Part shown: piece by piece, positions 1 through 19,913 of the stretch
How the letters are laid out: the number at the start of each line of letters is the position of its first letter
How positions within the stretch are numbered: position 1 is the first letter of the stretch
NCBI GenBank assembly: GCA_036679605.1
Contig: JAZDCZ010000311.1
Location: 1-19,913 of the forward strand
Source: Gemmatimonadota bacterium
GTDB lineage: Bacteria; Gemmatimonadota; Gemmatimonadetes; Gemmatimonadales; GWC2-71-9
Length of the DNA: 19,913 bases
Reading direction: 5' to 3'
The notes under the pieces: generated by a model
What the model was told of the DNA's origin: nothing
Seen by the model: only the letters and a program-made list of their open reading frames with translations
The model's database searches: none
Made by a program: the position numbers and the translations under genes

Positions 1-82
1 GGTTTGGATCAACGATCTTGTCCAGGCGCGTGCGAAACAGCTGCCCCTGACTCTCGGTTTGCGATGGCTTGTGTGGCTGCAT
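1..82 (-). CDS. IS5-family transposase, N-terminal 27 codons (partial)
   Basis: Manual translation from ATG at 82: MQPHKPSQTESQGQLFRTRLDKIVDPN. This matches the usual IS5-subgroup start 'Q.xLFR.RLD.I+...HPL'. Too short to appear in the ORF track. Confidence 0.75.
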   Translation of the reverse strand, partial: MQPHKPSQTESQGQLFRTRLDKIVDPN

Positions 83-194
83 GAAATCCCCAGGTTTTGC
101 TCGCTATCAAACGCCGACCTGGTAATTCTACACCCTCGCTTTCAGCTAAAATAGTTGACTGCGCACAGACTTAGCTGCTTTTTCAGAGACGACT
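1..194 (-). mobile_element. Left end of an IS5-family insertion sequence (element continues off the window)
   Basis: Transposase N-terminus at 82->1. The candidate terminal inverted repeat reads AGTCGTCTCTGAAAAA on the minus strand (194-179), next to a YTAR-like CTAA (193-196). The exact end is uncertain by a few bases and the partner repeat lies outside the window. Confidence 0.7.
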
Positions 195-339
195 AAGTAG
201 CCACCAAGCGCTCCATGGTCCGGGTTCCGCAGAACACGTGGAGAGGGTGATCATCGCAACCTGCGAGGGGGCACGAATCGGTAAGTAGTAATCGGTTGAT
301 TCGTCTAATCTCGCGTTCTAACAGGACGGGAGTTCCCTA

Positions 340-915
340 ATGAATCCACGCCAATCGAACGCCGCGACCACCATTCCCGCAACCACTGGGCCTGCGCCCG
401 GCAAGAACGACCGCATCCATGTGCAACGCGAGTGGGTGGGGGCGCCTGAAGGGACGCTCGCCAATCCGACGGTCTGGCTCTTCGTCGCTACTGTCGCATC
501 GTTCGGGAGTGCTACCGGGGGCTATCTTGCCGGCGCTCTGCCCGCCTTCGGGGCGCTCGGGGCGGAGCTCGTCCTATTGGCCGTCGCCGTCGCCGCACTT
601 GCGACCGGCAACTTTACCGCCTTGGCCGTCGTTTGGTTTGTCCCGGCTCTATTTGCCATGGTCTTTCTGACGATGGCTTTCGACTATCTGCCGCACTACC
701 CCTGCGACTCGAGTGAACGCTACCTCGACAGTCGCGCTTATCCCGGCCGCACCGCGTTCGTCGTCTTGTTGGGCCAGAACTACCACCTCATCCACCATCT
801 TTGGACGACGGTTCCGTGGTATCGCTACCCGATAGTGTTCGACGCAATTCGGCCGCAGCTAGAAGCGCGCGGTGCGCGCATAGCCCCGGCACCGAACATC
901 TTTAAGTGCTTATGA
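340..915 (+). pseudogene. Fatty-acid desaturase / beta-carotene hydroxylase (CrtR-like) gene with an in-frame internal deletion
   Basis: GGGAG RBS before ATG 340. It has the N-terminal NPTVWLF segment, FDYLPH, and the third His box GQNYHLIHHLW..VPWYRY. His boxes 1 (HxxxH) and 2 (HxxHH) are absent, and 191 aa is short for the family. Confidence 0.75.
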
Positions 916-1088
916 CCCGGACATTTCCACTGCTTGTTACACAGCGTGAAGGCGACCTCTTCCCTGAACTTTGCAACTGGCTACGATAGGGGCTGCGGCG
1001 GGGATTCGGGCTGGTAGCGCCGCAGTGCCGACAGTGGCGTTTCGCAGGAAGACGTTCGCCGCTGTCAGGTCAATCAGGGGGGCACGAT

Positions 1089-1766
1089 TTGTCACCAGGT
1101 GGAGGAAAAACCCCGGTCGCGGGTTCCATCGCAATGCTCGAGGCAACGGCTGAGCCGGCCTTTGCCTGCGACGACGATGGCCGCATAGTTGCCTGGAACG
1201 TCTCTATTGAAGAGCTGTCCGGTTACTCGGCCCAGCAGGCCTTAGGTAGACCCTGCTGGGAAGTGCTGCGCGGGCACGATGTCTTCGGTAACACCTACTG
1301 TAACGAGTTCTGCAATGTGCGACGGACGCTCTCGCGCAACGAACCCATTCACGGCTTCGAGATGGATGTTCGCAAGGCATCGGGCGAGATGGTTCGTGTC
1401 CTAAGCAGTACGCTTGTTGTCGGTGGCGGGCGAGGCTCTAAGCGTATCACTATTCATCTCTTGCGACCTACGAGTCGCGTTGAGAGCACCGAGCATGAGC
1501 GTGGCGAACCGGCAGACTGTCTGAGTAGTGCGACTCCTGTTGCTTCTGTCATACCTCCGGCTGCCAATGGTTGTCCGAAGATGACGGCGCGGCAGATCGA
1601 GATCCTCGGGTATCTCGCCGAGGGCCGCAGTAGTAAAGCTATCGCACAAGCACTCGACATCAGCGTGCTGACCGTCCGTACGCATACTCGAAACATCCTG
1701 TCCAGATGCAGGGTTCACAATATCCGACAAGCGATGTCGGCGGCTCGACGCTACGGTCTGATCTAG
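1089..1766 (+). CDS. One-component PAS + LuxR/NarL-type HTH transcriptional regulator
   Basis: PAS domain: 'PAFACDDDGRIVAWNVSIEELSGYSAQQALGRPC'. LuxR HTH: 'MTARQIEILGYLAEGRSSKAIAQALDISVLTVRTHTRNILSR'. TTG start follows AGGGGGG (1076-1082); alternative ATG at 1134. Confidence 0.93.
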   Translation: MSPGGGKTPVAGSIAMLEATAEPAFACDDDGRIVAWNVSIEELSGYSAQQALGRPCWEVLRGHDVFGNTYCNEFCNVRRTLSRNEPIHGFEMDVRKASGEMVRVLSSTLVVGGGRGSKRITIHLLRPTSRVESTEHERGEPADCLSSATPVASVIPPAANGCPKMTARQIEILGYLAEGRSSKAIAQALDISVLTVRTHTRNILSRCRVHNIRQAMSAARRYGLI

Positions 1767-1792
1767 CAAAACAACACGAACATAACTCAACG

Positions 1793-1859
1793 TACCGCGA
1801 TTGTAGTACGACAACACTGCAATTGCAGTATAGCCAATGCGGTCGTGACAGCGTAATCT
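1793..1859 (+). promoter_or_regulatory. Two tandem 7-2-7 inverted-repeat boxes abutting a sigma70-like promoter
   Basis: TACCGCG-AT-TGTAGTA (1793-1808) and CACTGCA-AT-TGCAGTA (1815-1830), with centres 22 bp apart. These are followed by TAGCCA (1831-1836), a 17-bp spacer and TAATCT (1854-1859). Confidence 0.6.
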
Positions 1860-1939
1860 TTTGCTCGGTGTAAAGGCCACATAACCATGTATGGATGTAT
1901 GGATTGAGGCGACGTTTTCGGAAACGATAGGGGGACACC

Positions 1940-4291
1940 ATGTCAACGCATGTTCGGTTTGGTAGTTCCAGCTTCGCGCTGGCAGTTCTGGTACTCGTAC
2001 ACTTGGCTGCCCCTGCCGTATCCAGCGGTGAAGCGGAGCCGGTGCCCACCGCGTCGGCCGTCAAGAGCAACCGCGTCAAACCGCTTCCGTGTGCATCCGG
2101 ACGCTACCAGGTAACGGGCGCACCGCTCACGGCGGGCCAAGGGGCTCCCACCGCCGACGTGCTGGAAATCGGGCGGAGTAAGACCGCACTGCCGGGCATC
2201 TGTGGTCCCGTGCCCGCAAAGAGGTTCAAGGCCCGCAGGAGGGGGGGGGGCTTCACGAGGGTCAGGGTGAAGTGGGACATCGGTGCGTGCGCGGGCTTCG
2301 TCGGTAGGGTGAGGCTCACCGGAAAACTCGTGGACGGCTGCACCCGGCTCGAGGGCAGGCTCAAGGCGCGCAAGTTCAGGCAAAAGTTCGAGGCCCAGTC
2401 AGTTCCCCTGGAAACGCCGGTGATCACCAGCATCAGTCCGACGCAGGGCCCCATCGGCACAGAGATCACGATCATCGGCGAGAACTTTGGAGAGGTCCAG
2501 GGCGATAGCGTCGTCACCTTCAACTCCATCGAGGCTGTACCGGCCTTCAGCGGGCTCGGCGATGCTGGTCCGGACAACGGGGAAGCGGTCCTCGGCAAAG
2601 ACATCCTCATGTGGTCTGACACGGAGATCGTTGCCAAGATACCCGCGGGCGCCGTCACCGGCGATCCGGTCTTGAACTCCCCGATGGCGATCGGCGAGGT
2701 GATCGTCTCCCGCGGCACGTGGAAAGAGGTGACCCTGCCTCGCTTCCCCGAATACGGCGGAGATCAGTTGACCGTGACTATGCCGATCCTCAAGGACAGC
2801 AATGGTGTGCGGTTCGACACGATCGGCTCGATTACCTTGCCCAACGGGGAGACGAAAACGGTCGACGAGATGATCGTGATGGGACGCCTGCTTGCGACCA
2901 CGGCGACATTCGGCAATGAGCTCTTGTGGACCCCGAGTGTCCACAGCCGCTGCGACGGAGCCACCGGTGTGTGTGTGGACATCCCGTTCAAGAATTGCAC
3001 AAACGACGCCGATTGCAGGGGCGAAGGCGTGCCCTTTACCCGGGACATCGACCTGAACGACGACGGGCGCATTGACCCCTTTCCCACCGACCTGCCCGGG
3101 GGGTTTCTGGGAAACCCCGAAGCTGCCGGTCTGATGCCGGATCCTTTTGCGCAGACGGACCTGGGGGGGGGATGCCCGGGATGCGGAAGGCTCGACCTCG
3201 CCGGGCCGGGAGCGGTGGAGAATCGGTCGTCTGGCTATGTCGGTCTGCGTGCGATCACCGGTTCGGATGGGGTCGTGCGCTACGGAACCAACTGCGCCTT
3301 CTGCCACGCCGGGCCGGACCCGATCACAGGGATGCCCGTCGGGGGGATGGCCAACCCCAACATCCGGCTCGACTGGTTTACCGCGTTCTCCGAGCAAGTA
3401 ACGGAAGCGGATATCAATGATCCCATTTCGCCGTCGCGTAAGGAGATCGCCCTGCTGTGGGGGCCGGGCAAGATTGATCTCAACTTCCAGCTGGCCGGGA
3501 GCCTCGCGAAGGACCAGTCATTCTCCGTCCCTAACCATACCGGGTCGACGGGTTTCACCCGCTGGTTCTACGTTGGTGACCTGTTTCCGTGGCCACGGGA
3601 AGCCTGGATGGCCAGGCGCCGCGACCGCGAGATCATCGAATTCGTTCGCAACTTCGGTGCGGTCATTGCCTGGGGCGGGACCGTGGCTTGGACGGCGGAG
3701 GCACAACAGAAGCTGGGTGTCATCACCGGCCTGGGGCTCTACATGCATGCGGCCCAGACGAAGGCTAGGCGGCTGACAAACCCCGATATAGACCCGCAGG
3801 TAGCCGACCGGGGAAGACGGGTCTTCGAAGAAGCCGATCTAGGCGGCGGTCTCCGGTGCGCTGACTGCCACTCCCCTCACCTCCAGAGGTACACCAATGG
3901 GATGATCGTTCCGATCAGCGTGGTCGGGACCGATCCCCGCCTCGCCTTCGACAACTATCTAGATGACAACGGTCCATTTGGTGGTGGCCTGGCCACCAGC
4001 GATTTCTCCGGCTTGTTCGCGTATTTTCCGGGCGAGAGCAACCCCGACATTCGCGGATACCGGGTGCCAAAGCTGGTCAACCTGTTCGCCCGGAAGCGCT
4101 TCCTTCACGACGGCGCTCTAGCGACACTGGAGGAACTCTTCGAGACAGATCGACTCGCCCCGAGCTTTGTTGCCACTGGAACGCCGTCCGAAGCGGACGT
4201 TGCCGGCGTGGGTGTTACCGGACATCTGTGGGGCACAAACCTCTCGGCGGAAGACAAACAGGACCTAGTGGAGTTCCTCAAGACCCTGTGA
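1940..4291 (+). CDS. Secreted multidomain di-haem c-type cytochrome (RoxA / cytochrome c peroxidase-like fold) with an IPT/TIG domain
   Basis: Signal peptide; IPT/TIG 'PVITSISPTQGPIGTEITIIGENFG...WSDTEIVAKIP'; haem motifs CAFCH (3293-3307) and CADCH (3857-3871). The C-terminus 'GYRVPKLVNLF...FLHDG...GHLWGTNLSAEDKQDLVEFLKTL' is RoxA-like. GGGGGA RBS. Confidence 0.85.
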   Translation: MSTHVRFGSSSFALAVLVLVHLAAPAVSSGEAEPVPTASAVKSNRVKPLPCASGRYQVTGAPLTAGQGAPTADVLEIGRSKTALPGICGPVPAKRFKARRRGGGFTRVRVKWDIGACAGFVGRVRLTGKLVDGCTRLEGRLKARKFRQKFEAQSVPLETPVITSISPTQGPIGTEITIIGENFGEVQGDSVVTFNSIEAVPAFSGLGDAGPDNGEAVLGKDILMWSDTEIVAKIPAGAVTGDPVLNSPMAIGEVIVSRGTWKEVTLPRFPEYGGDQLTVTMPILKDSNGVRFDTIGSITLPNGETKTVDEMIVMGRLLATTATFGNELLWTPSVHSRCDGATGVCVDIPFKNCTNDADCRGEGVPFTRDIDLNDDGRIDPFPTDLPGGFLGNPEAAGLMPDPFAQTDLGGGCPGCGRLDLAGPGAVENRSSGYVGLRAITGSDGVVRYGTNCAFCHAGPDPITGMPVGGMANPNIRLDWFTAFSEQVTEADINDPISPSRKEIALLWGPGKIDLNFQLAGSLAKDQSFSVPNHTGSTGFTRWFYVGDLFPWPREAWMARRRDREIIEFVRNFGAVIAWGGTVAWTAEAQQKLGVITGLGLYMHAAQTKARRLTNPDIDPQVADRGRRVFEEADLGGGLRCADCHSPHLQRYTNGMIVPISVVGTDPRLAFDNYLDDNGPFGGGLATSDFSGLFAYFPGESNPDIRGYRVPKLVNLFARKRFLHDGALATLEELFETDRLAPSFVATGTPSEADVAGVGVTGHLWGTNLSAEDKQDLVEFLKTL

Positions 4292-4391
4292 GATGGCGGG
4301 GCGCACGCCGCAACCGCCACGGAGTGCAGCTTCGCTCGAGGCGCAAACGGCCGGGCGACTCGATCATTACGGATGCCGGGGGCTTTGTATT

Positions 4392-5540
4392 ATGAAACGT
4401 AGCGCCAACGTCTTTCGCGTGCTTGCAGGAACCGCGGTCGTTCTGGCGTGTACCGTCCTGGCTAAGGAGAGCCACGCGCAATTTACCACAGACGAGCTGA
4501 AGTGCAGGCAAACGATCGCGAAGAGCGGTGCAAAGCTTGCCGGCACCATTGGGAAGGTCCAGTCGCGCTGCCACAAGGACCGGCTCAAAGGCAAGGTGCC
4601 GGTGACGACCGAGTGTAACGATACCGCGCAAGCCGATACCAAAAACAAAATCCAGAGGACCAAGGACAAGCTGCGCGATCGCGTGGCGGGACCGAGCGGC
4701 AAGTGTACCGGGTTCAACCCGGCCTCACTTTCCTACTACAACTGTCCAGCGCCCTGCGACGCGCTGGTCCCCAGTCTTTCCGACTTCACGGACGTGGGCG
4801 AGTGTGTGATTTGCCTCGTCGAAACCGCGGTATCCGAGATGGAATCGATGGCCCAGGGTGCGCCGACGCCTCCCGTGTCCAAGGATGACGGCAAGTGCCA
4901 TAGAACAATCGGCAAGCGCCAAAACAAGCATCTCGCAGTCATTCTCAAGGAACGTACGAAGTGCCAGAAGCGTGAGGAGAAGAACGGGGCTACGACGACG
5001 ACGACGTGCTCGGGGGCGGATCCGAAAGGCAAGATCACCGCGGCCCGTACCAATGGGGAGAACGGAATCGCCACGAGCTGCACCGCGGCCGTACTGGCCG
5101 CGGTCGATTCGTGCAGCGTGGTGTCCATTTCCGAGCTTCAGATGTGTCTTTTCAGCGACTCAGACACGCGTGGCGAGGAAATATTCCAGATGTTCTATAG
5201 CCTTGGGAACGCTAGCTGGACACAGGTGATGGACGTCTTTGCCACCACCGGCTGCAACTCGCCGATTTGTCACGGTGGTATAGGAGCGTTTGGTGGCCTC
5301 GGCGGCCTCGACGACTTCAATGCCGGTCACGCCAACCTGGTCAACGCGCCGGTGCAGTGCCTTGGCAGTAGTTTCGCGTTGCGTGTTGTGCCAGGCGATT
5401 CCGCGAGCAGCTTCCTGATGGCCAAGCTCGACGGCACACACGACTGTGGGGTCCGGATGCCCTTTGCGGGGCCCCCACTATCGAACACCGACCGCAACGC
5501 GATTCGCGATTGGATCGACGCCGGAGCGCCGAAAGACTAG
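4392..5540 (+). CDS. Secreted protein with two Cys/Lys-rich helical repeats and a C-terminal mono-haem cytochrome c-like domain (CX4CH)
   Basis: The likely start ATG 4392 gives a signal peptide (MKRSANVFRVLAGTAVVLACTVLAKESHA). Repeats: 'KCRQTIAK...SRC...D.KNKI' and 'KCHRTIGK...TKC...DPKGKI'. CNSPICH at 5253-5273 is followed by 'VVPGDSASSFLMAKL...RMP...L...I.DWI.AGA'. Confidence 0.8.
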   Translation: MKRSANVFRVLAGTAVVLACTVLAKESHAQFTTDELKCRQTIAKSGAKLAGTIGKVQSRCHKDRLKGKVPVTTECNDTAQADTKNKIQRTKDKLRDRVAGPSGKCTGFNPASLSYYNCPAPCDALVPSLSDFTDVGECVICLVETAVSEMESMAQGAPTPPVSKDDGKCHRTIGKRQNKHLAVILKERTKCQKREEKNGATTTTTCSGADPKGKITAARTNGENGIATSCTAAVLAAVDSCSVVSISELQMCLFSDSDTRGEEIFQMFYSLGNASWTQVMDVFATTGCNSPICHGGIGAFGGLGGLDDFNAGHANLVNAPVQCLGSSFALRVVPGDSASSFLMAKLDGTHDCGVRMPFAGPPLSNTDRNAIRDWIDAGAPKD

Positions 5541-5562
5541 ATGCTATGCCTCGTCTGCCAAC

Positions 5563-5595
5563 GACGCCGTCATAGATAGCCACCTTGGCGGCGTC
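5563..5595 (+). terminator. Stem-loop after the cytochrome pair (possible terminator, no U-tract)
   Basis: GACGCCGTCA (5563-5572) pairs with TGGCGGCGTC (5586-5595), with one G-U pair and a 13-nt loop. Confidence 0.3.
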
Positions 5596-5688
5596 AGCCC
5601 CGAGGCGTTTGAACGCGCCTCATGATGAGGCTTCGGTTTGTCTACGGGATCGGGGGAAGTCCAATAGTTAGCCGATGCTGCGAGGCGG

Positions 5689-5697
5689 TGTTAACGT
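5689..5697 (+). promoter_or_regulatory. Extended -10 promoter, probably giving a leaderless antitoxin mRNA
   Basis: TG-T-TAACGT lies 7 nt before ATG 5705, with no Shine-Dalgarno in between. Confidence 0.45.
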
Positions 5698-5704
5698 AGT
5701 GTCC

Positions 5705-5905
5705 ATGAATCGGGTAGAATCTATTGAGAAAGAGATCCGAGCTCTCTCGCCAGAAGATCTAGCCACGTTACGGGAGTGGTTTCTTGAGTACGACGCCGCG
5801 GTATGGGACCAGCAGCTTGAGCAGGACGCACACACTGGCCGTCTCGAGGGGCTTGCGGAAGAGGCGGTCGAAGCTTACCGGAAACGGAAAACCACTGAGC
5901 TTTGA
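5705..5905 (+). CDS. Putative antitoxin (small acidic protein)
   Basis: MNRVESIEKEIRALSPEDLATLREWFLEYDAAVWDQQLEQDAHTGRLEGLAEEA..., a familiar partner type for ParE-like toxins. Its TGA overlaps the toxin TTG start (TTGA, 5902-5905). Confidence 0.82.
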   Translation: MNRVESIEKEIRALSPEDLATLREWFLEYDAAVWDQQLEQDAHTGRLEGLAEEAVEAYRKRKTTEL

Positions 5906-6156
5906 AGCACGTCGCCTCACCTCGGTTCTGGGCGTGCTACCACGCACTACCGCGTGAGATCCGAACCCTTGCAGACGAGAAATTCACGTTACTGAAGAGT
6001 GCTCCAAAACATCCGTCATTACACTTCAAACGAATCGGATCTCTCTACTCGTGTCGGATCGGCTTGCGATACCGAGCTCTCGGTACTCCGATCAACGACG
6101 GCGTCGTATGGTTTTGGCTAGGAACGCATGCTGAATACGATCGACTCGTCGGCTAA
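5902..6156 (+). CDS. ParE/RelE-superfamily toxin
   Basis: 84-aa basic protein 'FWACYHALP..I...A...F.LLK..P.HPSLHFKRIG.LYS.RIG..YRALG......WFW.GTH.EYD', translationally coupled to the antitoxin. Confidence 0.88.
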   Translation: MKHVASPRFWACYHALPREIRTLADEKFTLLKSAPKHPSLHFKRIGSLYSCRIGLRYRALGTPINDGVVWFWLGTHAEYDRLVG

Positions 6157-6257
6157 CTGATCAGCGATCGCCCCGGTAACGGTCAGCCTGATCTTCGGGA
6201 ACTGGACGATCGGCCTTTCAACGCGCATCACCCTGGCCCTGTCGGTGTCGATTCAGA

Positions 6258-6825
6258 TTACGGCGCTACCCGCTGCTGCGCTCCCGAGGTGACAAGACGC
6301 GGGCCCATTTGAATTCCGTCAACCGGCATTCCATGCAGATCGTTGGCATCAAGAACCGTGACGCTGAAGTCGCCTTCCTGAAGTTGTTTTGCAGCGGCAA
6401 ATCGACAGCTTACGGCATCGGTAGGCCCATCGAGTCCGGCAATCGAAATAACACCAACGTTAAGCCGCAGTCCGCGCGGCCCAACGGAAAGATTGAAGGC
6501 GACAAGACTTTCCGATCCACCTGCCGGCAGCGCAAAGCAGTCCACTAACGAACTGACCGCAGAATCAAAATCGACCGCGAACTGTAATGTCCCGACAGAC
6601 ACGGTATTTAAAACTCTGAAGAACACGGCCTGTGGCAGGTTAGATCGCACTGCCCGCCAACCGCGCAGTTGAGGTGAGCAACTCACCTGCAACATTACAT
6701 TGATCTACCGTGCAAGCGCTTCCTTCGTCCGCACACGTCGCTCCGGCAAAGCCGGTGCATTGTTGCGATGATTCATCGCAGAGCACATTGCAATCTTCAT
6801 TCAGCCGACACGGATCCCCCGGATC
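6258..6825 (-). pseudogene. 3' remnant of a secreted Cys-rich repeat protein with a C-terminal cohesin-like beta-sandwich; frameshifted and 5'-truncated
   Basis: 'GDPCRLNEDCNVLCDESSQQCTGFAGATCADEGSACTVDQCNVAGE' joins 'CSPQL...GTLQFAVDF...DC...LVAFN...VGVISIAGLDGPTDAVSCRF...GDFSVTVLDAND' if one base near 6680 is removed. No signal peptide or credible start. Confidence 0.65.
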
Positions 6826-7558
6826 CAGATGCACAAGGAATGCCTACTCCAGTCGGGACTGGGTTCTTCGTCTCGCCCGATGGCTGGTTCGCGACTGCTG
6901 CCCATGTCGTAAAGGACAAGGATGGGAACGTCCGTAATGACATTTCCAGTGCCTGGCTCCCGAAGAAGCAGGCCGCGGACCTTGTTGGCGCGATGTGCGA
7001 GGGTGTCTCGTTCGACTACATCAATCCGCAATGGGACATCGTTCTGCTAAGAGTCGACTTTGCGAAAAACAAGGACAGGGAATGGCTCAAGGGTAAGAAT
7101 TTGTTCCCGTTCATCGAGGTCTCTCGTCGACAACTGGAAGAAGGCGAACCTGTGTATTCCTTCGGATACCCGTTGTCGGAGGCACGTACCCAATAGCAGT
7201 CAGGGTTGATCGTTGGCGAAGTGTCCCTCAGTCCGAGGGTAACGTCGGCAATCGTGTCCTCTACGCTCGAGAAAACGAAGATGCTGATGTCGAGCGGCGA
7301 CGAGAAGATCTACGTCCTCGACAAGGCGCTCAACTATGGGAACAGTGGCGGACCCATTGTGGCCGCCGAGACTGGCAGAGTGCACGCGCTATGCTCTCGG
7401 TTTCAGCCGGTGATGGTCCCGAGCCGCACCTGACTGGTTCTGGAGGCAAGCAGATCGCTATCATAACGCCAAGCCTGTACGGGATCGTCCTTGCTCTGCA
7501 CAATCCAAGCATCCTGAAGGCCTTCAGTGAAAGATCAATTCCGACGACAGCAGCATGA
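6819..7558 (+). pseudogene. Trypsin-like (S1) serine protease pseudogene, a former integron cassette gene
   Basis: GTGFF, TAAH, DIVLL, GYP and GNSGGP motifs are all present. In-frame TAG at 7194-7196. A frameshift near 7421 is followed by 'PHLTGSGGKQIAIITPSLYGIVLALHNPSILKAFSERSIPTTAA*', ending at 7558, 4 nt before an attC. Confidence 0.88.
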
Positions 7559-7562
7559 CTCT

Positions 7563-7627
7563 GCCCAACAAGGCAATGCAGACAGACGGCCGTTTCGCGG
7601 CCGCCACTGATTGCCATGGCGTTTAGT
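7563..7627 (+). mobile_element. attC integron cassette recombination site (65 bp)
   Basis: Inverse core GCCCAAC (7563-7569). GGCAAT[G]CAG (7572-7581) pairs with CTGATTGCC (7607-7615), leaving one extrahelical base. Apical stem CGGCCG-TTTCG-CGGCCG. Core GTTTAGT (7621-7627) has one mismatch to GTTRRRY. Confidence 0.8.
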
Positions 7628-7636
7628 GACGTGCAT

Positions 7637-7760
7637 ATGGTCTCCACTTGGTATTTTGAACCCTCTGCGATAAACGCGTTCGCGGAAGGGCGAACTGTCC
7701 AGGACGCTGTCGCAACCAGGGCGTTCCAGGAAGTACGCGGTCGACGCTGGGTGATTTCCT
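7637..7760 (+). pseudogene. 5' fragment of the next cassette gene, PIN-domain-like N-terminus
   Basis: ATG lies about 10 nt after the core site. 'MVSTWYFEPSAINAF...RRWVIS' resembles PIN strand 1 (hhD/ExS) and strand 2. The sequence then degenerates (ORF stops at 7867). Confidence 0.4.
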
Positions 7761-8121
7761 TGGGAGACTTCGGCCACCTTGGAACCGGTTCCCGTCCCGG
7801 AGCGGCCGATCAGACCCCCCTGGCGCTCAACCGCGCTGTCGCACTAGTACCGCGTGATGACCGGTGAGGGCGCATATCCGAGGACGAGGAAGAAGATGGG
7901 TTTGAGACATATCGTACCGGCGAAATGGAGGAGTCCATAGGTCGATTTCGAGACCGAATCTCGTGCTAACGAGAAACACCGGTGAGCCTGCCGAGACCGT
8001 CCCAATCGTTTACGATCGGTGGGCGTTCTCACGGGTCGCTTATTCCCACCTCGAAGTTGATAGCTGTTGCCAACGTAAGATGGCTGAACACGATGTTTGC
8101 TTTCCCGCGTATATGAGCTCT

Positions 8122-10533
8122 TCAGCCGCTCCTATGGAATGTAGCCGTCGAGGTGACAAGCGCATTTTGGGAGCTCCGATCCAAGTAGACGCTGCCGTTC
8201 CTCCATTCGTACTTCGTTGAGAAACGGTTCCCTCGCCAACGCCATTTCTGCGCCTCTCTCATGACGCCTGGGGCTTCAGTAGGTGTGGCTATCCAAACTA
8301 GTTCCCCTACATAGAATCCCATGTCTCGCGACCCGCGCCCCTGTCTGGTCAAAACCCCCTCATATCGGTTCCTATCGACGTTCCAAGTAACCCGCATATG
8401 GTAAAAATTATTCGCGATTTGAGCTTCCCACTCCCCAATCAAGGATAGACCGTAAACCCGTTCTACTTGGTTACGCTGGGTTTCGGTACCTGATGCGGCC
8501 AAGCTTGTGACGGTACGTCGTTCGCTGTGGGTCGCCGGCCGTGAAGACGGCGAAGCTTCCTTGAAAACTATGCCCGAGAGTTTTTTGCGCTTGCCATCGC
8601 GAAGGACCACCAAGGCAACCCCTTTGTTAATCGGAGTTTTGGCGACAATCGACGCCAGTTCCGAAGGCTGACCGACCTCTTTGCCGTCGAAGCGGACTAT
8701 GACATCGCCGATTTTGACCCCGGCCTCGGCGGCCGGGCTGTCGTTAAAGACTCTGGCGACCAGAGCGCCCTTGACCGCAGGTAAGTTAAAGGCTTTTGCA
8801 ACCTTTTCATCGACCGGTTGCATCAAGATACCTAGCCATCCACGCGTAAGGCGACCGTGGTCTTCGAGGTGAGGGACCGTCGAGGTATCAGCCGCCGGGT
8901 CTAGGACTACCGAGTCATTCCAGATATCATACGTCGGGTTTGAAACTACCGTGTCATCCAAGGGCTTCAGTCGAGTTGTTTCAACGGTCTCTTGCGCAGC
9001 CTGCGCAGTAGCTTTCGGTCGCAACGCGCGCGTCGTTTTGCTGTAACTCGGTGACTCTCTCGGTTGCTTTTCGCCTGGGACACCCTCATCGCTTGACGTC
9101 GATTTCGAGCCTAAACTCTTGGTTTCTAGATCATTCGGGGGATTGGCTGTCGGGCTCTCGCGAACTGAATCGAAAAACATATAGCGGTCGATCGCGACCA
9201 TCCCGCCCACTGTGAGAAGCGCGACGATTGTCCCGGCAGCAAGCCACGCGAGCGGTCGCCTTGAGGGCTCGCCGTTGCCCCAAAGCTGCTTTGCCTCTTC
9301 AACGCTGTCAACTCCGGCACAATCAACTCCCCGCTTGGATGCGACTTTGACAAGGCGATCATATTCCGCCGCATCCGAAGTGCCCCGGCGAGGAACATTT
9401 GCCGCGGGGTAGAGAAACATCCCTGCTCGCCGATCGGCTATTACGATCTTAAGTTTTTCAAGTAACCCGCCAATTTTGCCCACTTGGCCCTTACCATCAG
9501 GAAGAATTTCACCCGTAGCATAAATCACATTGGGACGTTTCTCGCCTCGCCCGAATCGAGCAAGCTTGTCTGCTATTGCCAACGCGAGTTGATAGCTGTT
9601 CTCTTCGAAATTGCTGCTGAGCCAAGATACTACGACACCTTTCTTATACGATCGAGCTTTGCGCTCGCCGAACCGCGCTTCGAGGATAGCGTCACTACAC
9701 GCCTTACAATTGACGGCACCAGTCACCGTGATGTCTCGCGATGGGCCGTCGTGCAACTCGCATGTAACAGAGTTTAGACTACCGCCGTTCTCCTCATTGC
9801 CGTGGACTACTGGGAAATAGACGGTAGCACGGCCAGGGCCGCATGCGGTCGCCACCGAGTGTGGCTTGCCAGCAGATGACCCAGCGTTGTCGTTCCCGAA
9901 GCCGGAGCGTTGCTCGTAGGATCCGGTCGTCCTATCGGTGGCTCGTGTCTCCGCTGCTTTACGAGGGTTCTCGCTACACGCTTCGGTTTTTCGCGGGAAG
10001 CGAGCTTCGACTTGATCGCGGGACGAGAAAGCCGCGGCAGCTGAGTTATGTAGTTCGGCTTGGAGCTTCTCACTGTCCTTCCCTGCTGGACCACGTGCTG
10101 CAGCGACCGCAATATTTTCAAGCAACGTCCCTATGGAATCCAGTGCACGGGCCAGATGTCGATCAGTCAGATCGGGAGCACCGCCATCAACGTGGCCAAC
10201 TACGTTTCGGATAGCTTGAACCAGACTTAAACGGCCTATCGTCGCTCGTTCTGGCGGCCCGTCGAATAACCGCTTCCAATCGCGTCGCAAGAGTTTACAA
10301 AGCAACTGCGCGTCCCAGACCACTTGGCCATCGCGCGGGTACATCTCGATATTCTGCTTGAAAAGGTCTTGCCTACCTCGATCTTGCGGCCACGACGCAT
10401 CCCCGATAAACGTTGCCCAACTTTTTCCGTAAACTCGTTCATAGGCGAAAAACAGGAGATTCTTTACCGGGCCCGCAAAGAAATCATTCACCGCGTTCCA
10501 TTGAAATATGTAGTTTGGCCTTGACGTAAACAT
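8122..10533 (-). CDS. Membrane-anchored fusion: Swt1-like HEPN / Lon-type (S16) Ser-Lys protease / TM / DegP-type PDZ / C-terminal beta domain (about 803 aa)
   Basis: HEPN: 'WDAQLLCKLL..DW..LF...IRNVVGH...D...RALDSI..LL' with Rx4H at 10209-10192. Lon-like: 'NSYQLALAIA...YATGEI...G.VGKIGGLLEKL...FLYPAAN' with Ser at 9597-9595 and Lys at 9456-9454. TM at about 9252-9190. PDZ: 'HGRLTRGWLGI...GALVARVFNDSPAAEAGVKIGDVIVRFDG...VLRDGK' at about 8877-8563. ATG 10533 is preferred over 10647 because it avoids overlap with the upstream gene. Confidence 0.88.
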   Translation of the reverse strand: MFTSRPNYIFQWNAVNDFFAGPVKNLLFFAYERVYGKSWATFIGDASWPQDRGRQDLFKQNIEMYPRDGQVVWDAQLLCKLLRRDWKRLFDGPPERATIGRLSLVQAIRNVVGHVDGGAPDLTDRHLARALDSIGTLLENIAVAAARGPAGKDSEKLQAELHNSAAAAFSSRDQVEARFPRKTEACSENPRKAAETRATDRTTGSYEQRSGFGNDNAGSSAGKPHSVATACGPGRATVYFPVVHGNEENGGSLNSVTCELHDGPSRDITVTGAVNCKACSDAILEARFGERKARSYKKGVVVSWLSSNFEENSYQLALAIADKLARFGRGEKRPNVIYATGEILPDGKGQVGKIGGLLEKLKIVIADRRAGMFLYPAANVPRRGTSDAAEYDRLVKVASKRGVDCAGVDSVEEAKQLWGNGEPSRRPLAWLAAGTIVALLTVGGMVAIDRYMFFDSVRESPTANPPNDLETKSLGSKSTSSDEGVPGEKQPRESPSYSKTTRALRPKATAQAAQETVETTRLKPLDDTVVSNPTYDIWNDSVVLDPAADTSTVPHLEDHGRLTRGWLGILMQPVDEKVAKAFNLPAVKGALVARVFNDSPAAEAGVKIGDVIVRFDGKEVGQPSELASIVAKTPINKGVALVVLRDGKRKKLSGIVFKEASPSSRPATHSERRTVTSLAASGTETQRNQVERVYGLSLIGEWEAQIANNFYHMRVTWNVDRNRYEGVLTRQGRGSRDMGFYVGELVWIATPTEAPGVMREAQKWRWRGNRFSTKYEWRNGSVYLDRSSQNALVTSTATFHRSG

Positions 10534-10549
10534 GGCGCCTATGCCTCTC

Positions 10550-11143
10550 TCATTTCTCCTGGCTCGGCTCGAAGGTTCCCATGCCTTCGATATCCAGTCG
10601 GATTCCATGTTCATGAGCCCTGTCCACCGGCGATATTCCCGGGTCATTCCAAATTACCCCTATTTGACAGGTATCGTCGATGGCGCCCTTCAACCATTCC
10701 CGACCGCCCGTATCTACAAGGCGCACTTTAGTTCGGCGTGGGAGCTTTCCTGCTATCTCCCGTTCTATCTTTAGGGAAACTACCCAGCGCGGTGCATCCG
10801 ACTGGGTCCTAAAACACGACACCGAATAACCGTTCCCTTTGATGGTTACGGGACCTTGACCCGCCGCGGCACGCAGCCAAACCACCTCACCGTGCCCCTC
10901 GTCCTGCCAATACCGGCGCGCTTCTTGAATCATTGTGTCTCGCGTCCGCCAGAAGGCCTCGCGTGACGCGCGGCACTCCCAGAGCATCTGCTCTTCCTGA
11001 AAAGAAAAAGGCGGTCCACCCTCGAGCACTTGGCGGATCCGTTCTGCGCTCAGCCTCGCTTCGGATCGCAGGGGCTGACCAGCCAAAGCATCAAATAGAA
11101 TTTCTAGTTCAACGTCTTTCATAGTCCAGTCCTTGAGAGTCAT
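10550..11143 (-). CDS. Putative soluble anti-sigma-like protein / protease substrate (197 aa)
   Basis: ATGA overlap with the upstream gene at 11140-11143. The helical N-half 'LSAERIRQVLEG...EEQMLWECRASREAF' resembles a degenerate anti-sigma domain. LRAAA at 10876-10862 precedes a beta-rich C-half; no TM. The CDS is solid, the function is inferred. Confidence 0.6.
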   Translation of the reverse strand: MTLKDWTMKDVELEILFDALAGQPLRSEARLSAERIRQVLEGGPPFSFQEEQMLWECRASREAFWRTRDTMIQEARRYWQDEGHGEVVWLRAAAGQGPVTIKGNGYSVSCFRTQSDAPRWVVSLKIEREIAGKLPRRTKVRLVDTGGREWLKGAIDDTCQIGVIWNDPGISPVDRAHEHGIRLDIEGMGTFEPSQEK

Positions 11144-12081
11144 CGTGAATTTTTCGAAACAGAGGTGATGACTTTCTCCATCGCTATTGTTTGGCATACA
11201 ATTGCCCGCGCTTGTTCAATCCTTGCACGCAGTTGGGCTCTCGTTACTGCGAACTCCGCCATGTAGTCTTTCTGCCTGTATGGTACGTCCGTGAAGACGC
11301 CTCGCTTAACCGTTGTTGCCAATGCGAGAGCAAGTTCCGGGTGCTCCACATATAGGCGCCTGAGAATGGCTTTTGCGCGTGCAGAAAAATGCGGGCTAGC
11401 GTGGACCAATTCCCCCATATCGTTAAGATTGCGTTCTCGGCAATCGGGACAGAATTCGCGAAAGTAAGACTCCAACGTGACCATTGTCGTGGGCAGATTG
11501 TGTCTCGACGCGTCGTCGATCTGCTTGATACGCTCCAGCACCCTCTCGATATGGTCATCCTCACATGCCTCACCGGGACCAAGCTTGTGCTTATCAGCAA
11601 GTTTGCTGCTGAGTAGTGCGATCTTCATCTCCCACCCCCTTCGTCGGTGGGGTTTCCCAGGGAGCACGCGTAGCCGTTGTTTGTCTAAATAGGATTTCAG
11701 GATCTGACCAAGCGCCTGTCTCGCAGTGAAATCCATATGCCCCGATAGTGCACCCCGTTCACGGTCCGCTGACAGCAGTTCCGTGAGGCGATCGATGTCA
11801 CCAAGAAGCCCAATTGCATCGTCTGCGCCATAGGCGCAAAGGTGTGGCACGATCCCGGATATCCATTTATCTACCTTCTCACGCAGCAATGTCCCATCGC
11901 CTGGATGAGCCGCCGCTTGAATTACAGCCGCAGCGTCGTCGACGCTGAACGATCCAAAAGCTGCAGCGACGACCCTGCTTCTTATGTGTTTCCATTTTGG
12001 ATAGTCCGAAAGTGGATCCATACCCTCTCCCTTCCTCAGGGCCCGGCGCTCCTGGTGAGATCCGGGCCCTTTGAGCAACAC
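11140..12081 (-). CDS. Divergent sigma-factor-like protein with a C-terminal sigma4-like HTH
   Basis: GTG 12081 follows a GGGGGAG RBS (alternative ATG 12021). All-helical character; the C-terminus 'ILRRLYVEHPELALAL...RQKDYMAEFAVTRAQLRARIEQARAIVCQTI' fits the sigma70 region-4 pattern; internal CPDC. The CDS is solid, the function is inferred. Confidence 0.55.
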   Translation of the reverse strand: MLLKGPGSHQERRALRKGEGMDPLSDYPKWKHIRSRVVAAAFGSFSVDDAAAVIQAAAHPGDGTLLREKVDKWISGIVPHLCAYGADDAIGLLGDIDRLTELLSADRERGALSGHMDFTARQALGQILKSYLDKQRLRVLPGKPHRRRGWEMKIALLSSKLADKHKLGPGEACEDDHIERVLERIKQIDDASRHNLPTTMVTLESYFREFCPDCRERNLNDMGELVHASPHFSARAKAILRRLYVEHPELALALATTVKRGVFTDVPYRQKDYMAEFAVTRAQLRARIEQARAIVCQTIAMEKVITSVSKNSR

Positions 12082-12085
12082 CTGA

Positions 12086-12871
12086 TTACTCCCCCTCGAT
12101 GCCTGACTCAATGAATTTCTCAAAATCGCGCGTGTTGCGGCTCGTAGAGTTCCCGAGCGATTCCATATTGTCGAGATTGGCCAAGATGTCTCGGGTGGTA
12201 GTGATAACCGACTGGTTGTCCAGAAGGTTTACATTTCCCGCAGATAGCGTGTTTTGGATCTCCTCTAGCCGTTCGGTGATATCGACGTGGGTGCTTGAGG
12301 CCCTGAGAGACTCGATCTCGGCGGGCAACAGCTCTCGCTGAGACGTAATGTTCGCCTTGGTGATCGCGAGTTCGTCCGCCTTGCGTTTCAGCTTTTCGTA
12401 CAGCTGTGTGGCATGGTGGAGCTGCCGCTCGATGTGAGGACGTTCGTCAAACAGCAGTTTGACCTGAGATTCGAAGATCGAAAAGCGTGGGTAAGTTCGA
12501 CCCGCGAACTCGACCGGACTGTCGGGGCTAGCCTTAGCGTCCGGATGAATCGATCGTGCCTCACTCAAGAGCCGCTTGTTTTTTTCTGCGAGCAGGGAGT
12601 GTTCAGCGACGATGTTGTGGACACGCTCGACTTCACGTCGAAGGCGAGCTCCAGCTACCGCGAGCTTCGCCTCAGCCTCTCGCAGCTCTCGAAATCGCGT
12701 TTCCAGGCACGGGATGGGAAAGCGAGAACACCTGCTGGCTGACCAGCCAAGAAGCTGGTAGCCCAAGGACGCGCTACGCTGGAACATCTCCGGAGCGAAC
12801 GCATGGATACCGGCAAAGGTGACCATGATGGTCAAGAGTGCCACCACTATAGGTCCTACTGATCGTTTCAT
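12086..12871 (-). CDS. N-terminally anchored or exported long coiled-coil protein, PspA/IM30-like
   Basis: AAGGAG RBS 6 nt before ATG 12871. Hydrophobic N-terminus, then 'RFPIPCLETRFRELREAEAKL', which resembles PspA 'EDP..L...+.++'. Two long heptad helices are separated by 'PVEFAGRTYP'. Confidence 0.6.
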   Translation of the reverse strand: MKRSVGPIVVALLTIMVTFAGIHAFAPEMFQRSASLGYQLLGWSASRCSRFPIPCLETRFRELREAEAKLAVAGARLRREVERVHNIVAEHSLLAEKNKRLLSEARSIHPDAKASPDSPVEFAGRTYPRFSIFESQVKLLFDERPHIERQLHHATQLYEKLKRKADELAITKANITSQRELLPAEIESLRASSTHVDITERLEEIQNTLSAGNVNLLDNQSVITTTRDILANLDNMESLGNSTSRNTRDFEKFIESGIEGE

Positions 12872-12938
12872 CATTATCTCCTTCATGGTCGACAGGTTTA
12901 CGTTCGGGCGAATCGACCAGTTGTTTTTGTCTGCCCGT

Positions 12939-13328
12939 CTACTTCCTACCTAGGAGGGAAAAATTTCCTGCAAGCCGCCAAATGAGAAAAAATGTGGTTC
13001 GCAACACACGGGGCACAAACCTGCAAACGGCGCCAAGAAAGTATGTAACTACTGCGCCAAGTACGTGTCCCGCGCCTTCATAGCCTAGCGTCGTGGTGAG
13101 TAAGCCGCGTACGAGCACGAAGAATATTCCCAAAAATAGGAAAACCTTGACCCAGACGGGCAAGGTCTCAAGCCACACGCGGCCGGTGGCCGTCCCGGTA
13201 AAGACGGCCAAAGCCGGTAGTAGGCCGAGCACAAAGGCCATTCGTAGGCGGTGGGCCCAGAGCGCTGTCGCCGTGGCGGCCAGCAAGGCGCAGGTAAGCC
13301 ATATTGGTATCGAGTTCAGTATAGACAT
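12939..13328 (-). CDS. Small integral membrane protein (about 4 TM helices), first gene of the operon
   Basis: GAGGAAGGA RBS before ATG 13328 (the ORF track starts at 13427). The protein is almost entirely hydrophobic with an Arg-rich C-terminus. Confidence 0.75.
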   Translation of the reverse strand: MSILNSIPIWLTCALLAATATALWAHRLRMAFVLGLLPALAVFTGTATGRVWLETLPVWVKVFLFLGIFFVLVRGLLTTTLGYEGAGHVLGAVVTYFLGAVCRFVPRVLRTTFFLIWRLAGNFSLLGRK

Positions 13329-13409
13329 TCGTCCTTCCTCATCTCCCTTGGTCTCATTGAGTTCCTTGGTGGGAATTTCGGTTAAATTGGCGACAAAAGG
13401 AGAAAAAGT

Positions 13410-13450
13410 CGGAGACTGATGTTTCATGGATTTTCCGGAGTCTGATTTTT
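13410..13450. repeat. Imperfect 15-bp direct repeat upstream of the operon
   Basis: CGGAGACTGATGTTT (13410-13424) and CGGAGTCTGATTTTT (13436-13450); 13/15 identical, 26-bp period. Confidence 0.55.
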
Positions 13451-13612
13451 GGAGTTTAGAGCTGCTGGCCGTAGGAGGGCAGCATGGCCTCGGTCGACAC
13501 CCAAAACCGGCTATAGAGACGTCGACCGATACCGGCAGTGCGTCAATCGCGGATCAGCCGGCGATTGCGCCCGGCCGAGCACCGTAGGCCAGCGCGTGTT
13601 AGCCCTACTGAG

Positions 13613-13730
13613 AGATCATCGAGCAGGGTGCACAGGCCTTTCGTCGGCTTGGCGGCGCCACGCGCACCGTCGTGCTCGACAATCTGCGCGAGGGCGTGCT
13701 CACCCCCGACCTCCACGACGCCGAGATCAC
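13613..13730 (+). pseudogene. istA: IS21-family IstA transposase internal fragment
   Basis: Manual translation gives RSSSRV, then after a frame change QAFRRLGGATRTVVLDNLREGVLTPDLHDAEI, the region around the second catalytic Asp of IstA. Confidence 0.72.
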
Positions 13731-13736
13731 CTGTAT

Positions 13737-13815
13737 ACCGAAAAGCTCCACGAGTGGGAGAACGACTACAACTACTACCGTCCCCGCGGCGCACTTGATG
13801 GACAAACCCTCGAGC
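13737..13815 (+). pseudogene. IS481/IS3-like transposase C-terminal fragment
   Basis: 'TEKLHEWENDYNYYRPRGALDGQTL' matches the integrase-core end W..xYN..RPH.AL.G.TP. Confidence 0.72.
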
Positions 13816-14066
13816 CACAGTCGCTAGGACTCGGGCGCTCCTTCTTGCACCGCTAGTCGGTGGATGTGGCATCCGCCGCAACGGCGGCGTTTCTTATTAA
13901 TTCCGATCGGCTGTTCGGCGCCTGCGAGGGCGCGATATACCCCAAAAGCGGCAAATTTCGCTGCATCCGGGCACCTTGCCCGTGCCTAAACCGCTCCCCT
14001 AGTGACATATCCGGTGGCATGCGGATTGCTAAACACTGACGGTAGAAGCTGCTGAAGCAAAACACC

Positions 14067-16283
14067 ATGGATGCCACCGCGAACACAGACGGGCCAGGTA
14101 GCAGGCCGCGCGCGGCGTCGTATCGAGTTCTATCATCTCGTAGCTACTCGAGTGCACAGGGGGGGCGCGTACTCAGAGCGGCATACGTTGTCGCGTGGTT
14201 GACGATCGCCGGCTTTATCGGCTGGAGCGTCAATCTTCTGATTACCATTCAACAGGTCGCCGCCGAGGCCGGTGAGCTGCACGCAACACGAACCGACTTG
14301 GCCGCTTTGGCGCGCGCGTGGCACGACCTCAACCGTCCGGGCAACGACGTGTTGGAAAGCTATGCCGTAGATCCGCAACGGGTCGCCCTTGCCAAGTACC
14401 TCACGAGTTACCGCGTGGCCCGATCTTTGTTAGCGCGCCACGAGGCAAATGACCTCGTCGCGGCCACGCTGTTGAGTCCCCTGGACGATCATCAGGCCGA
14501 TCTGACCGATCTCGCTCGGCGTGTACTGTTGCTGGCCGGGGAGCGTGAAAAGCTACGGATTAGGAACGCGCCGGCAGCCGTGGTGCGCGCCAAGGAGACA
14601 CAGGCGGCGAGCACGATGGCGCGTATGGATCGCTCCTTTCAGGGCGGCCTCGAACTCATAGATACCGTCTCGGCGTCGTTGCGCGCCAGAGCGCAAGATC
14701 TTCGCGACATACAGCAAGCGAACTTCAGCGGTCTCTATTTGATGCTCTTGGTTACCCTTGTGGCCTCGGCACTGAGCATCGAGTTGGTGCGGCGAACCGT
14801 CCGTCAACGCGAGACGATTAGCGAAGCGGCCGATCGGATCAGCGGAATCCTCGACAACATTGCCGATGGCATAGTTACCACCACCGAAGACGGAAAGGTC
14901 GAGTCCTGCAACCCGACGGCCGAGAGGATATTTTGCCGCAGCGAGGACGAGTTGGTCGGCAGACCGTTTGCTGCTCTCATGCAAGCCGACTGCGAGCGGG
15001 GTTACCGTCTCTATCGCGCAGGTTTAGATTTTTCTGCGAAGCCACCACAGAGATGTGCCGCATACGAGGCCGTAGGCCGGCGGGCCGGCGGCTCCACTTT
15101 TCCGATGGAGTTGGTCGTCAGCCGTGTTCGTCGCGCTGACCGTACACGTGTTATCCATGTCGTACGCGACATCGGGGATCGCCTGTCTACCGAGCGAAAA
15201 CTGAGACAGGCGGCCAGCATATTCGAGTACGCTACTGAGGGAATCGTGGTGACCGATGACAGGGGCGCGGTTCAGGCCGTCAATCCGGCATACAGCGAAA
15301 TTACCAGGTATACGGCCGGTGAGTTAGCGGAAAAAAGCCTACGCATCCTGCGTTCGGATCGCCACGACGACGCTTTTTACCAGGGCCTGATGCAGACGCT
15401 GAAAGATTCCGGCCACTGGGAAGGCGAGATCTGGAATCGACGCAAAGACGGGGAAACCCGGCCGCACTGGCTCAACATACGGGCCATAGCTGATGTGCAA
15501 GGTCGAGTAACCAATTACGTTGGCGTTACATGGGATATCACCGCAATCAAAGCATCCGACCGCATGAAGGACGAGTTCCTCGCGAGCGTAAGCCACGAGC
15601 TGCGTAATCCCTTGACTGCTATCCATGGTGCACTGAGCCTCATCAGCGGTGGAGTCGCCGGCAAGGTTCCGGACAAAGCCAGCGAGTTGGCCGACATTGC
15701 TCTGAGCAACTGCGAACGGCTGGCAGCGCTGATCGCCGACATCCTCGACATCGGCAAGCTGGAGGCCGGCAAGGTGAGATTCAAAAAGCGGCCAATCGAA
15801 CTAGCGCCCCTGATAGAGCAGGCGGTGCGCACCAACTACTCCTACGCAGAGCAGTTCAATGTCGTTTTTGAGACCGAGTCACTGCTCGCCGGGGTCAACG
15901 TCATGGGCGATCGCGACAGGATCCTACAGGTCCTGGCCAATTTGATGTCGAACGCTGCCAAATTCACTCCCGCCGGTGACCGCGTCGTCTTGTCTATGCG
16001 CAGGCACGGTTCGAAGATTCGCGTTTCGGTTACCGATCATGGTTCGGGGATTTCTGAGCAATTTCGTCCGCACGTGTTCCGAAAATTCGCCCAGGCCGAC
16101 GTATCCGATTCACGCCGCAACGGAGGCAATGGCCTCGGTCTCAATATATCAAAAACTATTATCGAGCAGCTCGGTGGATCGATGGGCTTCGAGTCGCGAC
16201 CCTGTGTTGAAACGACATTCTATTTCGATCTGCCGGAGCTTTCGGCAGCGAATCGTGCCAAGGCGATCCCATGTGCAGCGTAG
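14067..16283 (+). CDS. Membrane sensor histidine kinase with two PAS domains
   Basis: Two TM segments flank a helical extracytoplasmic domain; two PAS/PAC domains; H-box SHELRNPL, N-box NLMSNAAKF, G1 DHGSGI, G2 GNGLGL. Start uncertain. Confidence 0.95.
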   Translation: MDATANTDGPGSRPRAASYRVLSSRSYSSAQGGRVLRAAYVVAWLTIAGFIGWSVNLLITIQQVAAEAGELHATRTDLAALARAWHDLNRPGNDVLESYAVDPQRVALAKYLTSYRVARSLLARHEANDLVAATLLSPLDDHQADLTDLARRVLLLAGEREKLRIRNAPAAVVRAKETQAASTMARMDRSFQGGLELIDTVSASLRARAQDLRDIQQANFSGLYLMLLVTLVASALSIELVRRTVRQRETISEAADRISGILDNIADGIVTTTEDGKVESCNPTAERIFCRSEDELVGRPFAALMQADCERGYRLYRAGLDFSAKPPQRCAAYEAVGRRAGGSTFPMELVVSRVRRADRTRVIHVVRDIGDRLSTERKLRQAASIFEYATEGIVVTDDRGAVQAVNPAYSEITRYTAGELAEKSLRILRSDRHDDAFYQGLMQTLKDSGHWEGEIWNRRKDGETRPHWLNIRAIADVQGRVTNYVGVTWDITAIKASDRMKDEFLASVSHELRNPLTAIHGALSLISGGVAGKVPDKASELADIALSNCERLAALIADILDIGKLEAGKVRFKKRPIELAPLIEQAVRTNYSYAEQFNVVFETESLLAGVNVMGDRDRILQVLANLMSNAAKFTPAGDRVVLSMRRHGSKIRVSVTDHGSGISEQFRPHVFRKFAQADVSDSRRNGGNGLGLNISKTIIEQLGGSMGFESRPCVETTFYFDLPELSAANRAKAIPCAA

Positions 16284-16657
16284 ATTTGAAGCGTGTTCTA
16301 TATATCGAGGACGACGTAGCTATCCGCGCGATCGTTAGCCTCGCGTTGCAATCTCTGGGGGGCATGTCGGTCCGAGCCTACGCCACAGCGACCGAAGCGC
16401 TCGCTATGGTAAAGAGTTTCGATCCACACATGATCTTGCTCGACGCGATGATGCCGGACATGGATGGCGCTGAAACGCTGCGCGTATTGCGCAAGCTGCC
16501 GCAGACAGAGGATACCCCCGTAGTGTTCATAACCGCGAAGCTACCGCCGGAGGGCAGCTCATACTTTCAACGCCTCGGTGCGCAAGCGGTGATCTTCAAA
16601 CCATTCGACCCGATGCAACTTCCGGCAAGACTCCAGAGAATTTGGGATGAAGTGTGA
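16271..16657 (+). CDS. Single-domain response regulator (CheY-like receiver)
   Basis: VLYIEDD, ILLDAMMPDMDG, FITAK, KPF; overlaps the end of the kinase gene. Confidence 0.95.
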   Translation: MCSVDLKRVLYIEDDVAIRAIVSLALQSLGGMSVRAYATATEALAMVKSFDPHMILLDAMMPDMDGAETLRVLRKLPQTEDTPVVFITAKLPPEGSSYFQRLGAQAVIFKPFDPMQLPARLQRIWDEV

Positions 16658-17022
16658 TGACACGTAACTCGTCGGGCCTGCTCGAACAGTTCCACGCTCT
16701 CTGCGAGCGATACGCGGAGGGGCTTCCGCAGCGCGTATCGATTATCGAGGCTGTCTGGTCGCGGCTTGCGCTGGCAAGTTCGGACGAAACCACACGGGAC
16801 ACCCTCCGCCGTTTGGTGCACACGCTGAAAGGCTCAGGAGGGACATTCGGATTTCCTTCAATAACGGCGGCCGCGACGACGCTCGAGAACTCACTGGCGC
16901 GCGGCACCCTTGAGAGCGCCGCAACCAGCGCTTACCAGTGGAGAGAGGTTGCGCGGCACATCAGCGAACTGCGTCGTGTCGCAGAGGATGTGGGCCGCTG
17001 CTGCGCACCAACCCAAGCTTAA
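16654..17022 (+). CDS. Stand-alone Hpt (histidine phosphotransfer) protein
   Basis: 'LRRLVHTLKGSGGTFGFPSITAAATTLE'; GTGA overlap with the receiver gene. Confidence 0.93.
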   Translation: MMTRNSSGLLEQFHALCERYAEGLPQRVSIIEAVWSRLALASSDETTRDTLRRLVHTLKGSGGTFGFPSITAAATTLENSLARGTLESAATSAYQWREVARHISELRRVAEDVGRCCAPTQA

Positions 17023-17027
17023 AACCG

Positions 17028-17690
17028 ATGACCGTTCTCCTGGTTGAAGACGACACCGATATCCTCGAGTTGCTGCAGGTCTATTTCGAAACCAAGGGGT
17101 ACGACGTGCTCACCTCAAAGGACGGCGTCGACGCGTTGCAGAAAATAGAAAGCGCGACGCCGGGGCTTATACTTCTCGACATCGGTCTGCCCCGGCTCAA
17201 CGGCTTGAGCGTTCTCGAGGCCGTTCGCATTCGGAGTCGCGTGCCGATCATCCTGCTCTCTGCTCTCGACGGTGTCGACGATGTGGTCAAAGGTTTGACC
17301 TCCGGGGCCGACGACTATCTCGTCAAGCCCTTCGAGATCCGCGAACTCGATGCTCGCATCGATGCGGTCATGAGACGCATCCGGCCTCCTCGCGACACGG
17401 CAGTGCTGCAAGTGGGCTCGATCGAAATCGACGATCGAGCCAAGCTGGTGCGAGTGGATGGCAAGACCGCTGAGCTGAGCCCGAAGGAGTACCAGTTGTT
17501 GCTTCTGCTGGCGAGCGATGCCGGCAGGGTTTTCTCTAACGACGAGATCCTCGAGAAGATTTGGCCGCGGGCTAGCCATGCTCTCGCGACCGACGTGAAG
17601 CAGTACGTCTACCGGCTACGCAACAAGATCGAGCCGGCGGGCGGACATATCAAGACAGTTGCCGGCTTCGGCTATCTGCTTGCCAATTGA
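17028..17690 (+). CDS. OmpR/PhoB-family response regulator
   Basis: MTVLLVEDD, ILLDIGLP, GADDYLVKPF, and a winged helix 'LSPKEYQLL...VKQYVYRLRNKIE...IKTVAGFGY'. ATG 17028 lies 5 nt after the Hpt stop. Confidence 0.96.
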   Translation: MTVLLVEDDTDILELLQVYFETKGYDVLTSKDGVDALQKIESATPGLILLDIGLPRLNGLSVLEAVRIRSRVPIILLSALDGVDDVVKGLTSGADDYLVKPFEIRELDARIDAVMRRIRPPRDTAVLQVGSIEIDDRAKLVRVDGKTAELSPKEYQLLLLLASDAGRVFSNDEILEKIWPRASHALATDVKQYVYRLRNKIEPAGGHIKTVAGFGYLLAN

Positions 17691-17730
17691 CGGCTTCCGC
17701 TTAGGCGCGCGCGCCGGCCTTGCAACCGGT

Positions 17731-17782
17731 CGTTGACCTCGCGTCTACTTTCCGTTGACCCCGTCTTGAGTCTTTATCGACC
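17731..17782 (+). promoter_or_regulatory. Five degenerate direct repeats at exact 11-bp period; candidate OmpR-family operator
   Basis: CGTTGACC (17731), CGTCTACT (17742), CGTTGACC (17753), TCTTGAGT (17764), TATCGACC (17775). Confidence 0.6.
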
Positions 17783-17894
17783 GCAAGGCCATGGGACTCA
17801 GGCCGAACTCGTGGCCTAATTGATACAAACAATGGCATGGTCTCCCGGCGCGCTTCGACCGATCGGCGTCGGGACTACCAAGCGAGGAGATACT

Positions 17895-19025
17895 ATGGAT
17901 ACTTTGACTACACCCGCAACGAGTAACAGAGGAAAATTGCAATGGCTTTCTGCACTGTCGGCGTGCGCAGTGCTGCTTTGCGCAAGCGCAGGTCTGGCCC
18001 ACGGCGCCGGTCAGGTCCTGGTGAAGGGACAGAGCAAGATCGACGGCGTCCCTGTCTTCGATCGTGCAGGTGTCCAAGTTGCCACCAAGCGCGTAAACGT
18101 TCTGTGGGCCTACTCGGACACGGACAAGGACGGACAGTTCATCTGGGGCGGCCAGCCGCTGGTCGGCGACGACTTCCGGATCGTCAATCGTACGATCTAC
18201 ACCTTCACTTCCGACTTCGTTCCCGATCCTGCGTGGAACGGACAGATGGCTACGTTCCACTGGGGCCCTTTGCATCCGGTGACCGGACTGTACCAACCGT
18301 CGGTCTTCCGCGGTGTGCGCTACGACGACTTCATCGTGGGCTTGCCGGTGCCAGGAGACTACTCGGTTACTATGGGCATGGACGGCCTGCCGGTACCGGG
18401 TCTCTCTTTGACCGGCAGCATTTTCGTCGATGCTGGCGACTGGGATCCCGCGCTCGGTCCGACACCGCTGGCCGAGCCACGCTGGGGCATGCGCTACATT
18501 CTGAGTTTTGCACCGGGCACGCCGCGTGTAATTCCCGCCGGAACAGTGATGTTCATGGACGCACAGCTCGACATGCAGAATCTTGCTCCAGATACCTGCG
18601 AGAACGGATGGTCCGAGGAAGACTGGATTACCACGGGCGGAGCGCTGGGGTTTGTCCAGTTCGGGCCCAACACGGCCGATCCCGCCAGTCTCCTCCAGTA
18701 CCCGACTCTCCAGCCACCGCCGCTACTGTTCGTGCCGGCAGGACATCTGTGTGGGGTACCACTGCCAGTGTGCGGCGACGGCACGTGCACAACCTCCGAG
18801 AGTCAGTGCAACTGCGCAGCCGACTGCGGTACACCGCCACTGTTAGAGACGCTGTGTGCCGACGGGTTGGATAACGACTGCGACGGATTCATCGATTGCA
18901 GCGATGCCGACTGCGCCGCAGCGCCCGTGTGTGTGTGTATAGCCGATGGCAACGCCTGCACTGCGGACGCAGACTGTTGCGGCGGACGATGTCGGGCAAG
19001 AAAGGCGGGTATCATCTGCGACTGA
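17895..19025 (+). CDS. Secreted beta-rich protein with C-terminal Cys-rich repeats
   Basis: GAGGAG RBS before ATG 17895; signal peptide ending AGLAHG; tail 'CGDGTC...CAADC', 'CADGLDNDCDGFIDCSDADC', 'CTADADCCGGRC'. Confidence 0.85.
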   Translation: MDTLTTPATSNRGKLQWLSALSACAVLLCASAGLAHGAGQVLVKGQSKIDGVPVFDRAGVQVATKRVNVLWAYSDTDKDGQFIWGGQPLVGDDFRIVNRTIYTFTSDFVPDPAWNGQMATFHWGPLHPVTGLYQPSVFRGVRYDDFIVGLPVPGDYSVTMGMDGLPVPGLSLTGSIFVDAGDWDPALGPTPLAEPRWGMRYILSFAPGTPRVIPAGTVMFMDAQLDMQNLAPDTCENGWSEEDWITTGGALGFVQFGPNTADPASLLQYPTLQPPPLLFVPAGHLCGVPLPVCGDGTCTTSESQCNCAADCGTPPLLETLCADGLDNDCDGFIDCSDADCAAAPVCVCIADGNACTADADCCGGRCRARKAGIICD

Positions 19026-19056
19026 CGCACCATGTGTCGACTTACCCGGACTGTTT

Positions 19057-19087
19057 CTCGGGCGCGTCCCCAGCGGGCGCGCCCGAG
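19057..19087. terminator. Strong GC hairpin after the secreted-protein gene (no U-tract)
   Basis: CTCGGGCGCG (19057-19066) pairs perfectly with CGCGCCCGAG (19078-19087); three more pairs close a 5-nt loop. Confidence 0.45.
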
Positions 19088-19133
19088 CGTCATCGCACTA
19101 CCGAAACAGCACGCCCGATGTCTTGACACGCTC

Positions 19134-19334
19134 GACACCGGCTATCTCGTCGGCGACGCCCTGACCCAGGCTGACGTCGCCGTCTGGGACACTCTCGATG
19201 CGATCAAGACATGGATCGAAGGCGCCGACTTCGGCGCCTTCGGGCGCGTCGAGAAGTTCTACGAGTCGATCAAAGCCCGCCCGGCGATCGCCGAGTACCT
19301 GGCATCGGACCGGCGCATAGAGAAGAAAACCTAG
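19134..19334 (+). pseudogene. Glutathione S-transferase C-terminal fragment (5'-truncated)
   Basis: 'GYLVGDALTQADVAVWDTLD...FYESIKARPAIAEYLAS' carries the GST-C N-capping box (TxAD) and the RP motif. The N-terminal thioredoxin domain is absent. Confidence 0.8.
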
Positions 19335-19345
19335 ACGACCCCGCC

Positions 19346-19913
19346 TCACTTACACGGCAGGAACCGGATCGTCGTTTTCATTTCCTCCAGCACCTGCGCC
19401 AGCGCCGCTAACGTCGCGTCGATATCGTCCCCCGTCGTGTCGTGAGAGAGGGAGAGCCGCACGGCGCAGTGGGCATCCTTGGCGCTGCGGCCCATGGCCA
19501 GCAACACGTGCGTGGGGTCCGGCGACCCGGACTTGCACGCCGACCCAGAGGAAAGCGAGATGCCGTGCTGGTCCATCGCGACGACGAGGCTCTCGCCCCT
19601 CAGTTCCGGCAGCGTCAGGTTCAAGGTGTTTGGAAGCCGCTCCTTAGGGTGTCCGTTGAGTCGCGCCTTGGGCACCAGGCGGCGAATGCCGCTCTCCAAC
19701 CGGTCCCGCAGTGCCTGCATCTCTTCGCCGTTGCGCGCAGTGTGCCGCGCTAGCTCCGCCGCCTTCCCGAAACCCACGATCGCCGGGACCGCCTCGGTAC
19801 CGGCGGCCAGCCCTTCCTCCTGGTTCCCACCGTGCACTAGCGGCTCGAGCTTCACACCTTTTCTTCTATAGAGAGCACCGACACCCTTCGGTGCGTGCAG
19901 CTTGTGGGCCGAG
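19346..19913 (-). CDS. iscS: Group I cysteine desulfurase (IscS/NifS family), 3' part
   Basis: The frame is open from the window edge: SAHKLHAPKGVGALY (PLP lysine), HGGNQE, AGTEAV, RLPNTLN, SSGSACKS (catalytic Cys), VRLSL. Confidence 0.93.
   Translation of the reverse strand, partial: SAHKLHAPKGVGALYRRKGVKLEPLVHGGNQEEGLAAGTEAVPAIVGFGKAAELARHTARNGEEMQALRDRLESGIRRLVPKARLNGHPKERLPNTLNLTLPELRGESLVVAMDQHGISLSSGSACKSGSPDPTHVLLAMGRSAKDAHCAVRLSLSHDTTGDDIDATLAALAQVLEEMKTTIRFLPCK

Follow-up and report, generated by a model that had tools for sequence, protein, structure and literature searches.

A Lon-type protease encoded beside anti-sigma-like and sigma-like proteins in a Gemmatimonadota contig: a predicted membrane-anchored relative of CalpL-CalpT-CalpS

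A block of five genes in a Gemmatimonadota contig raises the question of what a membrane protein carrying both a Lon protease domain and a PDZ domain does beside anti-sigma-like and sigma-like genes, and which members of the block belong to one system. The block was analysed within the whole 19,913-nt stretch of DNA, referred to here as the window, and its products were compared with those of related loci.

The gene block and its surroundings

All five ORFs lie on the minus strand at the coordinates first proposed for them, are open throughout with no internal stops, and follow the order described by the sequence-only reading: a membrane protein, a TM-coiled coil protein, a sigma4 protein, a protein with an LRAAA motif, and a HEPN-Lon-TM-PDZ fusion. 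The intergenic gaps of 67, 4, -4 and 16 nt were also correct for the listed start codons, and each gene is preceded by a ribosome-binding site. Later starts are possible for gene 3 (g3, ATG 12021) and gene 4 (g4, ATG 11122), where the homologue alignments begin, and with these starts two of the gaps would widen. The GC content of the block is 55%, compared with 58.5% for the contig, and its GC3 is also lower. Positions 5000-14500 are spanned without difference by one contig of a single DNA run, probably from the source sample; no RNA datasets containing the block were listed.

The left edge of the low-GC patch is marked by an IS3-family remnant (5578..5663, plus strand), identified using BLASTN against plasmid records (best annotated match an IS3 family transposase, E 7e-17), and the right edge by an IS481-like transposase remnant (13668..13795, plus strand; BLASTN E 3e-6 to 4e-4, Pfam rve_3 E 0.04). 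IS scraps had been noted as neighbours, and they are indeed present on both flanks. The integron debris also reported there was not recovered: a scan of both flanks revealed no strict attC site, there was no Rfam match, and an integron origin was not taken as established. The left flank had no match to plasmids. Also in the flanks are a TA pair of ParE-like type and a trypsin-like gene that is broken.

The two genes at the upstream end are accessory. Gene 1 (12939..13328, minus strand) encodes a small membrane protein of 129 aa with three predicted TM helices, and no match to it was found in Pfam, NCBIfam, PADLOC or PHROGs. Gene 2 (12086..12871, minus strand) encodes a 261-aa protein with a long coiled coil; its database matches were weak and to generic coiled coils only, and no match to it was found in plasmids or in any of 140 other genomes from the host phylum. 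This protein had been called PspA-like, and its length and long coiled coil do resemble those of PspA/IM30. Unlike PspA/IM30, it starts with a hydrophobic TM helix (residues 8-26) and has no PspA match in Pfam, NCBIfam or PDB sequences, and the PspA identity was rejected.

A conserved core of three genes

Homologues of g3, g4 and the Lon/S16 protease were located together in 33 of 40 distinct loci, and in 33 of the 35 loci where the contig extends on both sides. This three-gene core is a conserved bacterial module. Co-occurrence of homologues had been set as a test beforehand, and it was observed for the core and not for genes 1 and 2 or the fusion. Gene 1, gene 2, the HEPN domain, the PDZ domain and the C-terminal domain of gene 5 (g5) matched nothing in 43 related loci, a set that includes none from the window's nearest g4 clade as placed by a quick tree, so that the block was not recovered as a conserved five-gene system. 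In the case of HEPN, an HMM built from 8 Swt1 sequences matched no locus ORF, but since the same HMM also missed g5, it is too weak to show that the domain is absent. By these comparisons, genes 1 and 2, the HEPN domain and the PDZ domain look like additions local to this lineage.

The core appears to be independent of CRISPR, as had been proposed: an exact 24-mer repeat scan revealed no array in the window or the 43 loci, and no cas family was recognised in 19 ORFs of the window or in the 110 ORFs scanned from the loci. No match was found in the viral contigs searched, or in plasmids for the g5 Lon domain, a relative's Lon or three g4 homologues. No published description of such a module was found in a literature search whose coverage excluded most subscription journals and supplements. 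Supplements could list non-CRISPR homologues of CalpL or CalpT. A BREX paper (PMC12839542) was set aside as not relevant on the part of its text available.

Gene 4 (10550..11143, minus strand) is a core gene encoding a 197-aa anti-sigma-like protein, soluble in that a hydropathy scan found no TM. Its AF2 model (pLDDT 91, pTM 0.80) has a helical domain (residues 8-81; the N-terminal 81 residues are helical throughout), a linker, and a beta-sandwich (residues 99-185). A word-index protein search with g4 recovered g4 alone, and a g4 profile gave 7 matches; relatives number 75 at 50% clustering and are 19-36% identical to g4. Two further candidates, P0034 and P0069, were rejected as repeat proteins, and a PDB profile search with the g4 alignment gave nothing significant.

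Residues 90-94 of g4 form the LRAAA motif, in which Ala92-Ala93-Ala94 (10862..10870, minus strand) is the predicted scissile site and a latent C-terminal AA degron. Of 70 aligned g4 rows, 68 have Ala-Ala in the linker, compared with 73 of 890 background windows (8%), and 69 have Ala93. AA is lacking in just two g4 matches, L074 and L075, and these two alone have room for a sigma-like or Lon neighbour yet are without one; as near-copies, they count as one event. According to the available portions of the two reports, CalpT is cut after Ala194 (bioRxiv 2021.12.06.471393), and the cleaved protein exposes an LAA degron (bioRxiv 2024.05.08.593097). Residues 93-187 of g4 aligned with residues 195-270 of CalpT10 (8b0u_C) with 74 of the 76 positions aligned (Z 4.8, rmsd 3.6), a weak match that ranks 12th and is tied with TRAF and Cu/Zn-SOD sandwiches. 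Foldseek gave a probability of 0.89 and E 0.044 for the same pair, with no Foldseek match reaching E 0.001, and these fold searches covered mainly the beta-sandwich, the helical N-terminal domain being barely sampled. Residue 93 of g4 lies opposite the residue with which CalpT10 starts, in register with the CalpT cut site. The protease/anti-sigma/sigma logic and the comparison with CalpL-CalpT-CalpS put forward by the sequence-only reading thus find support at the sequence level, in a core that co-occurs, a Lon dyad that is conserved, and an AA that is nearly invariant at the CalpT cut position.

Gene 3 (11140..12081, minus strand) is the third core gene, its homologues lying directly upstream of g4, and encodes a sigma70-like protein of 313 aa, or 293 aa if the start is ATG 12021. 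It is 13-23% identical to its relatives. A sigma4-like helix-turn-helix (11176..11385) was identified by HHalign of the family alignment against primary and alternative sigma factors (P 83, E 1e-5; a second alignment gave P 74, and E ranged from 1e-5 to 3e-5 over both; controls P<1), and it fits these factors better than ECF factors (E 1e-5 vs 1e-3). The sigma fold predicted for this protein was recovered by profile for region 4 only: residues 1-205 gave E 0.27 against the sigma alignments, with no sigma2 or sigma3 match, no Pfam sigma match was found for g3 or any homologue scanned, and a PDB profile search with the g3 alignment returned no sigma factor and nothing significant. A single-sequence AlphaFold model (pLDDT 39) was not used.

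A real relay is also conceivable in which g3, held by g4, acts as a sigma4-type DNA-binding or RNA-polymerase-binding regulator rather than as a working sigma factor. Two thirds of g3, at its N-terminal end, match no sigma region, and of 30 matches by ESM Atlas features, 22 have no common Pfam family. However, the Atlas matches (0.95-0.96) include several clusters named or annotated sigma-70, among them two in which 96% and 75% of members carry Sigma70_r2 and another with r3/r4; the protein is about 300 aa long with sigma4 at its very end, like alternative sigma factors; and there was little depth in the sigma reference alignments (Neff 3.7 and 5.6). We consider the non-sigma reading unlikely, and g3 is probably a sigma-like factor of which region 4 alone is detected by profile.

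The membrane protease and the proposed relay

Gene 5 (8122..10533, minus strand) encodes a predicted single-pass membrane protease of 803 aa, and the HEPN, Lon, TM and PDZ parts first assigned to it were all detected by profile or hydropathy methods. The core Lon/S16 protease domain (9268..9837) has no ATPase domain, and its S313 and K360 fall on the dyad of canonical Lon (HHalign P 92, E 7e-7). Both residues are kept in 34 of 39 aligned rows, the remainder being two pseudo-protease paralogues and three fragments. Database matches of this domain were weak (PADLOC CRISPR-Lon, E 0.074; NCBIfam SepM S16, E 0.004), a PDB profile search with the Lon alignment gave nothing significant, and a word-index protein search with residues 1-460 of g5 found nothing. 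A hydropathy scan placed a single TM helix at residues 430-448 (9190..9246). The charge bias is slight, at 3 vs 2, and the N-in, C-out topology is predicted by analogy.

The N-terminal Swt1-like HEPN domain (residues 27-143; 10105..10455) was matched by Pfam below the cut-off (E 9e-4) and by HHalign (P 88.6, E 2.6e-6). It resembles the Swt1-like HEPN (PF18731) in its N-terminal position and its aligned R-x4-H, the RNVVGH of g5 (R109-x4-H114) falling on RNRWAH; it differs in scoring below the Pfam cut-off and in its fusion with a membrane Lon. The domain also weakly matched a DUF499 protein from Thermus plasmids (E 0.05), and none of the searches found a HEPN-membrane Lon fusion elsewhere. On the other side of the TM helix, and predicted to lie outside the cytoplasm, is a DegP/DegQ-type PDZ domain (residues 553-656, 8566..8877; Pfam PDZ_2 E 4.5e-13, PDB DegP-like E 3e-24), a candidate sensor as judged from this one locus. 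HtrA models match g5 at residues 552-682 only, with no trypsin-type protease beside the PDZ. An additional C-terminal domain of about 108 aa (residues about 696-803; 8125..8448), with the composition of a folded domain, was absent from the initial domain list and has no match in NCBIfam, Pfam, PHROGs or plasmids.

In relatives of subtypes A-C a TM helix also follows the Lon domain, while in subtype D it is missing from 13 of 14 Lon rows, so membrane anchoring is not universal; the upstream protein of subtype D gave P 2 against g3. Some relatives have an inactive copy of Lon, encoded by its own gene (L008, L015) or as part of a fusion (subtype D, HHalign P 97.8), which fits a protease working as a pair. 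The outer modules vary: a disordered tail that ends in a conserved motif, a small beta domain, a TM only, or the PDZ seen here. In one subtype, the outer tail of the Lon shares its C-terminal motif with a co-encoded secreted protein.

The window copy could instead be a decayed or rearranged mobile remnant, in which a horizontal core picked up an unrelated HEPN, PDZ and genes 1 and 2 with no joint role. Its single occurrence (none of 300 other genomes from the class gave a match to the Lon domain), the IS scraps and broken trypsin-like gene beside it, and the divergence of g3 and g4 from their relatives fit such an origin, but the five open, tightly spaced frames with ribosome-binding sites, the retention of S313, K360, the AA motif and Rx4H, and a PDZ in the position of the relatives' variable outer module make it very improbable.

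With moderate confidence, we favour g3, g4 and the Lon-TM part of g5 as a CRISPR-independent, membrane-anchored relative of CalpL-CalpT-CalpS. In the relay proposed for it, g5 would sit in the membrane N-in, C-out, the helical domain of g4 would hold g3, and the g4 beta-sandwich would dock on Lon. The PDZ would bind C-terminal peptides from envelope proteins that are damaged or unassembled, this would cluster g5, and within the cluster one Lon would cleave the g4 bound to the next, as happens with CalpL. A cut after Ala92 or Ala93 would leave LRA(A)-COOH, a ClpXP-type degron, on g4. Lon cleavage of g4 probably frees g3, and freed g3 would direct RNA polymerase anew, to genes of the envelope. 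Across the family the outer module would be interchangeable, and the HEPN domain might, as a guess, be an RNase switched on by the same clustering.

In an anti-phage or abortive version of the sequence-only reading, the PDZ would sense phage entry, the sigma factor would induce the operon, a HEPN RNase would bring about dormancy, and genes 1 and 2 would be membrane partners. An intact Rx4H motif, a low-GC setting between IS remnants and beside a TA pair, and growth arrest on CalpS release in E. coli (in the part of the published account available) are in its favour, and the window's nearest g4 clade lies outside the 43 loci. Against it, HEPN, PDZ and genes 1 and 2 are unmatched in those loci, and the annotated neighbours of the relatives are mostly envelope proteins (CsgG/FlgO, DUF6844, FlgT_N, LPP20, TPR, peptidoglycan-binding, DUF4384, RCC1-repeat, SPFH and transpeptidase), with a RES toxin pair (L011) and an SNF2 helicase (L041) the only defence-like genes among the 110 locus ORFs scanned. 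The check for a known defence system was also negative, no PADLOC model passing E 0.001. A defence role appears quite unlikely.

Beyond the favoured relay, it is tentatively suggested that these loci represent an undescribed signalling class of single-pass "receptor proteases" with swappable outer sensors, in which an inner Lon would cut a CalpT-like anti-sigma, a divergent sigma would be freed, and envelope assembly would be monitored via shared C-terminal peptides. CalpL-CalpT-CalpS would then be a CRISPR-recruited offshoot, and the HEPN RNase an addition made here and switched on by the same clustering. If true, this would be an envelope-to-transcription route needing neither kinase nor intramembrane proteolysis, and would suggest an origin for the CRISPR relay. 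The cut site, degron, dyad and sensor predicted here are direct mutational targets, the modular design of outside sensor and inside protease could serve as a synthetic bacterial receptor, and the g3 family may be a sigma group whose divergence puts it beyond current Pfam models.

Comparison with known relays

The closest likeness is to CalpL-CalpT-CalpS. Like CalpL, the g5 Lon is ATPase-free with a Ser-Lys dyad; like CalpT, g4 is an adjacent, soluble, two-domain predicted substrate with linker Ala, a small C-terminal beta-sandwich and a predicted AA degron; and, as with CalpS, a sigma-like gene adjoins. Unlike CalpL, g5 lacks a SAVED domain (cA4; no Pfam match at E<=1) and has a TM helix and an outer domain, and there is no array near it, whereas CalpL-CalpT-CalpS lies in a type III CRISPR locus. 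The N-terminal part of CalpT is a MazF-like fold of about 23 kDa, while its g4 counterpart is helical and about 80 aa; the C-terminal domain of CalpT is Ig-like (DUF2080, CalpT10), with which the g4 sandwich aligns weakly. CalpS is ECF-like, whereas the sigma4 of the longer g3 is closer to primary and alternative factors.

The DegS-RseA-RseP-ClpXP-sigmaE pathway uses a periplasmic trypsin-fold protease, a membrane-spanning anti-sigma and a site-2 intramembrane protease. As far as the available parts of the sources describe it, the locus resembles that pathway in having a PDZ outside the cytoplasm, likely a sensor of C-terminal peptides, and in anti-sigma proteolysis ending in an AA degron, as predicted for g4. 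The g5 protease differs from DegS in that it belongs to S16 and precedes the TM; g4, unlike RseA, has no TM, and no site-2 protease corresponding to RseP is encoded at the locus. The signal must cross the membrane through g5 itself. In Csx29-Csx30-CASP-sigma of type III-E CRISPR, a protease cuts a soluble anti-sigma encoded beside its sigma, according to the part of PMC10028731 available, and the same arrangement of soluble anti-sigma, protease and adjoining sigma gene is predicted here. By description, Csx29 differs from g5 in being a CHAT protease triggered by an RNA-guided complex, with no membrane span.

The five-gene block and its surroundings

The contig of 19,913 bases, which makes up the entire window and belongs to an assembly of 6.7 Mb, was found to carry the five minus-strand genes proposed from sequence alone, all translating cleanly and separated by 67, 4, -4 and 16 nt. 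They encode a small membrane protein (gene 1, 13328-12939), a membrane-anchored coiled coil (gene 2, 12871-12086), a sigma4-bearing protein (gene 3, 12081-11140), its soluble anti-sigma-like partner (gene 4, 11143-10550) and a HEPN-Lon-TM-PDZ protein (gene 5, 10533-8122). Since homologue alignments begin at Met21 of gene 3 (ATG 12021) and Met8 of gene 4, the true starts of both may be later than annotated. GC content was 55.1% in the block versus 58.5% in the contig, and GC3 0.55-0.65 versus 0.67-0.77 in four flanking genes.

The sequence-only reading had placed the block between integron debris and IS scraps. Scraps were indeed present on both sides, as an IS3-type remnant (5578-5663) and an IS481-like one (near 13668-13795), while the flanks contained no strict attC and the integron debris was not borne out. 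To the left of the block are a two-gene pair (5675-6156) with a ParE-like second member (E 5.7e-6), a probable toxin-antitoxin module, and a trypsin-like peptidase gene (6768-7433) split by a single in-frame stop at 7194-7196. A minus-strand fragment at 6258-6695, which belongs to no Pfam family, matches three paralogues in other parts of the genome (E 8e-9 to 1e-5). Window positions 1940-5540 encode a 783-aa secreted-looking protein with IPT/TIG and cytochrome c domains, and a 415-aa Cys-rich protein; several paralogous matches to the latter turned up both in the genome and in relatives. That the block is a remnant, as such neighbours might suggest, is very improbable given five clean reading frames and an intact catalytic dyad in gene 5. 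One public contig is identical over 5000-14500 and probably comes from the source sample, so it is not independent support. The parent assembly (6.7 Mb) has 6.3% contamination and the only same-genus genome is 3.7 Mb; because of this mismatch and contamination, assignment of the contig to its host may be unsafe.

Proteins of the core

Gene 5 carries a PDZ domain at residues 567-652 (Pfam, E 4.5e-13) and a single TM at 430-448. DegS-type PDZ domains bind C-terminal peptides. HEPN_Swt1 was matched under the Pfam cut-off (E 9e-4), and alignment of residues 27-143 with eight Swt1 domains fetched from genomes gave P 88.6 and E 2.6e-6, the family motif falling at R109-x4-H114. Library matches of the middle domain were weak (PADLOC CRISPR-Lon, E 0.074; SepM S16, E 0.004). 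An alignment of 39 rows, the window and 38 from related loci, matched nine canonical Lon domains with P 92 and E 7e-7, which puts the dyad at S313 and K360; P stayed below 1 in all five control pairs. The Ser and Lys are intact in 34 of the 39 rows, the others being two paralogues (Asp/Tyr) and three fragments. The C-terminal stretch of gene 5, residues 696-803, could be assigned to no domain family.

Gene 4 falls into no Pfam family, and a full HMMER search returned 78 matches at E<=0.001: gene 4 itself, 75 relatives and two repeat proteins, which were discarded. Once six fragments were excluded, 69 relatives were aligned with gene 4 (alignment A1); Ala93 is conserved in 69/70 rows, and the linker AA occurs in 68/70 versus 73/890 equal windows elsewhere. 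The AlphaFold model (pLDDT 91, pTM 0.80) consists of helices (8-81), a loop bearing LRAAA and a beta-sandwich (99-185). Foldseek gave no match at E<=0.001 with this model, and CalpT10, the C-terminal fragment of CalpT (8b0u_C), ranked 40th (prob 0.89, E 0.044). By VIA-align CalpT10 ranked 12 of 48,161 (rmsd 3.6). Its Z of 4.8 equals that of TRAF and Cu/Zn-SOD domains and is no proof of homology; gene 4 residues 93-187 aligned on 195-270, covering 74/76 residues. Cleavage of CalpT takes place after Ala194 (bioRxiv 2021.12.06.471393), and since the alignment starts at 195, the invariant alanines of the modelled gene 4 protein are at the matching place; this register, rather than the Z, is the telling part of the match. 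Cleavage in a second system exposes LQLAA, a demonstrated degron (bioRxiv 2024.05.08.593097). In the Atlas, gene 4 falls among 30 unnamed clusters, and the nearest named one (0.82; zf-HC2 in 15% of members) is a lead only.

None of the libraries searched names gene 3. Its Atlas feature matches (0.95-0.96) lack a common family in 22 of 30 cases, the rest having HTH or Sigma70 r2, r3 and r4 domains. The family alignment matched region 4 of primary and alternative sigma factors (P 83, E 1e-5; ECF sigma, P 19, E 1e-3), as did a second alignment (P 74). The first 205 residues matched neither reference set (E 0.25-0.27), so the proposed sigma nature stands for sigma4 and not for sigma2. A genuine relay that acts through something other than a true sigma factor would accommodate that N-terminus, and is considered unlikely.

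Distribution and relatives

A pattern from six gene 4 sequences found seven genome and 11 metagenome loci, with named hosts in Desulfobulbus, Sedimenticola, Desulfobacteraceae, Chromatiaceae and Desulfatiglandales. The A1 profile was positive in 2/401, 10/251, 1/301, 4/151, 1/141 and 16/121 genomes of six samples, each count including the seed genome; the last is the G595 family. Another 25, wider loci were fetched, giving 43, or 40 distinct after removal of three duplicates. Among these, 36 have a match directly upstream to the sigma profile, itself partly derived from the same loci, 35 have a Lon no more than 7 kb away and 33 have both, so the predicted co-occurrence was upheld for the core. 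Independently of that profile, gene 3 alone found its counterpart in 12 of the first 18 loci (E 1e-4 to 5e-10), and a profile from the first locus set matched 9/10 of the next loci. Five of the seven loci short of the full core run out <=230 nt from gene 4 on the missing side. Both complete misses, L074:6447-7046 and L075:1610-2203, are orphan gene 4 homologues that follow a gene of DNA polymerase III alpha type, with no sigma-like or Lon neighbour, and are the sole gene 4 matches lacking AA.

Across the 43 loci, not one ORF matched HEPN, PDZ, the C-terminal domain (gene 5 residues 696-803), gene 1 or gene 2, and the conserved five-gene HEPN/PspA system proposed earlier lacks support; the finding proper is the three-gene core of gene 3, gene 4 and Lon. 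A search of 300 further genomes from the host's class did not find the Lon domain, nor did one of 140 other genomes from its phylum find gene 2. In a quick tree gene 4 clusters with 10 proteins compared as protein sequences (SH-aLRT 87); because these nearest relatives fall outside the 43 loci compared, HEPN, PDZ and genes 1-2 may be shared within that clade. A defence system with a predicted active HEPN would suit the R-x4-H motif, and is rather improbable: the Pfam scan of 110 locus ORFs gave a single RES pair and a single SNF2 helicase as defence-like genes. A simple repeat scan of the window and the 43 loci revealed no CRISPR array.

Subtype A (17 loci by tree grouping, one listed under its protein id) has a Lon-TM-disordered tail architecture. 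Its neighbours are secreted proteins: a CsgG/FlgO type, a DUF6844 type and an unnamed one of 380 aa. When every ORF longer than 200 aa was checked for the C-terminal pattern [LIVM][EQ]S-x5-7-[YF], 22 rows came back, including duplicates: 11 Lons, 11 DUF6844-type proteins (three identified through Pfam, the remainder by similarity or position) and nothing else. The shared motif occurs in L008 (2733-3689 and 5533-6942), L010, L011, L014, L015, L020 and L040. In sequence, the outer Lon tail is a mimic of the C-terminus of a secreted protein from the same locus, which suggests sensing in subtype A through competition for a peptide-binding partner. The window PDZ, at the position of this tail, fits the peptide-binding theme. 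A second Lon-like gene, a pseudo-protease lacking both dyad residues and TM, directly precedes the active Lon (L015:3198-3812, L008:3696-4319). In L008, L015, L016 and L020, genes 3-4 are divergent from the secreted trio and Lon, about 6 kb apart, a good place to seek the sigma's promoter.

Subtype B, found at 5 loci with a Lon-TM-small beta domain layout, lies beside genes for RCC1-repeat or DUF4384 proteins and for two-partner secretion, and subtype C (2 loci) has its TM at the extreme end. Subtype D, with 14 loci from one unnamed family, is tied to gene 3 only via one member added by position (P 2); it lacks the TM in 13/14 and carries a further Lon-like domain at the N-terminus (P 97.8). 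In 11-12 of 13 loci examined it is accompanied by SPFH, kinase-FGE and transpeptidase-fusion genes. Its conserved operon (L038, L064-L078) encodes a transpeptidase-fusion, a 385-aa HTH protein, the gene 4 homologue, an unknown protein, the tandem Lon, SPFH/zinc-ribbon and SHOCT-kinase-FGE proteins, and merits separate study.

Proposed mechanism and known systems

The active site of HEPN domains arises through dimerisation, so that a single clustering event could, speculatively, start both the Lon and HEPN arms. By analogy, we favour a membrane-anchored, CRISPR-independent relay resembling CalpL-CalpT-CalpS as the probable function of the core; gene linkage, the dyad, the TM, gene 4 architecture, the AA motif and sigma4 are its basis in this analysis. 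Gene 5 is assumed to lie N-in, C-out because its substrate, gene 4, is soluble, and its charge bias is slight. On the model of CalpL-T-S (PMC11417357, bioRxiv 2024.05.08.593097), the gene 4 beta-sandwich would dock on Lon, clustering would activate Lon and gene 4 would be cut in trans, exposing a degron for ClpXP removal and releasing the sigma. The window PDZ might bind C-terminal peptides, for which DegS is the precedent (PMC10028731).

No description of such a module was found in the literature searched. The system is not DegS-RseA, since that protease is of another class and acts on the other side, whereas here the anti-sigma is soluble. Nor is it a member of CalpL-CalpT-CalpS, because it lacks SAVED, a link to CRISPR and the MazF-like domain; the likeness to that relay lies in its mode of working.

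Follow-up and report, generated by a model that had tools for sequence, protein, structure and literature searches.

A membrane-spanning HEPN-Lon protein as the probable protease of a three-gene sigma/anti-sigma signalling module

The 803-residue protein encoded at positions 8122..10533 on the minus strand of the window (the whole stretch of DNA analysed, 19,913 nucleotides), here called the receptor, is probably the protease of a three-gene transmembrane module consisting of a sigma-like factor, a soluble anti-sigma protein and a membrane-anchored ATP-independent Lon protease that makes a clustering-triggered cut. The chain runs from an HEPN domain through a linker to a Lon-type protease, a transmembrane helix, a second linker, a PDZ domain and an orphan domain. 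This single-chain architecture of HEPN, Lon fold, one membrane helix, DegP-type PDZ and orphan Trp-rich tail is confirmed, and the domain calls of the initial annotation are thereby borne out, but the chain is no one-off, since the HEPN-Lon-TM order is a recurring architecture found in 15 other clusters. The annotation had also described a stand-alone receptor with two effectors, a description that overlooked two conserved partners, an adjacent protein with an Ala-Ala pair and a protein bearing sigma region 4 (sigma4), which supply a likely substrate and a likely output for the protease. Its idea of activation by clustering is retained here.

In the resting state the helical N-terminus of the 197-residue partner would hold the sigma-like protein, an arrangement towards which the modelling weakly points. 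An envelope cue would then cluster the receptor and, to judge from the domain family, the cue here is probably the exposed C-termini of envelope proteins on the DegP-type PDZ. By analogy with CalpL and CalpT, the clustered Lon domains would cut the 197-residue protein after its invariant Ala92-Ala93 pair, whereupon the new ...LRAA end may act as a ClpXP degron and the protein's N-terminal half would be destroyed; clpX is present in the genome. The freed sigma-like factor could then transcribe the neighbouring envelope genes. In the HEPN sub-family, to which the receptor belongs, clustering might also unite the HEPN RNases, with RNA cleavage and growth arrest as a second output.

Organisation and distribution of the module

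The receptor gene, which starts at an ATG at 10533, is the last of an operon on the minus strand, behind the genes for the 293-residue sigma4-bearing protein (11140..12021) and the 197-residue protein (10550..11143). The stop of the former overlaps the next ATG (ATGA) and the stop of the latter lies 16 nt before the receptor ATG. The run begins, on the same strand, with an open reading frame for a small hydrophobic membrane protein of 129 residues (12939..13328) and continues with a 266-residue exported or membrane-anchored coiled-coil protein (12086..12886); none of the five reading frames is interrupted, and they follow one another closely. A single public contig, which may be the source of the stretch itself, spans its full length without differences. 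A chimeric assembly or a recent duplication of the host degP was rejected, as one contig spans the stretch, there is no DNA match elsewhere in the genome and the PDZ is only 35-39% identical to the host paralogues. No repeats beyond chance, Rfam matches or sigma70-type promoter were found in the stretch.

The same trio occurs in Alphaproteobacteria, Gammaproteobacteria and a Desulfatiglandales MAG. Of 45 loci (some of them near-duplicates), 41 have the small gene immediately upstream of the Lon gene, and 37 of these 41 have the sigma-like gene upstream of the small gene, with three of the four misses at contig ends in each case. The small gene is likewise present in 21 of the 23 loci that had been left out of profile building, and plain BLASTP with the window's 197-residue protein finds it in 20 of 22. 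A reverse search from this protein gave one further locus only (L084), in which all three genes are present. The three genes show correlated pairwise identities (Spearman 0.33-0.56, 22 loci), which is not counted as evidence because kinship alone gives such a correlation. A homologue of the 266-residue coiled-coil protein occurs upstream in all five HEPN-type loci fetched and is divergently placed in L041. The protein is a candidate co-sensor or target gene product; its assignment as PspA, for which one of six members matched at E 0.009, was not accepted. The 129-residue membrane protein has no homologue in the fetched loci and its membership of the module is uncertain.

The Lon family comprises about 108 unannotated protein clusters, and 109 family proteins were used for residue counts; of the 109 hits that the family search gave, one (P0076) was a spurious 40-residue match and was left out. 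Cultured carriers include strains of Bradyrhizobium, Caulobacter, Sphingomonas and Thiocapsa. With few candidates scored per genome, the family was matched in none of 400 genomes sampled from the phylum of the host bin, none of 400 in the class of L010's genome and none of 400 in the phylum of L019's genome, and in 5 of 93 genomes in the order of L013's genome.

The genomic setting bears on whether the same proteolytic switch might serve defence against phages or competitors, with an envelope breach clustering the receptor, HEPN halting growth and the sigma-like factor inducing defence genes. Envelope genes are the most frequent neighbours (CsgG/FlgO-like, DUF4384, caspase or OmpA, seen in 12 of 26 loci), which speaks against such a role, as does the lack of a toxic domain in most members; none of the PADLOC families gives a passing match to the partner genes, and searches of viral contigs, plasmids, phages and PHROGs gave no match. 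On the other side, the closest characterised relative is a CRISPR effector, the distribution in sampled genomes is rare and patchy, and some loci are flanked by integrase, UvrD, DUF4011 helicase, Abi_2 and nuclease genes. In the window itself the module genes have a lower GC3 than the flanks (0.54-0.65 versus 0.67-0.85) and stand between a weak remnant of an integrase and a toxin of the ParE-like kind. Defence is a real possibility, if not a likely one. No CRISPR array-like repeats were detected in the window and the 45 loci, and no Cas families among 137 flanking ORFs of 26 loci, within flanks of 6-8 kb and with some contigs short. A stop-interrupted trypsin gene lies downstream of the module in the window.

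The two partner proteins

The 293-residue protein is a divergent sigma70-like protein with a C-terminal region-4 helix-turn-helix, identified through profile matches. Region 4 of the family matches the PDB profiles of RpoD/RpoS (E 0.002-0.004) and, when compared profile to profile with the ECF sigmas of this genome by hhalign, reaches E 2.7e-4, with 14 controls at 0.23 or worse; the region-4 match in the ESM Atlas is 0.96. The sigma-type match spans about 60 C-terminal residues, the N-terminal 210 residues belong to no recognisable family, and sequence searches gave no match to sigma region 2. These features would suit a DNA-binding regulator that has a sigma4-like helix-turn-helix and is no sigma factor, cleavage of the partner then switching a repressor or activator, and the best Atlas clusters are indeed mostly unnamed. 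Such a regulator is nonetheless unlikely, given that the NCBIfam matches of the family are mostly to sigma-70 models, that Sigma70_r2 clusters appear among the Atlas neighbours at 0.94 and that the helices of the partner resemble anti-sigma domains. The window's own protein has no Pfam or NCBIfam match.

The 197-residue protein, a putative soluble anti-sigma and protease substrate, is predicted to consist of four helices, a linker and a beta-sandwich. The linker, L90-R-A92-A93-A94 (10862-10876, minus strand), holds an Ala-Ala pair that is invariant in 48 of 48 non-redundant homologues; the residue in front of the pair is Leu (29), Arg (13), Met (3), Gln (2) or Lys (1). At the third position, after the pair, 13 of the 48 have Asp, Ser or Thr, and a cut after Ala-Ala must therefore tolerate varied P1' residues. 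When used alone as a query the protein found only itself, a limit of sensitivity, as a later search found the homologues.

The Ala-Ala pair sits between helices that weakly resemble anti-sigma domains and a beta-sandwich that weakly resembles CalpT10, which is where CalpT is cut. The beta domain of the model aligns with 73-74 of the 76 residues of CalpT10 (8b0u_C) at Z 4.2-4.6 and rmsd 3.6, and the first CalpT10 residue falls on residue 93 or 94, although CalpT10 ranks only 29th and 35th, below generic sandwiches (TRAF/MATH, SOD) at Z 5-6.2. Among the fold matches that cover only the N-terminal helices, three of four are anti-sigma proteins (RsiW, RseA and PupR; Z 3.7-3.8), and Foldseek returned nothing for the protein at E <= 0.001. 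Both likenesses, drawn from a predicted model, are weak. Zinc anti-sigma proteins (zf-HC2/ZAS) carry the zinc motif HxxxCxxC, which is absent from the alignment of the 197-residue family; Pfam zf-HC2 is not matched and hhalign against 14 host ZAS domains gives only E 0.02-0.05. A zinc-less ZAS in exact register was rejected, because hhalign set the weak match elsewhere.

The predicted complex of the 293- and 197-residue proteins scores 0.54, against 0.02 for the best of three controls, and its runs share at least 74% of contacts with a partner pLDDT of at least 80; 116 of 157 solved pairs, but also 2 of 215 mismatched ones, came up to the mark for this score, and scores at the mark up to 0.60 came from only 18 solved pairs and from both mismatches. 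The modelling thus weakly supports binding of the sigma-like protein by its small partner.

Domains of the receptor

The ATP-independent Lon (S16) protease domain occupies residues 233-420 (9274..9837, minus strand, as are all positions below) and is recognised by fold and by profile. The AlphaFold model of the receptor, which covers HEPN, linker, Lon and membrane helix only, matches Lon proteolytic domains (Foldseek E 2e-7); VIA aligns the domain with E. coli Lon over 171 residues (Z 17.4, rmsd 3.0), though its top fold matches include the non-proteolytic RadA C-domain (Z 18.8) and ComM (17.8). The family profile matches A. fulgidus Lon at E 4e-5 with Ser and Lys in register, which places the predicted dyad at S313 (9595-9597) and K360 (9454-9456), 47 residues apart as originally annotated, and these are kept in 107 and 106 of 109 family proteins. 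As was also claimed, there is no AAA+ domain by Pfam or NCBIfam, nor in the model. Around the catalytic Ser the profile matches CalpL at E 0.011 (FSGKSYQLAVA in CalpL, FEENSYQLALA in the receptor), and 21 of 30 family members match PADLOC's CRISPR-Lon (best 5e-6) over the Lon part only; no SAVED domain was matched on the receptor. A word-indexed search with residues 1-460 gave no match among proteins of similar length, again a limit of sensitivity, as the family was found by a later search.

Two residues before the catalytic Ser the receptor does carry Glu (E311, 9601-9603), as had been noted, where Gly stands in 98 of the 109 family proteins, Asp in 8, Glu in 2 and Ala in 1. The caveat that this may alter protease activity holds, but is weakened because 10 of the 109 carry an acidic residue there; some doubt is left over proteolysis by this predicted domain. 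The family might then work as proposed while this copy is impaired or decaying, with Glu311 spoiling the substrate groove and the protein acting mainly as a PDZ-gated HEPN RNase. CalpL, too, has Gly at this position, the window's 197-residue protein departs from the near-invariant P58 and A60, and the downstream trypsin gene is broken. Yet the five frames are intact and tightly spaced, and S313, K360, T340-G341, A92-A93 and R109/H114 are all kept, and an impaired or decaying copy is improbable.

The Swt1-like HEPN domain spans about residues 8-147 (10093..10512) and retains the Rx4H motif reported for it, RNVVGH at 109-114 (10192-10209), the sole Rx4-6H in the protein, situated at a helix end in a helical domain of the model; the motif is kept in all 15 other HEPN-type clusters. 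Pfam HEPN_Swt1 matches the receptor at E 9e-4 and 20 bits, under the gathering score of 27.5, which three homologues pass and below which four more match. The HEPN identity given in the annotation is upheld by a profile built from 14 homologous N-termini with the receptor left out, which matches it at E 3.8e-5 (best of 200 shuffles, 0.005). VIA gives Z 7.0 to the Swt1 C-domain and 6.9 to HEPN AF0298, a range that unrelated helical bundles also reach. HEPN is an accessory, absent from most Lon-family members. A FastTree of Lon domains joins the receptor to three proteins of the tandem-Lon kind (support 0.81) and not to the main HEPN clade, in which 14 of 16 members have HEPN (support 0.87). P0103, a tandem Lon-like protein, was excluded from the HEPN count. 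Lon might instead cleave the chain it belongs to and so free the HEPN RNase, with the neighbours acting on expression alone; Ala runs after HEPN (residues 145-147 and 165-168), followed by a linker at 182-232 disordered at pLDDT < 50, would suit this. Such self-cleavage is very improbable, since the Ala runs are predicted to be helical and lack conservation among the other HEPN-type proteins, and since the dyad and the Ala-Ala partner are retained in the many members without HEPN, which form the majority.

The one membrane helix of the annotation, residues 430-448 (9190..9246), is the sole Kyte-Doolittle window above 1.6 in the receptor (hydropathy 2.03) and an isolated helix in the model. A helix follows Lon in 92 of 109 family proteins; the other 17 have none at the threshold used, several being short or truncated and some soluble vWA or tandem-Lon forms. 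Basic residues before the helix had been taken to indicate an N-in topology, for which the receptor alone offers only 3 versus 2; the family supplies the bias, as K/R before the helix outnumber those after it in 72 of the 92, the reverse holds in 7 and 13 are equal. The protease is accordingly predicted to lie inside and the PDZ outside. A caution comes from CalpL, for which an earlier transmembrane prediction turned out wrong.

Beyond the helix, the presumably extracytoplasmic PDZ (residues 553-656, 8566..8877) is of the DegP/MucD type (E 3e-24, best PDB matches DegP-like/MucD; Pfam PDZ_2 49.7 bits). It is also an accessory, Pfam PDZ being found in 0 of 108 homologue clusters. The Trp-rich C-terminal domain (residues 696-803, 8125..8448, six Trp), for which the beta fold of the annotation is putative, has no relatives in repeated sequence searches, viral, phage and PHROGs sets included. 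Seven loci encode a Lon protein that ends right after the membrane helix, with no ectodomain, and ectodomain ligand binding therefore cannot be the universal trigger; of the suggested ligand-driven clustering outside the cell, only the clustering can hold for the family as a whole.

Relation to known systems

The nearest parallel is CalpL-CalpT-CalpS, the type III CRISPR SAVED-Lon protease, anti-sigma and ECF-like sigma, which shares an ATP-independent Lon with the same active-site motif and an adjacent sigma-like gene. The neighbouring partner of two domains, whose Ala site directly precedes a small beta domain weakly resembling CalpT10, is a putative further likeness, as are the oligomerisation trigger and the Ala-Ala degron proposed here. 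CalpL cuts CCaCalpT after Ala (LAA/A), and release of the sigma depends on the degron that this leaves (10.1101/2024.05.08.593097); P1 of SsCalpT is A194 (10.1101/2021.12.06.471393). Unlike CalpL, the receptor has no SAVED domain and no CRISPR array or cas gene nearby, replaces the cyclic-nucleotide sensor with a membrane anchor and an outside sensor, belongs to a family in which HEPN fusion is optional and lacks a counterpart of the N-terminal domain that sits on CalpT10 in 8B0U. The partner, of 180-200 residues, has no MazF-like domain, unlike CalpT, and the sigma-like protein, unlike CalpS, is about 300 residues long and matches no ECF model.

As in DegS-RseA-sigmaE, an HtrA-family PDZ is the likely envelope sensor and the anti-sigma would be destroyed by ClpXP through an Ala-Ala end, the corresponding end of RseA being VAA. 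The present protease is Lon-type rather than trypsin-type, however, the receptor is predicted to span the membrane with its protease inside and the anti-sigma to be soluble, and no site-1/site-2 cascade would be needed. Csx29-Csx30-CASP-sigma and SAVED-CHAT/PCaspase also encode protease, substrate and sigma factor together, but those are caspase-fold, soluble and CRISPR- or CBASS-linked; DUF4384 occurs in Csx30 variants, and in the receptor family as ectodomain or neighbour.

More tentatively, the family may represent a separate class of transmembrane signalling, in which a cytoplasmic Lon, activated by clustering, disposes of a soluble anti-sigma with a single cut and releases sigma factors of an unclassified group, swappable ectodomains provide the input and HEPN fusion couples adaptive transcription to an RNase within one chain, much as in eukaryotic Ire1; CalpL/T/S would be a derivative with SAVED replacing the membrane sensor. 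A receptor-Lon/anti-sigma/sigma design without CRISPR was not found in print. If the proposal is correct, the CalpL/T/S logic is one branch of a wider signalling design and no CRISPR oddity, and bacteria can pass from the envelope to sigma release with no anti-sigma bound to the membrane and no proteolysis within it. Substrate, cut site and output are proposed for about 108 unannotated clusters, cultured strains included, and a protease gated by clustering, whose site is short and defined and whose ectodomain can be exchanged, would be a useful part for engineered receptors.

Ire1, the eukaryotic unfolded-protein sensor, is activated by clustering. It carries a kinase and not a protease, and its likeness to the HEPN-fused receptor is an analogy with no homology claimed: Ire1 is a receptor that crosses the membrane once and bears an RNase of the HEPN superfamily (KEN) on its cytoplasmic side (PMC3710099).

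Proposed mechanism and relation to known systems

The receptor and the two genes before it probably constitute a regulatory module, comprising a sigma-like factor, a small protein and a membrane Lon receptor, that operates by cut and release. The sigma-like factor (293 aa) would be held by the small protein (197 aa) until an envelope cue brings about clustering of the receptor; according to the available text of PMC11417357, CalpL requires oligomerisation. The Lon domain would then cleave the small protein after A93, leaving a fragment ending in LRAA that may be removed by ClpXP (clpX is present in the genome), so that the freed factor could transcribe envelope genes. The same clustering may also dimerise the HEPN domain and thereby elicit RNA cleavage.

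By analogy, the module would work like CalpL/CalpT/CalpS, the CRISPR-linked Lon protease, anti-sigma and sigma system, but it has no SAVED domain and no CRISPR and so falls outside that system. It differs from DegS/RseA in both topology and protease class. The flanks examined are free of CRISPR components: no array-like repeats occur in the window or in the 45 loci sampled, and no Cas families are found among 137 flanking ORFs from 26 loci (chosen from 175 listed, together with some alternative frames). Twelve of these 26 loci are flanked by CsgG/FlgO-like, DUF4384, caspase or OmpA genes. A role in defence would fit with the same chemistry as regulated release, and is a possible, if less likely, purpose for the module.

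Full-text searches of a mostly open-access literature found no description of a membrane-anchored Lon/anti-sigma/sigma module or of a HEPN-Lon-TM fusion, although the supplements of large comparative studies could list one.

The gene trio and the partner proteins

Four same-strand genes precede the receptor, encoding in order a 129-aa membrane protein, a 266-aa coiled-coil protein with a hydrophobic N-terminal segment, and the 293-aa and 197-aa proteins. The last two genes overlap via ATGA, and 16 nt separate the end of the second from the receptor ATG. Scans with one Lon motif yielded 23 genome and 22 metagenome loci, several of which are near-duplicates, so that they do not represent 45 independent cases; the named loci come from Alphaproteobacteria, Gammaproteobacteria and a single Desulfatiglandales MAG. 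In 41 of the 45, the gene immediately upstream of the Lon gene is homologous to the 197-aa gene. Three of the other four are contig ends, and the fourth, L006, is a second Lon copy without a TM helix in a genome that carries the trio elsewhere. The 293-aa homologue lies upstream of the small gene in 37 of the 41, with three misses at contig ends and the other at locus L035. Among held-out loci, which did not contribute to the profiles, the small gene is present in 21 of 23, and leave-one-out profiles recover the window's own three proteins with E-values of 1e-44, 3e-32 and 2e-40. The module is rare: seeds aside, there is no match in three 400-genome samples, and 5 of 93 in one order.

A homologue of the coiled-coil gene is present in all five HEPN-type loci, those whose Lon protein bears an N-terminal HEPN. 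Secreted-looking beta-rich proteins are encoded between the coiled-coil and sigma-like genes of such loci (L007:3477-5498, L034:1783-3928, L008:5091-5702 and L010:5069-5680); none has a Pfam match, and their genes are a candidate regulon.

The C-terminus of the 293-aa family is a sigma70 region-4 helix-turn-helix (PDB profile E 0.002), with sigma factors making up 15 of the 25 among the matches listed. With hhalign the family matches 26 host ECF sigmas at E 2.7e-4, none of 14 controls doing better than 0.23, and the Atlas score of the protein is 0.96. Sigma region 2 was sought in the protein and not found, as would suit a non-sigma regulator, a rather unlikely reading.

In the confident model of the 197-aa protein (pLDDT 88), a linker joins four helices to a beta-sandwich. 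All 48 non-redundant homologues examined keep the linker Ala92-Ala93, mainly as LAA or RAA. The available text of 10.1101/2024.05.08.593097 describes cleavage of CCaCalpT by CalpL at LAA/A, the LAA end being a degron required to free CalpS, and that of 10.1101/2021.12.06.471393 places P1 of SsCalpT at A194, where Ala or Gly alone is expected to fit. The sandwich aligns with CalpT10, the part of CalpT that follows its cut, at Z 4.2-4.6 over 73-74 of 76 residues, with generic sandwiches scoring higher; the first CalpT10 residue, 195, maps to model residue 93-94. The helices align with the anti-sigma domains of RsiW, RseA and PupR at a low Z of 3.7-3.8; the zinc motif of zinc anti-sigma factors is absent from the family. 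As these scores are low and generic sandwiches do better, the structure matches alone prove nothing, and their worth is in their agreement with gene order and motif. Complex prediction for the 293-aa and 197-aa proteins gives 0.54, rated weak by the tool, against 0.02 for the best control, with contacts agreeing at at least 74% and partner pLDDT at least 80. Of 157 solved pairs 116 reach the score mark, as do 2 of 215 mismatched ones; among those at 0.60 or under are only 18 solved pairs and both mismatches.

The receptor and its Lon family

The receptor (803 aa) is encoded at 8122-10533 on the reverse strand. One public contig, possibly this DNA's own source, spans 7500-14000 with zero differences and even depth. 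The features that the initial annotation lists for the HEPN, Lon, TM and PDZ parts are borne out: the Rx4H motif RNVVGH occupies residues 109-114, S313 and K360 are 47 residues apart, the sole hydropathy window above 1.6 (residues 430-448) agrees with a single TM helix, and Pfam detects the PDZ at 49.7 bits. This PDZ belongs to the DegP/MucD type and shares only 35-39% identity with host paralogues. For HEPN, Pfam HEPN_Swt1 matches under its cut-off (E 9e-4), and a profile of 14 of the 15 other HEPN-bearing clusters detects the window N-terminus at E 3.8e-5, the best of 200 shuffles reaching 0.005. The AlphaFold model, which covers residues 1-455 (mean pLDDT 74, from a 17-row alignment), begins with a helical domain and a disordered linker, continues as an alpha/beta domain and ends in an isolated helix. 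The alpha/beta domain has the Lon proteolytic fold that had been claimed (Foldseek E 2e-7), with VIA Z-scores of 16-19 against Lon, RadA and ComM domains and 13.8 against CalpL. No search made found a relative of the last 108 residues.

An exhaustive Lon-domain search gave 109 clusters, one of which was spurious and discarded; counts over 109 refer to the remaining 108 plus the window protein. The catalytic Ser is conserved in 107 of 109 and the Lys in 106, at a spacing of 43-54. Two positions before the Ser, the residue earlier flagged as unusual is Gly in 98, Asp in 8, Glu in 2 and Ala in 1, and is Glu in the window's FEENSYQLALA. This substitution could suggest that the protease is impaired in the window copy, which is improbable with both dyad residues in place. 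Self-release of the HEPN domain, by a cut in the receptor's own chain, is very improbable. A 30-Lon-domain profile matches A. fulgidus Lon at E 4e-5 with the catalytic Ser and Lys in register, and CalpL at E 0.011, whose FSGKSYQLAVA fits both the family consensus and the window sequence. The PADLOC CRISPR-Lon model is matched by 21 of the 30 profile members.

A TM helix follows the Lon domain in 92 of 109 proteins, with a K/R excess before it in 72 and after it in 7. The regions beyond are diverse (DUF4384, Sel1, peptidoglycan-binding, TPR, FGE-sulfatase-like, helical repeats). In 38 of 108 members (the P0003-P0047 group of clusters; L019:7866-8750) a disordered stalk leads to a short conserved C-terminal motif, hydrophobic-E/Q/K/R-S/P-x6-8-Tyr/Phe-COOH; this periplasmic tail has the look of a peptide ligand, whose partner could be, for example, one of the CsgG/FlgO-like neighbours. 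In seven loci (L011, L013, L015, L016, L025, L026 and L047) the chain stops within a few residues of the helix, and the trio is complete in these wherever the contig permits. Since an ectodomain is missing from such members, a partner protein may often bring about the clustering. Soluble forms also occur, carrying either a vWA domain or a further Lon-like domain. Lon-vWA fusions without a TM helix occur at L028:1516-3048, L031:5863-7365 and L045:76-1311, the first two inside the same trio. Clusters P0087, P0103 and P0105 are soluble with two tandem Lon-like domains, the Ser motif being in the second, and group with the window Lon domain in the tree (support 0.81).

An N-terminal HEPN with R-x4/5-H occurs in 15 other clusters, 3 of which pass the Pfam cut-off, and Pfam PDZ occurs in 0 of the 108 homologue clusters. 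Thus the HEPN/Lon/TM/PDZ chain, proposed as an unusual architecture, is so far unique in its PDZ version, whereas HEPN-Lon-TM is recurrent and no one-off.

Surroundings of the module in the window

The assignment of the contig to the host bin G000 is uncertain; the bin is 6.7 Mb, against 2-4.6 Mb for listed relatives, with contamination of 6.3%. Module GC3 is below that of the flanks. An integrase-core remnant (rve_3, weak, E 0.04) lies at 13449-13856, immediately upstream of the operon. A trypsin-like peptidase gene at 6768-7433 (+) has an in-frame stop at 7194-7196, with the catalytic-Ser motif in the second piece. Two proteins are encoded in 1940-5540 (+): first an IPT/TIG and cytochrome c protein of 783 aa, then a Cys-rich one of 415 aa that has a CxxxxCH-like heme motif and no family match. 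At 5675-6156 (+) a 76-aa gene overlaps a ParE-like toxin gene, and the pair is a probable type II toxin-antitoxin system.

Follow-up and report, generated by a model that had tools for sequence, protein, structure and literature searches.

The window (the whole stretch of 19,913 nucleotides analysed) carries on its minus strand three consecutive genes, encoding a sigma-like protein, a soluble two-domain linker protein and a Lon-like protease fusion in this order, which we read as a proteolytic switch. At slightly better than even odds (roughly 0.55), Lon would cut the linker protein at Ala86|Ala87, ClpXP would remove the sigma-bound N-half, and the sigma-like partner would be freed. This reading, made from sequences and models, builds on what is directly observed: the gene order, a near-invariant Ala-Ala (AA) pair in a variable inter-domain coil, intact catalytic Ser and Lys residues, a transmembrane (TM) anchor on the protease, and a clpX gene in the genome. 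The features are listed in Table 1.

Table 1. Features of the module and of its upstream neighbours, in positions of the window.
Feature	Position	Strand	Evidence
Two upstream co-oriented genes: TM + coiled-coil protein, 266 aa; membrane protein, 162 aa	12086..13427	-	
293-aa all-helical sigma-70-like protein: helical bundle, wHTH, sigma4-like HTH	11140..12021	-	family HMM E 9.6e-18
190-aa soluble two-domain linker protein P0002, putative anti-sigma	10550..11122	-	database product start 11122
Helical N-half of the linker protein, residues 3-74 (putative sigma-binding fragment)	10901..11116	-	
LRAAA linker motif, P0002 residues 83-87	10862..10876	-	translation; coil in model
Conserved Ala85-Ala86 core, predicted P2-P1	10865..10870	-	column counts
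Beta-sandwich C-half of the linker protein, residues 92-178; weakly resembles CalpT10 fragment	10589..10849	-	model and fold searches
803-aa fusion: Swt1-like HEPN - Lon-like protease - TM - PDZ - unknown C-terminal domain	8122..10533	-	
Swt1-like HEPN, Rx4H motif RNVVGH (10192-10209)	10111..10533	-	
VAAA (10096-10107) and SAAAA (10030-10044), after HEPN	10030..10107	-	
Lon-like (S16) protease domain; Ser351 (9595-9597), Lys398 (9454-9456)	9274..9834	-	family HMM E 4.6e-32
Single predicted TM helix after Lon	9190..9246	-	hydropathy 2.03
HtrA/DegP-like PDZ, predicted extracytoplasmic sensor	8578..8847	-	Pfam PDZ_2 E 4.8e-13; DegP-type models

Translation of the minus strand confirmed the LRAAA motif named by the first-pass annotation. 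The linker gene has two alternative starts, one at 11143, where an ATGA joins it to the stop codon of the gene upstream, and one at 11197; in the 215-aa ORF 11197-10550 the motif occupies residues 108-112. The AlphaFold2 model of the protein (mean pLDDT 92, pTM 0.81; 70-sequence alignment) consists of helices over residues 3-74, a coil over 75-91 and strands over 92-178, so that LRAAA lies in the inter-domain coil, between a helical N-half and a beta-rich C-half as had been proposed. On the cleavage reading, the helical N-half is the fragment that would bear the new -AA end. Residues 81-90 of the linker were modelled at pLDDT 87, and the linker may therefore be ordered and packed instead of floppy. 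No TM helix was predicted in the protein (maximum hydropathy 0.43), and sequence searches of Pfam, NCBIfam, PADLOC, PHROG and PDB assigned it to no family. In fold comparison, CalpT10, the chain left after the cut in CalpT (8b0u_C), aligned to the model over 74/76 residues (Z 4.7, rmsd 3.6, rank 19), starting with CalpT10 residue 195 at residue 86 of the linker protein, at a score tied with unrelated SOD and MATH sandwiches. Foldseek placed CalpT10 at rank 37 (E 0.049, probability 0.84), CalpT10 was absent among the best 50 matches of a further fold run, and no sequence match was found between the linker protein and CalpT10/DUF2080.

Given the composition of the long ORFs of this genome, 190 residues are expected to contain 0.28 AAA and 0.0025 LRAAA by chance; AAA is thus unremarkable, and only conservation makes LRAAA meaningful. 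An unfiltered HMMER search (E<=0.001) returned 78 proteins, comprising the query itself, two spurious repeat proteins and 75 homologues of approximately 180 aa with 22-36% identity. The homologue set was extended by four proteins from a profile search and by 26 non-redundant locus copies, many of the loci having been retrieved via a C-terminal peptide pattern outside the Ala-Ala motif. Left out before counting were P0034 and P0068 (the long, spurious repeat proteins), P0075 (no coverage of the linker), the unrelated ORFs L011/L012 and the duplicates L025, L039 and L042. AA was present within query residues 82-89 in 76/78 search-derived and 26/26 locus-derived rows (102/104 homologue rows in all); in any other 8-residue stretch it occurred in at most 18% (mean 6%), at a mean pairwise identity among search hits of approximately 27%. 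A query with a masked linker still gave AA in 80/82, and the C-domain alone as query gave it in 38/40. The motif was spread across the whole of a quick tree, used only for spread. The rows share ancestry and include two identical pairs, so these counts do not represent independent events.

Column counts over 105 rows were 26 for Leu83, 64 for Leu84, 94 for Ala85 and 103 for Ala86, with position 87 occupied by Ala, Ser or Asp (70, 18 and 12 rows). The conserved unit is thus (L)-A-A-[A/S/D], and neither L-x-A-A, whose conservation had been put forward for checking and which was kept in only 59/104 rows, nor the full pentamer: family members mostly carry Leu directly before AA, where the window protein has Arg84. 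Of the earlier proposal that LRAAA is a Lon cleavage site and cryptic degron, the form of the motif accordingly has to be revised; the near-invariance of AA, the co-travelling Lon with its invariant Ser and Lys, and the presence of clpX speak in its favour, and the loss of conservation among homologues that the first-pass annotation would have taken as a refutation was not observed. The same alignment bears on the alternative that the alanines are structural, forming a tight turn packed on the beta-sandwich or on the partner and never being cut. The confidently modelled linker would fit such a turn, as would the other invariant positions of the family (Trp, Gly and Asp), which are structural. 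However, neither Gly nor Ser was found at position 85 or 86 in any of 100 ungapped rows, suggesting that Ala is specifically read and not just required to be small. Moreover, the flanks of AA are highly variable, and in each of two distant clades the linker gene is almost always accompanied by a gene for a Lon-like protease with intact catalytic residues. We regard a purely structural role as quite unlikely.

RsiW exposes an AAA C-terminus after cleavage and is then removed by ClpXP. The exposure of VAA in RseA and its reading by ClpXP, also invoked by the first-pass annotation, agree with bioRxiv 491043, according to which VAA is the stronger and AAA the weaker tag in M. tuberculosis. That CalpL cuts CalpT after Ala is likewise borne out by bioRxiv 2021.12.06.471393, which places the cut at VLRHVA|ST and describes a need for Ala or Gly at P1. 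For CCaCalpT of the Cloacimonas system, bioRxiv 2024.05.08.593097 describes a cut that uncovers the degron LQLAA, on which sigma release depends, and an A-to-D change that blocks this release. By comparison with such sites, we infer that the scissile bond is Ala86|Ala87, with Ala87|Gly88 as the alternative: Ala86, Ala85, the Leu-rich position 84 and the small residue at 87 fit P1, P2, P3 and P1' of a CalpT/RseA-type site. The cut-and-degron reading is weakened by the Arg in place of Leu before AA in the window, and by AAA being the weaker ClpX degron in M. tuberculosis in the text cited above.

Alternatively, AA could serve as the Lon recognition site (P2-P1) only, cleavage being enough to part the two halves or to set the partner free, with no requirement for ClpXP. 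The limitation of CalpL to Ala or Gly at P1 would by itself explain Ala86, position 85 tolerates Val, Thr or Leu, and Arg84 would make a non-canonical tag. Yet the retention of Ala85 (94/105) and Leu84 (64/105) matches -LAA degrons, and in the CalpT precedent cleavage alone did not free the sigma factor. We consider a recognition site without degron function unlikely, and retain cleavage followed by ClpXP as the preferred reading.

The neighbouring genes, the 293-aa ORF and the fusion alike, were recognized by profiles derived from homologous loci, the window proteins having been left out (E-values in Table 1). A Lon-like gene was present in 24/26 main-clade loci, directly downstream in 21 and 6-7 kb off in a divergent operon in three, and both loci without Lon stop no more than 60 bp short of a contig end. 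The sigma-like gene was found upstream in 24/26 loci, the other two beginning at contig starts. Across both clades, linker gene and Lon occurred together in 45/47 loci. The main-clade loci with names belong to Desulfobacterota and Chromatiales. Catalytic Ser and Lys were invariant in 21/21 main-clade Lon domains. Profile comparison matched the family to Lon proteases (E 0.0014) and to CalpL (7qda, E 0.0025), the latter match covering residues 122-200 and spanning the dyad S152/K193; Pfam Lon_C matched 0/21 of the domains. A TM helix follows Lon in 18/18 full-length main-clade proteins scanned, that of the window included; the main-clade protease is membrane-anchored, with its catalytic domain predicted inside. 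At two loci (L005:3696-4319(-) and L041:1198-1812(-)), a TM-less Lon-like paralogue without the catalytic Ser and Lys adjoins the active Lon gene and is possibly a pseudo-protease regulator.

The protease of the window carries additions of its own. The fusion lies on one uninterrupted contig in run X1, which is probably the source data, and its likely start is Met39, preceded by a GAGAGG Shine-Dalgarno (SD) sequence. The HEPN call rests on a match to Pfam PF18731 below the cut-off (E 0.00093) and on the Atlas, in which 24/30 matches were to HEPN_Swt1 (0.91); with a HEPN fold and an intact Rx4H motif at the N-terminus, RNase activity is predicted. No HEPN domain was found on the other Lon proteins examined or elsewhere in this genome, and the HEPN on the protease is a lineage-specific addition. 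The first-pass annotation had suggested that the alanine runs VAAA and SAAAA behind the HEPN domain might allow self-release of the nuclease, Lon in this copy also cutting its own N-terminal extension. Both runs are present between HEPN and Lon within 26 residues, a placement with a post-hoc chance of approximately 2%, and the Rx4H motif is intact. Against this, two Ala runs are expected in an 803-aa protein at P=0.27, no homologous HEPN-Lon fusion was met among the Lon proteins examined, and on the family linker profile the runs scored below 4.3 bits, outside the top four sites of the fusion, as compared with 12.5 bits for the true site and 9.65 bits for the 5th percentile of homologues. No internal start with an SD sequence was found ahead of Lon in the fusion. 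Self-release at these runs is thus unsupported, and we hold it to be highly improbable; as the same annotation had allowed, they are probably ordinary helix residues. HEPN would probably be activated by oligomerisation instead.

Two further sites scored on the linker profile. TVTSLAASGT (window 8485-8514, minus strand; fusion residues 712-721, between the PDZ and the C-terminal domain) reached 10.4 bits, and EIESLRASST (residues 190-199 of the coiled-coil ORF 12886-12086) 9.8 bits. They are possible extra substrates or chance matches, the chance expectation being 0.09 and 0.04 per protein, respectively.

The identity of the partner is less firmly drawn. Its family consists of proteins of approximately 300 aa whose gene always stands before the linker gene where the contig reaches. 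The best match of the family profile was to sigma-70 region 4, and to region 4 only (E 0.014), and a Pfam sigma match was obtained for 1/23 family members (E 0.015). The model of the 293-aa protein contains three helical domains, an N-terminal bundle included. Foldseek returned nothing at E<=0.001 for this model; sigma-70 factors made up 11 of the 48 matches listed, in near full-length alignments at E>=1.1. The C-terminal domain aligned with region 4 of sigmaH, SigW and sigmaE at Z 5.0-5.4. The protein is therefore called sigma-like, on weak grounds, and not a proven sigma factor, and the putative anti-sigma label of the linker protein in turn derives from adjacency to it. Lon might accordingly cut at AA with a non-sigma partner, for instance a multi-HTH regulator, the small protein being another kind of inhibitor or adaptor. 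The confinement of sigma similarity to the C-terminal HTH and the resemblance of the middle domain to generic winged helices point in this direction, but the near full-length sigma-70 alignments in Foldseek, for all their E-values, and a three-domain layout that fits sigma2-sigma3-sigma4 do not. We consider a non-sigma partner very unlikely and continue to read the 293-aa protein as sigma-like.

A distant clade, met in 1/400 further genomes of the phylum of genome G414, was related to the main family by hhalign at a probability of 98.3. It was found in 57/301 genomes of one proteobacterial family, and cultured strains therefore probably exist. Its motif is G-M-L-R-A-A-[S/A/D], also readable as LR-[AV]-A, with AA in 38/38 distinct copies examined; MLRAAS was recovered by tblastn in both L063 and L064. 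Sigma-like gene and Lon were both present in 21/21 wider distant-clade loci, and Lon is here a soluble tandem with Ser and Lys in the second domain, invariant in 21/21. The gene order (L049, L080-L099) is sigma-like gene, LRAA protein, one intervening gene and soluble tandem Lon. Downstream of these genes in L049 (G1401:C1:1543000-1559000) lie genes for a zinc-ribbon SPFH protein and for a Ser/Thr kinase-FGE fusion, and upstream lies a transpeptidase gene. Four homologues (G1749:C29, G1546:C1, G1779:C68 and G1714:C1) each matched as two segments in a single frame; judged from the sequences, this suggests insertions of approximately 16-48 aa just before the motif.

The two upstream genes of the window probably share an operon with the trio and stand outside the conserved part. 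Neighbours of the main-clade loci encode envelope or secreted proteins (CsgG/FlgO, PG-binding, TPS, DUF4384 and RCC1 domains; 64 of 88 listed ORFs scanned). Genes for CsgG/FlgO-domain lipoproteins repeatedly adjoin the main-clade trio (L004-L010, L026, L027, L046) and are candidates for its regulon or sensing apparatus. No Pfam match to cas, CARF or SAVED was obtained in the 64 of 88 listed neighbour ORFs or in 7 ORFs of L049, no CRISPR repeat array was found in the window, and a sigma-70 promoter scan yielded no promoter. Word-index searches returned only self for the linker protein and for the sigma-like protein. Searches of 40 relatives and of 400 genomes from the phylum of the window genome gave one weak spurious match but no homologue of the linker protein, the plasmids searched gave none either, and in the classes of genomes G416 and G413 only the seed genomes matched (1/209 and 1/201, respectively). 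The module sits in a lower-GC stretch, which together with the negative search of the 400 phylum genomes is consistent with horizontal gain. The assembly measures 6.7 Mb with 6.3% contamination, a same-genus relative approximately 3.7 Mb, and contig C237 fits the bulk GC. Elsewhere in the window, a trypsin-like peptidase is split into two ORFs of 142 and 75 aa (6768-7433, plus strand; probably a frameshifted gene), and a small unit of two genes that includes a ParE-like toxin domain (5675-6156, plus strand) is a likely toxin-antitoxin pair.

In the proposed sequence of events, the helical N-half of the linker protein would bind and hold the sigma-like protein until an envelope signal, received here via the outer PDZ, activates Lon, probably through clustering. 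Lon would then cut after Ala86, with Ala at P1 as for CalpL. The N-half would end in -R-A-A (family consensus -L-A-A, compare ssrA and CCaCalpT) and be unfolded by ClpXP, and the freed sigma could transcribe envelope or secreted-protein genes. If this is true, the family represents a signalling system that has gone without annotation, none of its three genes being called by Pfam, with a precise cleavage site; CalpL-type sigma activation by a cut after Ala and subsequent ClpXP action would exist outside CRISPR; and a membrane-anchored Lon could replace the DegS/RseP cascade by a single cytoplasmic cut. The HEPN-Lon-PDZ fusion of the window suggests recruitment into defence. A wider and more speculative reading, which taken as a whole we think rather improbable, is as follows. 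There would be a widespread CRISPR-independent family of one-cut Lon/anti-sigma/sigma modules, with CalpLTS as its CRISPR-wired offshoot or as an analogue, and the AA cut-and-degron logic would be coupled to varied inputs. In Desulfobacterota and Chromatiales the input side would be a membrane anchor bearing outer domains; another proteobacterial family would use soluble tandem Lon accompanied by SPFH proteins and a kinase. In the window, HEPN and the DegP-like PDZ would turn envelope damage into sigma release and RNA cleavage, as an envelope-triggered defence or dormancy device.

No published description of this three-gene module was found in the literature searched, which largely consisted of sources other than subscription papers and bioRxiv supplements. 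By analogy, the module most likely follows CalpL/CalpT/CalpS- and RseA-like logic, as a relative without CRISPR of a switch known from antiviral defence. With CalpL/CalpT/CalpS, i.e. the SAVED-Lon, anti-sigma and ECF-like sigma of type III CRISPR systems, it shares, on the reading above, the three-gene protease/anti-sigma/sigma logic, a Lon-fold Ser-Lys protease, and a soluble substrate of two domains whose connecting loop contains a site ending in Ala, with a small beta C-domain (weakly similar in fold, as described above) and a predicted -AA degron. Unlike CalpL, the protease of the window has neither SAVED nor the CalpL N-terminal domain, but a HEPN-Lon-TM-PDZ architecture (Lon-TM in homologues), and it is TM-anchored in the main clade or a soluble tandem in the distant one. 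The N-half of the linker protein is all-helical and approximately 75 aa long, whereas that of CalpT is MazF-like; the partner, with approximately 300 aa and three domains, is larger than an ECF sigma; and cas genes and an array were absent from the scanned neighbours and the window, respectively. Lacking SAVED and a MazF domain, and with no CRISPR linkage seen among the neighbours scanned and in the window, the module is therefore not a member of CalpLTS. The RseA/sigmaE system (DegS-RseP-ClpXP), like further membrane anti-sigmas that carry XAA degrons, resembles it in a cryptic X-A-A C-degron exposed by cleavage, which is predicted here and read by ClpX in those systems (bioRxiv 491043), and in a PDZ envelope sensor on the protease, predicted in the window fusion. 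Since the linker protein has no TM helix, it is not an RseA-type membrane anti-sigma, and a single cytoplasmic S16 cut would replace the site-1/site-2 cascade. Finally, HetF/PatU3/HetZ of Anabaena is similar in that the protease is anchored in the membrane, has its catalytic domain in the cytoplasm and cleaves a soluble inhibitor, which sequesters a transcription regulator encoded beside it; HetF, however, is a CHAT/caspase protease that cuts after Arg117 (PMC9457339), whereas here a Lon protease would cut after Ala.
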